From assembly GCA_963677595.1 (NCBI GenBank), contig OY782041.1, forward strand, positions 576,001 to 640,000: a DNA stretch of 64,000 nucleotides, in the 5' to 3' direction. Source of the stretch: Spirochaetia bacterium. Its GTDB lineage: Bacteria > Spirochaetota > Spirochaetia > CAKZLE01. A program made the position numbers and the translations under genes. The notes under the pieces are model-generated. The model had not been told where the DNA came from. It did no database searches and saw only the letters and a list, made by a program, of their open reading frames with translations. This document shows, piece after piece, positions 1-64,000 of this stretch; position 1 is the stretch's first letter; the number at the start of each line of letters is the position of its first letter.

Positions 1-615
1 GCGTTCAACTTCCTGAGTGCAGGCTGGCCTGATGCCGCAGGGGCGGAACCACACAGCATCCCGAACCCGGCCCACCAGTTCACCGGGGGGCCGAACATGA
101 TGGTCATGTCCTACCGGGTGGACGGCTATGCCATCGAACTCGAGCGTACCTTCTTCACGGGAGAACCGGATGATACCATGAGGGAGCGGTTCGCCCACAT
201 GCTCGAGGCACGGGAGATCGCCTTCTCCATGCTCAAGCCCGGGGTCGCCTGCCATGATGTGGATGCGGCAGTGAGGGAGTTCATCATATCGAAGGGGTAC
301 GCTGAGAACCTCATCCACCGCACCGGCCATGGGATGGGGGTATCGAACCATGAGGGACCCTTCCTCGCCATGGGGTCACAGACCATCCTCGAACCGGGGA
401 TGGTGCTCACCGTGGAGCCAGGGATCTATTTCACCGGACACGGAGCATACCGCCATTCCGATACGGTCGTGATCACAGCGACAGGCTATGAGTGCCTGAC
501 CGAGTTCCCGACCGATATCGGGAGCCTGACCCATACAAAACGGGCAGGATTGTCCACGGTCCTCAAACGCATGATCCTCTCGAGGATGCTGGAGAAAGGC
601 CGGAGGGAAGCGTAG
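1..615 (+). CDS. M24 (Xaa-Pro peptidase/creatinase-like) family protein, 5'-truncated by window edge
   Basis: Frame is open from base 1. HRTGHGMG..HEGP and EPGIY motifs are present. RHSD replaces RIED and ELERT replaces DxTRT, pointing to the creatinase-like branch. Confidence 0.85.
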   Translation, partial: AFNFLSAGWPDAAGAEPHSIPNPAHQFTGGPNMMVMSYRVDGYAIELERTFFTGEPDDTMRERFAHMLEAREIAFSMLKPGVACHDVDAAVREFIISKGYAENLIHRTGHGMGVSNHEGPFLAMGSQTILEPGMVLTVEPGIYFTGHGAYRHSDTVVITATGYECLTEFPTDIGSLTHTKRAGLSTVLKRMILSRMLEKGRREA

Positions 616-1050
616 CTACGCCAGGACCTGCTGGGCGACTTTGAGCGTGTACAGGTCCGGGATCGAGCCGCTCACCCGGCTATCACCATCAAGGAGGTCG
701 AGCCGGAAGGCCATCTCGCCCTCCTCATGGAACAGGAAGGGGTTCATCGCCATGATGATGTTGAGCTTCTTTGCCCCAGGCCTCCTGTTCAAGTCGGCCG
801 TCGCAATCACATTGACCGGTCCCCCATCGGTGCGGGAGGAGAGCCTGGCACGACAGAAGGAGGCAGCATCCTCCCCTTCTTCAAGCACGATCCGGATGAA
901 GAAGGCGAGGTTCTTGGCCCTGGGCCAGGAGTCCTTCTTTGCCGGGGGGACATGGAAGATTATCGCATCATCATAGATCCCCATCAGGGAGTGCTTATTC
1001 CCGACCTCCCTCCTGATATCCTCACAGATGATGCATGCTTTCAGTCTCAT
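616..1050 (-). CDS. DUF6941-like hypothetical protein (144 aa), third gene of the TA operon
   Basis: Start re-assigned to MRLKACIICEDIRREVGNKHSLMGIY with AGGAG upstream. The CEDIRxExxxKxSLxGI motif resembles DUF6941 (from memory). The sequence is beta-strand rich. Confidence 0.65.
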   Translation of the reverse strand: MRLKACIICEDIRREVGNKHSLMGIYDDAIIFHVPPAKKDSWPRAKNLAFFIRIVLEEGEDAASFCRARLSSRTDGGPVNVIATADLNRRPGAKKLNIIMAMNPFLFHEEGEMAFRLDLLDGDSRVSGSIPDLYTLKVAQQVLA

Positions 1051-1057
1051 ACGTTCT

Positions 1058-1675
1058 TCACTCCTTGGGGCAGCTGTCGCCGGGTTCGGCGGTAGCGGTA
1101 TCGAAGTCACAGCAGCCCTCCTCCAGCTGTAACGCCGGGGCGGCCGTGCAGTAGACGGTATCATCGCAGGGTGCACTCTCCGGGCTGACCGTCTGTACCG
1201 GGTTCGGGAAGGACATCCCGTCGATCAGCTTCCCGGTGATCAGCTTCAGGAAGTACTTCTGGGAGAAATCATAATCATACTTCTCCTCTGCAATATCCAG
1301 CAGCCAGGGAAAGGTCCTGAGCATGTTGAAGAGGGTATACGCCGCAGCACTGGGTCTTGAGTTCCCCGTCTTCCACTTCGATATCGTCCGCTGGGGCAAG
1401 TCGAGGACCCGCTCCATGGAAGCGAAGCTGTATCTGTTCTCAAGGAAGTACTCGAGGATGTTCTCCATGGCTTCCTTCTTCAGATCAGCCTCTGCAGCCT
1501 GCAGCAGGGCATCCGGGTCTCCCTCGGCATACACCTCATATTCACAGCTCCCGCACGTACGTGTGCTGTAGTCGACCGTCCTGGAACTCCCCGAATAGGG
1601 TTCGGTGACCACAAGGGAATCATTCCTGATGACTACCGAGGCCTCCCCGCACAGGGGGCAAACGTTTCGGCTCAT
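1058..1675 (-). CDS. MqsA-like antitoxin (Zn ribbon + XRE HTH) with long C-terminal tail
   Basis: CPLC...CGSC zinc ribbon followed by an HTH (SFASMERVLDLPQRTISKWKTGNSRPS). 4-nt overlap with the upstream toxin; GGAGG RBS. Confidence 0.8.
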   Translation of the reverse strand: MSRNVCPLCGEASVVIRNDSLVVTEPYSGSSRTVDYSTRTCGSCEYEVYAEGDPDALLQAAEADLKKEAMENILEYFLENRYSFASMERVLDLPQRTISKWKTGNSRPSAAAYTLFNMLRTFPWLLDIAEEKYDYDFSQKYFLKLITGKLIDGMSFPNPVQTVSPESAPCDDTVYCTAAPALQLEEGCCDFDTATAEPGDSCPKE

Positions 1676-2055
1676 GTTATACCTCCGTTATACAGGCAGC
1701 CGTCCACAGCGAGGGAACAGGTCGATCGCTTGAAGGACTTCAGGTACCATCTCCCGCTCACCGGGTTGTTGAGGAAGGCGATGTACCCGGTCTTCCTGCC
1801 CGACGTGAACAGGTAGGAATCCACCCAGACGGGATGCTCCCGGTCTGGGATGATATGCCCTACATGATTCCTCAAGACCTCCGACCGATCGAACCTGAGG
1901 TTCTCCAGTCCGCCGTTCCCGATGAAATCGAGCAGCCGCCCCGTCCCCCGTATGTTGAAATCGGCATAGGCATCCCTCACAGCTGCCGGCCTGACATCGA
2001 TGTTCGTATGGGTCCGGCAGGAACAAAAGAACGCCTCGGCTGTATATACTACCAT
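1672..2055 (-). CDS. Putative MqsR/RelE-fold mRNA interferase toxin
   Basis: 127 aa, toxin-first position before an MqsA-like gene. C-terminal DSY...YIAF...WYLKSFK resembles the MqsR end motif. Confidence 0.6.
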   Translation of the reverse strand: MVVYTAEAFFCSCRTHTNIDVRPAAVRDAYADFNIRGTGRLLDFIGNGGLENLRFDRSEVLRNHVGHIIPDREHPVWVDSYLFTSGRKTGYIAFLNNPVSGRWYLKSFKRSTCSLAVDGCLYNGGIT

Positions 2056-2069
2056 GCCTGTACTACCAG

Positions 2070-2096
2070 ATTATACGTTACGTATACGTTTGTCAA
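2070..2096 (-). promoter_or_regulatory. Sigma70 promoter with overlapping palindromic operator for the TA operon
   Basis: TTGACA-15 nt-TATAAT on the minus strand (spacer is short). Palindromes TATACGT-T-ACGTATA (2072-2086) and ACGTATACGT (2080-2089) overlap the spacer and -10. Confidence 0.7.
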
Positions 2097-2338
2097 TGTT
2101 TCGTATCTTTTTTCCATACCCACCATAGAATTTCTCCTCCTTCACAAGGATATTCACCAGGACACCCGAGAACCAGGCTCCTGCATGGTATCTCACTGAA
2201 CAGATTCCCGCTATTTCCTAGTTTCATGACGGGCTTCCCATTTCAGGGTACCCCCCCCCTACCGCCTGGGATCAGCCATTAACCTTTTACCGGTATGCAC
2301 TCACTGTGTTACAATGGTAGGAAAGGAGATGGCGAGCC

Positions 2339-5300
2339 ATGGCGATAGAATTCGATATGACACTCTTCCTACTCAGGAACCTGGGAATCGTCCTCGCTTC
2401 CATCGGCGCCGTGCTCCTGACGGCCTGGCTGGTCAAGGGGAGACCGAAGCAGCTCAGCATCAGGCATTCCCTCATAACCATCGGGTTCGTCTACGCGGGG
2501 ATGCTCCTCTCGATCACCTTCTTCGTGATACTCCTGCACCATACTTTCGAGCAAGAGGATGAGATCGCTGACCACAACCTGGAATCTGTCTATCTCGCCT
2601 TCGAGCTGAAGCGCTCATCAGACGATCTCACCCGTTTCGCACGCTCCTATGCGGTGACGGGCGATCCCGATTACGAGGAGTATTTCTACCGAAGCGTTGC
2701 TGTCCGGGACGGGGTCATCCCCCACCCTGCGACCATCACCCCCTTCTACTGGGACTACGAAGCTGCAGGAGAGATGGGGATCGACACGAATGGTGAGTCC
2801 TACAGCATCGAGGAACGGATCCTGGCACTGGAGCTCACCGCAAAGGAAGAGGAGAAGCTCCTGGGGGCAAAGAAGGAGTCGGATGACCTGATCAGCCTCG
2901 AGCAGCGGGCCTTCAATGCCATGAAAGGCATATTCCCCGATGAGGCAGGTGCTTATACGGTCGAAGGGGCCCCTGACATGCCCCTGGCACAGCAGCTGCT
3001 CTACGGGGAGGAATACCTCCAGTCGAAAGCGGCGATCATGAAGCTGCTCGAACAGTTCTTCTCGCTGCACCAGGTGAGGATGTCCAGTGAGAAGCTGCTG
3101 CTGTACACCAAAGTCAATGCGCTCATGGTTACCATCACCCTGCTGGTCACCATGATGATCGGGTTCTCGGTCTATGTCTTCTTCCTCCTGAGGAGTCGCA
3201 TCATACAGCCGTTCAATGCCTTCGAACAGGGGGCGGAAGCCTTCAGGAAGGGGGATTTCCAGCACCAGATCGAGGTCGGTTCAGACGATGAGATCGGCTC
3301 CCTCGCCGCACTCCTCAACACGACCGCACGGAGCGTCGGGGAGAGGACCTCCCAGCTCCATGCCACCATCGAGTCGACCACTGACGGTATCCTGGTACTC
3401 GACCTGAACCAGAAGATAACCTCGTACAACGCTCGGTTCCTCAGGATCTGGAAGATAACCCGGGAGATGATCGAGACGGAGGATGACCAGACCATGTGGG
3501 AGGTCTTCCTCTCCCAGCTGCAGGACCCTGAGGGGTTCATGAGGAACTTCGAGCATATAACGGCACATCCCGAGATAGAGGACTTCTCCACCCTCCTCCT
3601 GCAGGATGGACGGATCATTGAACGCTATTCCAGGCCCCAGCGCCTGGAAGACCAGATCATCGGCAGGGTATGGAGTTTCCGGGATGTCACGGAACGCTAC
3701 CAGACAGAGGCTGAGATGAGAAAACTCTCCCAGGCTGTAGAAGCCAATCCCGCCTCTGTCGTGATCACCGATACGGCCGGGACCATCGAGTACGTCAACC
3801 CGAAGTTCAGCGAGATGACGGGCTACGCTCCCGAAGAGGCCATCGGCAGGAAGCCGAACCTGCTCAAGTCTGGTACCCATGCCCCTGAGTTCTACCAGGG
3901 ACTGTGGGACACGATCTCTTCCGGGAGGGTCTGGCACGGTGAGCTCTGCAACAGGAGGAGGGACGGCTCGCTCTACTGGGAATCGGCATCGATCGCACCG
4001 GTACAGGACGAGCAGGGACGGATCACCAACTATGTCGCGGTCAAGGAGGACATCACCGAGCGCAAGGAGCTGGAGACGACGCTCAGGACACATGATGAAC
4101 GGCTGAAGGAAGCGGCCAAGATAGCGGATCTCGGTTATTTCGAGGTTGATCTCCATACCCTGAGAGGGACCTTCGATGAGTTCCTGTGGGAGCAGCTGGG
4201 GACCTCGATCGAGGAGGAGGGAACCGATGAGATCAAGGTCAGCACCTACCTGGAACGGTTCTGCCACCCTGATGACCGGGAGACTATCACGCGTGAACTG
4301 CAGCACCTCATGGAGGCTTCGGAGGCCCTCTACACGGAACTCGAATACCGCATCATTAGGACGGACGGGACCCCCCGGAACGTCTATGTGCGATACAGGC
4401 TCCAGCTTGACGGAGAGCATAAGCCGCAGAAGGTATATGGTGTCATCCAGGATATAACAGCAAGGAAGCAGGCGGAGCTGGAGATCCTCAAAACCCGGGA
4501 AGAAGCGAAAAAGAATGAGGAGAAGCTGATCGAGGCTGCCGAGATCTCGAACCTGGGCTACTTCGAGCTTGACCTGCATACCCTCATTTTCACCCTCGAC
4601 AGCCTCCTGTGGAAGCAGTTGGGCACATCTATCGAGGAACAGGGGGGGAACAGCATCGACGCAGCCGAGTACCTGATGACCTACTGCCACCCTGAGGATC
4701 GCAGCAGGATCGAGTGGCACATCCAGCGGTCACTGGCCGCGCATGAAGTGATCGAGGACCAGATGGAGTACCGGGTACTCCTGGGGGACAGTACGATCAG
4801 GAATTTCGATGTCAGGTACCGTGTCCTGGTTGATGCCCAGGGAGTACCCTACAGGTCATACGGCTTCCACCATGATGTGACAGGTCTCAAACAGGCTGAA
4901 CAGGAGATCCTGCTGGCTAAGGAGGCTGCCGAGAAAGCCACTCTCGCGAAGAGCGAGTTCCTCGCCAACATGAGCCATGAGATCAGGACCCCGATGAACG
5001 CGATCATCGGGATGAGCCAGCTCGCACTCAGGACCGAGATGCCCTCCAGGCAGAGAGACTACCTGAAGAAGGTCGAGACCTCCTCGAGGACACTCCTGAA
5101 CATCATCAACGACATCCTCGATTTCTCCAAGATCGAGGCCGGCAGGCTCGATCTGGAATCCATCCCCTTCTCTCTCGATGATGTCCTGACCACCCTCTCC
5201 GACATGATCGCGGTCAGCTGCCAGGCCAAAGGGATCGAGTTCGTCTTCGATACCGATCCCCGGCTCTCCGGGCAGCTGGTCGGGGATCCCCTGAGGATAG

Positions 5301-7102
5301 GACAGATCCTTCTCAATCTCTGCAGTAATGCCGTCAAGTTCACCGATGAAGGGGCGATCGTACTTACCGCCGAGGTAGAGAAGCAGTATGATGCGGGGCT
5401 GATGGTGCGGTTCAGCGTACGGGATACCGGGATCGGCCTGACAGTCGAACAGCAGGAGCGGCTGTTCCAGTCCTTCTTCCAGGCTGACTCCTCGACCACC
5501 AGGCAGTACGGCGGTACCGGCCTTGGGCTTGCTATCTGCAGGAACCTTAGCACCCTCATGGGCGGGGATATCGGGGTGAGTTCCCAGCCGGGAAAGGGGA
5601 GCACCTTCTGGGTCACGGTTCGCCTTGGGGGCCTATCCGCAGGATCTAAAGCCTCTCCTGAGAGTTCGCAGCGCCGCAGGGTCCTGATCGTAGAGGGCAA
5701 TAAGACGACAGCGGGGGCCTTGGGCCGGATGGCGGAGAGTCTCGGGCTGGAGGTAACGACAGCCGATTCACCGGGGGAAGCCGCCGAGCTGCTGGTACAG
5801 GAAGAGAAGGAGGTGCCTATCTCCATGGCGCTTATCGATGCCCGGCTGCCGTATGCAGACCTGCAGGGGATCGGGGGCGAACAGGTACGCACCGTCGTCC
5901 TGGTCACCGCTTTCCTCCAGGAAGAGCTGATCAGGGACGCCGGGGAAGTAGGGATCACCTCCTACCTCATCAAGCCGGTCTGCAGGTCTCAGCTTGGCAG
6001 GCTGGTCGATGGAGAGCCGGCCGGTATCCAGCAGGGAACGGCTGGGCTTGTCGAAACCGTAGATATCGAACCGATCCGCGGGGCAAGGATCCTGCTCGTC
6101 GAGGACAATGAGTTCAACCAGCAGGTTGCCGCCGAACTGCTCAGGGGTGAGGGGTTCTTCGTCACGATAGCCGTGAACGGGGAAGAAGCCGTGGAGGCCG
6201 TCGTCTCAGCAGGGCCTGCATCATGGGACGCCGTGCTCATGGACCTCCATATGCCGGTCCTGGACGGGTTCACGGCGGCACGTAGGATCCATGAAGATGA
6301 ACGGTACAGGAATCTTCCCGTCATTGCCATGACCGCAGATGCCCAGGAGGGTACAAGAGGACGGATCGCTGCCGGGGGGATGGTCGATTTCGTGACCAAG
6401 CCGTTCGAGGTCGGCACCCTCTTCTCGACCTTACGGAAATGGATCAAGCCGGGAAACCGCACACTGCCGGAAGGATACAGCATACCGGGCAGGGGGCAGA
6501 AGATCTCACTTATACTGCCGGGCATAGATTGTGATGCAGGACTCGCGAGGGTAGACAACCATCCCGGCAGGTATCTGAAGCTGCTGCGAACGTTCGTCTC
6601 CAACCAGGAAGGGACAGCCCTCCTCATCCGGGACAGTCTGGATTCCGGGGACCTGGAGACGGCATACCGGGCAGCCCATACACTCAAGAGCGTCTCCGGC
6701 ACCCTCGGTGCCAAAGCCCTGCAGGAGAAAGCAAGGGCCTTGGAGACCGCCCTGCAGCAGGGGGAAGCACCAACTGCCCGTACCTTGTTGGAGGACGTCA
6801 GAACGGTACTGCACAGCACCCTCACGGTCATCCGTAACGGCCTGCCGGAACTCGAACTGCTGTACCAGGATGAGGGATCCGGTGATGGGGAGAGCCTCCA
6901 GGAGCTCTCTGCACAGCTCGGGCAGCGCCTGCTGGAAGATGATGCACGGGCTGAGGAGCTCATCGAACGGATGCTGGTCATGGCTGAAGGGCCATTGGAG
7001 CGGGAGGCCTACCGGTCGATCCAGGAAGACATCCTGGATATCGAATACAGGAAAGCCTACAAGAAGTTAACACAGATGGAGAGAGGAGGATCCGATGGCT
7101 AA
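2339..7102 (+). CDS. Membrane hybrid sensor histidine kinase (TM, HAMP, 4 PAS, HisKA, HATPase, 2 REC, HPt)
   Basis: FLANMSHEIRTPMN H-box, NAVKFT, DTGIG, GGTGLGL, REC MDLHMP and HPt AHTLKS motifs. Confidence 0.95.
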   Translation: MAIEFDMTLFLLRNLGIVLASIGAVLLTAWLVKGRPKQLSIRHSLITIGFVYAGMLLSITFFVILLHHTFEQEDEIADHNLESVYLAFELKRSSDDLTRFARSYAVTGDPDYEEYFYRSVAVRDGVIPHPATITPFYWDYEAAGEMGIDTNGESYSIEERILALELTAKEEEKLLGAKKESDDLISLEQRAFNAMKGIFPDEAGAYTVEGAPDMPLAQQLLYGEEYLQSKAAIMKLLEQFFSLHQVRMSSEKLLLYTKVNALMVTITLLVTMMIGFSVYVFFLLRSRIIQPFNAFEQGAEAFRKGDFQHQIEVGSDDEIGSLAALLNTTARSVGERTSQLHATIESTTDGILVLDLNQKITSYNARFLRIWKITREMIETEDDQTMWEVFLSQLQDPEGFMRNFEHITAHPEIEDFSTLLLQDGRIIERYSRPQRLEDQIIGRVWSFRDVTERYQTEAEMRKLSQAVEANPASVVITDTAGTIEYVNPKFSEMTGYAPEEAIGRKPNLLKSGTHAPEFYQGLWDTISSGRVWHGELCNRRRDGSLYWESASIAPVQDEQGRITNYVAVKEDITERKELETTLRTHDERLKEAAKIADLGYFEVDLHTLRGTFDEFLWEQLGTSIEEEGTDEIKVSTYLERFCHPDDRETITRELQHLMEASEALYTELEYRIIRTDGTPRNVYVRYRLQLDGEHKPQKVYGVIQDITARKQAELEILKTREEAKKNEEKLIEAAEISNLGYFELDLHTLIFTLDSLLWKQLGTSIEEQGGNSIDAAEYLMTYCHPEDRSRIEWHIQRSLAAHEVIEDQMEYRVLLGDSTIRNFDVRYRVLVDAQGVPYRSYGFHHDVTGLKQAEQEILLAKEAAEKATLAKSEFLANMSHEIRTPMNAIIGMSQLALRTEMPSRQRDYLKKVETSSRTLLNIINDILDFSKIEAGRLDLESIPFSLDDVLTTLSDMIAVSCQAKGIEFVFDTDPRLSGQLVGDPLRIGQILLNLCSNAVKFTDEGAIVLTAEVEKQYDAGLMVRFSVRDTGIGLTVEQQERLFQSFFQADSSTTRQYGGTGLGLAICRNLSTLMGGDIGVSSQPGKGSTFWVTVRLGGLSAGSKASPESSQRRRVLIVEGNKTTAGALGRMAESLGLEVTTADSPGEAAELLVQEEKEVPISMALIDARLPYADLQGIGGEQVRTVVLVTAFLQEELIRDAGEVGITSYLIKPVCRSQLGRLVDGEPAGIQQGTAGLVETVDIEPIRGARILLVEDNEFNQQVAAELLRGEGFFVTIAVNGEEAVEAVVSAGPASWDAVLMDLHMPVLDGFTAARRIHEDERYRNLPVIAMTADAQEGTRGRIAAGGMVDFVTKPFEVGTLFSTLRKWIKPGNRTLPEGYSIPGRGQKISLILPGIDCDAGLARVDNHPGRYLKLLRTFVSNQEGTALLIRDSLDSGDLETAYRAAHTLKSVSGTLGAKALQEKARALETALQQGEAPTARTLLEDVRTVLHSTLTVIRNGLPELELLYQDEGSGDGESLQELSAQLGQRLLEDDARAEELIERMLVMAEGPLEREAYRSIQEDILDIEYRKAYKKLTQMERGGSDG

Positions 7103-8171
7103 GATCCTGATCGTTGACGACTCCGCCGAGAATCGCGGGATCATCAAGGGACTGCTGGGAGAGTCGCATACTATCTATCTCGCGAAGGACGGCAGTCAGG
7201 CCCTGCGCCTGGCCCGGACACGGGTCCCGGACCTCATCCTGATGGATGTGGTCATGCCGGTGACTGACGGGTATGAGGCCTGCAGGATCCTGAAGGGGGA
7301 CAGTCTCACCGCTGACATACCCATCATCTTCCTCACCTCACTCGATGAGACTGATGATGAGACCAAGGGACTGGAACTTGGTGCTGTCGACTATATCACG
7401 AAGCCGATCACCCCCGCGGTCCTCAAGGCTCGGGTCAGGACCCACCTTGAGCTGAAAGCCTCGGGAGACCTCCTGAAGCGCCATAACGAGGACCTTGAGG
7501 AGAAGGTCCTCGAGAGGACACGACAGCTTGAACAGCTCCATGATGTGACGGTCATAGCCATGAGTGCCCTTGCAGAATCAAGGGACTTCGAGACCGGCTA
7601 CCATATTCGGAGAACCCAGTATTATGTGGAGGCCCTCGCACAGGAACTCAGGGAGAGACCGGGATTCAGCGAAGCCCTGACCCCCGAGAACATCGTCTCG
7701 ATCGTGAAATCCACACCCCTCCATGATATAGGGAAGATCGGGATCCCCGACAGGATCCTGCAGAAGCCGGGAAAACTGACCGCGGAGGAGTTCGAGATCA
7801 TGAAGCAGCACACGATCATCGGCAGGGATGCCATCATCGCCGCAGAACGATCCATGACGATCACCGATGATTTCCTGCAGTACGCCAAGGAGATCACCTG
7901 TTCCCATCATGAGCGGTGGGACGGCACCGGTTACCCGGAGGGGTTGAAAGGCGGGGAGATCCCCCTCTCGGCACGGATGATGGCCATCGCCGATGTGTAT
8001 GATGCCCTGATCTGCCGCAGGGTCTATAAACCACCCTTCTCCCATGAACAGGCTGTGAAGATCATCACAGAGGGAAGAGGGACCCATTTCGATCCCGACA
8101 TGGTAGATGCGTTCCTCGAGATCTCCGACCAGTTCCGCATGATATCAAAGCAGTTCAGTGAGACAGAATGA
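7095..8171 (+). CDS. REC + HD-GYP response regulator (RpfG-like c-di-GMP phosphodiesterase)
   Basis: N-terminal REC domain; LHDIGKIG, HHERWDGTGYP and ADVYDAL motifs; overlaps the kinase stop. Confidence 0.95.
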   Translation: MAKILIVDDSAENRGIIKGLLGESHTIYLAKDGSQALRLARTRVPDLILMDVVMPVTDGYEACRILKGDSLTADIPIIFLTSLDETDDETKGLELGAVDYITKPITPAVLKARVRTHLELKASGDLLKRHNEDLEEKVLERTRQLEQLHDVTVIAMSALAESRDFETGYHIRRTQYYVEALAQELRERPGFSEALTPENIVSIVKSTPLHDIGKIGIPDRILQKPGKLTAEEFEIMKQHTIIGRDAIIAAERSMTITDDFLQYAKEITCSHHERWDGTGYPEGLKGGEIPLSARMMAIADVYDALICRRVYKPPFSHEQAVKIITEGRGTHFDPDMVDAFLEISDQFRMISKQFSETE

Positions 8172-8294
8172 CACAGAAAAATGCTTACGATTCTGTAGGA
8201 TGAACAGGGAGAAACCATACAATAATGTAATCTTTACCAAAAAATGGATAGCGTATTCATCGCATGACAGGCCTGAATCCTACGTTTTCTGTGT

Positions 8295-8311
8295 TTGGTA
8301 CGGAAAATGCT
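8295..8311 (+). promoter_or_regulatory. Putative sigma54 (-24/-12) promoter of the molybdoenzyme operon
   Basis: TTGGTACGGAAAATGCT has GG-N10-GC spacing and is close to the TGGCAC-N5-TTGC consensus. Confidence 0.5.
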
Positions 8312-8404
8312 GCTAAAACAGCTGTGACCTGATTCATTATAATCAGGATCTTTCATACACTGTTGTGTATCGAATAAACAAAGAACTATATGGAAGAGGA
8401 ACGC

Positions 8405-10621
8405 ATGCAGCACCGAATGGTTGGAAGACATATCGCACGGGTGGACGGGCCGGAGAAGGCCACGGGAAGGTTGGAGTATATGTCCGATATCACCGTGCCG
8501 GGTATGCTCTACGGCAAGATCCTCCTCTCACCATACCATCGTGCTGAGATCGTGCATCTCGATCACACCGAAGCCATGAAGGTCAGGGGTGTCGTGAAGG
8601 TCGTCACCGCAGATGACATCCCCGGGGAGAACGCCCGCGGGCTCATCATACAGGACCAGCCGGTCCTCTGCGACAGGTTCGTGAACTTCAAGGGCGACGC
8701 GGTCGCCGTCGTCGTTGCGGAGAGTGAGGAAGCGGCATTAGAGGCCTGCAGCCTCATACAGGTCGACTATAGAGAACTCCCGTATACCAGGACAGCCGAA
8801 GAGTCCCTTGAGCCGGGTGCCCCGGAGATCCATGAGGGCGGCAACATCGCCGCCCGGAATGCCTTCAGCTCTACCGATGATATCGAATCAGTCTTTGCTA
8901 GAGCACCCCATGTCTTCGATGAGACGTTCGAGACCGGGTACCAGGAACATGCCTACTTAGAGGCAGAGAACGGCTTCGCAGTCCCCCGTGAGGACGGCAG
9001 TATCGAGATCTGGTACGGGTGCCAGCATGGGCATCGGGCCAGGAGGGACCTCCAGGCGATCCTGGATCTCCCGTTAGAGAAGATCGAGGTCCACTCCCAC
9101 CCCCTTGGGGGAGGCTTCGGGGGGAAGGATGACCTGCTGCTGCAGGGGATCCTCGCAGTATGCGCCCTCGCCTGCAGGCGGCCCGTCGCAATCAACCTTA
9201 CCAGGGAAGAATCCTTCCGGATGAGCCCGAAGCGGATGCCCTTCCAGATCAGGACGAGGATCGCAGCTGATGCAGAAGGGAACCTGCTGGCACTCAAGGT
9301 GAATATACTGGGCACCGCTGGAGCCTATATGTCCTACGCGCCGGCGATCCTCGATTTCGCCCTGGAGCTCTGCACCGGGATATACTTCTTCCCCCACCTC
9401 GATATTGAAGGCAGGGTGGCATACACGAACAGCCATCTCGTCAGCGCGTTCCGGGGGTTCGGGAACATCCAGGTCGCTTTCGCTATCGAGTCCATGATGG
9501 ACATCATCGCCGAGAGACTCCAGCTCGACAAGCTCGAGCTTCGTCGCCGGAACATGGTCACTCCCGGGCAGAAGCATAGTTTCGGCAACGTCTCCAGTAC
9601 CAGCTATTATTCTCAGGAGCTGATAGACAGGGTAGAGAAGTCCGCCCTTCTCAACCGGGCTGGTGAGTTCAAGGCCGGGGCAGCTAAGCCTTGGCTGAAG
9701 CGCGGCATCGGCATCGCGACGACCCATCAGGGCATGGGGTTCGGAAGCCCTGCCATTAACGATGCCTCGACCTGTGAGGTCGAGCTCCGGGAAGACGGGA
9801 GGCTCCATGTCTTCTTCGGTAATGAGGATATGGGACAGGGAAGTATCACCACCCTGCTGATCATGGCTGCCGAGGCGATGCATATGCCGATCGACCAGAT
9901 CTCCTACACCAATGGGAATACGGCATTGACCCAGGACTCAGGCCCGATCACCGCATCACGCGTGACCTATGTCTCGGGGAAAGCCGTCTGCCGCTGCATC
10001 GAGAAACTCCAGGGTCACATAGCTTCAGTCCTGAGCTGTGAAGTCGCAGAGCTCAGCTATACTGATGGAGGGGTGAACGGGAGAAGCTGGCAGGAGATCG
10101 CCGGGATGCTCCCGCCCGGGGACAGGCGCCAGGCACATACGGAAGCGATCGCGAAAGAGGGGTTCCAGACCTCAGTCAGCCTGAACCTCTTCTACTGCCA
10201 TGCTGCGCTTGTCGCCGGGGTGGAGGTCAACACCCTGACAGGAGAGACGATGGTACTTGAGACGGAGATCATCGTCTCCAGCGGGACGGTCATCAACCCC
10301 CTCGGGTATGAGGGGCAGTGTGAAGGCGGTGTCCTCATGAGCCAGGGGTTCGCCCTGACCGAGGAGTACCAGGACGGGACGAGGAACTTCCAGACCTATA
10401 TGGTCCCGACCTTCGCCGATATGCCGGAGATCAAGGTCACCCCGATCGAGGATCCCGAGGAGACCGGGCCGTACGGGGCCAAGGGACTTGGTGAGATAGT
10501 CAACGTGCCCGGGGCCCCGGCAATCATCAACGCGGTACATGATGCCGTGGGGATCAGGCTCATGAAGCTGCCGGCGACCTCCCAATCGGTGCTGACTGCC
10601 CTGACCGAAGGCATGGCATGA
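8405..10621 (+). CDS. Xanthine dehydrogenase family molybdopterin-binding subunit
   Basis: QEHAYLE, GGGFGGK, AFRGFG, DMGQG and GAKGLGE motifs. Confidence 0.93.
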   Translation: MQHRMVGRHIARVDGPEKATGRLEYMSDITVPGMLYGKILLSPYHRAEIVHLDHTEAMKVRGVVKVVTADDIPGENARGLIIQDQPVLCDRFVNFKGDAVAVVVAESEEAALEACSLIQVDYRELPYTRTAEESLEPGAPEIHEGGNIAARNAFSSTDDIESVFARAPHVFDETFETGYQEHAYLEAENGFAVPREDGSIEIWYGCQHGHRARRDLQAILDLPLEKIEVHSHPLGGGFGGKDDLLLQGILAVCALACRRPVAINLTREESFRMSPKRMPFQIRTRIAADAEGNLLALKVNILGTAGAYMSYAPAILDFALELCTGIYFFPHLDIEGRVAYTNSHLVSAFRGFGNIQVAFAIESMMDIIAERLQLDKLELRRRNMVTPGQKHSFGNVSSTSYYSQELIDRVEKSALLNRAGEFKAGAAKPWLKRGIGIATTHQGMGFGSPAINDASTCEVELREDGRLHVFFGNEDMGQGSITTLLIMAAEAMHMPIDQISYTNGNTALTQDSGPITASRVTYVSGKAVCRCIEKLQGHIASVLSCEVAELSYTDGGVNGRSWQEIAGMLPPGDRRQAHTEAIAKEGFQTSVSLNLFYCHAALVAGVEVNTLTGETMVLETEIIVSSGTVINPLGYEGQCEGGVLMSQGFALTEEYQDGTRNFQTYMVPTFADMPEIKVTPIEDPEETGPYGAKGLGEIVNVPGAPAIINAVHDAVGIRLMKLPATSQSVLTALTEGMA

Positions 10622-10654
10622 TACAAGAGATCACGAACAGAGAAGAGAGATAAG

Positions 10655-11131
10655 ATGCTGCATATACGATTTACACTGAACAACGAAGAAGTCGAGGCTG
10701 CTATCCCAGAGGGGACCAGGGTCATCGACCTGATCAGGGACACGTTCAAGCTGACGGGGACCAAGGAGTCCTGCGGCCAGGGGGAATGCGGGTCGTGCAC
10801 GATCCTCCTTGATGATGAGGCCGTTCACTCCTGCCTGCTCCTGGCAGCCCAGGTAGATGGGCATCGGATCGTGACGATCGAGGGACTTGAGAAGGACGGC
10901 GAACTCGATGTACTGCAGCAGGCATTCATCGATGCCGGGGCGATCCAATGCGGATACTGCACCCCCGGTATGATCATGGCGGCGAAGGGGCTGCTGCTTC
11001 ATAATCCATCACCAAGCCCTGAGGAGATCAGGGAAGCGATGTCCGGGAACCTGTGCCGGTGCACCGGGTACAAGAAGATCGGTGAAGCCGTCGCGCTGTC
11101 AGCCGAACGGCAACAAGGTTCGGGGGTATGA
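10655..11131 (+). CDS. Xanthine dehydrogenase family (2Fe-2S) subunit
   Basis: CGQGECGSCT, QCGYCTPG and GNLCRCTGY motifs. Confidence 0.95.
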   Translation: MLHIRFTLNNEEVEAAIPEGTRVIDLIRDTFKLTGTKESCGQGECGSCTILLDDEAVHSCLLLAAQVDGHRIVTIEGLEKDGELDVLQQAFIDAGAIQCGYCTPGMIMAAKGLLLHNPSPSPEEIREAMSGNLCRCTGYKKIGEAVALSAERQQGSGV

Positions 11132-11970
11132 GTATGAGGCTCTCCATAGACAAGATCTATCAATGCGAAACCATAGACCAAGCCCTGGATCAACTCAAGC
11201 AGGATCCTTCAGCGATCGTGCTGGCGGCAGGGACGGATATCATCCCTACCCTTCGTGACCGTGTTCAGGAGCATGTCAGGCTCGTGGACCTGCAGGGTAT
11301 ACAGGGACTGGACCATATCAGGCTTGAGGAGGGTGTTCTGAGAATCGGGTCCATGGCCATGCACCAGGAGATCGCGGACAACCCGGTCGTGGGAGACCTG
11401 CTGCCGGCCCTGGCCCAGGCCTGCCGGGTGATCGGATCCCCGCAGATCCGCAGGCGTGCGACCATCGGGGGGAATATATGCCATGCATCGCCAGCGGCAG
11501 ACACCCTGCCCGTTCTCGTTGCAGTTGGTGCCCATGCAGTCATCAGAACCCCGGAAGGGACGAGAACCGTCCTGCTGGAGCAGTTCACTACCGGCGTGAA
11601 GAAGACGGTCATGCCGCAGGCTGCGATCCTTGAAGAAATAACGATTCCCATCCCTGCAGGCGGTTGGAAGGGGAACTACTACCGCCTGGGAGGGAGGAAT
11701 GCCCTCACCATCTCGATAGCGGCTGTTGCAGTCATACGGGATACAGACGGGTTCCGGGTGGCTTATGGGTCCATGGCCCCGGTCGTAAGAAGGATCCAGG
11801 CTGTTGAGACATACCTGAATACCTGTGAGCATGCAGACAAGGCTGTCCTGAATGATCTAACGACCCAATCCCTCTCCCCTATTTCAGATATTCGGGCTTC
11901 AAAGGAATATAGGACACAAGTAGCTGCCAACTTCACCTGGCTTGGGTGGCAAGAGTTGATGGGTGTGTGA
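11128..11970 (+). CDS. Xanthine dehydrogenase family FAD-binding subunit
   Basis: AAGTD, IGSPQIRRRATIGGN, ASPAAD and DIRASKEYR motifs. Confidence 0.93.
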   Translation: MSMRLSIDKIYQCETIDQALDQLKQDPSAIVLAAGTDIIPTLRDRVQEHVRLVDLQGIQGLDHIRLEEGVLRIGSMAMHQEIADNPVVGDLLPALAQACRVIGSPQIRRRATIGGNICHASPAADTLPVLVAVGAHAVIRTPEGTRTVLLEQFTTGVKKTVMPQAAILEEITIPIPAGGWKGNYYRLGGRNALTISIAAVAVIRDTDGFRVAYGSMAPVVRRIQAVETYLNTCEHADKAVLNDLTTQSLSPISDIRASKEYRTQVAANFTWLGWQELMGV

Positions 11971-12062
11971 GGGAGCCCAGCCTGCACGTGTATGGTATCT
12001 GAGGTTTCATTCGTCTTACTGTCTTACTTGCCTGGTATAAGAAGTTATAGTATGCTTTGAGT

Positions 12063-12356
12063 ATGAGATTGAGGGAAAAGGAACTGGCCATCATTATATC
12101 AACGTTGAAGGAGCATACTCCTGATGCATCGATGTATCTCTTTGGAAGCCGAGTCGATGACAACGCCCGCGGCGGTGATATCGATCTTTTTCTCTCCACT
12201 AATAGAGAAGTCTCCCTGGACGAAAAGATCAGCATGCTCACTCATCTCGCAAGGAACGGGATCTGCCGCAAGGTGGATCTCATCATACAGACACCTCACA
12301 AGAGGCAGCATACCCTGTCCCGGGAAGTGATGAAGAGAGGGATTCGATTATGCTGA
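12063..12356 (+). CDS. Minimal nucleotidyltransferase (MNT) antitoxin
   Basis: LFGSR-x7-GDIDL motif; 97 aa; overlaps the HEPN gene. Confidence 0.88.
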   Translation: MRLREKELAIIISTLKEHTPDASMYLFGSRVDDNARGGDIDLFLSTNREVSLDEKISMLTHLARNGICRKVDLIIQTPHKRQHTLSREVMKRGIRLC

Positions 12357-12823
12357 AAAAGAATCCTCAACTCCTGTTCAAGGACTATCTCGTCAAAGCT
12401 GAATTGCATATAACTAGAGGCAGAACCGCTCGTGAGGAGATTCAGGGATGGGATCTGTTGTCCCCTGCTGTATTTCTTGATCCTGAGAAAGTAAAGACGA
12501 TTGATTCTTTCATCTTCCGGTTCGTGAAGCTCCAGGATCTTATCGGCCAGAAGCTCTTCAAACTCTATCTGGATGTCGTAGGAGAACTTCAGGATGATAT
12601 GTCCTTTCTTGATGTTCTTGACAGACTCGAGAAGTTGCATATTATCAAGGACTCTGACCGATGGTTTGGTTTTCGTAGACTGCGCAATGAACTCACGCAT
12701 GAATATCCTGACAATGAGTCTGAGATTATCGAGGGTATCACACTTGCTCTCGAGGCCTTCGATGAGACGGTCATGATCATAGATCGATTGAACATGGAAG
12801 CGAAACGGTTTCCTGGGGAGTGA
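12350..12823 (+). CDS. HEPN-domain RNase toxin (MNT-HEPN pair)
   Basis: RNELTH (Rx4H) catalytic motif followed by EY; paired with the MNT gene. Confidence 0.85.
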   Translation: MLKKNPQLLFKDYLVKAELHITRGRTAREEIQGWDLLSPAVFLDPEKVKTIDSFIFRFVKLQDLIGQKLFKLYLDVVGELQDDMSFLDVLDRLEKLHIIKDSDRWFGFRRLRNELTHEYPDNESEIIEGITLALEAFDETVMIIDRLNMEAKRFPGE

Positions 12824-12912
12824 AGGACTCGGGTTGACGCCTTAAAAAAATATCGGCTGAGATTTCTCCCAGCCGGTAATGATTTTTCATCGTATGAAAG
12901 TTCATAAGGAAG

Positions 12913-12984
12913 AGCGGCTGAAGGGAGTCGAACCCTCGTCACGAGCTTGGGAAGCTCGGGTAATAGCCGTTATACGACAGCCGC
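12913..12984 (-). tRNA. tRNA-Gly (CCC)
   Basis: Cloverleaf: GCGGCTG/CAGCCGC acceptor stem, CGAGC-TTCCCAA-GCTCG anticodon arm, GGTTCGACTC T arm. CCA is not encoded. Confidence 0.96.
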
Positions 12985-13003
12985 AGGTAACCGAACACAA
13001 GTC

Positions 13004-13031
13004 ATTATACCGAACTTGAAGAATTAATCAA
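13004..13031 (-). promoter_or_regulatory. Promoter of tRNA-Gly
   Basis: TTGATT-16 nt-TATAAT, 19 nt upstream of the tRNA 5' end. Confidence 0.7.
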
Positions 13032-13132
13032 CTATTTATGGTCAATTCATCAGAATATAGTAAGCCACCCGGGCATCCTGGTTGAGCTATGCCGGAATAT
13101 CACATCCTACAGAGTATCAGCATTTTCAGACG
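13005..13132. repeat. Left copy of 128-bp target-site duplication
   Basis: Matches 15291-15418 at 127/128 positions (mismatch 13102 a / 15388 c) and abuts the IS left end. Confidence 0.93.
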
Positions 13133-15290
13133 CCGGTCTTTTTACCAGAATTAGCGAGTATGCCCATTTTCCCCATTTCAGCCCTGTCTAGGGCTATTTT
13201 TTTGGCCATTACGAATTTTTAAAGAAATATTACTGTGCTACGTTGTACCACGTTGCGCCACGCTACCAAATGTGTTACACTATATTACACAGGAGGTAGC
13301 CCATGTATGTCTCCGTTATCCCAGAACACGCAACCGGCAAGCATCTGATGCAGTACGTCACAAGTACCCGCAAAGGGAAAAAGACTAAGAAAACCACGGA
13401 GGAAACCATCGGCTATGTCGAGGACTTCCTTGATCGCTATGATGACCCGGTCGCTCACTTCAAAGCAGAGGCCAAGCGGATCACAGCAGAGCGGAAAGCT
13501 CAGCAGAAGACTATAGGGGTTGAACTCCAACCCGATGCACGGCTTCCCTTCGATCCGGATACCCACAGCTTCTCCCGTGAATTCAACATCGGCCATGCGG
13601 CGATCAGTCAGGTATTCCACACCCTTGACCTCCACACCTTCTTTGATCGGCGCCGGATAAAGCTTGATGTGCAGTTCAATCTGACCGCTGTCATGAAACT
13701 CCTCATCTATGAGCGTATTCTGGCTCCTGCCTCCAAACGCGCTACCTGGAAGTCTCGAAGGCGATACTTTGACAAGATGGACTTCAATCTCAATGCGGTA
13801 TACCAGACCCTTTCTCACATCAACCCCTGGACTGATGACCTGATCGCTCACCTGCATGCGAAGATGGTAGAACTCTATGACCGGGATACCACCCTCATGT
13901 ACTATGATGTGACCAACTACTACTTTGAGATCGACGAAGCTGATGATTTTCGCATAAGGGGAATCTGCAAGGAGCACCGTCCGTTACCGATCGTGCAGAT
14001 GGGGCTGTTCATGGATGAACAGGGCTTCCCGGTGTCCTTTGACTTGTTTCCCGGTAATGTCAATGACTGCCTGACCTTTGAAGCAATGAGCGAGCATGCC
14101 AGAACCCTGTTTGAGGCCAAGCATCTGATCTTCGTAGCTGACAAGGCCATGCTCACGGGGAACAACATCGCAGATGTGATCCTCCATCATAACGGGTATG
14201 TCTTCAGCAAGTCGGTACGGGGCGGGACGAAAAAACTCAAGCAGGCGGTCAGGGATCCTCATGGCTATCTGCGGTTTGCGGAAGACGGGAAGCTCATTGC
14301 GCCTGGTGACAACGAGACGGCAGTCTGGTCCAAGTACAAGATCCTTGATGAGCAGAAACCCACCTATGTGACGAACACGGACGGCAAGCGGGTAGCCTCC
14401 TCAGGTGTTGGCCACTACCAGATCATCTATTGGTCACGTGCGTATGACAAACGAGCCAAAGCGCAGCGGCTGGAAGCGGTAGAGCATGCGCTTGATGCAT
14501 CATCACGGCAGAGTAAGGAAGTCATCGACAGTAACTACGGGAAGAACAAGTATCTGATGACCATGGTCTATGATCCCCAGACCAAGAAGTATACCGACAA
14601 CTATAAGGCCAAGACGGAGTTTGATGCTGCCAAGCTTGAAGAAGATGAGTCGTTTGACGGATTCTATGTCATTGAGACCAATGTGACGGGGCTCAGACCG
14701 TTTGTCGATGCCAGGGGACATGAGACCGGTGAACTCGAGCCTGCGTTTGCCACACCTCACCGCTGGCTCAAAGAAGAGGGCATGCTGCAGCTCAACCGGC
14801 CGATTGGCCCTCTGGATATTATTACGATGTACCATGGGCTGTGGAAGATCGAACAGTCCTTCAGGGTCACCAAGAGTGAGTTGGATGCCCGTCCGGTCTT
14901 TCTGTCTTTAGAGGATCGAATTCATTCCCACTTCCTTACCTGCTTCATCGCTCTGCTCATCCTGCGTATCCTGGAGCATGAACTCGATCATGAATTCTCA
15001 ACAGAGCAGATAGGGACTTCCCTGAATCAGGCGAATGTCGCAGAGATCACTGGGGCAACGTACATGACTTTGCAGTACGATGAAGTCCAAAAGGCTTTGA
15101 AGGAAAAGATGGGAATCCCGTTCGGCATGAATGTATACTCGAGAGCTGCGATCAAGAAGATGATCGCTGAGACGAAAAAAAACCGGAAACGGTAGGGACG
15201 TACTACAAGTTTTTTTAGCCAGGTGCTGACCTATTGTGTTGTATTGCAATAGGTTAGCGCCGTCATTTCCTAAATTGGTAAAAACACAGG
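13133..15290 (+). mobile_element. IS1634-family insertion sequence, apparently complete (2158 bp)
   Basis: Imperfect terminal IRs CCGGTCTTTTTACCA and (reverse complement) CCTGTGTTTTTACCA; a single transposase; long flanking direct repeats. Confidence 0.92.
13303..15195 (+). CDS. IS1634-family DDE transposase
   Basis: YYDVTNYYFE, G.CKEHRP, FVADKAM and Y..LWKIEQSFRVTKS motifs; GGAGGT RBS; TTGCGC-17-TACACT promoter at 13253-13281. Confidence 0.93.
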   Translation: MYVSVIPEHATGKHLMQYVTSTRKGKKTKKTTEETIGYVEDFLDRYDDPVAHFKAEAKRITAERKAQQKTIGVELQPDARLPFDPDTHSFSREFNIGHAAISQVFHTLDLHTFFDRRRIKLDVQFNLTAVMKLLIYERILAPASKRATWKSRRRYFDKMDFNLNAVYQTLSHINPWTDDLIAHLHAKMVELYDRDTTLMYYDVTNYYFEIDEADDFRIRGICKEHRPLPIVQMGLFMDEQGFPVSFDLFPGNVNDCLTFEAMSEHARTLFEAKHLIFVADKAMLTGNNIADVILHHNGYVFSKSVRGGTKKLKQAVRDPHGYLRFAEDGKLIAPGDNETAVWSKYKILDEQKPTYVTNTDGKRVASSGVGHYQIIYWSRAYDKRAKAQRLEAVEHALDASSRQSKEVIDSNYGKNKYLMTMVYDPQTKKYTDNYKAKTEFDAAKLEEDESFDGFYVIETNVTGLRPFVDARGHETGELEPAFATPHRWLKEEGMLQLNRPIGPLDIITMYHGLWKIEQSFRVTKSELDARPVFLSLEDRIHSHFLTCFIALLILRILEHELDHEFSTEQIGTSLNQANVAEITGATYMTLQYDEVQKALKEKMGIPFGMNVYSRAAIKKMIAETKKNRKR

Positions 15291-15418
15291 TTATACCGAA
15301 CTTGAAGAATTAATCAACTATTTATGGTCAATTCATCAGAATATAGTAAGCCACCCGGGCATCCTGGTTGAGCTATGCCGGAATATCCCATCCTACAGAG
15401 TATCAGCATTTTCAGACG
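15291..15418. repeat. Right copy of 128-bp target-site duplication
   Basis: Direct repeat of 13005-13132; includes the last 26 nt of the antitoxin gene. Confidence 0.93.
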
Positions 15419-15881
15419 GGACTGAAGTTCGAGGCATCTCATTATCAAGTATCCTGTATAGGTACTCTTTCAGAAGCATCTTGACCGTCGTTCCTCTCTG
15501 TATTGCTTCTTGTTTGATCCTGTCCTGCAATTCGTAAGGAACCGTGAATGAGTATTCATCCATTGGAGAGATGAACAGGGATCCATTGACTGCTGTACTC
15601 ATCTTCCTCAGGATGTCGTAACTCGGCTTGCCTTTCATCCTGAGTACCCGTGAGATCGCGCTTTGCTTTGTCCCCATGGTTCTTGCGATATCATCTTGGG
15701 TCAAGTTCTGGATATCTTTCAGGAATTCAAAATCGAGTATGAACTGTGATAGAGCACCCCATGTCTCTTCGAATTCAAGAAACTTTTTATCCCCTTCAAC
15801 CAATTCATCAACATATGAATCGATATCATCTATGGGCTTCAATTCCAATGAATCAAGTTCTGGATTCTCTTCTCTTCTCAT
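15393..15881 (-). CDS. XRE-HTH antitoxin with probable C-terminal ribbon-helix-helix
   Basis: HTH LTQDDIARTMGTKQSAISR, then an RHH-like segment FTVPYELQDRIKQEAIQRGTTVKMLLKEYL. Confidence 0.75.
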   Translation of the reverse strand: MRREENPELDSLELKPIDDIDSYVDELVEGDKKFLEFEETWGALSQFILDFEFLKDIQNLTQDDIARTMGTKQSAISRVLRMKGKPSYDILRKMSTAVNGSLFISPMDEYSFTVPYELQDRIKQEAIQRGTTVKMLLKEYLYRILDNEMPRTSVPSENADTL

Positions 15882-16263
15882 ATTCCCTTACAGCCTCCCT
15901 CTTGATTCTTGCAGCTCGTTCGAATTCAGGCGGGATCTTATCATTCCGCTTAAATTCCGCATGTAGGATCAGTATGGCATTCCTCCTGGTTGGATGCGTA
16001 ATAAAATAGATTCTTGTTACTCCATCAGAACAATGGTCTGACGGGATCCTGATCTCTGAGATACCGCCTCCTAATGACTTAAGCTTTTTAGTCATATAGT
16101 GAACTCCCAGACTGTCCAGATCAGTTTGCTGCAGAACTTTCAAGAAAGCTTTCAACTGAAGCATGATAGATTCCCGTCTTCTGCGTCGCAACGTGTCAAA
16201 CAGTCTTTTCAACACACTTGTACCGACACAGTTCAGTTCTGTCGGGTATTGGAATATTTCCAT
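15853..16263 (-). CDS. RelE/HigB (Gp49-like) toxin
   Basis: KKL..LGGGISEIRI...TRIYF...LILHAEFK pattern; toxin-first; AGGAG RBS; AT-rich relative to flanks. Confidence 0.75.
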   Translation of the reverse strand: MEIFQYPTELNCVGTSVLKRLFDTLRRRRRESIMLQLKAFLKVLQQTDLDSLGVHYMTKKLKSLGGGISEIRIPSDHCSDGVTRIYFITHPTRRNAILILHAEFKRNDKIPPEFERAARIKREAVREYEKRRESRT

Positions 16264-16274
16264 CCAGACTCCTA

Positions 16275-16303
16275 AAATATAACATATTTGTTATATTTGT
16301 CAA
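16275..16303 (-). promoter_or_regulatory. TA promoter with palindromic operator
   Basis: AAATATAACA-tatt-TGTTATATTT inverted repeat (16275-16298) overlapping TTGACA-16-TATATT. Confidence 0.75.
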
Positions 16304-16580
16304 TGTAAAATCGATCCACTGCATGTGTACTGAAGCGATACATACAGGCAGGACATGTATCAATACTACGATAGACTGACAAACTAACCTATACCCTTCT
16401 TATTGTACCTGAACCGGTAAATTACCATCTTCTCAGCAGGTCATCTTTCTAGCCCTCGTTCAATCCTTTAGCAGCAGGTAGTACCGGCAGGCCAACCTTT
16501 ATCATGTTGAGGCAGGAAGTCATTACCGTGGTGTGTATCAATAGTGAAAAGAGGGTAAAGTATTCTTATGATCAAATGAT

Positions 16581-16642
16581 GGGAGTCGGACCCTCGTCAC
16601 GAGCTTGGGAAGCTCGGGTACCAACCGTTATACAGGAGCCGC
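16581..16642 (-). pseudogene. Degenerate, 3'-truncated copy of tRNA-Gly(CCC)
   Basis: 55/62 identity to 12923-12984. Anticodon arm is intact, T loop is mutated and the 3' acceptor strand is missing. Confidence 0.85.
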
Positions 16643-16685
16643 AATACAGGAACTTAGATCTTTTCACTGAACATGCAGCATGCAG

Positions 16686-16731
16686 GGTCAATTCATCAGA
16701 ATATAGTAAGCCACCCGGGCATCCTGGTTGA
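16686..16731. repeat. 46-bp patatin 3'-end sequence present three times
   Basis: Identical at 13040-13085, 15326-15371 and 16686-16731. Confidence 0.9.
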
Positions 16732-18886
16732 TCCCGACCCCGATGATCACGTCCCCGAGGAAGGAGCTTATGCCTATACCCGCACCACTCCCGAACTTCA
16801 GGTCTATCCCATCGGTGCTTGCCGGGAACTCATCCCAGCCGTTCCCGAGGCGGAACTGGGTGATACCGTAGATATCGGCTCCAATGACCTCCGAGATGGT
16901 CTTGAACCGGTGCTGGTAGGCAACCCCGATCATGAGCGAATCATTATAGACATTCCGGCTGGTGAGGTATCCTGGGATACCGTCCCAGCCACCGATATCG
17001 AACCCCATCTGCCTGTTTGTGAACCGACCCCTGTAGGAGCCGAAATGAAGGTCATAAGACAGGGTCCCGAACTCGGTTATCGGTATATGGTGATCATGTT
17101 CCAGGAAGATCCGGTGGTACCAGCTGTCCGAGGGTATCATGGAGAACTCGATGAAAGAGGAATGGATGATCCCGCTGTGGATGAACGGATGGTGTTCCGT
17201 ATCCTTCCAGATGAAGGAGGGGCCGAAGACCAGGTCAATGTCCGTCTGCACATCCACGGCCTCAGGATCCTCCCCGTAGAGCCAGGAGATATATTCAGAG
17301 AAGTGCGCACCTATCTCAGTGAACCTGCCGAACAGCAGCCCCGCTTCCTGCCTGGCAGAGAGCAGGATGGACCTCTTTATCGTCTCATCAGCAGCCGTCA
17401 ATTCCTCGTTATAGAGGTTCACCGTCGGGTGGATATACCCGAAGGAACCTATCGGGGTGAAGAGTTCAAGGTCCAGCTTGAACTGCTCCCCGAGCTTCAT
17501 GTCCATCATCGCGTAGGCATGGGTACCAAAGAGCTCGGTGAACACCAGGGAGGCCGTAAGGGCCGGGTCAAGGTACCAGGGAACTGCTAGGTTCGCCGAA
17601 TACTCGGCATCAAAGGCGAAACCGAGCCCGATCGAATTCCTCCCGCGGTCTGAGAGGACCGGTGAGATCTCCAGGTCGAACCCATCGTCCGCAGGGACCA
17701 GGGCATATCGGATGGAATCGTACCGGCCGGTCGCTACGAGCCTGTTGATCGACCTGTCAAGCTCCTCGAGTGTCGCATGGTCCAGGGTCGTCTCCCTGAT
17801 CCCCTCGAAGAGATCCAGCGGGAACAGTTCATCATCGGTCGCCAGGGAGACTGCAAGGAATTCCGGGTTCGGGAGGCTCGCATAGACCCCTTCCCGGTCA
17901 GGGGCAGGGATGGGGATATCACGGGTCTTGGAGACCTGGTCCCGCAATGAGAGGAGCTTTGCTTCCAGTTCCCTCGCAGCAGCCTCTCCTCGCTTGATGA
18001 ACTCTTCATACTCGGTGAACATCGCCGCATTGAGACCTGAGAGGTCCGGTTGGATCACGAGATCAGCCAGCTTCGCATGCTCCTCCTCGGTGCTGTCGAG
18101 GATGATCAGCAGCGTCTGGGTCAGGATGTCGATGCTCGAATTCAACTTCTCAGGAGACGATACCTGCTCAGAGTCGACATCGACCGCGATGATGATATCG
18201 GCTCCCATGGATCGTGCGACATCGACGGGGAGGTTGTTCCTCACTCCCCCGTCGAGGTAGTAGTTCCCGTCGATCTCATAGGGGGCGAATACGGTAGGTA
18301 TCGACATAGTCGCCCGCATCGCATCAGCGATCCTGCCGGAGTCGAAGACCTTCTCCTCTCCGGTCAGGAGGTTGACGCCGACACAGCGGAACCTTCGGGA
18401 GAACTGATCGAAATCATCGATATACGAGACCTTGGAGGTGACCCGTGAGAGCATGGAGAGGATCTTCTGGTCTGAGATGACCCCAAGGGAGGTCCCGAAC
18501 CCGTCCTTGTCGAATGAGAAGGAGAGGATATTCTGCTCCCCGTCGATGACCGGACCGAAATAGTAGTCATAGGGGCTGGAAGGTGGAAGGAAGAGATCTA
18601 CCCAGTCCGTGGAAGCGACTGTCTCCTGGATCTCTTCAGGGGTGTACCCGATCGCGTACAAGCCGCCTGCAAGTCCTCCCATGCTCGTCCCCACCACGAT
18701 ATCGACGGGGATACCAAGTTCTTCGATGACCTTGAGCACCCCGATATGGGCGAAACCGAGCGCAGCTCCCCCTGACAGGACCAGGGCGACCTGGGGATCG
18801 CGTCCTGCTGCCTCATCCATCGACTCTGCCGGCACTGCCGAACAGATGAGGAGGATGAAGAACACAGCCGCAAGCGATCGTTTCAT
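16688..18886 (-). CDS. Patatin-like phospholipase with signal peptide and probable C-terminal beta-barrel (PlpD-like)
   Basis: GGAALG, GTSMG and DGG motifs; N-terminal signal peptide; amphipathic beta-rich C-terminal half. Confidence 0.88.
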   Translation of the reverse strand: MKRSLAAVFFILLICSAVPAESMDEAAGRDPQVALVLSGGAALGFAHIGVLKVIEELGIPVDIVVGTSMGGLAGGLYAIGYTPEEIQETVASTDWVDLFLPPSSPYDYYFGPVIDGEQNILSFSFDKDGFGTSLGVISDQKILSMLSRVTSKVSYIDDFDQFSRRFRCVGVNLLTGEEKVFDSGRIADAMRATMSIPTVFAPYEIDGNYYLDGGVRNNLPVDVARSMGADIIIAVDVDSEQVSSPEKLNSSIDILTQTLLIILDSTEEEHAKLADLVIQPDLSGLNAAMFTEYEEFIKRGEAAARELEAKLLSLRDQVSKTRDIPIPAPDREGVYASLPNPEFLAVSLATDDELFPLDLFEGIRETTLDHATLEELDRSINRLVATGRYDSIRYALVPADDGFDLEISPVLSDRGRNSIGLGFAFDAEYSANLAVPWYLDPALTASLVFTELFGTHAYAMMDMKLGEQFKLDLELFTPIGSFGYIHPTVNLYNEELTAADETIKRSILLSARQEAGLLFGRFTEIGAHFSEYISWLYGEDPEAVDVQTDIDLVFGPSFIWKDTEHHPFIHSGIIHSSFIEFSMIPSDSWYHRIFLEHDHHIPITEFGTLSYDLHFGSYRGRFTNRQMGFDIGGWDGIPGYLTSRNVYNDSLMIGVAYQHRFKTISEVIGADIYGITQFRLGNGWDEFPASTDGIDLKFGSGAGIGISSFLGDVIIGVGINQDARVAYYILMN

Positions 18887-18914
18887 GTCAGGCTATTCCT
18901 TGTAATAGAGAGGG

Positions 18915-19865
18915 CTAGACTCCCAGTTCTGCCCCGATCAGGCCGGGGTTCCCATTGATGAAGGATTTCCAATCCAGTTCCTTCTTCGACTGCAGCTGCA
19001 GTCTCCCCACCCCGAGCAGGCCGCTGCCTGCCGCGATGATGACTCCGTGCCCCGCAACGGCACCGAGGACCGTTCCCGGCCTTGTCGAACCGTCGACCGT
19101 GATACCGGGGATCTCATCGGTAAACTCATGGACATCACTGAGCATGAGGGTATTCCCCTGGTAGCTGGTGAAGGCCTTCGGCCAGGGGTAGTATGCACGG
19201 ACCATGCAGGAGATACTCCCTGCAGATTGCCCCCAGTCGATCAGGGCATCCGACTTCTGGATGAACGAACAGTAGGTGGCCCCATCCGGGTTCTGGGCTT
19301 GCGGTACGGCAGTACCGTCAACCAGGGAGCGTACCGCCCTGCAGAGCACGTCAGGGCTCTGCAGCGATACATACGCGCTCAGGGACTCGGTCGTCTCGGT
19401 CCCCTCGAGGGGGAACCTCAGGACCTCGAGGATATCACCCTCGTCCATCCCGGGAGAGATGCGCTGCACTGTGATCCCCGTCTCCTCGTCACCTGCCCGG
19501 ATAGCGGCAGGGATCGGGGTCGCACCCCGATACTTGGGCAACAGTGAAGGATGTACGTTGAGTCCACCTTCAGGGAAGACCGCGAGGAACTTCGGGCCGA
19601 AGATCCTCCCGAATGCGAAGGAGACCAGCAGGTCAGGTTCCAGGCTGCGTACCGCCTCACGGGCTTCCGCATAGAGGTGGTCGAACTGGAGCACGGGGAT
19701 CCCGAGTTCCACTGCCTTGGTTTTCACCTCGGTAGGGAGCAGCTTCTTGCCCCTGCCCTTCTTCCTGTCCGGGTTTGTCAGGACACCTACGACCTCGAAC
19801 TCATTCGCAAGGGCTTCGAGACAGGGAACAGCGATGGCTGGACTGCCGGCGAACACGATCCTCAT
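18915..19865 (-). CDS. fmt: Methionyl-tRNA formyltransferase
   Basis: TNPDRKKGRG and NVHPSLLPKYRGATP motifs; adjacent to def. Confidence 0.97.
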   Translation of the reverse strand: MRIVFAGSPAIAVPCLEALANEFEVVGVLTNPDRKKGRGKKLLPTEVKTKAVELGIPVLQFDHLYAEAREAVRSLEPDLLVSFAFGRIFGPKFLAVFPEGGLNVHPSLLPKYRGATPIPAAIRAGDEETGITVQRISPGMDEGDILEVLRFPLEGTETTESLSAYVSLQSPDVLCRAVRSLVDGTAVPQAQNPDGATYCSFIQKSDALIDWGQSAGSISCMVRAYYPWPKAFTSYQGNTLMLSDVHEFTDEIPGITVDGSTRPGTVLGAVAGHGVIIAAGSGLLGVGRLQLQSKKELDWKSFINGNPGLIGAELGV

Positions 19866-19867
19866 CT

Positions 19868-20371
19868 TCAGACTCTTCGCTTTCTCGGTCTATGCTTCTT
19901 CTCATATGCCTTGAGGAGCCGCTCGCGGCGGTCCTCAGGTATCCTGTCGACGAAGAGGACCCCGTTGAGGTGGTCATACTCATGCTGGATGACCCTGGCT
20001 AGCATGCCTGAAGCCTTCAGGACAAAGGCTTTCCCTTGGAGGTCCTGGGCCTGGATGGTGATCCCTGAAGGCCTGACGACTTCGGAGTAGACACCGGGAA
20101 CACTCAGGCACCCCTCCTCATAGGCGACTACCTCCTGGGAAGTCTCGACGATCTCAGGGTTGATGAAGACTCGCGGCTCATCATCCTTGGGATGCGTCAC
20201 GAAGATCCTCTTCCCCACAGCGATCTGCGGTGCAGCAAGCCCGATACCGTCATCATCATCCATCGACTCGAACATGGCATCGACGAGGAGCTTCAGCTCA
20301 GAGCCGAAAGAGGTCACAGGTTTTGCCTTCTCACGTAAAATATCTTCACCAATCGTTACTATTTCCAACAT
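19868..20371 (-). CDS. def: Peptide deformylase
   Basis: GIGLAAPQ, EGCLS and QHEYDHL motifs. Confidence 0.98.
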   Translation of the reverse strand: MLEIVTIGEDILREKAKPVTSFGSELKLLVDAMFESMDDDDGIGLAAPQIAVGKRIFVTHPKDDEPRVFINPEIVETSQEVVAYEEGCLSVPGVYSEVVRPSGITIQAQDLQGKAFVLKASGMLARVIQHEYDHLNGVLFVDRIPEDRRERLLKAYEKKHRPRKRRV

Positions 20372-20412
20372 GCCTGTATGATACCGATTCCATCTGCGAT
20401 GGTCAATGAATA

Positions 20413-22368
20413 TCAGAGTAAGTTCACCGGGTCGAAGTCTATCTCAAGGTAGACCTTGCCGTCAGCCTTATACACGGAATCAAGATAGCCGACGACCCGG
20501 TGCAGGGACTTGAACTCACGGCTCTTCACGAGGATCTGGAACCGGTAGTTGTTCGATATCTTCGCGATCGGGGCCTCGGCCGGGCCGAGGATCTCGACTT
20601 CTGACATCTTGAGCTCCTCGATCATCCCCGAGAGCACCTCCGCCGCCGCCTCAGCCGCCCTGTTGGCATGTGAAGCACTCCTGGACCTGAAGACCAGCCG
20701 GCAGAACCTGGTGAAGGGAGGGAAATCGAGCTCATTGCGCATCTGCAGCTCCTGCTCGAAGAACTCTTCCAGCTTCCCTGCCGCGGCTGCCTGGATCGCG
20801 GGGTTCTCCGGATGGTAGGTCTGGATGATGACCCGTCCGCTGTCGCTGAACCTGCCGGAACGACCCGCTACCTGGAGCAGCAGGGAGAAGGTCCTCTCAT
20901 ACGCCCGGAAGTCAGGCAGGTGCAGTCCGCTGTCAGCGAGGACGATCCCGACCAGGTCCACGTCAGGGAAGTTCAACCCCTTAGCTACCATCTGGGTCCC
21001 AAGCAGAATATCGAGCTTGTGAGAGGAGAACTCATCGAGGACACCTTTAAGCTGGTGCCGGTCCTTCGTCACATCTGCATCCAGCCTCCCGACACGGGCG
21101 GCTGGGAAGGTCCGCCTGACGGTCTCCTCCACCAGTTCCGTCCCAAACCCGGAATACCCCACATCGACCGACCCGCACTCAGGGCAGGAGGTGATCGGGC
21201 GCTCCGAGTACCCGCAGTAATGGCATACCATCCGGTGCTTGTGCCGGTGGTAGGTCAGCGGGACCGAGCAGTGCCGGCAGTGCATCTCGTAGCCGCAGCT
21301 CCGGCAGTGGAAGAAGTAGGAGAACCCCCGCCTGTTGAGGAAGAGGATCACCTGCTTGTCCCTGGAGAGGACCTCGCGAATCGCTGTGACCAGCTCCCGG
21401 GAGAGGATATCGGGCTTGCTGTGGATATCGATGACCTCGATCTCCGGCATCGAACCGCCCGATACCCGTTGGGGGAGGTCCAGCCGGCGGATGCGGCCGG
21501 TCTTCATCAACCTCCATGCCTCGAGCGACGGTGTCGCACTGCCCATGACCACCACGGCCCCATGGTCTGCAGCACGCTTCATGGCGATCTGCCGGGCATG
21601 GTAGCGGGGTGTCGAACCGGACTTGTAGCTGTTCTCATGCTCCTCATCGATGATGATCATCCCGAGCTCCCTGCACGGTGCGAACACGGCACTCCGTGCA
21701 CCGATCACCAGGTGGACCTCATCACGGAGGATCCGTCTCCACTCCTTCAGTCGCTGCGAAGGGGTCAGCGCAGAATGGAGGATCGCCACGTCATCCGGAA
21801 ACCGCTCCTTCACCATGGCTGCCAGCTGATGGGTCAGTGAGATCTCGGGCACCAGGTAGATGACGCTCTTCCCCCGCCCTATGAACTCCTCTGCTGCCTG
21901 GAGGAAGACCTCGGTCTTCCCGGAGCCTGTCACCCCGTAGAGGTAGTAGAGGTCATCTTCATGCGCGAGTATCGATGCGAGGGCTTCCTTCTGGTGTGAG
22001 GAGAGGCTGATCCCCTCCTGTCTTGGGGTCTCCTCGATCCCGAGGGACGGGACCTCGACCTCACGTCTGCCGCCCGGGATCATCAGGGAGAGAGCCTCTC
22101 CCTGAGAACAGAGGTAGAGGGAAGAGACCCAGGAAGCGAGTTCTATCTCGGCCTTCCCGAAGAGGGGCTCCTTATCGATGACGCGTTTGATGGGCTTGAT
22201 CGGGTAGGAGGATTCATGTTCCTCGGCTGTGCTGATGACATAGCCGGTCAGGTTCCTGTTCCTGAACGGGGCGGTGACCCTGAAACCTGCCTCACAGGGA
22301 ACATCATCTGCAGCCTCATAGGTGAAGGAGCTGCGGAGAGGCAGGTTGAACAGGACGTCTATGTACAT
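20413..22368 (-). CDS. priA: Primosomal protein N'
   Basis: GVTGSGKT, DEEH, four CxxC pairs, AKGLNFP and QVAGRSGR motifs. Confidence 0.97.
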   Translation of the reverse strand: MYIDVLFNLPLRSSFTYEAADDVPCEAGFRVTAPFRNRNLTGYVISTAEEHESSYPIKPIKRVIDKEPLFGKAEIELASWVSSLYLCSQGEALSLMIPGGRREVEVPSLGIEETPRQEGISLSSHQKEALASILAHEDDLYYLYGVTGSGKTEVFLQAAEEFIGRGKSVIYLVPEISLTHQLAAMVKERFPDDVAILHSALTPSQRLKEWRRILRDEVHLVIGARSAVFAPCRELGMIIIDEEHENSYKSGSTPRYHARQIAMKRAADHGAVVVMGSATPSLEAWRLMKTGRIRRLDLPQRVSGGSMPEIEVIDIHSKPDILSRELVTAIREVLSRDKQVILFLNRRGFSYFFHCRSCGYEMHCRHCSVPLTYHRHKHRMVCHYCGYSERPITSCPECGSVDVGYSGFGTELVEETVRRTFPAARVGRLDADVTKDRHQLKGVLDEFSSHKLDILLGTQMVAKGLNFPDVDLVGIVLADSGLHLPDFRAYERTFSLLLQVAGRSGRFSDSGRVIIQTYHPENPAIQAAAAGKLEEFFEQELQMRNELDFPPFTRFCRLVFRSRSASHANRAAEAAAEVLSGMIEELKMSEVEILGPAEAPIAKISNNYRFQILVKSREFKSLHRVVGYLDSVYKADGKVYLEIDFDPVNLL

Positions 22369-22370
22369 GG

Positions 22371-23075
22371 CTACTCACCGGAAGCCGGGTCGAAGACCGA
22401 ACGCAGGAGCTTCAGGTCCTCCCAGACCGGACGGCGGTACTTGTCAGGGTACCTGAGGACGGCACTCGGGTGGTAGGTAGCTACCAGCGGTATGCCGCGG
22501 TAGGAGTAGACCGTGCCCCGCAGCTTGCCGAGGCCGTCTGTCGTGTCGAGGAGGATCTGTGTTGAGATCCTCCCGACGCAGAGGATGGTCTCAGGCTTGA
22601 TGAGCTCGAGCTGCCTGTTCAGGTAGGGGATACAAGCAGCCTGTTCCTCCGGAAAGGGATCTCGATTGTCAGGAGGCCTGCACTTGATGATATTGCCGAT
22701 GAAGAGGTCGTGCTGCCGGTCGAGATCGATCGCGTTCATCCAGCGGTCAAGGTAGTTCCCCGACTTCCCGACGAACGGGAGGCCGCTCTCATCCTCCTGT
22801 GCCCCGGGTGCCTCCCCGATGACCATGACCTTGGGATTCATCACACCGGTCCCTGGCACGGGATGCTTCCTCCCGGAACAGAGCCCGCACAAGGTACAAT
22901 CCATGATCCGTTCGGCGATCTGGTCAAGGTCCAGGGAATCGAGGGTCTCCTCTTCCGGTGCAGCTGTCTCGATGACCAGGTCCCCAGTCTCCAGCACCTC
23001 TTTCCGTCTGTCCTTCCCCTGGAGGAGCTGGTGCGTTCCCTCCAGGATATCCCAGTACTGTTCGATCCTATTCAT
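22371..23075 (-). CDS. Family 4 uracil-DNA glycosylase
   Basis: CxxC, GEAPG, PFVG, KCRPP and YHPS motifs. Confidence 0.95.
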   Translation of the reverse strand: MNRIEQYWDILEGTHQLLQGKDRRKEVLETGDLVIETAAPEEETLDSLDLDQIAERIMDCTLCGLCSGRKHPVPGTGVMNPKVMVIGEAPGAQEDESGLPFVGKSGNYLDRWMNAIDLDRQHDLFIGNIIKCRPPDNRDPFPEEQAACIPYLNRQLELIKPETILCVGRISTQILLDTTDGLGKLRGTVYSYRGIPLVATYHPSAVLRYPDKYRRPVWEDLKLLRSVFDPASGE

Positions 23076-23820
23076 ATTCCACTCTCTCCAGTCTCAAACC
23101 CATCGCGGGGGCAGTCGTCCCAGCCCTTCCCCGGTCAGCTGACGCAAGGATATCACGCATATACTCAGGGGGGAAGCCCTCCCGTGCTGCATCCAGCATC
23201 GTCCCGACGAGGGAGCGAACCATCCTCCAGAGGAAGGCATTCCCACAGATCGTGAACTCCAGGGCTGCCCCGTTCATGTTCCATGATGCCTGGTAGATCT
23301 CCCGGACCCGGGACTCGCTCGCATCCTTTGCCGTCGTGAAGGTCGTGAAATCATGGACCCCGACCAGGTATGCAGCATAGCCGTTCAGCTGTGCCAGGCC
23401 AGGCAGCTGAGGCAGGCTGAGGCAGAAACGCTGGTCCATCGGCGTCATGCTCGCATAACTCCTGACCACGTATCGGTAGGCTCTCCTGAGCGCACTGTAC
23501 CGTGCATGGAAGTCAGGGGAGACCTCCTCAGAGCGGTAGATCCTCACATCCCCCGGCAGCCTACTGTTCAGGGCAGGCACGAACTTGTCGGCAGGGATCG
23601 ATGCGATATCGGTATCGAAGTGGGCCGTCTGGCCTGTGGCATGGACCCCGGTATCAGTCCTCCCCGAGCCATGGAGCCGTACCGGGTGGCCATGGACTGC
23701 GGCCAGGGCCTTCTCGATCTCGCCCTGTACTGAGCGGTCGACCGGCTGGACCTGCCAACCGCAGAAATCAGTACCGTCATACCCGATGAGGAGTCGGATC
23801 CTTCTCTGGTGTTCTCCCAT
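23068..23820 (-). CDS. truA: tRNA pseudouridine(38-40) synthase
   Basis: YDGTDFCGWQ, GRTDTGVHA and FLWRMVR motifs. Confidence 0.97.
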   Translation of the reverse strand: MGEHQRRIRLLIGYDGTDFCGWQVQPVDRSVQGEIEKALAAVHGHPVRLHGSGRTDTGVHATGQTAHFDTDIASIPADKFVPALNSRLPGDVRIYRSEEVSPDFHARYSALRRAYRYVVRSYASMTPMDQRFCLSLPQLPGLAQLNGYAAYLVGVHDFTTFTTAKDASESRVREIYQASWNMNGAALEFTICGNAFLWRMVRSLVGTMLDAAREGFPPEYMRDILASADRGRAGTTAPAMGLRLERVEYE

Positions 23821-23822
23821 GA

Positions 23823-24194
23823 TCAGCTCTCGAACAGGACGACTGCAGCCGCAGTCTTCGATTCATGGGAGAGCGACACATGGATGCTGCCCACGCCAAG
23901 CTGCTTCACCGCCTCAGCGGCTGTCCCATGGAGCCTGAGAAAAGGCCTTCCAAACTCATCGTGGTCAAGCTGGATGTCGGGAAGCGACAACCCCCGGAGC
24001 CCCTTTCCCGTCGCCTTCCCGAACGCCTCCTTCACGGCGAACCGGGAGGCCAGGAGGACCGCACGGGACTCCCGGCTCTCCATGATCTCCGCATACTCCT
24101 GCGGGTGGAGGAACCGCCTCATGAACGGGCTCTCTTCGGTCAGCTTCTCCATCCTCGACACGTCCACGATATCGAGTCCCATACCGATGATCAT
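23823..24194 (-). CDS. acpS: Holo-ACP synthase
   Basis: GMGLDIV, RFAVKEAF.KA.G and SLSHE motifs. Confidence 0.96.
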   Translation of the reverse strand: MIIGMGLDIVDVSRMEKLTEESPFMRRFLHPQEYAEIMESRESRAVLLASRFAVKEAFGKATGKGLRGLSLPDIQLDHDEFGRPFLRLHGTAAEAVKQLGVGSIHVSLSHESKTAAAVVLFES

Positions 24195-24598
24195 AAGGAC
24201 GCTCCCGGTGCCAGGTGTATCCTGATCCCCGAGGGATCCGGGATCACCTGGAGTTCTCCGATGGTCTCGAATACCAGCCCCCGGGTGATCCTCACTGGGA
24301 CGGTGACCGTCCCCTCCTCGGTGATGCCGGAGATATCGATGAAGGCGGAGATGTCTTCGGGGTAGACGGAGAAGACATCAGCCTGGTCTCCGGTGATCTC
24401 CACGTCGACCGTCTCAGGGTAGGCGGTATCGATGACGAGTGAGGCATTGCCGACTACCGTCAGCGGGATCTCGAAGGAACGGTGCTCGACCGAGATGAGC
24501 TGCACGAAGAAGTAGAGCAGTACGGCTACCAACAGGGAGATGATCTTGACCGGCCAGTCGAAGACCAGCCAGTTGAGGAACTTATTCTGTCTCATCAT
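24191..24598 (-). CDS. cdaR: CdaR/YbbR-like regulator (single YbbR domain)
   Basis: TM segment KIISLLVAVLLYFFV followed by a YbbR-like domain; overlaps cdaA. Confidence 0.8.
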   Translation of the reverse strand: MMRQNKFLNWLVFDWPVKIISLLVAVLLYFFVQLISVEHRSFEIPLTVVGNASLVIDTAYPETVDVEITGDQADVFSVYPEDISAFIDISGITEEGTVTVPVRITRGLVFETIGELQVIPDPSGIRIHLAPGASL

Positions 24599-25397
24599 GC
24601 GCCTCCTCGATCTCCTCCGGTGTCACGTCATAGTAGTTGAGCAGGGCTATGAGCATCTTGTGGATGGTATCGGGTACGAGATCATAATAGAGATTGGCAT
24701 TATAGGCAAGGGACATGGCTCCTGTCTCCTCGGAGACGGCAAGGACCACGGCATCCGTGTCCTCAGCCATACCGAGAGCCGCACGGTGCCGTGCACCGAA
24801 GCTCTTCCTGATATCGGCCTGCTCGCTCAGCGGGAGGAAACAGCCGGCGGAGAGGATCTTGCGCCCCTGGATCAGCACGGCCCCGTCATGGAGCGGTGTG
24901 TCATGGTCGAAGATCGTGAGGATCAGGGCACTCGAGAGGTCTGCATTCAGCCGGGTCCCGGAATCGAGGATCCCCTTGACGCCGAGTTTGCGCGGGAAGA
25001 CGATCAGCGCCCCGCGGCGCTTGGTCGAGAGTACGTCGAGCGCGTTGATGATCGTATCGATCTGTTCGCTGGTCGTCTGGGAGCCGAACCTGAACAGGCC
25101 CCTGCTGCCGCCCCACAACCTGGTGAACGCCCGCCGGAGTTCTGGCTGGTAGATGATGGCAAGGACGATGATGATGATCGGGGTCAGTTCACGGTACCCC
25201 CACAGGATCGTCTGCAGCTTCAGCAGGTAGGCAAGCAGGTAGAGACAGGCCATATAGACGAACACCTTGATCATCTGGACGGCGTTCGTCTGAGAGACCG
25301 TCGTATACACCTTGTAGAGGAGAAAGGTCACGATCAGAATGTCTATTGCAGGTATGATGATCTCTTTCACATACCAGATTGCCAGGATCTCATCCAA
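24582..25397 (-). CDS. cdaA: Diadenylate cyclase
   Basis: Three TM segments, QPELRR, LHDGA and GARHRAA motifs; TTG start with AAGGAG. Confidence 0.96.
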   Translation of the reverse strand: MDEILAIWYVKEIIIPAIDILIVTFLLYKVYTTVSQTNAVQMIKVFVYMACLYLLAYLLKLQTILWGYRELTPIIIIVLAIIYQPELRRAFTRLWGGSRGLFRFGSQTTSEQIDTIINALDVLSTKRRGALIVFPRKLGVKGILDSGTRLNADLSSALILTIFDHDTPLHDGAVLIQGRKILSAGCFLPLSEQADIRKSFGARHRAALGMAEDTDAVVLAVSEETGAMSLAYNANLYYDLVPDTIHKMLIALLNYYDVTPEEIEEAHDETE

Positions 25398-25454
25398 AGC
25401 AGGCTCCTTCGTTCCGGGTCATATATCTCACAGTATAGATGCTGTTCCCAGTTA

Positions 25455-26909
25455 TCACAAGAGCGGTGATATCAGGCGGAACACAGAGTTGCGAAGTTTA
25501 CGCAGCGACGATATATTATGGTAGTCCACCATGGTGAACCGGCGGCTTGCCTCGCAATCCTGCTCGAACTGCCTGACGAACTCCTTCGCCGTCTGCGGGT
25601 CATAGAAGGTGGTGTTCAGCTCGAAATCGAGGAAGAAGCTCCGCTGGTCCATGTTGCAGCTGCCGCAGGTGACGATCCGGTCATCGATGATCACGACCTT
25701 GCTGTGCAGGAATCCCGCAGTATAGAGATAGATCTTCACCCCGGCCTTCAGGAGCGACTCGAAGAAGGTATGGGCAGCCCAATACGGGATCAGCTTGTCC
25801 GGCCTGCCCGTGATCATGAGGTTCACATCCACCCCGCCGAGTGCCGCATTCTCCATCGCCGTCGTGATGCTCTCATCGGGGATGAAGTAGGGGCTCTGGA
25901 TGATGACCCGGTCATTCGCATTGGTGATCATCGTGAAATAGAGCTGCTGGATCGAGTACCAGTCCGAATCTGGCCCGCTCGAGAGCATCTGCACCCCGGT
26001 GAGGTTGACCCCATGGGTGGAGAGATCGAGTTCCTGGAAGAACCTGCCGATATCCTCCACGACGCCGCCGGAATTCATCCAGTCGGCGAGGAAGATCGAC
26101 TGCAGGACACCCGAGACATTCCCTGCGAACCGCATATGGGTGTCCCTCCAGGAATCGAACCGCTTTCCGCCGTCGATGTACTCCTTCCCGATATTCATCC
26201 CCCCGGTATAGGAAATCCGGTTGTCGATGACGACAATCTTCCGGTGGGAACTGTAGTTGAGAAGCCATGCGAAGAAGACGTTGCTCGGGTCGAGGAAGTT
26301 GCGGTACTCGACCTGGCTCCGGCGGAGCCTCCTGCGCCCCCTCCTGGAGAAGGTGAACTTGGAACCGGCACCGTCAACGAGGAGTCGAACCTCTACCCCT
26401 TCTGCGGCCTTGGCTTTGAGGATCTCCAGGATCTCCCCGCCGATCTCATCGTCACGGTAGATGAAGTACTCGATATGGATCGTTTTCCTGGCACTTTTAA
26501 GGTCCTCGATCAGGTCTGCGAAGTGCGGCTCCCCGGTATGGTAGATACGGCAGTCATTGTTCCCCATGACCACCCCGTTTGCCGCCCGCATGGTCATCAT
26601 CATGATCTTGTGCATATCGGAGCCGATATGCTCCTTCTTCTCGTTGATCAGCTCCCGCTGGTGGGCAAGGACATCACTCAGGTAGGTGCCGTACAGCTCC
26701 TCCGGGCGGTATTTCACCAGCTTTCGCTTCCGCCAGTTGATGCCCGAGAGCACATAGGCACCTACCCCCACATAGGGGATGAGGAACATGGCCATGATCC
26801 AGGCAAGGGAGGACTGGGCCGTCTTATTGTCAAAGAGCAGCTGGATGCTGAACGACACCGCCAGCACCAGTGAGATGATATAGAAGATGGAAAATCCGCC
26901 TATCTCCAT
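25455..26909 (-). CDS. cls: Cardiolipin synthase
   Basis: Two N-terminal TM segments and two HxKxxxxD motifs. Confidence 0.95.
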   Translation of the reverse strand: MEIGGFSIFYIISLVLAVSFSIQLLFDNKTAQSSLAWIMAMFLIPYVGVGAYVLSGINWRKRKLVKYRPEELYGTYLSDVLAHQRELINEKKEHIGSDMHKIMMMTMRAANGVVMGNNDCRIYHTGEPHFADLIEDLKSARKTIHIEYFIYRDDEIGGEILEILKAKAAEGVEVRLLVDGAGSKFTFSRRGRRRLRRSQVEYRNFLDPSNVFFAWLLNYSSHRKIVVIDNRISYTGGMNIGKEYIDGGKRFDSWRDTHMRFAGNVSGVLQSIFLADWMNSGGVVEDIGRFFQELDLSTHGVNLTGVQMLSSGPDSDWYSIQQLYFTMITNANDRVIIQSPYFIPDESITTAMENAALGGVDVNLMITGRPDKLIPYWAAHTFFESLLKAGVKIYLYTAGFLHSKVVIIDDRIVTCGSCNMDQRSFFLDFELNTTFYDPQTAKEFVRQFEQDCEASRRFTMVDYHNISSLRKLRNSVFRLISPLL

Positions 26910-26934
26910 CGAGTGGTATCCTCCCGAACCCCTA

Positions 26935-28449
26935 TCAGTCTGCCCAGTCCAGGGTCCTCTCTACCGCCTTGTGCCAGAACCTGATCTTCTCTTCCCGCAT
27001 ACCGGCATCCATGTCCGGCACCCAACGCTTCTTCTCCTTCCATTGGGAGGAGAGCTCGTCGGTATCCTTCCAGAAGCCGGTCGTCAGTCCCGCAGCATAG
27101 GCTGAGCCGAGCGCGGTCGTCTCCGCGACTGCCGGCCGTATCACCGGTATATTCAGGATGTCAGCCTGGAACTGCATGAGCGGCCTGCTGTTGATCAGCC
27201 CGCCGTCCACCTTCAGTTCAGTGATCCTGATCCCCGAGTCAGCTTCCATCGCATGGAAGATATCGTTCGCCTGGAATGCCGTCGCCTCCAGGACCGCCCG
27301 CGCGATATGGGCTGAGGTCGCATAGCCGGTCAGCCCGCAGATGACCCCCCGTGCATCCGAGCGCCAGTAGGGTGCGTACAGGCCGGCAAAGGCCGGTACG
27401 AAGTAGACCCCGCCGTTATCCTCGACCGTCTCGGCCAGGACATCGATCGCCGGGGCTGAATCCACGAGCCCGAGGTTGTCCCGAGTCCACTGTACCAGAG
27501 AACCCGCAACCGCGACCGATCCTTCCAGGGCATAGACGGGCCTCTTCCCCTCCTCCAGGTAGGCAACGGTCGTGAGCAGTCCTTGGGTCGAGTGGCAGAG
27601 TTCTTCTCCGATGTTCACCAGCATGAAGCAGCCGGTCCCGTAGGTGTTCTTCCCCATCCCCTTGGCGAAGCAGGCCTGCCCGAAGAGCGCCGCCTGCTGG
27701 TCCCCGAGGATCCCGCAGACGGGTATCTCCCCGCCGAAGGGCCCTGCTGCACTCGTCATCCCGTAGACCCGTCCCGTGGACGGCACGATCTGCGGCAGTG
27801 CCTGCCGCGGAACGCCGAAGGTCTCAAGCAGCCCATCGTCCCATGAGAGCGTCTCGATATCCATCAGCAGGTAGCGCGATGCGTTGCTCGCATCCGTGAT
27901 ATGGACACCCCCGTTCTTCCCACCGGTCAGGTTCCAAGCCAGCCAGGAGTCGATCGTCCCGAGCAGGAGCTCCCCGCTCTCAGCCTTCTCTTTCAGGCCA
28001 GAAACGTTATCAAGCAGCCAGCTGATCTTCGAGCCGGCAAAGTAGGGGCTCAAGGGGACCCCTGAGCGCTTCTGGATGGCCTCAGCCTTCCCGCTCTCTG
28101 TCAGGCTGTCGATGAGCTCCTTCCCCCGGAGGTCCTGCCAGACGATGGCATGGTGGTAGGGGATCCCCGTGCGGGGGTCCCAGGCGACCACCGTCTCCCG
28201 CTGGTTGGTGATCCCGATCCCGGAGATATCCTCCGCGGTCGCACCGACAGCTTTAAGGGTCTCCCGGATGACCTCCTGTGAGCGCTCCCAGATTTCCAGG
28301 GCATCATGCTCGACCCAGCCCGGTTTCGGGTAGATCTGTTTATGTTCCAGTTGGTGTGACGCCGCTATCTGCCCGTCATGATCGAACAGTATGAATCTTG
28401 TGCTGGTCGTCCCCTGGTCAAGGGACCCTGCATACCTCTTTTCCGCCAT
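26935..28449 (-). CDS. glpK: Glycerol kinase
   Basis: DQGTTSTR, TNQRET, GDQQAALFGQ and KNTYGTG motifs. Confidence 0.96.
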   Translation of the reverse strand: MAEKRYAGSLDQGTTSTRFILFDHDGQIAASHQLEHKQIYPKPGWVEHDALEIWERSQEVIRETLKAVGATAEDISGIGITNQRETVVAWDPRTGIPYHHAIVWQDLRGKELIDSLTESGKAEAIQKRSGVPLSPYFAGSKISWLLDNVSGLKEKAESGELLLGTIDSWLAWNLTGGKNGGVHITDASNASRYLLMDIETLSWDDGLLETFGVPRQALPQIVPSTGRVYGMTSAAGPFGGEIPVCGILGDQQAALFGQACFAKGMGKNTYGTGCFMLVNIGEELCHSTQGLLTTVAYLEEGKRPVYALEGSVAVAGSLVQWTRDNLGLVDSAPAIDVLAETVEDNGGVYFVPAFAGLYAPYWRSDARGVICGLTGYATSAHIARAVLEATAFQANDIFHAMEADSGIRITELKVDGGLINSRPLMQFQADILNIPVIRPAVAETTALGSAYAAGLTTGFWKDTDELSSQWKEKKRWVPDMDAGMREEKIRFWHKAVERTLDWAD

Positions 28450-28526
28450 TCGTACAAGCTCCTATTTTATTGATGTGTTGGACTCTCATTATATAGCCAT
28501 ACCTACGGTTCTGAAAAGGGCAAGAA

Positions 28527-28949
28527 TCAATCAGCCGTATCCCCGTCCCGCTTCCGGACCCAAACATGGTAGGCATCGACCAGCCGGCGCATGATGACTG
28601 ATCCCATCAGGGCCCCGATGAGGTCTGAGAGGAGATCCAGCAGTTCCATGCTCCTGCCGGTCAGCGGCTGCACCAGTTCGATGGCTCCCCCGAGCAGGGT
28701 GCAGTAGGCAATGGTCAGGAGGATCTTCATACCGGTCCTCTCCACGAGTGCATTATGGAGGAAGGAGAGGAAGAGGTATGTCAGTGCCCCGAGAACGGCG
28801 TAGCCGAACCAGTGGGCGAGCTTGTCGTTGATGGTGTGCCCGCCCATGACCCTGTCAGCCGGCAGCAGTGACAGGACCAGGATCCCGAGGTTCACCCCGA
28901 CCCAGAGGATGGTGCTTATGATCCTGATGACCTTATGACGTTTCAACAT
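28527..28949 (-). CDS. VanZ family membrane protein
   Basis: DKLAHWFGY and IELVQ..GR..E..D motifs; four TM segments. Confidence 0.85.
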   Translation of the reverse strand: MLKRHKVIRIISTILWVGVNLGILVLSLLPADRVMGGHTINDKLAHWFGYAVLGALTYLFLSFLHNALVERTGMKILLTIAYCTLLGGAIELVQPLTGRSMELLDLLSDLIGALMGSVIMRRLVDAYHVWVRKRDGDTAD

Positions 28950-29962
28950 TGGATAGTACTCCCTGTGTGGATCCCCTGGCAGGTCTTCCTTCGTGACATC
29001 TCCGCCTCGAGCTGCTGCACGAAGGATCCCTTCGCCCCGAACCGGAGCGGTGCGGCAAGTCGGTGTGCCGGGGTATCGCAGACCACCCGCCCGATGATGA
29101 TATCATCAGGGATCCGTTCGAGGAAGAAGATCGTATTGGAGAGGTGCCGCTTCACTGAAGGCGGGCAGAACTCCCCGGCAAGGTACTGCCGGTACATCCT
29201 CGTACGTATCGGTATGTGCAGGTTATGGATCTTCACGGCATCCGGATGGATCTCCCTGACCACCTCTGCGGTCCGGGATACCTGGTCATATCCCTCACCC
29301 GGCAGGCCAAGGATCACATGGAGAGAGACCTTGATCCCCCTGGCACGGAGTATGGAGACAGCAGTAGAGCACTCCCCTACGGTATGGCCGCGCCTGATAA
29401 GCCCTAAGGTCTCATCATTCCCGCTCTGCAGCCCGAGTTCCACCCAGACATCCTGCAGGCTGCCGCCACGATACGATGCGATCAGGTCAGCGTTGGCTTC
29501 CGTGATGCAGTCAGGTCTCGTCGCGATGATGAACTCGGTGAACTCTTCCTGGGATAGCGCATGGTCATAGATCTCTTTAAGCTCAGCCAGGGGGGCGAAG
29601 GTATTTGAGTAGGACTGCAGGTAGAGGATGAACCTCTCTGCACGATAGCGCCTGCACAGGAACGCTATACCCGTTCTCACCTGCTCGGTGATCGAGGTTT
29701 TGCGCATCTCCATGGACAGGGGGCCTTCCGGGCACCCCGCTCCTTCAAGCAGCTCCTCGCTGATCCTCCCGGTCCTGGCCATACCGCTCTCTGACGAACG
29801 GTGGTAGACGGCTGTGGCCCCGAGGTCATCGCAGTAGGTGCAGCCGCCGTGCCGGTCGCTCCCCCGGTTGGGGCAGCTGAATCCTGCATCGACCCCGATC
29901 CGGTAGGTTGGGACATCATAGAGATCCTTCAGATACGACTTGTATGTTCTGTACGGCTCGAT
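28943..29962 (-). CDS. TIGR01212/YhcC-family radical SAM protein (probable ATC start)
   Basis: Frame is open upstream of the listed ORF and carries DAGFSCPNR...GGCTYC; also TRPDC and ELGLQS motifs. Confidence 0.88.
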   Translation of the reverse strand: MEPYRTYKSYLKDLYDVPTYRIGVDAGFSCPNRGSDRHGGCTYCDDLGATAVYHRSSESGMARTGRISEELLEGAGCPEGPLSMEMRKTSITEQVRTGIAFLCRRYRAERFILYLQSYSNTFAPLAELKEIYDHALSQEEFTEFIIATRPDCITEANADLIASYRGGSLQDVWVELGLQSGNDETLGLIRRGHTVGECSTAVSILRARGIKVSLHVILGLPGEGYDQVSRTAEVVREIHPDAVKIHNLHIPIRTRMYRQYLAGEFCPPSVKRHLSNTIFFLERIPDDIIIGRVVCDTPAHRLAAPLRFGAKGSFVQQLEAEMSRRKTCQGIHTGSTIQC

Positions 29963-30149
29963 AGTACGCTCCTGCCACCAGTGTTCAAGGCGTGATTATA
30001 CCACTCCTCCCTGATGCATGTCCATCAGCCTGCAGGCAGCGCTGTCACGGTCCCTGGGTAGAATTGCCTATACCGCCGGAATGATTCATTATGGGGTATT
30101 CCTTGACAAACTGTCAGAAAACAGTACCTTCAATAGCAGGAGACATGAG

Positions 30150-31808
30150 ATGGATGAGAGAAACGTGAGAACACTCCTGGACCTGGTCGTCCAGGCTGAC
30201 AGAGAGCTCGGGGATGCCCCGGCCCTCGCCTTCGTGGGCGAAGAACCCTGGAGCTACCATGAAGTCTATTCGGCAGCCAGTACCCTGGCCGGCCAGATTC
30301 GCGAGAAGGGGATCAAGCGCGGGGACCGGGTTGCCTTACTTGCCGAGAGTTCCCCGCGATGGGGCATCGCCTATTTTGCGGGAATCCTCTCCGGGGCAGT
30401 CATGGTCCCGATCCTGCCCGATTTCCACGAGCAGGAGATCCGCTCCATCCTCGAACACAGTGAGGCATCCTTACTGCTCATCAGCAGTAAGCTGGGGCAG
30501 CGGTTCTCCCCTGAACAGGCCGGGCTGCCGAGCTTCGTGCTGGAGGAGGCCATCGGCAAAGCCGCAGATCCAGTCGAGCTCGAACTCCCGGTTATCGCCC
30601 CGGATGACCTGGCCTGCATCATCTATACCTCAGGGACGACCGGCAACTCCAAGGGAGTCATGCTCACCCACGATAATATCATCTGCAATGCCTGGACCGC
30701 AGAGAAGATCCCCAACTGGACCGAGACGACCAACGCCCTCTCCGTGCTTCCCCTGGCGCATACCTATGAGTTCACGATCGGGTTCGTCATCATCCTCCTG
30801 AAGGGAGGGACGGTCTTCTACCTGAAGAGACCGCCTTCTGCAAGCGTGCTCATCCCTGCCCTGAAGAAGGTACGGCCGCAGATCATGCTATCGGTACCGC
30901 TGCTGATCGAGAAACTCCACGCCGGCATCATGAAGACGAAGGTCAATAACAGGAAGCTCCTGAAGGTGCTGTATACCCTTCCCCCGACCAGGAGACTGCT
31001 GAACAAGGTCATCGGGAAGAGCCTCATGGAGACCTTCGGGGGGAATCTCCACTTCTTCGGTATTGGCGGGGCTCCGCTCTCGAAGGAGACCGAGGTCTTC
31101 CTCCGTGAAGCAGGGTTCCCCTTCTCCATCGGCTACGGGCTGACCGAGACTTCCCCGCTTGTGGCGGGCGGCCTGAGTGCCGACATACCGTTCGGCTCTA
31201 CCGGGCCGGTCCTCCCGAACCTCGAGTACGAACTGCGCCGCAGCGAAGATTCCGGGAAGGACGGGGAACTCTTCGTCAGGGGACCAAGCATCATGCAAGG
31301 GTACTACAACGACCCCGAAAGGACTGCAGAGGTACTCTCTGACGACGGCTGGTTCAGGACAGGGGATCTTGGAAGGATCTCGTCTGACGGTTCCCTGACC
31401 ATCTCCGGGAGGGCGAAGACCATGATCCTCGGGTCGAACGGGGAGAACATCTACCCCGAACAGATCGAGTCGGTCATCAACTCCCAGGACTATGTACTGG
31501 AATCGCTGGTGACCCAGGATACGAAGACCAAGGGACTCGTTGCCCTGATCCACCTCGATTATGACCAGTTCAGGGATTCGCTCAAGGAGGGAAGGATCCT
31601 CAGGGAGCTCCACCACCTCGAACAGCGGTTTCTTCACAGGGGGGAGGAATCGTTCGAGGAGCAGGTCAACAGGTACCTGCAGGAGATGCTTTCAGCCGTG
31701 AATCGGCAGCTGTCTGTCATCTCGAAGCTCTCACAGGCTGTCGAGCAGAAGGACCCCTTCGTGAGGACACCGACACAGAAGATAAAACGGTTCCTCTACG
31801 AGATATAG
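30150..31808 (+). CDS. Long-chain acyl-CoA synthetase
   Basis: YTSGTTGNSKG, GYGLTET and WFRTGD motifs; start placed after AGGAG. Confidence 0.93.
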   Translation: MDERNVRTLLDLVVQADRELGDAPALAFVGEEPWSYHEVYSAASTLAGQIREKGIKRGDRVALLAESSPRWGIAYFAGILSGAVMVPILPDFHEQEIRSILEHSEASLLLISSKLGQRFSPEQAGLPSFVLEEAIGKAADPVELELPVIAPDDLACIIYTSGTTGNSKGVMLTHDNIICNAWTAEKIPNWTETTNALSVLPLAHTYEFTIGFVIILLKGGTVFYLKRPPSASVLIPALKKVRPQIMLSVPLLIEKLHAGIMKTKVNNRKLLKVLYTLPPTRRLLNKVIGKSLMETFGGNLHFFGIGGAPLSKETEVFLREAGFPFSIGYGLTETSPLVAGGLSADIPFGSTGPVLPNLEYELRRSEDSGKDGELFVRGPSIMQGYYNDPERTAEVLSDDGWFRTGDLGRISSDGSLTISGRAKTMILGSNGENIYPEQIESVINSQDYVLESLVTQDTKTKGLVALIHLDYDQFRDSLKEGRILRELHHLEQRFLHRGEESFEEQVNRYLQEMLSAVNRQLSVISKLSQAVEQKDPFVRTPTQKIKRFLYEI

Positions 31809-31925
31809 CCGCCTCACAGGCAAGATCATGTAACTCTTCACGGCATAACCAATTCTCAAAACTACAGTTGACAGTTCAGGCTTTCTGTTGTAAGGTTGAA
31901 TCAATAAGATAAATAGGGGGTTTTT

Positions 31926-33020
31926 ATGGCCACTGTAGTTTTGAAGGACATCACTAAGATCTATGATGGTGGTGTCAAAGCGGTTGACAGCGTCAATGTC
32001 AACATCGAAGACCAGGAGTTCGTCGTACTCGTAGGTCCGTCAGGTTGTGGTAAATCTACTACATTGAGAATGGTTGCAGGGCTCGAGGATATCTCAAGCG
32101 GTGAACTGACTATCGACGGGAAGGTCGTCAATGACGTACCGCCGAAAGACAGGGATATCGCGATGGTATTCCAGAACTATGCGCTCTATCCTCATATGAG
32201 TGTGTACGACAACATGGCATTTGGACTCAAGATCCGGAAGTTCCCGAAAGAGGAGATCGAGCAGAGAGTAAAAGAAGCTGCAAGGATCCTCGACATCGAG
32301 GAGCTTCTTGACAGGAAGCCGAAGGCACTTTCCGGTGGACAGAGACAGCGAGTCGCTGTAGGCCGGGCGATCGTCCGACAGCCGAAGGTGTTCCTGTTCG
32401 ATGAGCCGCTCTCGAACCTGGATGCGAAGCTGCGAGTCCAGATGCGTGCAGAGATCTCATCTCTTCACAGCAGGCTGAAGGCTACCATGATCTACGTCAC
32501 CCACGACCAGGTCGAAGCTATGACCATGGCGGACAAGATCGTAGTCATGAAGTTCGGCGTCATCCAGCAGATCGGAAGCCCGCTCGAGCTCTACAACGAA
32601 CCGGCTAACAAGTTCGTGGCAGGGTTCATCGGGTCACCACCAATGAACTTCCTCAATGCGAAGATCGTCATGGAAGGCGATACCATGGTCGCAGACGAGG
32701 GAGACTTCAGGATCAAACTCAACGATGCACAGAAGAAGCTTCTCAAGGACTATGTCGGTAAGGAAGTCGTCTTCGGTATCAGGCCAGAGGACATCTATGC
32801 TGCTCCCAAGGCAGTAGAAGATGAGACGATCAACGCTGAAGTGACTGTCGTCGAGCCGCTCGGAGCTGAGACTCACGTATACATCAATACGAAGAGCCAC
32901 CAGCTGATCGCACGACTCGAGCCGTCCGTTATGGTAACGGTCGGACAGCAGGTAAGCTTCAAGCCGGACCTGGAGAAGGTCACCTTCTTCGACGGGGAGA
33001 CTGAGATCGCGATCCGATAA
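31926..33020 (+). CDS. Stand-alone sugar ABC ATPase (MsmX/MalK type)
   Basis: GPSGCGKS, VFQNYALYPH and LSGGQRQR motifs; TOBE-like C-terminus; no adjacent permease. Confidence 0.95.
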   Translation: MATVVLKDITKIYDGGVKAVDSVNVNIEDQEFVVLVGPSGCGKSTTLRMVAGLEDISSGELTIDGKVVNDVPPKDRDIAMVFQNYALYPHMSVYDNMAFGLKIRKFPKEEIEQRVKEAARILDIEELLDRKPKALSGGQRQRVAVGRAIVRQPKVFLFDEPLSNLDAKLRVQMRAEISSLHSRLKATMIYVTHDQVEAMTMADKIVVMKFGVIQQIGSPLELYNEPANKFVAGFIGSPPMNFLNAKIVMEGDTMVADEGDFRIKLNDAQKKLLKDYVGKEVVFGIRPEDIYAAPKAVEDETINAEVTVVEPLGAETHVYINTKSHQLIARLEPSVMVTVGQQVSFKPDLEKVTFFDGETEIAIR

Positions 33021-33042
33021 CAGTCATTGATCCACTAGGAGA

Positions 33043-33072
33043 GACCAGTCATCGCATGATGACTGGTTTTTT
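33043..33072 (+). terminator. Rho-independent terminator
   Basis: ACCAGTCATC/GATGACTGGT stem followed by a T run. Confidence 0.8.
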
Positions 33073-33164
33073 CATGCCCTCATGCAAAGCAGGAAACTAA
33101 AAAACGGGATCCTGATCATCCTCACGACCAGGGTCCCGTCTACTATACCTTGCTTGAATTCCCG

Positions 33165-34487
33165 TTACTTCTTCAGTGCGAACGCATCCTCGATCGCCTG
33201 GTACATGACCTTCAGGGCATGCAGGTACTCATGGTCATAGACACCGATGATACAGGTGATCATCGATCCGCCATAGCTCAAGTACCTGATCGCGATCCCT
33301 TTTGTCGCTAGAGCTGAGGAGACCACGCCAAGGACACCCCGAGCCTCGTAGAGGCCCTCCCCCACGAGTCCGATCATGGCCAGTTTCTCTTCCGTGCAGA
33401 TCTGGTCGGGTTCGAGCTCTCGCTTGATCCTCTCCACGAGGTCCGGTTCGTTCTGCAGCAGCTCCTGCCTGAAGTAGCAGGAGAGGGAGTCGAACCCGTC
33501 CGAGGAGAACTCAGGCACGATCCCGTAGACTTTCAGGATGGTCTCGAGCTTCAGCTTGTAGTCTGCCTCCTTGTTGAGGAAGTGCTTCGTGATGTGGAGC
33601 CTGCAGTAGCCACGTTTCCCGGAGATCCCGACGATCGGGAGGACATCGGTATTGGACCGTTCTGGCATCATCATGGTGCCTGAACCCTGCGGGTCATTGG
33701 TATTCTTCACGCAGATCGGGATGCGCACCGACCGTACCGGGGCGATAGCCTCCTCATGGAAGACGTTCGCTCCGATGGATGCGAGCTCCCTGATCTCCTG
33801 GTAGGTCAGTTCATGGACCACCTCGGGATCATCGACGATCCTCGGATCAGCCATCTTGATGCCTGATACATCAGTCCAGTTCTCATAGAGATCAGCCCCG
33901 ACGCTCCGTGCAGCGATCGCCCCCGTGATGTCCGAGCCCCCGCGGGAGAAGGTCTTCACCTTCCCGTCAGGGCCAGAGCCGTAGAATCCCGGGATGATAT
34001 AGCGCTTGGTCAGGTCGATAGCGCCTGAGAGGAGCGTATAGGTCTTATCATTGACCGTCCCGTCCTTGTTGAGCAGGATATATTCTTGAGTATCGAGGAA
34101 CTCCCATCCGATACCGGCAGCGATGACCTGAGCACTGAGGAACTCACCCCTCGATGCAGCATAATCGGGACCGGCACCCCCTGCGATATTCTTCTCGATG
34201 AGGTCTATCTGCCTCGCGAGACCCTCTGTGGGGATCCCCAGGTCCTTCGCTATATCGAGGTAGCGGGTACGGATCTGGTCGAACTCACAGCCCCATGGAC
34301 TGCCATCCGAAGCCAGCCTCTGGCAGGTATACAGCATATCAGTGATCTTTATATCATCACTGTTCCGCTTCCCCGGAGCGGAGACGATGACGATCCGACG
34401 TTCCGGGTCCATCTCCAGGATCCCAGCGACCTTTCTGATCTGGTTGGAATCAGCTACGGAAGAACCACCGAATTTACATACTATCAT
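33165..34487 (-). CDS. lysC: Aspartate kinase
   Basis: KFGGSS, SAPGK, RGGSD and WTDVSG..ADPR motifs; ACT-like C-terminus. Confidence 0.93.
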   Translation of the reverse strand: MIVCKFGGSSVADSNQIRKVAGILEMDPERRIVIVSAPGKRNSDDIKITDMLYTCQRLASDGSPWGCEFDQIRTRYLDIAKDLGIPTEGLARQIDLIEKNIAGGAGPDYAASRGEFLSAQVIAAGIGWEFLDTQEYILLNKDGTVNDKTYTLLSGAIDLTKRYIIPGFYGSGPDGKVKTFSRGGSDITGAIAARSVGADLYENWTDVSGIKMADPRIVDDPEVVHELTYQEIRELASIGANVFHEEAIAPVRSVRIPICVKNTNDPQGSGTMMMPERSNTDVLPIVGISGKRGYCRLHITKHFLNKEADYKLKLETILKVYGIVPEFSSDGFDSLSCYFRQELLQNEPDLVERIKRELEPDQICTEEKLAMIGLVGEGLYEARGVLGVVSSALATKGIAIRYLSYGGSMITCIIGVYDHEYLHALKVMYQAIEDAFALKK

Positions 34488-34556
34488 TACTCATCCCTCT
34501 TTCTGGTTTTATGGAGATTGTAATGAGAACTGTGATTTAATGCAATGAGGCAACGC

Positions 34557-35126
34557 TCAGATCAGGATATCCTTCAGCTGCCGTTTGGGGACATGGTGGA
34601 CCCCCTCAGCATCCCGGTAGTAGGTGACGCTGTCTCCCGGGTTCTTCAGCCTGTCGATGATGACCCGCTCTCCCCTGAGGCCGACTGCGATGACGAGGAG
34701 GATGGTATACCTATCAGGGATGGAGAAATCCCTCCTCAGCTTCTCCCGGTCGATCGATGCGAGGATGCAGCTGCCGTACCCGAGGGTGGTAGCGCCGTAG
34801 GTGATCGTCGCCGCTGCGATGCCCGGGTCGAAATAGACCCGCTTGGTCACCTCAGTATCCTGCAGCATGAGGATGTACCCGGAGGGTCGTTCAGACTCTT
34901 CCGGACCATTCCAGGGCATGGCAGACCCCCAGGTCAGGGATCCGAAGAGGTTGTCCCGATCTCCTGCTGCCGTTATGATCCGGTATCGGAGCGGCTGCTG
35001 GTTCGCGGCAGAGGCTGTGTACCGGGTAAGGTCGATGAGCGAGAGAAGCTCATTGGGCGTGACGGATCTCTCCTGGCTGAAACGCCTGCAGCTGCGGGTA
35101 GCATGTACGATATCAGGATAATTCAT
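34557..35126 (-). CDS. Nitroreductase family protein
   Basis: RSCRRF, SAANQQP and VPKR motifs. Confidence 0.9.
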   Translation of the reverse strand: MNYPDIVHATRSCRRFSQERSVTPNELLSLIDLTRYTASAANQQPLRYRIITAAGDRDNLFGSLTWGSAMPWNGPEESERPSGYILMLQDTEVTKRVYFDPGIAAATITYGATTLGYGSCILASIDREKLRRDFSIPDRYTILLVIAVGLRGERVIIDRLKNPGDSVTYYRDAEGVHHVPKRQLKDILI

Positions 35127-35258
35127 AATGTGCCCCTTTTCGATACTCAGAATCGTAGCAGATGTGGGAGACTAATGCAAGTTTTACCTCAGAAACAGGA
35201 TCACCGCACAGCGGTGTCGTCTCTTGCAAAGAGGGCGAACATCCTATAGGCTGTCCCC

Positions 35259-35951
35259 ATGAATGAGATGAGTTTAACTGCGGCACAGCTGCAGGAGCGG
35301 ATAGCATATTTCAGCAGGCTGATCACGGAAGAACGGCTCGCCCGGATCAATGAGGTCCTCGACAGGAGGACCCGCTATGTGTCGGTCGTGCTCGAGGATA
35401 TCTTCCAGCCGCACAATGCCAGTGCAGTCCTGCGAAGCTGCGACGGGTTCGGGGTCCAGGACGTCCATATCATAGAGAACCGGAACCATTTCAAGACGAA
35501 CAGCAGCATCGAGCTCGGCACCGCCCAATGGCTCTCGATCCACCGCCACCGGGACCGGCAGGCGAACAACACGATCGAGACGATCAAAGCCCTCAAGGCT
35601 GACGGCTACCGGGTCATCGCGACGAGTCCCCACCATGATGATGTGAACCTGGAGGCACTTGACGTTGCGAAGGGCCCGATGGCGATCATGTTTGGTACCG
35701 AGCTCACCGGCTTGAGCGAAGATGCACTCGTCCATGCAGATGAGTTCATGAAGATCCCCATGTACGGTTTCGTCGAGAGTTTCAACATCTCGGTCTCCTG
35801 TGCGATAACCCTGCACCATATAACCCATGTCCTGCGAGCTTCAGGGGTCGACATCTCCCTGGGCGAGGAGGAGCGGCTCGAGCTTCTCTACCGCTGGGTC
35901 AGGAACAGTATCAAGCACCCAGAGCTCCATGAGGGGAACTTCTCAACCTAA
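35259..35951 (+). CDS. trmH: TrmH/SpoU tRNA methyltransferase
   Basis: PHNASAVLRSCD, FGTE..G and IPMYGFVESFNISV motifs. Confidence 0.9.
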   Translation: MNEMSLTAAQLQERIAYFSRLITEERLARINEVLDRRTRYVSVVLEDIFQPHNASAVLRSCDGFGVQDVHIIENRNHFKTNSSIELGTAQWLSIHRHRDRQANNTIETIKALKADGYRVIATSPHHDDVNLEALDVAKGPMAIMFGTELTGLSEDALVHADEFMKIPMYGFVESFNISVSCAITLHHITHVLRASGVDISLGEEERLELLYRWVRNSIKHPELHEGNFST

Positions 35952-36038
35952 GATTTACCTGCACTTTCACGGTTTTTACATGACTTCCTCTGCTTCATGG
36001 GCTAAAATGAGTACAAACGTCTCCATGGAGCATGATGT

Positions 36039-37319
36039 ATGAAAGATTCGAAACGATCCATCTGGTCTTGGGCTTTCTATGACTGGGCGAACAGTGCATT
36101 CGCGACGACCGTCATGGCAGGTTTCTTCCCTGTCTTCTTCAAGGCCTACTGGTCGACCGGCTCGTCGGTGCAGCAGAGCACCTTCTATCTGGGGCTCGCC
36201 AACTCGATCGCCTCGATCCTGGTCGCAGCCTTAGCCCCGATCCTCGGGGCGATCGCCGACAGGGGAAGCATGAAGAAACGACTCCTGATCTTCTTCGCCT
36301 ATCTCGGCTGCATCATGACCGGCGGCCTCTGGTTCGTGCAGGCAGGCTTATGGCCAATGGCCATCATCTTCTACATCACGGCAACCGTCGGGTTCTCCGG
36401 AGCGAACATCTTCTATGACTCCCTCCTCCCGGCAGTAGCATCACCGAAGAGGATCGACTACACCTCCTCCCTGGGGTTCGGCCTCGGGTATATCGGGGGC
36501 GGGTTGCTCTTCCTCATCAATGTGGTCATGTACCTGAAGCCGTCACTCTTCGGTATCGCCGATGACGTCACTGCCATCAGGATCTCCTTCCTGACCGTGG
36601 CTGTCTGGTGGGCTCTCTTCACGATCCCGATCATGCTCTTCGTCAAGGAGCCTGAGATCTATGAGAAGATCCCTGCATCTCAGGCTATCCGGGAAGGGTT
36701 CAGGCAGCTCGGCCATACGTTCAGAGAGATCCGGCACCTCAAGGTCGTCGGGGTCTTCCTCATAGCTTACTGGCTCTACATCGACGGTGTGGACACGATC
36801 GTGAGGATGGCAGTCGACTACGGGACCTCCATCGGCTTCCCGGCGGAATCACTCATCGTGGCGCTGCTGCTCGTCCAGTTCGTGGCCTTCCCTGCTACCC
36901 TGCTCTACAACCTCTTCGGGAAGCACATCGGGGTGAAGAAAGCCCTCCTCGTGGCCATAGCGGGCTACTCGATCATCGCAGTCTTCGGGTTCTTCATGGC
37001 AGAGACCTGGCACTTCTATGCCCTTGCAGTAGCCATCGGCCTCTTCCAGGGCGGTATCCAGGCATTGAGCAGGAGTTTCTACACGAGGCTGATCCCGGAA
37101 GAGCAGTCGGCCGAGTTCTTCGGGTTCTTCAACCTGCTCGGGAAGTTCGCCGCTGTCATCGGGCCGGTCCTCATGGGGACTGTCACGCTCATAACCGGGA
37201 GTAACCGGCTCGGGATCCTCTCCCTCGTCGTCCTCTTCATCGCCGGCGGCCTGATCCTGCTGAGAGTTGATGAGGCTGAAGGGGTGAGGAACCTGGCAGC
37301 CTATCGGGAGAACACATAA
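36039..37319 (+). CDS. MFS transporter (UMF1/Atg22-like)
   Basis: WAFYDWANS motif, about 12 TM segments, QALSRS motif. Confidence 0.9.
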   Translation: MKDSKRSIWSWAFYDWANSAFATTVMAGFFPVFFKAYWSTGSSVQQSTFYLGLANSIASILVAALAPILGAIADRGSMKKRLLIFFAYLGCIMTGGLWFVQAGLWPMAIIFYITATVGFSGANIFYDSLLPAVASPKRIDYTSSLGFGLGYIGGGLLFLINVVMYLKPSLFGIADDVTAIRISFLTVAVWWALFTIPIMLFVKEPEIYEKIPASQAIREGFRQLGHTFREIRHLKVVGVFLIAYWLYIDGVDTIVRMAVDYGTSIGFPAESLIVALLLVQFVAFPATLLYNLFGKHIGVKKALLVAIAGYSIIAVFGFFMAETWHFYALAVAIGLFQGGIQALSRSFYTRLIPEEQSAEFFGFFNLLGKFAAVIGPVLMGTVTLITGSNRLGILSLVVLFIAGGLILLRVDEAEGVRNLAAYRENT

Positions 37320-38026
37320 TCCTCTGCTGCGGCAAGTACCTGCTCGAGGTTCCGGTAGTGGGACCCATTCCAGTAGATCTTGCCGCAGTCAGGACACCGA
37401 TAGAGTTCGTCGACCCAGTGGATCGTCTCCGCTTCGAGCTGGTCTGAGATCTCTTCCTTATCTGCCTCATCCAGGATGCCGTCACAGTTCGGGCATCGGT
37501 AGAGCAGTCGATGCCGGCCGGCTAGTCCAAACCGGTACATGACCTCACCGAGCTGGATCTCACTCTCCGTGCTCCGTATCAGCATCCCCTTCCGTATCTC
37601 CTTATGTTTCAGCAGTTCCCTGCTCCTGGTCAGGATCACCCCGGAACCAGTCTTCCCGGCAAGTTCCTCAGGGGTCAGGTCCGGGTCATAGACCGCATCG
37701 AACCCGAGCAGCCTCAGGTAGGTAGCGAGTTTTCCGAGATGGGTATCGAGGATGAAGGTCTGCTCCGCATAGGGCTCGGGAGATATCTGGTCCACTGCCG
37801 CAGTGACACCAGGTTCCAGGATATGCGATTCACCGACCGGCTCACCGTTCACGTAATACATACCGACTTCGGGATGGGGGATCCCGATCGACTCGAGGCA
37901 GTCCTTGATGCTCTGGTGCTCATGCCAGGGAAGGATCACAGACGAATCACGTACCGTCAGGTGGGAATAGATCATCCATGCGATCGCTTCCGGGACTTCT
38001 ATTGAGATCGTGCTGTGTGTGTTCAT
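37301..38026 (-). CDS. Mut7-C RNase (PIN) with N-terminal ubiquitin-like domain
   Basis: KD.LESIGIPHPEV, FILDTHLGKLA.YLRLLG and RCPNC...CPDCGKIYW.GSH motifs. Confidence 0.9.
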   Translation of the reverse strand: MNTHSTISIEVPEAIAWMIYSHLTVRDSSVILPWHEHQSIKDCLESIGIPHPEVGMYYVNGEPVGESHILEPGVTAAVDQISPEPYAEQTFILDTHLGKLATYLRLLGFDAVYDPDLTPEELAGKTGSGVILTRSRELLKHKEIRKGMLIRSTESEIQLGEVMYRFGLAGRHRLLYRCPNCDGILDEADKEEISDQLEAETIHWVDELYRCPDCGKIYWNGSHYRNLEQVLAAAEDYVFSR

Positions 38027-38027
38027 G

Positions 38028-38276
38028 TCAGATGTACAGGTGCTTAGCCGTTACCTGCTCTATGGCATTCAGTTTCTCCACAAACTCCCTGACGACAAGT
38101 TCGTTCTCCGCGACCTCGAGGATGATCAGCCCGGAGGTGCTGCAGCCGTTCTCCGGCATGTCATGCAGTCCCAGACGCACCCTGATCATGCATCCATGCT
38201 CGGTAAGCAGTTTCTGGACCTCTGCCGCATGGGCAGTCCTGGAGTCAACTTTGATCACAACAAGTTTATAATGCAT
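38028..38276 (-). CDS. Small ACT/NikR-C-like protein (TM1266-like)
   Basis: 82 aa; VQKLLTEHGC.IRVRLGL motif. Confidence 0.7.
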   Translation of the reverse strand: MHYKLVVIKVDSRTAHAAEVQKLLTEHGCMIRVRLGLHDMPENGCSTSGLIILEVAENELVVREFVEKLNAIEQVTAKHLYI

Positions 38277-38388
38277 AGGCCTCTCCTTCAGGAAGAATTT
38301 CTATACCTTATTATACTACTCAGGTCACGAGAAATACAGCATCCGGGAATGAATTGATTAATTCATTCCGGCAGGCTACAATAGCTGT

Positions 38389-39324
38389 ATGACAGAACTG
38401 TTGAGTAAATTCATACCGATCTTCCTGCTGCTTGCAGCAGGGTATATCCTGAGGCAGAAAGGCCTCCTGACAAAGCACTTCGTCGATGACATCAAGAAGC
38501 TCATCGTGACGCTCACCCTGCCCTCCACGCTCTTCCTCTCCTTCCTCACGATGGAGCTGAAGAGCTCCTATATATCATTGTTCGCTGCCACGATCGTCTA
38601 CTGCTTCCTGCTCTTCTTCGCCGGCATCATGATGAAGAAAGCGAAGCTGTGCGTCCACCCCTACTCCGAGTTCTTCTATACGGGATTCGAGTTCGGCATG
38701 GTGGGAGTGGCCCTCTTCCTCAGCCTCTTCGGCGCTGAGAACCTCTATGCCATCCTCCTGCTCGGGCTCGGCCATGAGTTGTTCATCTGGTTCTTCTATG
38801 TACCGGCGCTGCAGTTCAGGAGTGAGGGGAACCTCAAGGTAGGGGCAGTACTGGCCTCCTTCTTCACCTCCCCGATCATCATAGCCATCATCTCGGCGAT
38901 CATCCTCAATGCCTCCGGTATCTATGAATCGGTGGATTCCTCGGAGATCACCGGGGGGATCATCTCAGCACTGCAGATGGTCGCGGCGATGACCTCCCCT
39001 CTTATCCTCCTGGTCATCGGGTTCCAGCTCAAGTTCGAGACCTCAGGGCTGAAGAAGGCCCTGAAGCTCATCGGCCTGAGACTGATCTTCGTATGGGCAC
39101 TGGGGATTGCCTTCATGCTCTTCACTGATGCCTTCATCATGGAGCTTACCGACCTGATGAAGTATGCCTTCATCACCTTCATCGTGCTGCCACCGCCCTT
39201 CGTGATCCCGGTCTTCCTGCCGAAGAGCGCAAAGGAGGAGAGCCTCTTCTACAACAACTCGCTGGTCATCTACACCGTGATCACCCTGATCCTCTATATG
39301 GTGATCATGCTGATCATCGTCTGA
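38389..39324 (+). CDS. AEC-family membrane transporter
   Basis: About 10 TM segments; LTLPSTLF and SPIIIAII motifs. Confidence 0.8.
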   Translation: MTELLSKFIPIFLLLAAGYILRQKGLLTKHFVDDIKKLIVTLTLPSTLFLSFLTMELKSSYISLFAATIVYCFLLFFAGIMMKKAKLCVHPYSEFFYTGFEFGMVGVALFLSLFGAENLYAILLLGLGHELFIWFFYVPALQFRSEGNLKVGAVLASFFTSPIIIAIISAIILNASGIYESVDSSEITGGIISALQMVAAMTSPLILLVIGFQLKFETSGLKKALKLIGLRLIFVWALGIAFMLFTDAFIMELTDLMKYAFITFIVLPPPFVIPVFLPKSAKEESLFYNNSLVIYTVITLILYMVIMLIIV

Positions 39325-39396
39325 GAGAGCTATGCTTCGCGTTTTTTGAATCAAAACCTCCTTTTTCCTGTTTAGAATAGGCAGGAGGTATCAAAC

Positions 39397-40278
39397 ATGG
39401 CTTTATCATTCACGTATGAGGGAAGGACCGTCTACCCGCCCACCAATGACGTCGTCTTCAAGGCGATCTTCGCTAAAGAAGACAACAAGGACCTGCTCTG
39501 TTCCCTGCTCAACAGTTTTCTCGATCTCCAGACCGAGGGCCCGGAAGATATCGAGATCGTGGCTCCTGAAGTCAACCGGAAGTATTATGATGACAAACTC
39601 ATACAGCTTGACCTGAAAGTGAAGACAGCTAAAGGTGAGCATATTAACGTGGAGATCCAGGTCCGGGATGAACATAACATGGAACAAAGAAGTATGTACT
39701 ATGTCTCTACCCTGTTTACCGACCAACTGACTGATGGAATGGATTATTCTGAGCTCCAACGTGCTGTAGGACTGAACCTTCTGTGCTATAATACGAAGGG
39801 GAACACGAGGTTCATCAGACGATGGACCATGCATGACAGGGAGACCCAAGAGGAGGTCTCCGACAAAATCGAACTGGTATTCGTTGAGCTGCTGAATACT
39901 GAGTATGCAGACTTGAAAGGCCTGCGGGGGCAGTGGACGACTTTCTTGACTGCAGATACTGAAGAGCCGCTCAAAGAACTCTGTACGGCGAATGCCATGT
40001 TTCGGAAGGCGGTGGATACCTTGGTATATGTCAGTGAAGAAGAGGAAGTTCGCTACTACATGAATATGAAGAAGAAAGCTCGCCTGGATGCTGCAGCCCG
40101 AGAGACACGAGCGAAGAGAAAGGGTATAGCCATAGGGGAAACTTCGACAATACGAAGAACTATCATCAGGGCATTCCAACTTGGTTACGATCCTGCTGCC
40201 ATAGCTGACCTTACCGGTGCGTCTCTCGAGGAGATCGAGAGCATCAGGATAGAATTGGGAAAAGAATCTGAACAGTGA
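39397..40278 (+). CDS. Rpn-family PD-(D/E)XK nuclease (putative transposase family)
   Basis: NDVVFKAIF, LDL...NVEIQ and RSMYY motifs; C-terminal HTH-like tail; GGAGG RBS. Confidence 0.9.
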   Translation: MALSFTYEGRTVYPPTNDVVFKAIFAKEDNKDLLCSLLNSFLDLQTEGPEDIEIVAPEVNRKYYDDKLIQLDLKVKTAKGEHINVEIQVRDEHNMEQRSMYYVSTLFTDQLTDGMDYSELQRAVGLNLLCYNTKGNTRFIRRWTMHDRETQEEVSDKIELVFVELLNTEYADLKGLRGQWTTFLTADTEEPLKELCTANAMFRKAVDTLVYVSEEEEVRYYMNMKKKARLDAAARETRAKRKGIAIGETSTIRRTIIRAFQLGYDPAAIADLTGASLEEIESIRIELGKESEQ

Positions 40279-40378
40279 TCCTTCTGCATCACGAAGCTCT
40301 GCGATGCAGTCAACCTGTTCGGGGAAGGCGGTGGATACCTTGGTATATGTCAGTGAAGAAGAGGAAGTTCGCTACTAC

Positions 40379-40606
40379 ATGGATATGAAGAAGAAAGCTC
40401 GCCTGGATGCTGCAGCCCGGGAGACACGAGCGGAGAGAAGGGGTGAAGCCCGAGGTGAAGCTCGAGGTATAACCAAAGGGGAAACCTCGACAATACGAAG
40501 GACTATCATCAGGGCATTCCAACTTGGGTGGGACCCTGCTGTCATCGCAGATATCACCGGTGCATCTCTCGAGGAGATCGAACGCATCAGGAAGGAGTTA
40601 GCGTAG
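40379..40606 (+). CDS. Stand-alone variant copy of the Rpn C-terminal domain (RpnS-like, 75 aa) or gene remnant
   Basis: Near-identical DNA to 40004 onward begins at 40323; open frame from an ATG after GAAGAGGAAG. Confidence 0.6.
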   Translation: MDMKKKARLDAAARETRAERRGEARGEARGITKGETSTIRRTIIRAFQLGWDPAVIADITGASLEEIERIRKELA

Positions 40607-40633
40607 TCGGTCCTCGTTGTTTACCTGAAGCAG

Positions 40634-40660
40634 ACAAGGCAGCCTGAATGGCTGCCTTGT
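40634..40660. terminator. Hairpin between convergent rpn cassette and guaA
   Basis: ACAAGGCAGCC/GGCTGCCTTGT 11-bp stem. Confidence 0.7.
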
Positions 40661-40675
40661 TAGTTAATGTTTGGT

Positions 40676-42226
40676 CTATTCCCACTCCACCGTTCCAGGC
40701 GGTTTGGACGTGATATCATAGAGGACCCGATTCACCCTGGCTACCTCATTGCAGATCCTGTTCGATGCGGTCTGCAGTACTTCCGGGGGGAAGCGGTACC
40801 AGTCTGCCGTCATGGCATCCTCACTGGTCACAGCCCTCAGGGAGCAGACTTCCTCATAGGTCCTCTCATCTCCCTGGACCCCGACGCTCTTGACCGGCAG
40901 CAGGCAAGCCAATGCCTGCCAGATCTCTCCGTAGAGCCCTGCTTTCCTGATCTCATCGATGAAGATCGCATCGACATCCCGGAGGGTGTCGAGGCGTTCT
41001 TTGGTGATCTCCCCGATGCACCTGATCCCAAGCCCGGGGCCGGGGAAGGGATGACGATAGACCACCTCATCAGGCAGTCCGAGTTCCTTACCGAGTTCTC
41101 GTACCTCATCCTTGAAGAGCTCACGCAATGGTTCGATGAGCTCGAAACGGAGGTCCTCGGGGAGTCCCCCGACATTATGGTGACTCTTGATGGTCGCAGA
41201 CGGCCCACCGGTAGCCGAGATGCTCTCGATCACGTCTGGGTAGAGGGTCCCCTGTGCCAGGAAGTCCACATGGCCGATACTCCGTGCTTCATGCTCGAAG
41301 ACCTCGATGAACTCCTTCCCGATGATCTTGCGTTTGGCTTCCGGCTCTGAGATACCCTTGAGCTTGTCGAGGAAGCGATCCTCGGCATCCGCATACTGCA
41401 GTCGTATATGGAAGTTGTCCCGGAAGACCTGGATCACCAGGTCAGCTTCCCCTTTCCTCAGGAGGCCGTTATTCACGAAGACACAGACGAGCTGGTCGCC
41501 GATCGCCTTGTGCAGCAGCGCGGCAACCACGGAGGAATCGACTCCCCCGGAGAGGCCGCAGAGCACGATCCTGTCCCCCACTCGCTTCCTTATATCGGCC
41601 ACTGCCGTGTCGACGAATGATTCCATGCTCCAAGACTCGGTACAGCCGCAGATCCCATGAACGAAGTTGCTGATCAGTCTCGTCCCATGCTCGGTGTGAA
41701 CCACCTCGGGATGGAACTGTACCCCGAACATCTTCGTCTCAGGATTCTCGATGGCCGTGAACTCACAGTTCTCGGTCGAGGCGGTAAGGCTGAATCCCGC
41801 AGGGAGCCGGCAGACCGAGTCCCCGTGACTCATCCAGAGCTGGGTGCCTGGACCGATACCCTCGAAGAGGGGGGAATCCTTCACGCTCCCGAGGGAGGCA
41901 AAGCCGTACTCGCGCTTGTCAGGCCGCTGGACATCCCCGCCGAGCATCAGCGACATGACCTGGAGGCCGTAGCAGATCCCGAGGATCGGGATTCCGAGCT
42001 TGAAGATCTCCGGGTCGGGTCTCGGCGACCCCTCGACCCTGACACTTGCCGGTCCCCCGCTGAAGATGATCCCCTTCGGGTTCAACGCCTTGATCTGGTC
42101 GATCGAGGCATTGAAGGGAAGGATCTGGCTGTAGACGTGGGTCTCACGTACCCGCCGTGCGATCAGCTGGCTGTACTGTGCCCCGAAGTCCAGTACGATG
42201 ATTATCTGGTCATGTTCGCTCATCAT
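40676..42226 (-). CDS. guaA: GMP synthase
   Basis: GICYG, SGGVDS, KSHHNVGG and KPPGTVEWE motifs. Confidence 0.98.
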   Translation of the reverse strand: MMSEHDQIIIVLDFGAQYSQLIARRVRETHVYSQILPFNASIDQIKALNPKGIIFSGGPASVRVEGSPRPDPEIFKLGIPILGICYGLQVMSLMLGGDVQRPDKREYGFASLGSVKDSPLFEGIGPGTQLWMSHGDSVCRLPAGFSLTASTENCEFTAIENPETKMFGVQFHPEVVHTEHGTRLISNFVHGICGCTESWSMESFVDTAVADIRKRVGDRIVLCGLSGGVDSSVVAALLHKAIGDQLVCVFVNNGLLRKGEADLVIQVFRDNFHIRLQYADAEDRFLDKLKGISEPEAKRKIIGKEFIEVFEHEARSIGHVDFLAQGTLYPDVIESISATGGPSATIKSHHNVGGLPEDLRFELIEPLRELFKDEVRELGKELGLPDEVVYRHPFPGPGLGIRCIGEITKERLDTLRDVDAIFIDEIRKAGLYGEIWQALACLLPVKSVGVQGDERTYEEVCSLRAVTSEDAMTADWYRFPPEVLQTASNRICNEVARVNRVLYDITSKPPGTVEWE

Positions 42227-43692
42227 TACCTCGTTATCTGGTAGTTCAGCGGTTCCTCAGTGATCGTGATGTCATGAGGATGACTCTCATTGATCCCTGA
42301 CTGGGTCACCTGGATGAATTCGGCATGCTCACGCATCTCGGCTATCGTGGCACACCCGCAATACCCCATACCTGCCCTTAAGCCACCTACGAGTTGGTGA
42401 ACATAGGCTGAGAGAGGCCCCCTGAAGGGAACACGTCCCTCGATTCCCTCGGGAACGAGTTTCTCCGCATCAGTCACTTCTGACTGCATGTACCTGGCCT
42501 TGGATCCTTTCTGCATGGCCTTGACCGATCCCATACCGCGGTGGACCTTGTAGTTCCTGCCCATATGGGTGATCACCTCTCCCGGTGACTCGGCAGTACC
42601 GGCAAAGAGGTTGCCGATCATGACCACATCCGCCCCGACACCGATCGCCTTCACGATGTCACCGGAGAACTTGATGCCCCCGTCAGCGATGACCGGAATC
42701 CCGTGCTTCTTCGCCACCTCGACGACATCCATGACCGCGGTGAACTGCGGCACACCGACTCCTGCCACGACACGCGTCGTACAGATGGACCCAGGGCCGA
42801 CCCCTACCTTGAGGGCATCGACACCGGCTGCGATCAGCTTCTCTGCCGCATCCTTCGTGACGATGTTCCCCGCGATGACGTCGATCTGGGGGAACTCCTT
42901 CTTGACCATCCGGACCGTATCGGCAACCATGACGTTGTGGCCATGGGCACTGTCTACGACAAGGAGGTCCACTTCAGCCTCGACGAGGGCACGTGCCCGT
43001 TCAATCTCGGCGGCCCCGGTGCTGATCGCTGCCCCGACTCTCAGCCTGCCGGAAGCATCCTTGCAGCTGTTCGGGTAATCCTTCGCCTTCATGATGTCCT
43101 TGAAGGTGATGAGGCCTTTCAGGATCCCCTTCTCATCCACGATCGGCAGCTTCTCGATCCTGTAGGTGTGAAGTAGTGCACTCGCCTCTTCCAGAGATGT
43201 CCCCGGGCCTGCAGTGATGAGGTTCTCCTTCGTCATGGCATCGGAGAGCTTCATGGAGAAGTCCTTATGGAATCGAAGGTCCCGGTTGGTGAGGATGCCC
43301 ACGAGTCTCCCTGCATCATCAGTCACGGGGATGCCTGAGATATGGTACCGTGCCATCAGGTCTGTGGCATCCTTGACGGTGTTATCAGGCTTGAGCGAGA
43401 TCGGGGTCGTGATGATCCCTGACTGGGAACGTTTGACCTTGTCTACCTCTGCAGCCTGCTCCTCGATGGAGAGGTTCTTGTGGATGATCCCGATCCCCCC
43501 TTCTCTCGCCAGCGCTATCGCGAGCCTTGACTCGGTCACGGTATCCATCGCCGCGCTCACGAGCGGGATCTGCAGCTCGATGTTCCGGCTGATACGGGTA
43601 GTCGTATCGACATCCCGGGGGACGATCCTGGACTCTGCCGGGATCAACAGCACATCATCGAATGATAGTCCTTTCCTGATCTCTTTCATCAC
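42226..43692 (-). CDS. guaB: IMP dehydrogenase
   Basis: SAAMDTVTE, CBS pair and GPGSICTTR motifs. Confidence 0.98.
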   Translation of the reverse strand: MMKEIRKGLSFDDVLLIPAESRIVPRDVDTTTRISRNIELQIPLVSAAMDTVTESRLAIALAREGGIGIIHKNLSIEEQAAEVDKVKRSQSGIITTPISLKPDNTVKDATDLMARYHISGIPVTDDAGRLVGILTNRDLRFHKDFSMKLSDAMTKENLITAGPGTSLEEASALLHTYRIEKLPIVDEKGILKGLITFKDIMKAKDYPNSCKDASGRLRVGAAISTGAAEIERARALVEAEVDLLVVDSAHGHNVMVADTVRMVKKEFPQIDVIAGNIVTKDAAEKLIAAGVDALKVGVGPGSICTTRVVAGVGVPQFTAVMDVVEVAKKHGIPVIADGGIKFSGDIVKAIGVGADVVMIGNLFAGTAESPGEVITHMGRNYKVHRGMGSVKAMQKGSKARYMQSEVTDAEKLVPEGIEGRVPFRGPLSAYVHQLVGGLRAGMGYCGCATIAEMREHAEFIQVTQSGINESHPHDITITEEPLNYQITR

Positions 43693-43726
43693 CTGTTCCT
43701 TATCTGTATGTGTTCTCTATGCGATA

Positions 43727-43757
43727 AGGGCCGTTCTTCCTCGCGAAGAACGGCCCT
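43727..43757 (-). terminator. Hairpin after ECF S gene
   Basis: AGGGCCGTTCTTC/GAAGAACGGCCCT 13-bp stem. Confidence 0.65.
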
Positions 43758-43765
43758 ATTGTACC

Positions 43766-44332
43766 TTACCAATAAAAATCCCTGACTGGCGGGTATGCCC
43801 GGTAGACGGCGCGTGTCAGCAGTAGTCCACCGACCACACCGACGACGTTCTGTATGATGTTCCCGGGTATCTCAGCGAGTGCTGGGCCGAAGCCCGACAT
43901 GGCAGCCCCTGCCAGGTAGTAGAGCGCTACCATGATGAGCGTACCGAGCAGGCCGGCGAAGATGACCCGTATCTTCGGGAACGCATCCTGCACGGACGAG
44001 CCGGATCTCACGGCGCCCCTCATGACGGCCCCTGCGGCGAATCCCTGGATGCCGTGGATGAAGAACGAGATGATAGCCCATTGCGGGTATCCGCCTATGA
44101 TATCAGCCAGACCTGTCCCGAGGCCTCCCGCGATCATTGCCGTCACCGGCCCGAGTGTGAATGCAGTGAAGTAGATAGCAACATCCCCGAGGTTAATATA
44201 GCCACGGGTAGGTGCGATCGGGATCCTGATGATCAGGGTGAAGACTGCAGTCACGGCTGTGAGTATCGCAATGGAGGAGACTCGGAAAGCTGGTGATATA
44301 TGTCGTTTTACATCTGGATTTGAATCTTCCAT
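43766..44332 (-). CDS. ECF transporter S component
   Basis: GYINLGD and GLGTGLAD..GGY motifs; 5-6 TM segments. Confidence 0.9.
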   Translation of the reverse strand: MEDSNPDVKRHISPAFRVSSIAILTAVTAVFTLIIRIPIAPTRGYINLGDVAIYFTAFTLGPVTAMIAGGLGTGLADIIGGYPQWAIISFFIHGIQGFAAGAVMRGAVRSGSSVQDAFPKIRVIFAGLLGTLIMVALYYLAGAAMSGFGPALAEIPGNIIQNVVGVVGGLLLTRAVYRAYPPVRDFYW

Positions 44333-44375
44333 ATGGTGTCCTTTATGTCTGTCAGCTTTAATAACTCTATCTCAC

Positions 44376-45113
44376 CTAGGCAAATATGCCGGGGAGAACC
44401 AAGAATATGACGGCTATCATAACGGAAATCACAAGATGGGTAAAGAGCTTTCGGTCATTATTCAGCGATTTGTATGCTCTTCTTTTCTTCCGAAGCCCTG
44501 AAGCCCCGAATCCCCGGTGCTCAAGGCTCATCGATAGTTCCGGGATCGTCCTGATAGAGTAGATCATAACAGATGTGAGGGATGGAATCAATGAAGCAAG
44601 CCGGTGTGAGAACCGATTCGTGGAGCTATCTGCCCCCATCCTGAGGCGATGGGCATCCTGGACCTGTCGGTATACCCCACCGAGATAGGGAATGAACCGC
44701 AGCGACATGGTGATCACCAGTGCCGCGTTGTACGGGAGCCGGAACCAGCGCAGGGTCAGGATGACGGTAGACATCTCCGTCGTCCTGAAGAAGAGCGAGA
44801 AGAGATAGCTGATCGAGGTGAACCGTAAGAGCAGCCTGCCTGTGATCAGGAAGGGGTCCTGGAGGTAGAAGGGAGGTGTCAGCACCGCGATGAGTACCAG
44901 GATCGGCCATACGGCGATGATCGGGGTAAAGACCATCCTCCCCCCGAGGGATGTTGCAGTGACCATGACCAACAGCAGGAGCAACCCGCCATGCAGGGTG
45001 ATAGGCACAGGCAGGAAGATGTATGTAAGAAAAAAGACCAGAAGGACCAGCTTGACCCTCGGGTCGAAGCGGTGGAGATAGCTGGTGCCGGGGAGGTAGA
45101 GGGTCATCTGCAT
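44376..45113 (-). CDS. ECF transporter T component
   Basis: LHRFDPRVKL, LRFIP, A.RLR and LEHRGF motifs. Confidence 0.9.
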   Translation of the reverse strand: MQMTLYLPGTSYLHRFDPRVKLVLLVFFLTYIFLPVPITLHGGLLLLLVMVTATSLGGRMVFTPIIAVWPILVLIAVLTPPFYLQDPFLITGRLLLRFTSISYLFSLFFRTTEMSTVILTLRWFRLPYNAALVITMSLRFIPYLGGVYRQVQDAHRLRMGADSSTNRFSHRLASLIPSLTSVMIYSIRTIPELSMSLEHRGFGASGLRKKRRAYKSLNNDRKLFTHLVISVMIAVIFLVLPGIFA

Positions 45114-46531
45114 AGGTTCTTCTCCCCGGTGATCCTTCCTGCTTCCATCATCACGATCCGATGGGCGCAGTGTTCGGCGATCCTCATGTCATGGGTGATG
45201 AAGATCAGGGCATCGACCCGTTTGGCCAATAGCGAGATGATCATGGTGTAATCCTCGAGGGAGATCCCTGAGTCAGTCTCATCGAGGATGCAGACCTTCC
45301 TGTCCAGCAGATAGTAGACTGCTGCCTGAAGGCGCTTTCGCTTGCCGTAGCTCATGATGGCAGGCGGGGACTGGAGGGCCCCGAGCCTGAAGAGCCCTGC
45401 AGCCTCCGTGATGAGCGGTTCTGCCTCCTTCCTCCCGATCCCCTTCTGCTTGAGCCCGAACCCGAGCTCTTCATGGATGGTGGGCAGGAATATCTGGAAA
45501 TCGGGATTCTGGAAGAGGTATCCGGTGTGCTTGGTCAGGGAGGTCGCCGAGGCAACCCCTTCCCGCGTCAGGATCCTGCCTCCCTCAGGCTTCAGCAGCC
45601 CGCAGAGCAGCCTGCAGAGCGTACTCTTTCCCGACCCGTTCGGTCCGTACAATGCCAGGACCTCCCCTCGGTAGAGATCGAGCCTGTCTATTTGGAGCGA
45701 GAACTGGTGTTCCTGGTGTGCAAAGGTGAACGAGAGGTCTTCGACTGAGAAGATGCTCTCCTCGGTGGCTCTACTGACAGCAGGGAGCGCTACGCTCCCA
45801 AGCCGGTCATCCAGGGAGGAGAGGACCGTCTCTTCATCAGAGGTGAGGATCGTGTTCCCTGATTCCTGGGTCACGATACAGCTGAACCGGTTCCCGTAGC
45901 GGTGAAAGAGCTCAATGTCCTTCGAGGCCAGGATAAGGACACTCTTGCCCCGTTCTGCAAGTGAGTGGAGGATCTTCTCCCTCCAGCGGGTATCGAGCTC
46001 CTCGAAGGTCTCATCGAGGACCCACAGGTCCGGGTCTACCGCATCGAGGACAGCCATGAGCAGACGCTTCTTCTCCCCCCCGGAGAGGGAAGCCGGGTTG
46101 CTTACCCGGTAGGACCCAAGTTCATAGAAATCTATGACCCGCTCCAGCCGTTCTTCCATCTCCTCATGCGTGAGTCCCATATGTTCCAGGGGGAAGATGA
46201 TCTCATCCTCGCATACCGGCATGAAGAGCTGCTCCTCCGGGTTCTGGAAGACCAGCCCTATCGTCCTTAGGAGGTCATGGGCCGGGTTTCCGATCACGGC
46301 CTTTTCACCTATGGTGACAGAGCCTGAGAGTCTCCCGCCGTGATACATAGGGACCAACCCGGCCAGCAGCCTGCCAAACGTCGTCTTCCCGCTCTCTGGA
46401 CGACCATAGAGGATATGGACCTCACCTTTGAACAGGTCTAAAGAGACATCGGTGAAGAGCGGGCCTGAAGTGGTCCCGGGATATGAGGTATAGGTGAATG
46501 TAAGGTTCCTGATCTCTGCTACTGTGTTCAT
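45104..46531 (-). CDS. Fused double-ATPase ECF A component (start uncertain)
   Basis: Two Walker A motifs (GRPESGKT, GPNGSGKS) and FQNP twice. Confidence 0.9.
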   Translation of the reverse strand: MNTVAEIRNLTFTYTSYPGTTSGPLFTDVSLDLFKGEVHILYGRPESGKTTFGRLLAGLVPMYHGGRLSGSVTIGEKAVIGNPAHDLLRTIGLVFQNPEEQLFMPVCEDEIIFPLEHMGLTHEEMEERLERVIDFYELGSYRVSNPASLSGGEKKRLLMAVLDAVDPDLWVLDETFEELDTRWREKILHSLAERGKSVLILASKDIELFHRYGNRFSCIVTQESGNTILTSDEETVLSSLDDRLGSVALPAVSRATEESIFSVEDLSFTFAHQEHQFSLQIDRLDLYRGEVLALYGPNGSGKSTLCRLLCGLLKPEGGRILTREGVASATSLTKHTGYLFQNPDFQIFLPTIHEELGFGLKQKGIGRKEAEPLITEAAGLFRLGALQSPPAIMSYGKRKRLQAAVYYLLDRKVCILDETDSGISLEDYTMIISLLAKRVDALIFITHDMRIAEHCAHRIVMMEAGRITGEKNLCR

Positions 46532-46642
46532 CTGCACATCAAACAGTACCGGGTTACGGGGGTTTTGTCTATCATTACCCATCGAGAACCCTATTTTTCA
46601 TATCCAGCCCTTTCCTTAGTACCAACTTCGTACAAGAGTGAT

Positions 46643-47551
46643 TCAATACGGGACTTTGCGAAACTCGTTCGGGGTGAGATCTACGATCTTCCTGAACGCC
46701 CTGATGAAATGAGAGGATGAGCTGAACCCACAGTGTTCCGCTATCGTCTCGATAGTCGCTCGGGAATTGGTAAGCAGGCGTTTTGCTTCGAGGATCCTCC
46801 TATTCTGCAGGTATTGGTGCGGGGCAAGGCCTAACTCTTCCCTGAACAACCGGCTGAAATGGAATTGACTATAATTGAAACGGGCTGCTATTTCATTGAC
46901 CTGCAGCGGTTCGGCATAATGCTCATCAATGAACTTGACTGCTCCTGCGATTTTCTCGTTACTGCAGCCATCTTCATGGTCTGCAACCAGATGTGTGAAG
47001 ATACTGTGTAGATGGAGTGACCGGATATGCCCATCACCATTCCCGCTCTTCAGCAGCTTCATCAGTTCCGCCATATGGGCACCAGCTGCCTTTGCAGCAT
47101 CACCGGTGAAATGGGATCCCCTGCTTCGATAGATATACTCGATATATTCGTCTGTGATATTCCCGGAGAAGTGTACGAACGCGAACGTAACCGGTCTTTG
47201 GGCATAATAACAGTTCGGATATGCCCCGCTGAGCAGCACCACATCCCCCACTCCTGCGACCCATACCCTGTCGCGATACTCGAAGCACAGCTCCCCTTCG
47301 AGCATATGGAACATGATGGAAGAATCAAAACATGGACGATCTATACGATAGGGATAGTCACAATGATACACTGCCCCGAAATGGACATTGAACAGGTACC
47401 GATTGACGAATTCGCTGACAGTCGGGAAGTATATGCCCTCTTTCCCGAGCACACCCCGTTCAGGGATTCCTGTCTCGCTGTCCAAAACCAGGGTCGTCGA
47501 CCTACCGATCACATCAGTCTTCATACAGTACCTCGTGAATTCAGGATACAC
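46643..47551 (-). CDS. AraC family regulator
   Basis: C-terminal double HTH (GFSSSSHFIRAFRK); divergent from a UroD-family gene. Confidence 0.92.
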   Translation of the reverse strand: MYPEFTRYCMKTDVIGRSTTLVLDSETGIPERGVLGKEGIYFPTVSEFVNRYLFNVHFGAVYHCDYPYRIDRPCFDSSIMFHMLEGELCFEYRDRVWVAGVGDVVLLSGAYPNCYYAQRPVTFAFVHFSGNITDEYIEYIYRSRGSHFTGDAAKAAGAHMAELMKLLKSGNGDGHIRSLHLHSIFTHLVADHEDGCSNEKIAGAVKFIDEHYAEPLQVNEIAARFNYSQFHFSRLFREELGLAPHQYLQNRRILEAKRLLTNSRATIETIAEHCGFSSSSHFIRAFRKIVDLTPNEFRKVPY

Positions 47552-47716
47552 GATAGAGCAAGATTTGTATATTATTAAGCAATTTTATATAGTGACTTCT
47601 CTAAACAGTAATATATCATACAATTAAAGAACCTCTTGAAGCATCACACTACAATATTGAAAGCAAGATAGTACAATCACTATAAATTCGACAGGTGAGA
47701 GCCAAGGAGAACGGAC

Positions 47717-48964
47717 ATGACAGGAAAAGAGCGGGTATTGGATGCGATCAACCATAAGTCCGGAAAAGTGCCGGTCGATTTCGGATCCAATGCGGTAACC
47801 GGGATGCATGTATCCATCGTTCAGGCCCTGCGGGACCATTATGGGTTAGAAGAACGTCCAGTTAAAGTGATAGAGCCCTATCAGATGCTCGGTGAAATCG
47901 ATGACGAGCTCAAACAGCAGATCGGGATCGATGTAGAAGGACTTTTCTCCCCCCTATCGAACTGGGGGTTTCCCCTCACAGACTGGAAGGAGTGGACCAC
48001 TCCCTGGGGACAGGAAGTCCTGGTACCGGGGAAGTTCTCAGTCTCGACTGAAGGCGGAGCCACATTCATATATCCTCAGGGTGACCGGGACTCAGCCCCC
48101 TCCGGACATATGCCGGAAGGCGGGTATTTCTTCGATACCATCATCAGGCAGAACCATTTCGATGAGAACACTATCAGGGTCGAGGATAATCTCGAGGAAT
48201 TCACGCTTTTCAATAATCAGGATCTGCAGTTCTACCGGGACCATAAGCAGTGGGCAGCCAATTCTGATCGGGCTGTACTTGGAAGCTTCCCTGGAGCCGG
48301 TCTTGGTGATATAGCCCTCGTACCCGGCCCCGGCCTGAAGGACCCAAGGGGGATCCGAGACGTGACCGAATGGTATATGTCCATGGCCCTGCGGCAGGAC
48401 CTCCTCCATGAGATCTTCGCTTCTCAGACAGATATAGCCCTGCAGAACCTGCAGACCTACAAAGATATTCTCGGGGACTCCATACAGATCGTGTTCACCT
48501 GCGGGACCGATTTCGGCACCCAGAATTCCCAGTTCTGCTCGACTGTCGCATTTGATGAGCTCTACCTTCCCTACTACCGAAAAGTGAACGACTGGATCCA
48601 CAGCAATACGAACTGGAAGGTCTTCAAGCACAGTTGCGGGGCAGTAGAGGGATTCCTGAGCCATTTCATCGAAGCCGGGTTCGACATCATCAATCCAGTC
48701 CAGTGTTCCGCTGCAGGGATGGACCCAATGACTCTCAAAGAACGTTATGGTAAGGATATCACCTTCTGGGGCGGAGGGGTGAACACACAGCACACGCTCC
48801 CCTTCGGAACACCGGAGGATGTTCGGAAAGAAGTCCTTGAGCGGCTAGAGATCTTCTCCCGTGATGGGGGCTACGTCTTTGATGCCATTCATAATGTCCA
48901 AGCCCAGACACCTATTGCCAATGTGGTTGCCATGCTCGAGGCTGTGCAGGAGTTCAATGCCTGA
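47717..48964 (+). CDS. UroD/MtaA-CmuA family protein (methyltransferase-like)
   Basis: DFGTQ, HSCG, FWGGGV.TQ and HN motifs. Confidence 0.85.
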   Translation: MTGKERVLDAINHKSGKVPVDFGSNAVTGMHVSIVQALRDHYGLEERPVKVIEPYQMLGEIDDELKQQIGIDVEGLFSPLSNWGFPLTDWKEWTTPWGQEVLVPGKFSVSTEGGATFIYPQGDRDSAPSGHMPEGGYFFDTIIRQNHFDENTIRVEDNLEEFTLFNNQDLQFYRDHKQWAANSDRAVLGSFPGAGLGDIALVPGPGLKDPRGIRDVTEWYMSMALRQDLLHEIFASQTDIALQNLQTYKDILGDSIQIVFTCGTDFGTQNSQFCSTVAFDELYLPYYRKVNDWIHSNTNWKVFKHSCGAVEGFLSHFIEAGFDIINPVQCSAAGMDPMTLKERYGKDITFWGGGVNTQHTLPFGTPEDVRKEVLERLEIFSRDGGYVFDAIHNVQAQTPIANVVAMLEAVQEFNA

Positions 48965-49043
48965 GGAGAGAGACTGGTCGGAGAAAAGGGAGGGCACCAT
49001 GATCTGCCATGATGCCCTTCCTACAGCCGGATCTCTCTTACTA

Positions 49044-50282
49044 TCAGTAGCGAATCGAGTTCACTACCTCATACATCGCTACGATATTCTCCGGGGGGAT
49101 CCCCGGGAGCATGTTATGGATCGGGGTGAACACGAAACCACCGTCCTTCATGAAGATCTCACAATTCCTCTTCACCGCATCCCTGACCGACTGCTCATCC
49201 CCGAAGGCCAGCAGGTTCTGGGTATCAACTCCACCACCCCAGAACACCAGGTCTTTCCCGAACTCGTTCTTCAGTTCCTGGGGATCCATGTTAGTACATT
49301 GGGTCTGTACCGGGTTGAGGATATCAAGGCCCGCCTCGATGAGGGAGGGAATGAGGTCCTTGATCGCACCGCAGCTGTGGATGAACGTCTTGAGGCTGGA
49401 ATGCTCATGGACGAAATCGAAGACCGCTTTATGGTACGGGAAGATCAGTTCTTTGTATAAAGCCGGGGAAATCAGCGGGGCAGACTGCATCCCGAGGTCA
49501 TCCGAGAATATGATGACATCAGCATAGCCGTCTACGGCCTTGAGGTATTTCTCGAGATTGACGAAGTGCCTCTCCAGCATCGTATCAAAGAGCATCCTCA
49601 CCTCGTCAGGCTCTACCAGCATCTTCATGAAGAACTCATCATTCCTGTAGAGCCACTGGCCGGGCTCGAACACGATGTTGCTGTAATTGGCCGTGATGCA
49701 GTAGTCGGTCTCATCATACAGCTTCTTGGCAGCCCTGTTGATATTCTCATAGAAGTCCGGTTCACTGTCATGGAGGAACATCGGGTCCTTGATCGTCAGC
49801 CAGCTCACCTTCTTCATGGCTTGCTCCAGATCATCGAAGTTCTCGTTCGTCTTGCCGTAATATGGATAGATCTGCTGGTCAAAATAGAACGCACCCTCAA
49901 CCATGGAGGTGAGCACATCCCCGTCATCATCAACGACGACCCATTCAGATCCTCTCTTCTCCAGCTTAGCCCAGCCGGGGAACTTCGCCTTCGATCCATC
50001 GGGGAGTGTCCAATCCTTCCACTCAGAGTCGTTGAAACTGTAGACTCTGGCAAGGTCTACTACATCGATCTGGAACTTATCAAGGTACCATTGCTCAGGG
50101 AGCGCAAGCTGCTGGTTGACATCATAGATCCGGGTCGTACTGCCAGACACCCCGAGATACTCCTTCACATCGTTATACAGCATAGCGCTGATACCTGAGG
50201 AGTGCATACCGCCGCAATCAAGGGCTATCTTATCCGCTTCCTTGTGATTCAGGACAGCCCGTACTCGCTCTCTTCTTGTCAT
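49044..50282 (-). CDS. UroD/MtaA-CmuA family protein (second paralogue)
   Basis: DDLGMQ, HSCG, FWGGGVDTQ and HN motifs. Confidence 0.85.
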   Translation of the reverse strand: MTRRERVRAVLNHKEADKIALDCGGMHSSGISAMLYNDVKEYLGVSGSTTRIYDVNQQLALPEQWYLDKFQIDVVDLARVYSFNDSEWKDWTLPDGSKAKFPGWAKLEKRGSEWVVVDDDGDVLTSMVEGAFYFDQQIYPYYGKTNENFDDLEQAMKKVSWLTIKDPMFLHDSEPDFYENINRAAKKLYDETDYCITANYSNIVFEPGQWLYRNDEFFMKMLVEPDEVRMLFDTMLERHFVNLEKYLKAVDGYADVIIFSDDLGMQSAPLISPALYKELIFPYHKAVFDFVHEHSSLKTFIHSCGAIKDLIPSLIEAGLDILNPVQTQCTNMDPQELKNEFGKDLVFWGGGVDTQNLLAFGDEQSVRDAVKRNCEIFMKDGGFVFTPIHNMLPGIPPENIVAMYEVVNSIRY

Positions 50283-50456
50283 GTTATCCTCCTCCTTTTC
50301 TTGAAAACCATCCAGAACAACTGCTGCGCGCTCACTGCAGGAACGCTTTATTCCTCAGAACCCCTGAGATGATGACAAGCTGTGGTGTATGGTAATGAAT
50401 CAGGGCGATCCTGAAAGCTCTTCTGCTCACAGGAAAGCCCTTATAAATCGTAGTAT

Positions 50457-51239
50457 CTAGAAGATACCCATGATCGCCTTGACGGCGGTCGCAGTATCTT
50501 TCTCCGGGAACAGTTCGGACCCGACGATCCCCTCGTACCCCAGCTTCTTGAGGTGCTTCATCACATTGGGGTAGTTGATCTCACCAGTCCCCGGCTCATG
50601 CCTGCCCGGGGCGTCTGCGATATGTATATGACCGATCGTATCCACGAACTCGGAGAGGGTATCACAGATTTTCCCTTCGTTGAGCTGCATGTGGTACACG
50701 TCATAGAGGATCTTCACCCTCGGTGACCCGATAAGCCGTATCATCTCTGCTGCCATCCTGGTGTTCTCCAGGAAATTCCCCACATGGTCTGTCGTGATGT
50801 TCAGCCCTTCCAGGTTACAGTTGATCCCAAACTCCTCAGCCATGACAGAGACATCCTTGAGCATATCATACATCGAACAGAGCTTGACCGTATGTGAGAG
50901 CTCGGTGTAGTGGTTCACCACCACTCCCCCGTCGCCCAAAGCATTGGAGTGGATCGTCACGCTCAATGATCCTAGTCGCTTGGCTACCTCCAGGGACTGC
51001 CGGAGAAAATCCAGATATTTCTCCTTATGGGTCGGGTCTACCAATGAATAGTCAGCATCACCATTATACCCGCAGATGCCAATCCCTGCCTCATCGGCGA
51101 GGCGTCTCACCTCGTCGATATCCTTATCTCTCCAATCCCAGAATTCCACAAAGTCGAACCCATCCTGCTTTGCTGCAGCGAAGCGTTCTTCCCATGGCAG
51201 TTCTGTATATAATGTCTCTATACAGGCTGCAGTCTTCAT
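50457..51239 (-). CDS. Hydroxypyruvate-isomerase-like TIM barrel sugar isomerase/epimerase
   Basis: YDVYHMQ and HIADAPGRHEPGTGEINY motifs. Confidence 0.88.
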   Translation of the reverse strand: MKTAACIETLYTELPWEERFAAAKQDGFDFVEFWDWRDKDIDEVRRLADEAGIGICGYNGDADYSLVDPTHKEKYLDFLRQSLEVAKRLGSLSVTIHSNALGDGGVVVNHYTELSHTVKLCSMYDMLKDVSVMAEEFGINCNLEGLNITTDHVGNFLENTRMAAEMIRLIGSPRVKILYDVYHMQLNEGKICDTLSEFVDTIGHIHIADAPGRHEPGTGEINYPNVMKHLKKLGYEGIVGSELFPEKDTATAVKAIMGIF

Positions 51240-52255
51240 CCGTCGATCTCCGATAACTTGACTGGTCGATTCTCTTCAAGCGACTTCAGTGCGGCAAGAG
51301 CGATCACTACCGGCATCCTTCCATCATTACCTGTTACAGGTACCGGGGTATCCTCAGCGACTGCGGTAACGAATGCCTTGAACTCATTGACATATGCTGC
51401 CGTATATCGCTCAACGAAGAACAGCGGATGAAGGTCTTTCTGGATGGCTTTCCCACCGCTGAGTACAACGGTATTCGTATCCATGTTCTTTGCCTCGAGC
51501 ATACCTTCAGACCCGAACGCCTCGATCCTCTGGTCATATCCATAGACAGCCTTTCTGCTGTTGTCAATGATCCCGAGTGCCCCGTTCGCGAACTTCAGGT
51601 TGATCACACAGGTGTCGATATCACCAGCCTTCCCGATCTCGGGGTCAACCAGGACAGCGCCTGCAGCATACACCTCTTCGACTTCACAGCCGGCGATGAA
51701 CCTTACCATATCGAAGTCATGGATGGTCATATCCCTGAACAGGCCGCCTGACCGGCCGATGTACTCGATCGGTGGTGGTCCCGGATCCCGGCTTGCTATC
51801 CTGAGGAAATGCAGCTCGCCGATCTCGCCCCGGTCGATCCCGTCCCGCACTCGTGCGAAGTTCGGGTCGAATCGCCTGTTGAATCCTACCTGCAGCTTGA
51901 CACCGCACTCTTTTACCACAGCAAGGGTCTTGTCGATCTTCGCAAGATCCAGGTCTATCGGCTTCTCACAGAAGATATGCTTCCCGGCCTGCGCAGCAGC
52001 CTGGATATAGTCAGCATGGGTATCGGTACTCGAACAAATGACGACAGCATCAATCTCTGAATCTTCCAGGATATCCTCTATCCGTGATGTAGCCAGGGGA
52101 ACATCGAACTTCTTCGCTACTTCCTCAGCGACTGGAAGATATGCATCGCAGACAGCCTTCACACTCACACCATCGATTCTCTTGGTGAGTGTCTCAACAT
52201 GAAACGAACCAATCCGACCGGTTCCGATTACACCTATATTCAACGTTTGCGGCAT
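51236..52255 (-). CDS. iolG: Inositol 2-dehydrogenase
   Basis: GTGRIG, CEKP, GFNRRFD, SRDP, DMTIHDFD and YGYDQR motifs. Confidence 0.88.
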   Translation of the reverse strand: MPQTLNIGVIGTGRIGSFHVETLTKRIDGVSVKAVCDAYLPVAEEVAKKFDVPLATSRIEDILEDSEIDAVVICSSTDTHADYIQAAAQAGKHIFCEKPIDLDLAKIDKTLAVVKECGVKLQVGFNRRFDPNFARVRDGIDRGEIGELHFLRIASRDPGPPPIEYIGRSGGLFRDMTIHDFDMVRFIAGCEVEEVYAAGAVLVDPEIGKAGDIDTCVINLKFANGALGIIDNSRKAVYGYDQRIEAFGSEGMLEAKNMDTNTVVLSGGKAIQKDLHPLFFVERYTAAYVNEFKAFVTAVAEDTPVPVTGNDGRMPVVIALAALKSLEENRPVKLSEIDG

Positions 52256-52437
52256 ACACGCCTCCTTGTTTTTTTATGATGTAACTCTAACACCAGCAAC
52301 AGGTACTGTCGATTTTTTTTTATTTCTTCCATAAATTGGTATAAGATATAGATAAGAACCATAATGCTATTAGCCTGATACAGGCTGTTAAGGTTTCCTG
52401 TTGGCTCAGGAAGTTAGGAAGAAGCGAGGTAGAACAG

Positions 52438-53403
52438 ATGGGAAAGCAGAGATTACGGATGAAAGACCTGGTAACGGAGGTGTTTCTCTATCTGTCAAAG
52501 AAGTTCGACCAGAGCAGCCTCGATTCGATCAACCAGCTGGTCGTCCCGATCGAGGAGATCCGCTCCTATCTCAATGAGAAGTACGCCATCTCCTACACGA
52601 GCAACCAGCATATACTCAATCAGTTGAAGAGTTATCAGGAGGAACTCGGGGAACCGCTCTTCAAGAAGATAAAACCGAAGAGAGACTCCGACGACCTCGC
52701 CATCACCCTTGAGAGCCAGCTGAAGAGCTACAAGCAGAAACAGCTGCTCTATATCACGCAGAAACTCAAGATCGCGAATGCTGTCTATGACAAGATCCTT
52801 CACGAGACGGAATTTCAGCCGGTTCGGCCATTGAATATCTTATTGGGAGCCGGTTCCGAGACGTTCTATGTCGCAAAGACCCTGGTTTCGGGGATCAAGG
52901 AACAGGGGATGCAGTTTCGGGTCTACACCCATAACCTGGGAGTCATCAACTACCTCATGGAGGAGCTTCCCCATCTGGGGGGACTGGAACTCTATACCCG
53001 AAATGAATGGATCGACCCGGTCAACAATCTCCTCATAGCTACTGGGGAGGATCATTACCTTACGGTGAAATACGACTACATCATACAGGCCGCGACCTTC
53101 ATCGCCGATAAGAAGCTCTATGTGGAATCCCCGAAGGAGAATATCCAGAAAGGCGATATCCTCAACCACGCACATGGGCAGAAGATCCTCATCCTCACGA
53201 AGCATGAGTTCATCTCCACCCATATCAACAGTATGGAATCGTATGGGACACTGGATCTCTATGATTATGTCATCATCCCGTATTCCAGGGAGACACAGAA
53301 CAGACAGAAGGAGTATTCAGAAATATTGAAAAAATACGTGGGCAGCGTCATCGAACCTGATATCACCCACTACAATTACATGGTGTACAAGATACTGAAA
53401 TAA
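52438..53403 (+). CDS. Divergent DeoR-like regulator (tentative)
   Basis: K..IA, LLGAGS, YTHN and KILI pattern resembles the DeoR sensor domain; divergent from iolG. Confidence 0.55.
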   Translation: MGKQRLRMKDLVTEVFLYLSKKFDQSSLDSINQLVVPIEEIRSYLNEKYAISYTSNQHILNQLKSYQEELGEPLFKKIKPKRDSDDLAITLESQLKSYKQKQLLYITQKLKIANAVYDKILHETEFQPVRPLNILLGAGSETFYVAKTLVSGIKEQGMQFRVYTHNLGVINYLMEELPHLGGLELYTRNEWIDPVNNLLIATGEDHYLTVKYDYIIQAATFIADKKLYVESPKENIQKGDILNHAHGQKILILTKHEFISTHINSMESYGTLDLYDYVIIPYSRETQNRQKEYSEILKKYVGSVIEPDITHYNYMVYKILK

Positions 53404-53471
53404 TATGAACAAGGCTGCCGTATGACCAGCATTGATCTAACGGCAGCCTCTATCTATCTGCATTCAGGACG

Positions 53472-54416
53472 CTATTTTTTCAGTGACTTCGCAGCTTCTA
53501 CGATCTTGGCTGCAGTAAGGCCGAATCGATCCTGCAGGTATCCCTGCTTGCCGACTTCACCGAACTCATCGTTCACTGCTACCCTTCTCATGAGGGTCGG
53601 CAGGTTCTCTGAGAGGTACTCACTTACCGCCCCGCCGAGTCCTCCGATCTTCTGGCCGTTCTCGCAGGTCACGATCGCACCAGTCTTCTTCGCATACTCT
53701 GCCACAAGGGCTTCGTCAAGCGGCTTGACCGTATGCATGTCGATGACAGCAGCACTGATTCCCTCTTCTGCGAGGATCTCCCGTGCCTTGAGGGCTTCGC
53801 TCACCATCACCAGACCTGTGGCGATGAGGGTCACGTCAGTCCCGTCCTCGATGACGATGCCCTTGCCCAGCTCGAAGTTCTGGTCCTCTTTGTAGATGGT
53901 CATGGCGCCTTTCCGGTGCAGCCTCATGTAGACTGGTCCCTGGTGCTCATAGACCTTCTTGGTAAGCTTGTACAGTGACACGGTATCGCAGGGCTCGACG
54001 ACCACCAGTCCGGGGATCACCCGAGTCAGGGTGATATCGCAGAACGGCATGTGGGTCCCACCGTTGAACTGGGCGGTCACTCCCGGGTCAGACCCGACGA
54101 GCTTCACATTCTGCTTCGCATAGTTCACGGATAGGAAGAACTGGTCGAACGCCCGTCGTGTGGCAAAACACCCGAAGGTAGAGGCGAAGGGGATGAACCC
54201 CTGGGAAGCGAGACCGGCAGCGACACCGACCATGTTCGCCTCAGCGACACCGGCATTGATCATCCTCTCAGGGAATTCGGTCTTGAACGCCTTGGTCCCG
54301 TTCGCTGACATCAGGTCAGCATCCATGACGACTACTTTATCATCTTCCTTTGCCAGGTCGATGAGCGTATCGGTATATACCGCTCTCATATCTGCATAGG
54401 TATCTAACTTCTTCAT
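53472..54416 (-). CDS. Transketolase C-terminal subunit (pair B)
   Basis: DADL, GVAEANMVG, NGGTH and DMHTVKPLD motifs. Confidence 0.93.
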   Translation of the reverse strand: MKKLDTYADMRAVYTDTLIDLAKEDDKVVVMDADLMSANGTKAFKTEFPERMINAGVAEANMVGVAAGLASQGFIPFASTFGCFATRRAFDQFFLSVNYAKQNVKLVGSDPGVTAQFNGGTHMPFCDITLTRVIPGLVVVEPCDTVSLYKLTKKVYEHQGPVYMRLHRKGAMTIYKEDQNFELGKGIVIEDGTDVTLIATGLVMVSEALKAREILAEEGISAAVIDMHTVKPLDEALVAEYAKKTGAIVTCENGQKIGGLGGAVSEYLSENLPTLMRRVAVNDEFGEVGKQGYLQDRFGLTAAKIVEAAKSLKK

Positions 54417-54417
54417 C

Positions 54418-55245
54418 TTACTTCTCCCCCTGCAGCACTGCGATAGCTTCTTTTGCTGTCTCATAGGTGAATGCCATGCTGTGTGAGCTAACCAACCCTT
54501 CAGCAGGTGCGAACCCCTTTGCCTTGATCGTATCGCAGACGATCATGGAAGGCCGGTCCGTGACCTTCTGGGCATTGTCGATCGCTTTCGCGATGGCTGC
54601 CACGTTATGGCCGTCGATCCTCTGGACATGCCAGCCGAACCCGTTCCACTTGGTGGTAATATCATCGATGCCCATGACATCGGCGGTCTCCCCGTCGATC
54701 TGCATCTTGTTGTAGTCGGTGAAGGCGATCATGTTCCCGAGCTTGTAGTGAGCACCGAACATGGCAGCTTCCCAAACCTGGCCTTCCTGGCTCTCACCGT
54801 CACCGATGATCAGGTAGGTATGTGCGTCGATGCCCTTCATCTTATCTGCAAGCGCGATACCCATCGCAGCTGAGGTTCCCTGTCCAAGAGACCCGGTGGT
54901 GAAATCGATCCCCGGGGTCTGGTTCATATCACAGTGGCTGGGAAGTCTGGTCCCGCCCTGGTTCAGGGTATGCAGCCATTCTTTCGGGAAGAATCCCTTG
55001 TCTGCCAGTACTGCGTAGAGAGCTGGTCCGGAGTGGCCCTTCGAGACGACCAGCTTGTCCCTGGTCTCCATCCTCGGGTTTGCAGGATCCACATTCATCT
55101 TGTCATAATAGAGCACTGTCAGGATGTCGACCACTGACATGGCTCCCCCGATGTGACCGACTCCGAGGTACCCAACCTCATCGATCGTGAGCACACGAAT
55201 ATCCTTCGCTTTCTGCTCTAGGAAGGTCCTTTGTTCTGCTTCCAT
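54418..55245 (-). CDS. Transketolase N-terminal subunit (pair B)
   Basis: GHIGG, SKGH, GSLGQG and GDGE..EG..N TPP motif. Confidence 0.93.
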   Translation of the reverse strand: MEAEQRTFLEQKAKDIRVLTIDEVGYLGVGHIGGAMSVVDILTVLYYDKMNVDPANPRMETRDKLVVSKGHSGPALYAVLADKGFFPKEWLHTLNQGGTRLPSHCDMNQTPGIDFTTGSLGQGTSAAMGIALADKMKGIDAHTYLIIGDGESQEGQVWEAAMFGAHYKLGNMIAFTDYNKMQIDGETADVMGIDDITTKWNGFGWHVQRIDGHNVAAIAKAIDNAQKVTDRPSMIVCDTIKAKGFAPAEGLVSSHSMAFTYETAKEAIAVLQGEK

Positions 55246-55498
55246 TTGCCTTGTTCCTCCTCATCGTGAAGCTGCGTAATAGTGTATCACATCTTACACG
55301 ACCGTATGTTGTTCATGGAGAGGTGCCCATACCACCGCCCCAGTTTCTCTATGCATCATCAGCCGATCTTCCAGGTTCATATCGTCCCGGCTTCAGGCAT
55401 CTGCCTGAGTCGCCCCTGGAAAAGCACCGACTGTCTCTGCATCTCCATAAAAGATACAATAATTCGACAGGAAGTTCTACACCTTCTCTGGATACAGC

Positions 55499-55525
55499 GA
55501 AGCCCCCGCAGGATACGGGGGCTTC
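55499..55525 (-). terminator. Hairpin after transketolase pair A
   Basis: GAAGCCCCCG/CGGGGGCTTC stem. Confidence 0.65.
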
Positions 55526-55561
55526 AGGAGTTATATATACTTCTTATTCAGAAACTGTCGG

Positions 55562-56509
55562 CTATTGCTTCAGTGACTTTACCGTCTCTACGATATCTTC
55601 AGCCATCAGCTTGTATCGCTTCTGCAGGTAGGCAAGGTCCCCGACCTCGCCGAACTCATCATCGATCCCCATCCGTCTCACCAGTGTGGGGTGGACTTCA
55701 GAAAGATAATCAGCCACAGAAGAGCCCAGGCCGTTGTATCGCTGGGCATTCTCGATCGTGACGACCTTCCCGGTCTTCTTCGCATACTCAAGCACCAACG
55801 CTTCATCCAGAGGCTTTATGGTGTGCATATCGATGACTGCGGCACTGATTCCTTCAGCCTCCAGCAGTTCTGCCGCCTTCACGGCAGCATCCACCATGAC
55901 CAGACCGGTCGCGATCAGGGTCACGTCGGTCCCGTCGGATAACACGATCCCCTTGCCAAGCTCGATCGGTGTCTCATCGGTATACCTGACGGTCGTCCCC
56001 TTCCGCTGGAGCCTCATGTAGGTGGATCCCACGTGGGCTGCTGACTGCTGCGTCAGCTTGTAGCAGGAGACAGAATCAGACGGCTCGAAGACCACGAGAC
56101 CCGGGACCATCTTCATCAGCCCGAAATCCTCGAACGGCATGTGCGTCCCCCCGTTCATCTGGGAGGTGATCCCCGGGTCAGTTCCTACCAGCTTCACGTT
56201 CTGCTTCGCATAGTTCGCCGAGAGGAAGAACTGGTCGAATGCCCTTCTCGAGGCAAAACAGGCAAAGGTATGGGCGAATGGGATCAGCCCCGTGGATGAC
56301 AGCCCTGCGGCGATCCCTACCATATCTGCCTCAGAGATCCCGACGTTGAAGAACCGGTCAGGATACGTCTTCTGGAACCCGCCGGAGTTCACGCAGCCTG
56401 ACAGGTCAGCATCCAGCATCACGATCCGTTCATCATCTGCTGCAAGGTCAGCCACAGCTGCTACGAACGCATCCCTCATATGATCGAATGTGGTAAAATC
56501 TTTTGCCAT
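55562..56509 (-). CDS. Transketolase C-terminal subunit (pair A)
   Basis: DADL, GISEADMVG, NGGTH and DMHTIKPLD motifs. Confidence 0.93.
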   Translation of the reverse strand: MAKDFTTFDHMRDAFVAAVADLAADDERIVMLDADLSGCVNSGGFQKTYPDRFFNVGISEADMVGIAAGLSSTGLIPFAHTFACFASRRAFDQFFLSANYAKQNVKLVGTDPGITSQMNGGTHMPFEDFGLMKMVPGLVVFEPSDSVSCYKLTQQSAAHVGSTYMRLQRKGTTVRYTDETPIELGKGIVLSDGTDVTLIATGLVMVDAAVKAAELLEAEGISAAVIDMHTIKPLDEALVLEYAKKTGKVVTIENAQRYNGLGSSVADYLSEVHPTLVRRMGIDDEFGEVGDLAYLQKRYKLMAEDIVETVKSLKQ

Positions 56510-56513
56510 ATCC

Positions 56514-57344
56514 CTACACCTCACTCTCTAGTTTCTCGATGGCTGCAGCTGCCTGCTCCGCACTGATTCCCATACTGTGGTTGGCCTGGATGCCTTCACC
56601 GAAGCAGTAGCCCTTACTCTTGATCGTGTCAAGCACGATCATCGAAGGCTTGTCAGTCACCTGCTGAGCCGCCTCGATCGCGGCATCAAGCGCCTGGAAA
56701 TCATGTCCGTCGATCTTCTGCACATGCCAGCCGAAGCTCTTCCATTTATCATCAAGCGGGTCCATCCCGATGATGTTGTCGCAGTAGTCGTCAAGCTGCT
56801 GCTTGTTGTAGTCGGTGAAGGCGATCAGTTTCCCCAGCTTGAACTGCGCTGCAGTCATCGCGGCTTCCCAGACCTGCCCCTCCTGGCTCTCACCGTCGCC
56901 GAGGACAAGGTAGGTGAACCGGTCTATCTTCTGGTATCGGTTCCCCATTGCGATACCCACTGCCGCAGATGAACCCTGCCCAAGGGAACCGGTAGTGAAG
57001 TCCACTCCCGGGGTCTTGTTCATATCACAGTGGCTCGGCAGGTTCGTCCCGCCCCTGTTCAGCGTATCGAGCCATTCTACGGGAAAGAATCCCTTGTCTG
57101 CCAGGGTCGCATAGACAGCAGGCCCGGAATGGCCCTTGGAGACGACGAGCTTGTCCCGATCCCGCATCTTCGGGTCCTTCGGGTCGACCTTCATCCATTT
57201 GTGGTAGAGGATCGTCAACAGTTCAACTATCGACATCGCTCCCCCGATATGGCCTGCACCAAGATTCGCGATCTCATCTATCGTCAGCTTCCTGATATCC
57301 TTCGCTTTCTTCTTCAAAGCCGTCACTTCAGCTTCATTCAGCAT
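56514..57344 (-). CDS. Transketolase N-terminal subunit (pair A)
   Basis: GHIGG, SKGH, GSLGQG and GDGESQEG motifs. Confidence 0.93.
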   Translation of the reverse strand: MLNEAEVTALKKKAKDIRKLTIDEIANLGAGHIGGAMSIVELLTILYHKWMKVDPKDPKMRDRDKLVVSKGHSGPAVYATLADKGFFPVEWLDTLNRGGTNLPSHCDMNKTPGVDFTTGSLGQGSSAAVGIAMGNRYQKIDRFTYLVLGDGESQEGQVWEAAMTAAQFKLGKLIAFTDYNKQQLDDYCDNIIGMDPLDDKWKSFGWHVQKIDGHDFQALDAAIEAAQQVTDKPSMIVLDTIKSKGYCFGEGIQANHSMGISAEQAAAAIEKLESEV

Positions 57345-57442
57345 CTATTCTCTCCTTACAACTTGTTCATTCTCTTCTGGTCTATTGAAAGAACAGGCTG
57401 CCCCCCGACGTATCAGGAGACAGCCCGTAGGCGGTTATGGTG

Positions 57443-58699
57443 TTATTTCAAACCTGCTGCTTTCTCCATCGCTGAGATAAGCGGCAGCTTCTTCCCTGAT
57501 ACATACCGGACCATGGCACCTCCTGCGGTGCAGACATAGCTCATCTTCTGTATATCCGTGAATCTGGCAGCAGCGTTCACGCTGTCCCCTCCACCGACCA
57601 CGGTAAATCCTGGGGCATCAGCGATTGCTTTCCAGATCTCTCTCGTCCCCACCTCGAAGGTGGGGTCCTCGAACACGCCCGCAGGCCCGTTCACGAAGAC
57701 TGTTCCGGCTCCATTGATGCTCTCCCGGTAGGAGGCGATCGTCTTCTCGCCGACATCGAGGTACATCAGTTCGGCAGGCATATCTGCTACTGCGATCTCT
57801 TTTCGTTCCCCGTCAGCTTCATAGGCCAGGTCTTCAGGCATCCTGATCTTCCCCGGAAATTTCTCCAGGTACTCCCGTGCAGGTGCTATGAATGTATCCA
57901 GGCCCTTCTTCGCCAGGAACTCATCGACCTTGCTGCCAAGGGACTGTCCCGAGGCGATGAGGAACACTTCCCCCGTCACCCCGCAGGTCAGGATCTCATC
58001 TGCTGTCCCGTTTGATAACACCTGCTCCATCATACCGAACGCATCCGAGATCTTCGCACCTCCAAGCACGAACACCGACGGGTGGGAAGGGGCAGTCATC
58101 ACCTGGTTCAGGGCCGATACCTCGTTAAAGAACAGCGGTCCCGCAGCACTCGGCAGCAGCTCCTGGAAGGCCACCATGCTCGGGCAGTTCCGGTGCGCAG
58201 CCGCGAACGCGTCATTGACGTAGAGGTCGAACAGCGGGGCCAATGATCTCACCAGCCAGGTGTCGAGCATCTCTTCCGGTTTCAGCTTCACCGCATCCTC
58301 GAAGGTCGAGATCTCCTCGCACAGATACCGCAGGTTCCCCAGCAGTACCGCTTCACCCTCATCGAGTGCCTCTACCGCGCTCTGCGCCATCGGCCCGCAT
58401 ACATCGTCGATGTACCTGACCTTCCGGCCGAGTTTCTGACTCAGCTTCTGCGCATGCTCTCTCAACGGGATCAGGTTCTGGTAATCGAGCGTATCCCCCT
58501 GGTGCGCGATCAACGCAAGCTTCGCCCCGTTATCGAGCAGCCACTTCACCGTCGGCACGCTCTTCTCCAGCCGGTTCTCGTTGACTATTGCCTTCGTCTT
58601 CGGGTCCACCGGGGAGTTGATGTCCACCCGCAGCAATACCCGCTTACCCGAGACATCAAATTCCTCCATCGGCTTGAACCCTAACGTATGCTCTTTCAT
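57443..58699 (-). CDS. Phosphoglycerate kinase family protein, archaeal-like, variant substrate site
   Basis: RVDINSP, NDAFAAAHR, GGAK, NGPAGVFE and GGGDS motifs; HQGD replaces HxGR. Confidence 0.9.
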   Translation of the reverse strand: MKEHTLGFKPMEEFDVSGKRVLLRVDINSPVDPKTKAIVNENRLEKSVPTVKWLLDNGAKLALIAHQGDTLDYQNLIPLREHAQKLSQKLGRKVRYIDDVCGPMAQSAVEALDEGEAVLLGNLRYLCEEISTFEDAVKLKPEEMLDTWLVRSLAPLFDLYVNDAFAAAHRNCPSMVAFQELLPSAAGPLFFNEVSALNQVMTAPSHPSVFVLGGAKISDAFGMMEQVLSNGTADEILTCGVTGEVFLIASGQSLGSKVDEFLAKKGLDTFIAPAREYLEKFPGKIRMPEDLAYEADGERKEIAVADMPAELMYLDVGEKTIASYRESINGAGTVFVNGPAGVFEDPTFEVGTREIWKAIADAPGFTVVGGGDSVNAAARFTDIQKMSYVCTAGGAMVRYVSGKKLPLISAMEKAAGLK

Positions 58700-58709
58700 C
58701 GGTGCTCTC

Positions 58710-59726
58710 TTACTTCATGCCCAGGTACTGGTTCGTTGCTGCCGTCCCCTCTTCCCTGGTCGCCTGCATCCCCATCGCGGCCCTGATCCCGTCTATGTTC
58801 TCCGGGATGACCACGGACTCCTGCGGGATGTTGATCGCGAACATGATGTCATCCCCTGACTTCACGATCGACTCTTCCCACAGCCCGATCTCATACATGT
58901 CACCTCGTGCATTCCCGATATCGCGTGCCCAGCGGAACATCGATGCGTTCCCTAAGAACCCGTCTGCCAGCTTCACCGGCATGATCCGCGGATGGTTGGA
59001 TGCCATCTCCCACAGGTCCTCTTTCGAGATGCCCTTCTTCGGTGTTGCCGTCACCGTGATGATATGCCCGTGGGTCACCGGTGTGTGCACCAGGATACCC
59101 GTACACGGGATATGGGGCATGATCGTCATCAGGTCGAGTGCCTGGTGGCTCGGTGCCTTCTCCACCTGCAGGGCATTGGTCAGCCCTCTATGGTAGTCAC
59201 CCGGGTCTGCCACCCTACGGATGATCGTGATCGCTACTTTCTCGAGTCCGACACTACGGTCGAGCATGTCCACCGCACGGATGAGCCCGGTGGTGTTGCA
59301 GCTCGTGAGCTTCAGGTAGTCTGCACCGATGCCCTGCTCGTAGTTCGCATAGCCGTGGAAGAAGACGTCTGCGATATCATTCTTCTCGCCGCCCTGGAAC
59401 ACGGCCTTGGTGCCATGCTTCACATACAGCTCCTTGTTCCGTGCGCCGATGCCGCCAGGTGAGCTGTCGAGCATGATGTCGCACTCCTGCACGAGTTCCT
59501 CGAAACTCCCTGATACCGGGATCCCGGCATCTTCTAAAGAGGTGTTCTTCGGGTCCACGTTGAACATCTTATACGGCATGCCCCGGTATTTCAGTGCCCG
59601 CACCGAGATCGTCGGGGCTATGTCGGCAACACCTACGAGCTCCATGTCTCCCTGGGCCGCAACTCCGTCTGCCAGTCGCTGCCCGATCACGCCGTATCCT
59701 GCTACTCCTACTTTGATCTTGCTCAT
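58710..59726 (-). CDS. Class II (archaeal-type) glyceraldehyde-3-phosphate dehydrogenase
   Basis: GYGVIGQR.AD, FQGGEK, SCNTTG, RR.ADP and PENID.IRA motifs. Confidence 0.92.
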   Translation of the reverse strand: MSKIKVGVAGYGVIGQRLADGVAAQGDMELVGVADIAPTISVRALKYRGMPYKMFNVDPKNTSLEDAGIPVSGSFEELVQECDIMLDSSPGGIGARNKELYVKHGTKAVFQGGEKNDIADVFFHGYANYEQGIGADYLKLTSCNTTGLIRAVDMLDRSVGLEKVAITIIRRVADPGDYHRGLTNALQVEKAPSHQALDLMTIMPHIPCTGILVHTPVTHGHIITVTATPKKGISKEDLWEMASNHPRIMPVKLADGFLGNASMFRWARDIGNARGDMYEIGLWEESIVKSGDDIMFAINIPQESVVIPENIDGIRAAMGMQATREEGTAATNQYLGMK

Positions 59727-60087
59727 CCGCTCTCCCTCCATATACTATGATTCCGTTATTGGTTACCTCATAAAAGCAATCATTTCACTCGTTGTATTCA
59801 GTATGGGGACTATGGGTACACCCAAATGGTTGGTCACATCAGACCATTTCAGAAGTGACCTTCTTCATAATCTCTGCATACTGTACTAACATCAGACATT
59901 CTGACTATATCATAAAATGACGAAAAGTCAATGAAGAATTTTCATTCAATCTAAACTCTGCTCCAATCCACATTATGAGTATTTCAACACCTTGCTAATA
60001 AAGAGTCTGAATCAAATCTCTATTGCAATGGTGCTAGTATCATCATATAATCTGAAGATACAGTTACACTTTGAGGAGTGAAAAAAA

Positions 60088-61251
60088 ATGAGGCCAATGA
60101 ATATTGGGATTATCGGACTCGGAGATATCAGTACAGCATATATCGAGAACCTGAAACAGTTTCCTCAGGTCCATCTGCTTGCCTGTGCCAGCAGGGGTAT
60201 AGAGAAGGCACGCGCTGCTGCAGGGAAGTTCGGGATCGAACGCCCGTATGCATCTGCAGACGAGCTCATTGCCGACAACGATGTGGATATCATCCTGAAC
60301 CTCACCATTCCGGCAGTACACGGCAAGTACAATATCGCAGCACTCAAGGCAGGGAAGCATCTGTATTCTGAAAAACCCCTTGCCGGCACCCTCGAGGAGG
60401 CAGACGAGATCATTACCCTGGCATCCTCCAAGGGGCTTACGGTAGGATGCGCCCCCGATACTTTTCTCGGCGGGCGGCTGCAGACTTGCAGAAAGATCAT
60501 CGATGACGGGACGATCGGGGAGATCATCGGAGCCGGGGGGTATTGCCTCTATCATGGAGTCGATACGTTCCATAATTCTCCCTTCTTCTATTTCAAGGAA
60601 GGGGCAGGTCCCCTCCTCGATATAGGCCCCTATTACATGAGTGCCCTGCTCTCCCTGATGGGGCCGGTACGGCGCTGCAGTGCCATGGCAAGGAAAGGTT
60701 CAGATACCCGTACCGTTCTCGGCGGTCCCCACAAAGGAGAGACGATCGATGTAGAGGTCGATACCCACATCATCGGGAATCTCGAGTTCACAAGCGGTGC
60801 ACTGGGGAATATCATCACCAGTTTTGATGTCTGGGATTCCGAGATGCCGCGTATCGAGATCTACGGCACGAAGGGAACGATCTGTATCCGTGATCCTGAT
60901 CCGCTTGACGGGCCGAACCTCTTCGGGGGAAACGTCCTGCTCAAGACAGAGAAGGAATACCGCTGGTATGGCTTCCCGAGAGATGACAACCCATCACCCT
61001 GGATCGATGTCCCCCTGACTCATCCCTTCGTTTCTACGAGTCATGCAAAGAACAGCCGGGGCATCGGGGTTGTCGAGATGGTCAAAGCAATCGGAGAAGG
61101 TCGTACACCCAGGGCAAGCGGTGAGCTGGCTTACCACTCGTTGGAAGTGATGCTCAAGATGCTGCGATCAGCCTCGGAGGGGAGGTTCTTCGAGATCGAC
61201 AGTACCTTCACCCTTCCTGAAGCACTGCCTGCAGACTACCTGACGCCCTAA
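60088..61251 (+). CDS. Gfo/Idh/MocA oxidoreductase
   Basis: GLGDIS, SEKP, APDTFLG and D.GPYY motifs. Confidence 0.92.
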   Translation: MRPMNIGIIGLGDISTAYIENLKQFPQVHLLACASRGIEKARAAAGKFGIERPYASADELIADNDVDIILNLTIPAVHGKYNIAALKAGKHLYSEKPLAGTLEEADEIITLASSKGLTVGCAPDTFLGGRLQTCRKIIDDGTIGEIIGAGGYCLYHGVDTFHNSPFFYFKEGAGPLLDIGPYYMSALLSLMGPVRRCSAMARKGSDTRTVLGGPHKGETIDVEVDTHIIGNLEFTSGALGNIITSFDVWDSEMPRIEIYGTKGTICIRDPDPLDGPNLFGGNVLLKTEKEYRWYGFPRDDNPSPWIDVPLTHPFVSTSHAKNSRGIGVVEMVKAIGEGRTPRASGELAYHSLEVMLKMLRSASEGRFFEIDSTFTLPEALPADYLTP

Positions 61252-61266
61252 ACAGCAGCGCTATGA

Positions 61267-62121
61267 TCATTTCCGGAACTGCGGGGGGACATCTCCCACG
61301 TTGAACCCGTGTTCATAGATATACTCAGGGGTGAACCCGATCCGGTAGTTATCATCAAGTGAGGAGATGACTGCAAGGTCATCCTCCGATAATGAGAATC
61401 CCAGGATATCATAGTTCTTACGGATTCTTTCAGCATGTGTGCTCTTTGGGAGGGCAAGGATGTCGTTCTGCAAGTGCCATCGCAGCGTGATCTGCTCAGG
61501 GCTCTTTCGGTGAGCTTCTGCCAGCTCGGCTATCTTCGGGATCTCTGAGACCCCGCCCCGCATGAGCGGCGACCATGCCTGTATGAGGATCCCCTGTTCC
61601 CTGCAGAACTCCCTGAGTTCCCTCTGCTGGAGCCTGGGGTGGAGTTCCACCTGGTTCACGGCCGGCTTGATCCTGCAGACTGACAGCAGTTCCTCCAGCT
61701 GTGCTATGCTGTAGTTACTGACTCCGATCGCTCTGACCTGCCCTTCACTGTGAAGCTGTTCGAGAGCACGCCAGGACTCGAGGGCCAGCGGTCGCGGCCA
61801 GTGGATGAGATAGAGGTCGATGTACCCGATATCGAGCTGCTCCATCGAGGAGGTGAAAGCTCTCATGGTAGCATCGTACCCAAGATCATCCATCCATACC
61901 TTAGTGGTAACGAAGACCTCCTCACGCGGGATACCGCTCTCCCGCACTGCCGCACCGACACCGGATTCGTTCTGGTAATATGATGCGGTATCGATCAACC
62001 GGTATCCAGTCTGCAGGGCTTCCCCCACGACTCGGCGAGCCTCTTCGGGGGGAACCTTGAAACTCCCGAATCCCAGTGAGGGGATCGGAATGGTGTTATA
62101 GAGAGAAAAATGAGTGTCCAA
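61267..62121 (-). CDS. Aldo/keto reductase
   Basis: DTA..Y, TTKVW, LIHWP, GVSN and LPKS motifs. Confidence 0.94.
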   Translation of the reverse strand: MDTHFSLYNTIPIPSLGFGSFKVPPEEARRVVGEALQTGYRLIDTASYYQNESGVGAAVRESGIPREEVFVTTKVWMDDLGYDATMRAFTSSMEQLDIGYIDLYLIHWPRPLALESWRALEQLHSEGQVRAIGVSNYSIAQLEELLSVCRIKPAVNQVELHPRLQQRELREFCREQGILIQAWSPLMRGGVSEIPKIAELAEAHRKSPEQITLRWHLQNDILALPKSTHAERIRKNYDILGFSLSEDDLAVISSLDDNYRIGFTPEYIYEHGFNVGDVPPQFRK

Positions 62122-62222
62122 TGATTTCTTCCTTTCTCGTGACCAGGATTTCGAGTTGGCACCTCAGGGTTCATGGGTGGTCCGGGAAAGGGGCTCTCCT
62201 CACGGAGAGTCCCTCTTTGATT

Positions 62223-63065
62223 CTATTTCTGTCCTTCAAGTACCTCATCAAGAGGGGCATCCGGCCAGATGGCAGCCTTAGGATCCATGACCCAGGCATG
62301 TTCATTGCGGAAATTCCGTGAATCAGGTCCGAATTTATCAGCAGGCAGGTGGGGAATGATCCAGATATAGTACATCGCATACCCAGGTGCTGCGCATTGG
62401 GAATGGGTGACCCCTGGCGGGATCGCATAGGTATCCCCATTCTTCACTTTGTATACGTCATCTTCAAGCTCGGCATGTCCCCAACCCTGTTCCGGGAAGA
62501 ACCGGTAGTGGTAGATCTCTCTCTGAGGATGGTCATGGGGCGGATAGCTGGACCACTTCCCCGGGAAATTTATGACCTCCCCAAGCACGAATGCTGAATC
62601 TTCCGCAGTTGCCGCATCGAAGAAAGTACGCACCAGCCGGGTACTCGTATCCTGCAGGGTCCCCTCCCCGAACCGGTCAGCACGGTACTGCCCTGGTTCC
62701 CAGAGACGCGGGTGAAACTGTTTCTCATTCACCACAGCGGTGACTGCCAGTTCGGAACGGTCGGAAAGTCCTTTCAGCTCCACTCGGGTACCAGCCGGGA
62801 CATGGAGCACTACAGGATCATCTTCCAGGACATTCACCCTTCCAGCTTCTATGGAAACCGGTCCGTCCTCCCCTGCCCAGCCCATCTGGATCGTCCCAGA
62901 CATGAGCAGGAACGCACGTTCCGTTCCCTCTTCATTCAGATAGGACTCTCCCTCACTCAGGACCAGTATCCCGAAATCTGTCATCCAATCAGCATATTCG
63001 CCGGTCATCTTCGTCACCGGTGTATACCCGGGTCCGAACTGTTTCTTCTCATTCCGTATGATCAT
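62223..63065 (-). CDS. iolB: IolB/KduI-family (5-deoxy-glucuronate isomerase-like) cupin
   Basis: WSSYPPHDH and EIYHY motifs; inositol gene context. Confidence 0.8.
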   Translation of the reverse strand: MIIRNEKKQFGPGYTPVTKMTGEYADWMTDFGILVLSEGESYLNEEGTERAFLLMSGTIQMGWAGEDGPVSIEAGRVNVLEDDPVVLHVPAGTRVELKGLSDRSELAVTAVVNEKQFHPRLWEPGQYRADRFGEGTLQDTSTRLVRTFFDAATAEDSAFVLGEVINFPGKWSSYPPHDHPQREIYHYRFFPEQGWGHAELEDDVYKVKNGDTYAIPPGVTHSQCAAPGYAMYYIWIIPHLPADKFGPDSRNFRNEHAWVMDPKAAIWPDAPLDEVLEGQK

Positions 63066-63381
63066 GAACCATCCTCCCTGCATTCTCTCATCTGTATAGC
63101 TGGTTGTGGAATACCACATGTATAAGACCAACCATGTTTTGTGTTATCATCCTATTGTCATACAATACAAACAGTATAGAGGCTGTCTGTCCTCTTGTCA
63201 AACAGGAAGATGCACGAATTCATACTTTTTATAAGAAAGCCCGAATCTCTCTTTCTCAGGGAGCAAAGGGACACAGAAAGAGAAAATCTGCTGATATCAT
63301 AAGAAATTGGTTGACTTCTTGTAATCATATTGTATGATAATCATACGTATTAAAATAAAAATACGAAAAGCGAGGATAGCT

Positions 63382-64000
63382 ATGAAATTAGGACTATGCA
63401 CAGATGTGTTGGGAGATCTTTCTTTTCCAGACATGTTGGATAAGGTCAAGTCGTATGGGATCGAGTATGTCGAGATGACTGCAGGTGGCTGGGCAGGCTG
63501 CCCGCATGTCAAGACTGCTGAACTCCTGGCTGATCCTGAGAAGCTCAAGGCATTCCAGGCAGAACTTGATAAAAGGGGAATGAAGATCGGAGCCCTCAAC
63601 TGCTCTGGAAACCCGCTTGCTCCAGGAGAACTGGGAGAGCTCCATACGAAGACATCGTATGCGACTGTTGAGCTTGCAGGCAAACTCGGTGTTAAGAAGA
63701 TCGTCATGATGTCCGGTCTGCCTGGTGGGGCTCCCGGCGATATGACACCGAACTGGATCACCTCGACCATCTCCTGGCCGGACTACATGCCGGGAGTCGT
63801 TGAATACCAGTGGAATGAGGTAGCGATCCCTTGGTGGAAGAAGTTCGTCGCACATGCTAAGGCCCATGGTGTGGAGCAGATCGCCATAGAGGAGTTCCCG
63901 AGCCAGTTGGTCTATAATGTGGAGACCCTCATGAAACTCCGCAATGCAGTGGATGACATGATCGGGATGAACCTTGATCCTTCCCATATGATCATCCTTG
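63382..64000 (+). CDS. Sugar phosphate isomerase/epimerase (xylose-isomerase-like TIM barrel), 3'-truncated by window edge
   Basis: Not in the ORF track. Translates as MKLGLCTDVLGDLSF...ALNCSGNPL...MSGLPGG...NLDPSH; GAGG RBS. Confidence 0.88.
   Translation, partial: MKLGLCTDVLGDLSFPDMLDKVKSYGIEYVEMTAGGWAGCPHVKTAELLADPEKLKAFQAELDKRGMKIGALNCSGNPLAPGELGELHTKTSYATVELAGKLGVKKIVMMSGLPGGAPGDMTPNWITSTISWPDYMPGVVEYQWNEVAIPWWKKFVAHAKAHGVEQIAIEEFPSQLVYNVETLMKLRNAVDDMIGMNLDPSHMIIL

Follow-up and report, generated by a model that had tools for sequence, protein, structure and literature searches.

The closest described counterparts of the locus examined here are the toxin-antitoxin-chaperone (TAC) systems, whose defining part is a SecB-like chaperone, which both keeps the antitoxin stable and detects phage proteins, and new examples of which have been found through SecB searches. 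According to the available portions of the sources, SecB-dependent TACs are built on HigBA, MqsRA and HicAB pairs, their antitoxin tails measure 30-42 residues and have no common sequence, and TA-associated SecBs make up more than 7% of the SecB family (Bordes 2016, PMC5105189); the tail makes neutralisation depend on the SecB-like chaperone, for which phage proteins compete (Mets 2024, bioRxiv 10.1101/2024.02.24.581848; Bordes 2016, PMC5105189), and the ChADs of TAC antitoxins are hydrophobic (Mets 2024). In a 64,000-nucleotide stretch of DNA from a Spirochaetia bacterium (contig OY782041.1, positions 576,001 to 640,000; the window), we analysed an operon that resembles these systems (MqsRAC, HigBAC, HicAB-SecB and CmdTAC) in its order of toxin, antitoxin and third gene and in the variable extension of its antitoxin, which here runs C-terminally past the core, and that differs from them in its third protein, a predicted immunoglobulin (Ig)-like sandwich instead of SecB. 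The operon is TAC-like by architecture and is not a TAC member by the SecB-based definition; DUF6941 triples of this kind probably form a parallel to TAC systems that is undescribed and does without SecB.

The initial annotation had read three tightly coupled ORFs behind a promoter with a palindrome, and all of these elements are present. On the minus strand lie a toxin-like ORF (gene 1, 2055-1672; 127 aa, MqsR-fold by model), an antitoxin ORF (gene 2, 1675-1058; 205 aa, with a CxxC...CxxC zinc ribbon, HTH, FPW helix and tail) and a DUF6941-like ORF (gene 3, 1050-616; 144 aa, counted from its ATG at 1050). Genes 1 and 2 share 4 nt (ATGA, 1675-1672) and genes 2 and 3 are separated by 7 nt (1051-1057), a spacing that suggests co-transcription of all three. 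Shine-Dalgarno-like sequences on the same strand precede the antitoxin start (GGAGGT, 1681-1686) and, within the last antitoxin codons, the start of gene 3 (AAGGAG, 1061-1066); an alternative in-frame GTG at 1176 would lengthen gene 3 to 186 aa, and its relatives start at the equivalent of the Met at 1050. The putative sigma-70-type promoter, also on the minus strand, consists of two perfect consensus hexamers, TTGACA (2091-2096) and TATAAT (2070-2075), whose sub-optimal distance of 15 nt, against the 16-18 nt scanned, explains why the pair is missing from the promoter-scan list. Overlapping the -10 box is a 15-bp palindrome (7+1+7, 2072-2086), the exact copy of which is unique in the genome; the share of sequences with a palindrome of this form is 1.9% among 3000 random 78-mers from the genome and 1.0% among 3000 shuffles. 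It is likely the operator of the antitoxin, whose binding there is predicted. In two public runs, one of them possibly the source sample, the contigs cover the tail and show no indel in the ORFs, and the 28 substitutions in the ORFs, each scored singly, comprise 18 synonymous and 10 non-synonymous changes and no stops (in gene 3 alone the counts are small, 3 synonymous and 1 non-synonymous). From the lack of indels and the synonymous excess we conclude that the operon is genuine and seems to be maintained. That a frameshift or an error of assembly gave rise to the odd antitoxin tail was ruled out by these contigs and by the comparison of 39 tails described below.

The toxin and antitoxin resemble E. 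coli MqsR/MqsA (PDB 3hi2) in toxin fold, in the zinc ribbon and HTH of the antitoxin and in the promoter palindrome. Gene 1 has no family match in Pfam, NCBIfam, PHROG or PADLOC, and Atlas gave a weak MqsR lead (score 0.79). Its structure model, built with a 29-sequence alignment (pLDDT 89), found E. coli MqsR (3hi2_D) as the best VIA match among 48,161 chains, with Z 10.3, rmsd 2.3 and 88 aligned residues, the next match reaching Z 5.3; Foldseek matched MqsR weakly (E 0.27, probability 0.96), as did hhalign when the gene 1 family was compared with phage MqsR-type toxins (probability 1.3). Identity to E. coli MqsR over the structural alignment is 15%. Residues K56 and Y81 are reported as essential in MqsR in the available part of Yu 2022 (PMC9636575). 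Y91 of gene 1, invariant in 29 of 29 sequences, is plausibly the equivalent of Y81, whereas the position spaced like K56 (by eye) is Arg (R57) in the window copy and mostly Asn in its relatives. Since the K56 equivalent is not clearly conserved, RNase activity is an inferred property of gene 1, which is predicted from its model to be an MqsR-fold, toxin-like RNase. Gene 2 matches TIGR03830 over residues 6-127 of 205 (E 2.7e-9, below the curated cut-off) and PF15731 (E 8e-4, likewise below cut-off), and the four cysteines of its two CxxC motifs (C6, C9, C41, C44) are invariant in 32 of 32 sequences. It departs from MqsA in its extension, about 78 residues past the 127-position TIGR03830 model, and the pair departs from E. 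coli MqsR/MqsA in being followed by a third gene.

Gene 3 matches Pfam DUF6941 (PF22091) over residues 5-119 (E 8.9e-5; 23.3 bits against a gathering cut-off of 27), scores 0.96 for DUF6941 in Atlas, and belongs to an alignment of 40 relatives of which 33 match the family at E<=0.01, that same model having been used to select 8 of the rows. Several TA-linked relatives lie above the cut-off (L166, 28.7; L167, 29.6; L168, 33; L180, 66; L182, 30), and of the 94 proteins that a profile search yielded, 93 carry the DUF6941 label. Word-indexed homologue searches with single proteins returned only the query or a 98% identical copy, plasmid tblastn with the window toxin and gene 3 returned nothing, and sequence searches of the PDB found no significant match for the toxin, gene 3, or the Treponema third gene and RelE-like family introduced below. 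The structure model (pLDDT 96, pTM 0.87) is all-beta: it has at least eight strands and lacks any helix of at least 4 residues, and its Foldseek and VIA matches are Ig-like sandwiches aligned end to end, which predicts that gene 3 is itself an all-beta, Ig-like sandwich. The VIA matches include the Wzt C-terminal carbohydrate-binding domain (Z 9.9, rmsd 3.1, 112 aligned), RhoGDI (Z 7.8) and the Pycsar AGS-C domain (Z 7.2), and the fold neighbours also include UNC119 and PDE-delta; these proteins are Ig-like beta-sandwiches of similar size, with 8-14% identity to gene 3, a likeness at the level of the fold only, and gene 3 differs from them in standing alone in a TA operon. No match stands out, so a fold can be assigned and a function cannot.

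Gene order, similar size and a tailed antitoxin, all as in MqsRAC, would fit a very diverged SecB and hence an ordinary MqsRAC TAC. SecB consists of long helices packed on one sheet, at odds with the helix-free model of gene 3; the 50 best VIA matches are, to judge by their titles, proteins with a beta-sandwich, and an hhalign comparison of the gene 3 profile with a Pfam-confirmed SecB found no similarity (probability 0.12), so that we consider such an origin highly improbable. SecB is also absent among the Foldseek and VIA matches listed, an absence that alone excludes nothing; that gene 3 is not SecB-like rests on its positive assignment to the Ig-like fold. The initial annotation's description of an MqsRA-like pair followed by a DUF6941-like protein that is not SecB is thereby upheld, the antitoxin part through matches below cut-off.

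The arrangement is conserved. The toxin alignment picked out 22 GTDB loci, of which 15 have a DUF6941-like gene directly 3' of the antitoxin, including one in which gene 3 is frameshifted and one in which it is cut by the contig end, and these loci span five phyla, Pseudomonadota, Thermodesulfobacteriota, Myxococcota, Bacteroidota and Spirochaetota; they support the linkage to tail-extended antitoxins for which the initial annotation had proposed a neighbourhood survey. Of the outcomes that would have spoken against that annotation, neither a SecB fold of gene 3 nor a want of conserved linkage to TA pairs was observed. The DUF6941 sub-clades track their TA clade. Six of the other seven loci (three from Atribacterota, two from Treponema and one from Methylovulum) carry a different small third gene, and one carries none.

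These other third genes belong to several types. The Atribacterota gene (L069:1548-1976, L072:1841-2269, L073:3951-4379) encodes a conserved protein of 142 aa, which to the eye is helical and which matches nothing in Pfam or PADLOC, and two of its three loci have very long antitoxin tails. The Treponema-type gene (L033:2418-2789, L045:3927-4316, L082:3930-4310) encodes 123-130 aa; a by-eye reading as SecB was unconfirmed by Pfam, NCBIfam, hhalign and PDB searches, and no relation to DUF6941 was found either, so we do not claim a swap of SecB and DUF6941 within the toxin family. L033 and L074 are one locus, from a Treponema genome that shares its class with the window genome, which is accordingly a spirochaete. 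In Methylovulum a small beta-rich ORF (about 80 aa) of another family fills the third slot (L063:~3990-4230). A viral contig (L045:1572-4316) carries two tandem triples adjoining an integrase-like gene: the first, with a toxin that is ART-like by eye, a small gene and a Pfam-confirmed SecB, is CmdTAC-like, and the second joins a toxin-antitoxin pair of the window family to a Treponema-type third gene. Broken copies were also seen, with a frameshifted gene 3 beside an IS-like gene (L064:4008-4434), with the toxin split into two ORFs (L081:2071-2475), and with the antitoxin tail truncated and gene 3 missing (L043:926-1459).

Seen from gene 3, the linkage extends to other hosts and other TA families. 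Of 210 metagenome loci, the best 80 were ranked by likeness to the window gene 3, a sample biased to close relatives with many near-copies; an antitoxin of the window family lies upstream in 67 of them, and 13 are without an upstream pair. The search model contained TA-linked sequences, so fractions counted from gene 3 lean upward. A TA-like pair precedes DUF6941 in 10 of 14 distinct viral loci (17 minus 3 near-copies), in 6 of 8 matches from 401 Pseudomonadota genomes, and in all three plasmid loci read out of 8 matches, where one triple stands beside a TIR gene and another beside a restriction endonuclease. Pfam-supported MqsR/MqsA genes precede DUF6941 in four viral loci (L047, L052, L057, L061) and in Pseudomonas phage Hali (L165, PQ533658.1, Hali_26-24), where the order is integrase-MqsR-MqsA-DUF6941, the MqsA is tailed (205 aa) and all are annotated as hypothetical; several viral triples adjoin genes that look repressor-like by eye. 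The Pseudomonadota matches divide into one of the window clade, one behind HicA-HicB, four behind a toxin-like gene and an extended HTH protein, one behind an HTH gene only and one unrelated; the HicB (L180) has a C-terminal extension. By-eye HicAB-like neighbours at two further loci (L007, L017) gave no HicA/HicB matches. A viral protein of 519 aa carries a DUF6941-like N-terminus in an apparent fusion (L060:2501-4060).

A further kind of triple combines an unannotated RelE/ParE-like family of about 137-148 aa with HTH antitoxins bearing long N-terminal extensions, followed by DUF6941 (L048, L050, L055, L059, L166, L167, L182, L183, L186). The RelE/ParE label rests on weak Gp49/ParE matches in two viral members only. 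The extension in these triples is often N-terminal, which sets such relatives apart from TACs.

The antitoxin tail was compared across the family. After the core, relatives of gene 2 share a conserved FPW helix, which is followed by a variable tail of about 50 residues; in the window this candidate ChAD-like element comprises residues 154-205 (1058-1216, minus strand). The initial annotation had described it as an acidic tail of roughly 50 residues, rich in Pro and Cys, and for the window copy this is accurate (10 D/E, 1 K, 7 P and 5 C). It does not carry over to the family: among 39 tails the window tail is the most acidic, the most Pro- and Cys-rich and the least hydrophobic, whereas the family tails are hydrophobic, a median of 32% of their residues being hydrophobic and a median of 11% aromatic. 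Being an outlier of the window copy, the acidic, Pro/Cys-rich make-up cannot be a family recognition signal. Tail length, in contrast, is typical: measured from FPW it is 84 in the window and 62-94 in antitoxins linked to DUF6941 (n=21), against 46, 55 and 60 in those without any third gene, which are of separate lineages and have the shortest tails. The comparison covers 31 non-redundant antitoxins from the GTDB loci and from spirochaete and viral loci (DUF6941 follows 21 of them, counting the window copy, a different third gene follows 7, and 3 lack a third gene), and its naive p of 0.003 ignores kinship. A second MqsRA-like pair of the window genome, which belongs to the same family (G000:C1:3040902-3041771, L037), is among the three without a third gene; its toxin is 46% identical, it has its own TTGACA promoter, and its short-tailed antitoxin of 165 aa makes it a natural tail-less control.

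TAC and DUF6941 triples are alike in having been recruited by MqsRA, HicAB and RelE/HigB-type pairs and in being found in prophages, and SecB and DUF6941 are alike in existing both linked to TA pairs and outside them. Since DUF6941 is preceded by the three kinds of pair that TACs use, again with extended antitoxins, the simplest reading is that the Ig-like protein has SecB's role; the DUF6941 triple is likely a second, undescribed, chaperone- or sensor-controlled toxin switch. More specifically, gene 3 may take SecB's place as the dedicated holder of the antitoxin tail in a conserved three-gene operon, a proposal by analogy that we regard as evenly balanced and that draws on anatomy, on predicted folds, on linkage across phyla and three TA families, and on the shorter tails where a third gene is lacking. 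If so, the tail would destabilise the antitoxin unless bound by gene 3, which could bind it by adding a beta-strand to the edge of its sandwich or by burying hydrophobic residues; the antitoxin would repress the operon at the palindrome; and gene 3 would be drawn off by a phage protein that competes for it or by folding stress, whereupon the antitoxin would be degraded and the RNase would halt translation. RhoGDI, UNC119 and PDE-delta hold hydrophobic tails, and a common fold shows no function. Counted against gene 3 as a tail holder are the least hydrophobic of the 39 tails in the window itself, the many solo DUF6941 genes, the N-terminal extensions in the RelE/ParE-like triples, the lack of defence neighbours at the window locus and the Arg or mostly Asn at the K56 position. 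The argument from tail length is weakened by there being three short-tailed cases only, by one DUF6941-linked tail of just 62, and by the adjacency of tail and gene 3, both of which a single deletion could clip. Modelled as a complex, gene 3 and antitoxin residues 118-205 gave a prediction (score 0.01, mark 0.32) that counts neither way.

The same observations bear on several other accounts of gene 3. It might be a trigger, an Ig-like sensor of a phage product or small ligand that activates the toxin through the antitoxin extension, in which case the toxin-antitoxin pair would be neutral without gene 3 but unable to respond. Ligand-binding Ig-like domains are indeed the best fold matches (Wzt, and AGS-C further down), the conserved residues of gene 3 cluster in an N-terminal motif (C-D-D-I-R-x-E...K.S..G), locations in prophages, next to repressor-like or integrase genes, are consistent with defence, and the antitoxin can be extended at either end; yet Z values of 7-10 are typical of any Ig sandwich and do not single out AGS-C, and shorter tails without gene 3 fit dependence equally well as sensing, which leaves a sensor-trigger rather unlikely in our estimate. 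We think it unlikely, too, that gene 3 is co-transcribed cargo, for instance a second defence or stress protein under the TA promoter that makes no contact with the antitoxin: at least three unrelated families fill the third slot (the Treponema alpha/beta protein, the helical Atribacterota protein and the small Methylovulum ORF) and DUF6941 has solo branches, as cargo would predict, but the tight coupling is repeated with three TA families that have extended antitoxins, it is kept across five phyla, and the tails are shorter where gene 3 is absent.

A further account confines itself to the window genome, where the coupling of a TAC-like family would have decayed, the tail drifting to a soluble, acidic form beside a self-sufficient MqsRA and a vestigial gene 3. 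The extreme composition of the window tail, the position of the locus among ordinary genes and the short-tailed second pair of the same genome are in keeping with such decay, whereas the tail keeps the length typical of DUF6941-linked antitoxins and gene 3 is intact, with more synonymous than non-synonymous changes in its small sample; we take decay to be quite unlikely.

On a broader view, held tentatively and with somewhat more doubt than belief, DUF6941 would be an independently evolved, Ig-fold counterpart of SecB, a chaperone or phage sensor recruited repeatedly by MqsRA, HicAB and RelE/ParE pairs and serving also as a solo housekeeping protein, and its triples would form a widespread, overlooked tripartite class of anti-phage systems. 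If this is true, the class would be invisible to SecB-based searches and to two-gene TA surveys, since its third protein is built on an unrelated Ig fold; chaperone-gated toxin release would have evolved at least twice; and an uncharacterised Pfam family would gain a function, with DUF6941 proteins as new modular phage sensors. The three genes are small, and the copy on phage Hali, a cultured temperate phage, makes an accessible test case. The term DUF6941 was found in no paper by a search whose scope lay outside supplements and most subscription journals, where an unnamed, tabulated mention is possible, and the literature on tripartite TA systems, judged from titles and the starts of abstracts, contained SecB-type TACs and unrelated tripartite systems only. 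The available portions of Gerdes 2024 (PMC10865869) and Gerdes 2025 (PMC11980606) describe no non-SecB third component of the DUF6941 kind.

Addiction and defence would be attributed to DUF6941 triples by analogy with TACs only, and PADLOC 2.0 gave no match to the three window proteins or to 37 proteins of related triples. The window locus is not part of a defence island; it is flanked by an M24 peptidase and by a 1587-aa gene with the look of a hybrid histidine kinase, and GC content is 0.53-0.61 there and 0.55 in the genome as a whole. In 20 relatives the counterparts of the flanking peptidase were too distant for an insertion site to be defined. A defence gene recognised by PADLOC (for example PglZ, a type I or IV restriction enzyme, AbiL, SoFic or PDC-S27) is present within 2-3 kb at about 7 of 32 related loci, a proportion that comes from a scan of 61 of 101 listed ORFs with no background control. 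With such neighbours at relatives and none at the window locus, genomic context suggests a role in defence for the window-family triple, the window copy excepted. In one relative the operon (L041:1501-3357) stands directly upstream of a BREX pglZ. In the window, the kinase with its HD-GYP response regulator is followed by a xanthine-dehydrogenase-like molybdoenzyme cluster (2339-11970, by eye), unrelated to the operon.

DUF6941 also occurs alone. The Pfam model has matches in 35 of 401 Spirochaetota genomes, 24 of them in one family, and most of the 12 loci read among 30 fetched with it are solo genes among ordinary neighbours; this solo spirochaete clade, which the Pfam model fits best, is separate from the TA-linked clade. 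The solo gene is present in 24 of 75 genomes of that one family (f20), and at the two f20 loci read (L009, L018) its neighbour is by eye a 2-oxoglutarate dehydrogenase E1 gene, which suggests a housekeeping branch.

Follow-up and report, generated by a model that had tools for sequence, protein, structure and literature searches.

Analysis of a 64,000-nt window (contig OY782041.1 of the Spirochaetia bacterium assembly GCA_963677595.1) suggested that two adjacent genes probably encode a non-glycolytic GAPDH/PGK pair, which would oxidise D-malic semialdehyde to D-malate with formation of NADH and ATP, the aldehyde being released by transketolase from 2-deoxy-5-keto-D-gluconate (DKG) made from inositol. 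The two genes and the segments of the kinase discussed below are as follows.

58710..59726, minus strand: class II (archaeal-type) GAPDH-like dehydrogenase, 338 aa (profile scores, motifs, database gene call)
57443..58699, minus strand: archaeal-type PGK-like kinase, 418 aa (motifs, alignment, structure model)
58493..58504, minus strand: HQGD codons, residues 66-69, opening the conserved HQGDTLDYQNL loop (motif, homolog alignment)
58283..58330, minus strand: clade-specific segment R124-L139 (RYLxEEISTFExxVKL), past the second phosphate-binding Arg (alignment; low model confidence)

The GAPDH reading frame covers 58710-59741 on the minus strand (343 aa), and its start was set at the ATG at 59726, as in the initial annotation, because the database calls a gene of 338 aa. 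Class II GAPDH signatures had been noted in it, and profile searches agreed, with both family cut-offs passed (TIGR01546, 297.9 bits against 232.9; NF003251, 389.4 bits against 185) and the catalytic SCNTT motif present. The best PDB matches were archaeal only (P. horikoshii 2czc, M. fervidus 1cf2, 1b7g and 2yyy), and these enzymes share with the window protein the family scores above cut-off and the SCNTT, IRR, GGEK and QES motifs. The window GAPDH nevertheless belongs to a bacterial clade with motifs of its own (343-aa numbering): D40 in the cofactor loop, DPGDYHRG, HTPVTHGH where the archaeal enzymes have VPTT(L/I)MH, and PSHQA where 2czc, 1cf2 and the archaeal control locus L127 have PSHHG. 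The His-His of PSHH has a role in anion binding in archaeal class II GAPDH. It is missing here, H-Q standing at this position in 59 of 60 aligned rows, and the alignment indicates that the remodelled GAPDH carries fixed changes of its own, such as H-Q for H-H. The structure predicted from the single sequence reached a pLDDT of only 36.

The PGK gene lies 10 nt from the GAPDH gene (58700-58709), as previously described. It had been called archaeal-like from RVDINSP (residues 24-30), and its best PDB match was indeed archaeal (2cun, E 1.4e-83; best bacterial entry 1.8e-59). The PGK fold and ATP-site motifs are present (PF00162, 361.7 bits), and the structure model has the same fold as 2cun (TM 0.83, E 1e-43), being unreliable at residues 69-71 and 129-137. 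The earlier reading of HQGD at residues 66-69 beside an intact ATP site was reproduced, the ATP-side motifs being GGAK (K216), NGPAG, GGGD and TAGGA. The basic patch of 3-PG kinases, as described in the available text of PMC7729029, consists of Arg 65, 122 and 170 with His62, Asp23 and Asn25. The window PGK keeps D26, N28, H66, R124 and R170, together with R43, H169, K216 and D219, but the Arg65 equivalent is Asp69, so that the patch is incomplete. In the pocket alignment, Asp69 was found in all 121 aligned close homologs (HQGDTLDYQN in 106), and the 123 aligned distant representatives, those of 340-480 aa out of 150, had Arg in 104 cases and Asp in 6. PGKs with HQG[D/S/G] formed one clade (support 0.99) nested in archaeal-type PGKs, which around it mostly keep Arg at this position; a single representative that falls outside this clade, P0270, has HQGD as well. 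Archaeal-type PGKs normally read H-Q-G, which leaves the Asp as the only unusual residue. The proposed Arg-to-Asp change thus stood, as the mark of a distinct clade, while HQG itself proved ordinary. Compared with 2cun, the fold, HQG motif, ATP site and the 2-OH and acyl ligands are common to both, whereas the window clade has Asp for the Arg65 equivalent (sister subclades have Ser or Gly), a new DTLDYQN loop and the EEISTFE segment. These alignments suggested that the PGK pocket has been remodelled and conserved.

We considered whether the genes are an ordinary G3P/3-PG isoenzyme pair from archaea, co-expressed with sugar operons for transketolase triose-phosphate flux. Yeast PGK R65Q is active, and solved PGKs do not all have Arg at this site, 2cun and 4dg5 having Lys. 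The passed class II GAPDH cut-offs and the kept D26, N28, R43, H66, R124 and R170 would also suit this explanation, and because R124 and R170 are kept, phosphate could still bind the pocket. On the other hand, canonical enzymes are already present: as the initial annotation had anticipated, a separate gap-pgk-tpi-secG locus (PGK motif HLGR) was found at C1:3786538-3789842, and class I GAPDH scored above cut-off in 51 of 59 genomes with the cassette (class II GAPDH plus HQGD-PGK). The cassette is therefore additional to canonical glycolysis. Moreover, the available text of PMC6543838 reports zero G3P activity with NAD or NADP for the class II GAPDH CDQ83_07070 of P. thermosuccinogenes, measured in crude extract, unlike two class I GAPDHs active in the same study, and describes class II GAPDH in bacteria as inactive, with functional evidence absent. 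Both CDQ83_07070 cloning primers exactly matched the ends of one gene in our survey locus L128, which is tied to CDQ83_07070 by these primers and not by deposited sequence. The L128 GAPDH is 76% identical to the window GAPDH, and the gene order, LacI-gapII-HQGD pgk-TKn-TKc-iolB-iolD-iolE-iolG, is of the same operon type. The bacterial clade thus differs from the archaeal enzymes in having a member inactive on G3P in print, and it supplements class I GAPDH. An isoenzyme pair would also leave unexplained the nearby genes for malate racemase and malic enzyme and the exclusion of iolC, both presented below, and we regard it as improbable. The canonical locus, the Asp-marked clade and the inactive relative all argue for the earlier claim that the pair is not glycolytic.

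The genome holds four copies of the cassette. Between copies, PGK is 86-95% and GAPDH 96-98% identical (pS 0.15-0.35, pN 0.005-0.09). An assembly artefact was ruled out, as the copies differ and a congener has two. Read run X1, which may be the source sample, had a depth of ~200-230 over the cassette and 34-42 on its flanks.

Further features of the window are as follows.

59904..59931, minus strand: promoter-like TTGACT-16-TATAGT with TG, ~180 nt ahead of where GAPDH starts
57393..57428, minus strand: stable hairpin in the gap from pgk to the first transketolase gene, z -3.6
56514..57344, minus strand: split transketolase 1, N-terminal (ThDP) subunit (profile search, alignment)
55562..56524, minus strand: split transketolase 1, C-terminal subunit, DPG...NGGTHM subfamily (profile search, alignment)
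54418..55245, minus strand: split transketolase 2, N-terminal subunit, sharing 64% identity with that of transketolase 1
53472..54464, minus strand: split transketolase 2, C-terminal subunit, sharing 60% identity and the subfamily with that of transketolase 1
51236..52255, minus strand: inositol 2-dehydrogenase IolG (TIGR04380, 465.6 bits; cut-off 355)
62223..63131, minus strand: divergent IolB-like isomerase, KduI/IolB family (TIGR04378, 85.8 bits, below the cut-off of 205)

Two split-transketolase pairs follow GAPDH/PGK on the same strand, in keeping with the co-orientation first noted. The promoter-like site is a consensus match only (7 found, 4.4 expected in shuffles), and the hairpin, equally stable in 0 of 200 shuffles, was not called as a terminator. 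Where the transketolase C subunit has DPG...NGGTHM, transketolase 6yak has THAG...GEDGASHQ, and Asp at the His of THAG together with NG[G/A]THM was found in all 26 C subunits aligned from survey loci. The description of the region as iol-like also held, with iolG and the iolB-like gene in the window and homologs of iolD (955 bits; cut-off 715) and iolE (recognised as homologous to a protein that was scored) 7-11 kb past its end. The upper enzymes of the canonical myo-inositol pathway (IolG-E-D-B-C-J-A) are thus common to both systems, the IolB-like one scoring below cut-off, while a split transketolase and GAPDH/PGK stand where IolC and IolA would be: in this genome no protein exceeded the cut-off for IolC (best 150 bits against 300) or IolA (best 261 against 448.5).

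We then examined how cassette and iolC are distributed among genomes. Only 2 of 37 genomes with cassette and iolD have iolC. Because a draw of Spirochaetota gave only 8 cassette genomes in 301, the contingency test used a draw of iolD-bearing Clostridia, in which the cassette occurred in 6 of 20 genomes. The result showed iolC in 0 of 5 genomes with the cassette and 11 of 14 without it (Fisher p=0.005, with related genomes not independent). By comparison, iolA was a poor discriminator (0 of 41 cassette plus iolD genomes against 4 of 14 without the cassette). We relied on the genome-wide TIGR04382 test since the survey-locus counts of PfkB and aldolase, both zero, cover only clusters seeded from proteins of this genome. 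Cultured carriers of the cassette include P. thermosuccinogenes, Clostridium peptidivorans and Sphaerochaeta halotolerans. The inositol variant of D. welbionis was set aside as a prior description, because in the available text of PMC13311982 it runs via DKG-6-phosphate, unlike the route proposed here; its tables show a single PGK with a GAPDH of class I.

To see which genes accompany the cassette elsewhere, we surveyed related loci, as the initial annotation had advised. The iol and transketolase context recurred, with iolB/D/E in 22 of 72 clade loci and a split transketolase in 19 of those 22. The neighbours pointed to malate genes, not to the aldehydes it had named: a malate gene was nearby in 51 of 72 loci (LarA-like in 45, malic enzyme in 20, tartrate/D-malate dehydrogenase-like in 5) and in 0 of 8 outgroup loci. 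Among 46 LarA neighbours, 36 matched NF052593, a model for malate racemase, at E<=1e-140 (the L018 protein with 579.9 bits, above the cut-off of 500), and 45 carry the G-x-H-K signature described for malate racemases (PMC7583248, PMC11770544, available text); the closest structure was Mar2 (6d6z). In 9 loci the cassette is joined by a class III aminotransferase, in 6 by MttB methyltransferases, and all 9 aminotransferase-type loci have a malate gene. The available text of PMC11353897 describes the same aldehyde, carnitine-derived malic semialdehyde, as yielding D-malate. The part of the Desguin 2020 supplement available lists PGK (3/18) and GAPDH (2/4) as LarA-group neighbours and gives no pathway. 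In this genome, the window operon holds no malate gene, a malic enzyme gene lies elsewhere, and a LarA gene adjoins cassette copy 2 (404 bits, below the NF052593 cut-off of 500). Since the cofactor genes larB, larC and larE, which the NPN-dependent racemase needs, are absent from the genome (95% complete, one contig), its malate racemase-like LarA proteins may lack the cofactor, a point against the malate reading; larE is present in 3 of 3 genomes of the same family and 24 of 40 cassette genomes.

The initial annotation had proposed a C4, non-phosphorylated or otherwise modified aldehyde released by transketolase, which was the right substrate class, and the neighbourhoods point to a carboxylate-bearing C4 compound, malic or tartaric semialdehyde. 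Its listed candidates, erythrose-4-phosphate, glyceraldehyde, glycolaldehyde and sulfolactaldehyde, oxidised with ATP gain, fared worse. The adjacent transketolases would suit them, copy 2 has neighbours that weakly match L-sulfolactate dehydrogenase (261 bits against a cut-off of 500) and sulfoquinovose isomerase (66 against 700), and the Arg loss in PGK would fit neutral aldehydes. However, the two distal arginines that are kept speak for an anionic tail, genes for handling dicarboxylates prevail in the neighbourhoods, and no sulfoglycolysis, erythronate or glycerate genes were found among the recurring neighbour clusters annotated (34 representatives scanned), making these substrates very unlikely. 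The earlier interpretation therefore kept its non-glycolytic core and C4 class but lost its named aldehydes.

The same chemistry might mainly serve another acid aldehyde, either tartaric semialdehyde (5-ketohexonate to tartrate) or tartronate semialdehyde (HpcH or class II aldolases to hydroxymalonate). Copy 2 follows genes for a hydrolase resembling IolN (153 bits; cut-off 245), an SDR, a protein like fucose isomerase and an aldolase of the HpcH type, and copies 3 and 4 adjoin genes for PfkB kinases, for a class II aldolase or for a transketolase of the canonical kind, the copy 4 locus combining PfkB, class II aldolase and lactonase; class II aldolases are also present elsewhere in the genome. 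A TDH-like gene is a neighbour in 5 of 72 loci, although the TDH-like proteins score below curated cut-offs, and in the available texts malate racemases epimerise tartrate too (PMC11770544) and transketolase cleavage of 5-keto-gluconate is already published (PMC12016104). Nevertheless, copies 3 and 4 resemble intragenomic grafts on low-GC islands, so their neighbours are weaker witnesses. The sugar contexts are mainly iolD/E/B, pointing to the 2-deoxy compound (22 of 72 loci, against 2 with an IolN-like gene), malic enzyme occurs in 20 loci, and the aminotransferase/MttB context yields malic, not tartaric, semialdehyde. Another acid aldehyde as main substrate is thus unlikely, if slightly less so than the isoenzyme pair; such a compound may be used alongside malic semialdehyde if the enzymes are broad.

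Genes, motifs, clade, copy number, neighbourhoods and iolC absence were observed, and the missing G3P activity of a primer-matched relative is published; from these we infer, for the preferred malic semialdehyde route, the transketolase step, the substrate, a preference for NAD, the direction and the yield of ATP. IolG, IolE, IolD and IolB would convert myo-inositol to DKG, which has the fructose configuration accepted by transketolases because it is 5-deoxy-D-fructuronate. The adjacent split transketolase, replacing the kinase IolC and aldolase IolJ, would shift the C2 ketol unit of DKG onto an aldose phosphate, freeing a C4 aldehyde with its 2-OH in the D-glyceraldehyde configuration. This D-malic semialdehyde (3-hydroxy-4-oxobutanoate) would be a carboxylate look-alike of G3P. 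The GAPDH-like enzyme would turn it into the predicted malyl-1-phosphate with NADH formed, and the PGK-like enzyme would then give D-malate and ATP. The PGK keeps the presumed 2-OH, acyl and ATP residues and two of three distal arginines, and the shorter carboxylate tail would fit loss of the third. In most hosts, D-malate would reach pyruvate via malate racemase and malic enzyme.

In the sulfoglycolytic transketolase pathway, a split transketolase likewise takes C2 units off an anionic ketose and the aldehyde is oxidised with ATP gain, but the substrate is a sulfonate and the route is CoA-acylating, not GAPDH/PGK. No account of the proposed pathway, and no assay of phosphoryl transfer between 1,3-BPG and ADP for the kinase, was found in the literature searched, with subscription papers and bioRxiv supplements outside its scope. 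As far as the available texts go, the Acinetobacter carnitine malic semialdehyde dehydrogenase has the same substrate and product as proposed here (malic semialdehyde to D-malate) but is non-phosphorylating and forms no ATP, whereas the window pair would conserve the acyl phosphate (PMC11353897). The 5-keto-gluconate to tartrate route gives a chemical precedent, in which transketolase splits a non-phosphorylated 5-ketohexonate to a C4 aldehyde-acid, tartaric semialdehyde (PMC12016104, PMC13527115); unlike the window pair, it relies on engineered or promiscuous enzymes and non-phosphorylating oxidation and has a biosynthetic aim. An engineered malate kinase pathway shares malate, malyl phosphate and malate semialdehyde, and its authors call these activities unreported in nature (PMC5481828, available text). 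It acts reductively on the C4 carboxyl of L-malate with aspartokinase/Asd scaffolds, whereas the window pair would act on C1 of D-malate with PGK/GAPDH scaffolds.

More broadly, we lean towards a kinase-free myo-inositol fermentation in about one third of inositol-degrading Clostridia (the 6 of 20 drawn iolD genomes) and in spirochaetes, in which a dedicated transketolase would release malic semialdehyde and repurposed archaeal GAPDH and PGK would be the first natural malyl-phosphate-forming dehydrogenase and D-malate kinase, with the module also serving carnitine-type and sugar-acid pathways. If true, this would mean that activities of the kind engineers had to build, malate kinase and semialdehyde dehydrogenase, occur naturally, and many annotations would be corrected (3,524 GAPDH relatives at E<=1e-100, not all of this clade). 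It would also give a reason why bacteria retain an archaeal-type GAPDH. Substrate-level phosphorylation would gain a new step, and anaerobes would have a second way to use inositol, a dietary and soil compound.

The cassette under study consists of two genes:

58710-59726, minus strand: class II GAPDH-like gene (gapII), 338-aa database gene call
57443-58699, minus strand: PGK-like gene of 418 aa with RVDINSP and HQGD motifs, 10 nt downstream of the GAPDH-like gene

Profile scoring placed the window GAPDH above both class II family cut-offs, and the best structural matches of both proteins were archaeal. Two split transketolase (TK) gene pairs lie downstream on the same strand, in agreement with the initial annotation of a class II GAPDH and an archaeal-like PGK co-oriented with transketolases. 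A promoter-like site upstream of gapII and a strong hairpin between pgk and the first TK gene were seen, both as consensus matches only. The window also contains iolG and an iolB-like gene, and just past its end are iolD, iolE, further Gfo/Idh dehydrogenases, TIM-barrel isomerases and an ABC transporter. Adjoining iolG, 47717-51239 holds two URO-D/MtaA-like genes and a hydroxypyruvate-isomerase-like TIM barrel, possibly, at a guess, for O-methyl inositols. The product of 52438-53403 (plus strand) is probably a regulator; it had no Pfam/NCBIfam match, its Atlas look-alikes were DeoR-type sensor proteins, and its nearest cluster was mainly spirochaetal. At 39397-40606, a PD-(D/E)XK/Rpn-like gene precedes an incomplete second copy of its own 3' end.

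In pig PGK, Arg65, Arg122 and Arg170 hold the 3-phosphate, His62 touches the bridging oxygen, and the ligands of the 2-oxygen are Asp23 and Asn25 (PMC7729029). The window PGK retains D26, N28, R43, H66, R124, H169, R170, K216 and D219, and among these ligands the Arg65 site alone is altered. This site was Asp in 121/121 aligned PGKs (the query and its 120 best matches, 64-93% identical), within a conserved DTLDYQNL loop and with a conserved EEISTFE segment past R124. The Arg-to-Asp change in the basic patch was confirmed, as was the intact ATP site (K216 kept). Among 150 more distant representatives at 50% clustering, 123 of 340-480 aa were aligned, with Arg at this site in 104 and Asp in 6. 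In a tree of 109 PGKs, the HQGD, HQGS and HQGG proteins grouped as a single clade within the archaeal-type PGKs (support 0.99), with one HQGD protein (P0270) outside it. Residual 3-PG activity is possible, because two arginines are kept. The AlphaFold model showed a PGK fold; since pLDDT was below 50 at 69-71 and 129-137, we do not take its pocket geometry as evidence. The GAPDHs carried clade-specific changes (60 rows including the source genome's copies): Asp40 in 59, H-Q for archaeal H-H in 59 and THGH in 60, and Asp40 suggests NAD as cofactor.

We infer the following mechanism. IolB would yield 2-deoxy-5-keto-gluconate (DKG, CH2OH-CO-CHOH-CHOH-CH2-COO-), both carbinols of which, on stereochemical reasoning, would be fructose-configured. 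Transketolase would take its C2 unit, leaving OHC-CH(OH)-CH2-COO- of D-glyceraldehyde configuration, equivalent to G3P with carboxymethyl replacing phosphoryloxymethyl. Phosphorylating oxidation by the GAPDH-like enzyme would give malyl-1-phosphate, from which the PGK-like enzyme would form D-malate and ATP; a racemase and malic enzyme would lead on to pyruvate.

To survey neighbourhoods, at least 80 GTDB loci were collected, those listed comprising 72 clade and 8 outgroup loci, many on short contigs and two from one genome. The listed clade loci had class II GAPDH (65, plus one fusion), LarA-like genes (45, typed as malate racemase-like), malic enzyme (20), tartrate-dehydrogenase-like genes (5), split TK (26-27), iolG (22), iolB (19), iolD (18), iolE (17), class III aminotransferase (9) and MttB (6). 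Among the matches listed, a malate-type gene was nearby in 51/72 clade loci versus 0/8 outgroups. All 26 C-terminal TK subunits from the survey loci fell in a single subfamily, in which Asp replaces the His of THAG and NG[G/A]THM stands in for EDGASHQ, positions we take to be E. coli transketolase H461 and D469. H461 is described as one of the sites mutated for better 5-keto-gluconate use (PMC12016104, in part). At aminotransferase/MttB loci the same C4 aldehyde could be reached from demethylated carnitine, whose derived semialdehyde is reported to yield D-malate (PMC11353897). An Asp/Glu-racemase-family gene, whose product has a single apparent catalytic Cys and is a candidate to process the acid formed, occurs at L091:17230-17892 and at loci L019, L034, L058 and L124, mostly directly 3' of the kinase. 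In a Dehalococcoidales MAG (L044:8948-11233), class II GAPDH and HQGD kinase are joined in one 761-aa ORF, which may reflect either a genuine fusion or the loss of a stop codon.

No iolC or iolA scored over cut-off in the source genome. In 61 cassette genomes (from 50 of the 72 clade loci plus 11 further genomes, with two duplicates), 37 had iolD and only 2 of these iolC; in one exception, G340, iolC adjoins iolD and an aminotransferase operon contains the cassette. A Clostridia draw scored 399 genomes, 21 with iolD, of which 19 were not in the earlier set; iolC was present in 0/5 with the cassette versus 11/14 without (p=0.005, kinship ignored). Among those five, the cassette was unlinked to iolD in one and unplaceable in another.

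The source genome (4.33 Mb, one contig, 95.4% complete, 6.28% contaminated, nearest named homologs spirochaetal) has five GAPDH-PGK pairs: four cassette copies and a canonical class I gap-pgk(HLGR)-tpi-secG locus. The cassette pairs are thus not its only GAPDH/PGK, as the initial annotation had wanted checked; class I GAPDH was over cut-off in 51/59 cassette genomes. All four copies carry HQGDTLDYQN and are under purifying selection. The genome also has an unusually large set of eleven split TK-like gene pairs with varied active-site motifs. Copy 2 (C1:2.75 Mb) is preceded by LarA-like, TRAP transporter, Ldh_2, IolN-like, SDR, fucose-isomerase-like and HpcH genes and followed by an Asp/Glu-racemase-family gene, an arrangement repeated in congener G001 within the stretch examined. 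Tartaric or tartronate semialdehyde as cassette substrate would fit copies 2 and 4. The neighbours of copies 3 and 4 are weak functional evidence, because these cassettes, of host-like GC (0.59), stand at the ends of sugar gene runs with low GC (about 0.39-0.45). Copy 3 (C1:936400-939800) is a chimera, its 5' flank 97% identical to copy 2's HpcH tail and its 3' flank a truncated head of the window's TK. This chimera lies at the end of a low-GC island, and incoming sugar islands may use the cassette for recombination. Two genes for 427-aa sugar-binding proteins, of host-like GC and with identical N-terminus (C1:942487-943770 and 950180-951463), bracket a low-GC block and are a direct duplication. 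Window-type copies lie directly within an iolB-D-E-(G)-gapII-pgk-TK operon in relatives G001 and G004, and between malic enzyme/Ldh_2 and LarA in G005.

Genome-wide search of the source genome found no larB, larC or larE, and the larB-larE-larC block in the syntenic region of G001 (L140, G001:C2:30000-47000) had no tblastn match there. Eight LarA N-domain matches were present despite this. D-malate may be excreted or otherwise handled in this strain. Across cassette genomes, larE was found in 24/40.

In the accessible text of Koendjbiharie et al. 2019 (PMC6543838), P. thermosuccinogenes class II GAPDH CDQ83_07070 was inactive with either cofactor, NAD or NADP, in a crude-extract arsenate assay in which both class I GAPDHs were active. 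We used its cloning primers, printed there, to scan metagenome loci. The reverse primer matched nine, five being of the window GAPDH family and a sixth, L132, overlapping the same gene end; among the nine, the forward primer matched in L128 only, directly after the start codon. The L128 GAPDH gene shares 76% identity with that of the window and overlaps a kinase gene with HQGDTLDYQNL (66% identical), followed by TKn, TKc, iolB, iolD, iolE and iolG. Because both primers fit this gene, at that identity and in the same operon type, the assayed enzyme very probably belongs to the window GAPDH family.

No D-malate/GAPDH-PGK pathway was described in the literature searched, and earlier accounts could exist in closed journals or bioRxiv supplements. 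An engineered enzyme that acts on C4 of L-malate was the sole malate kinase to emerge (PMC5481828), and the inositol route of D. welbionis, as far as the available text gives it, differs from that proposed here (PMC13311982). The cassette thus combines known folds with reactions and a pathway branch that are predicted to be new.
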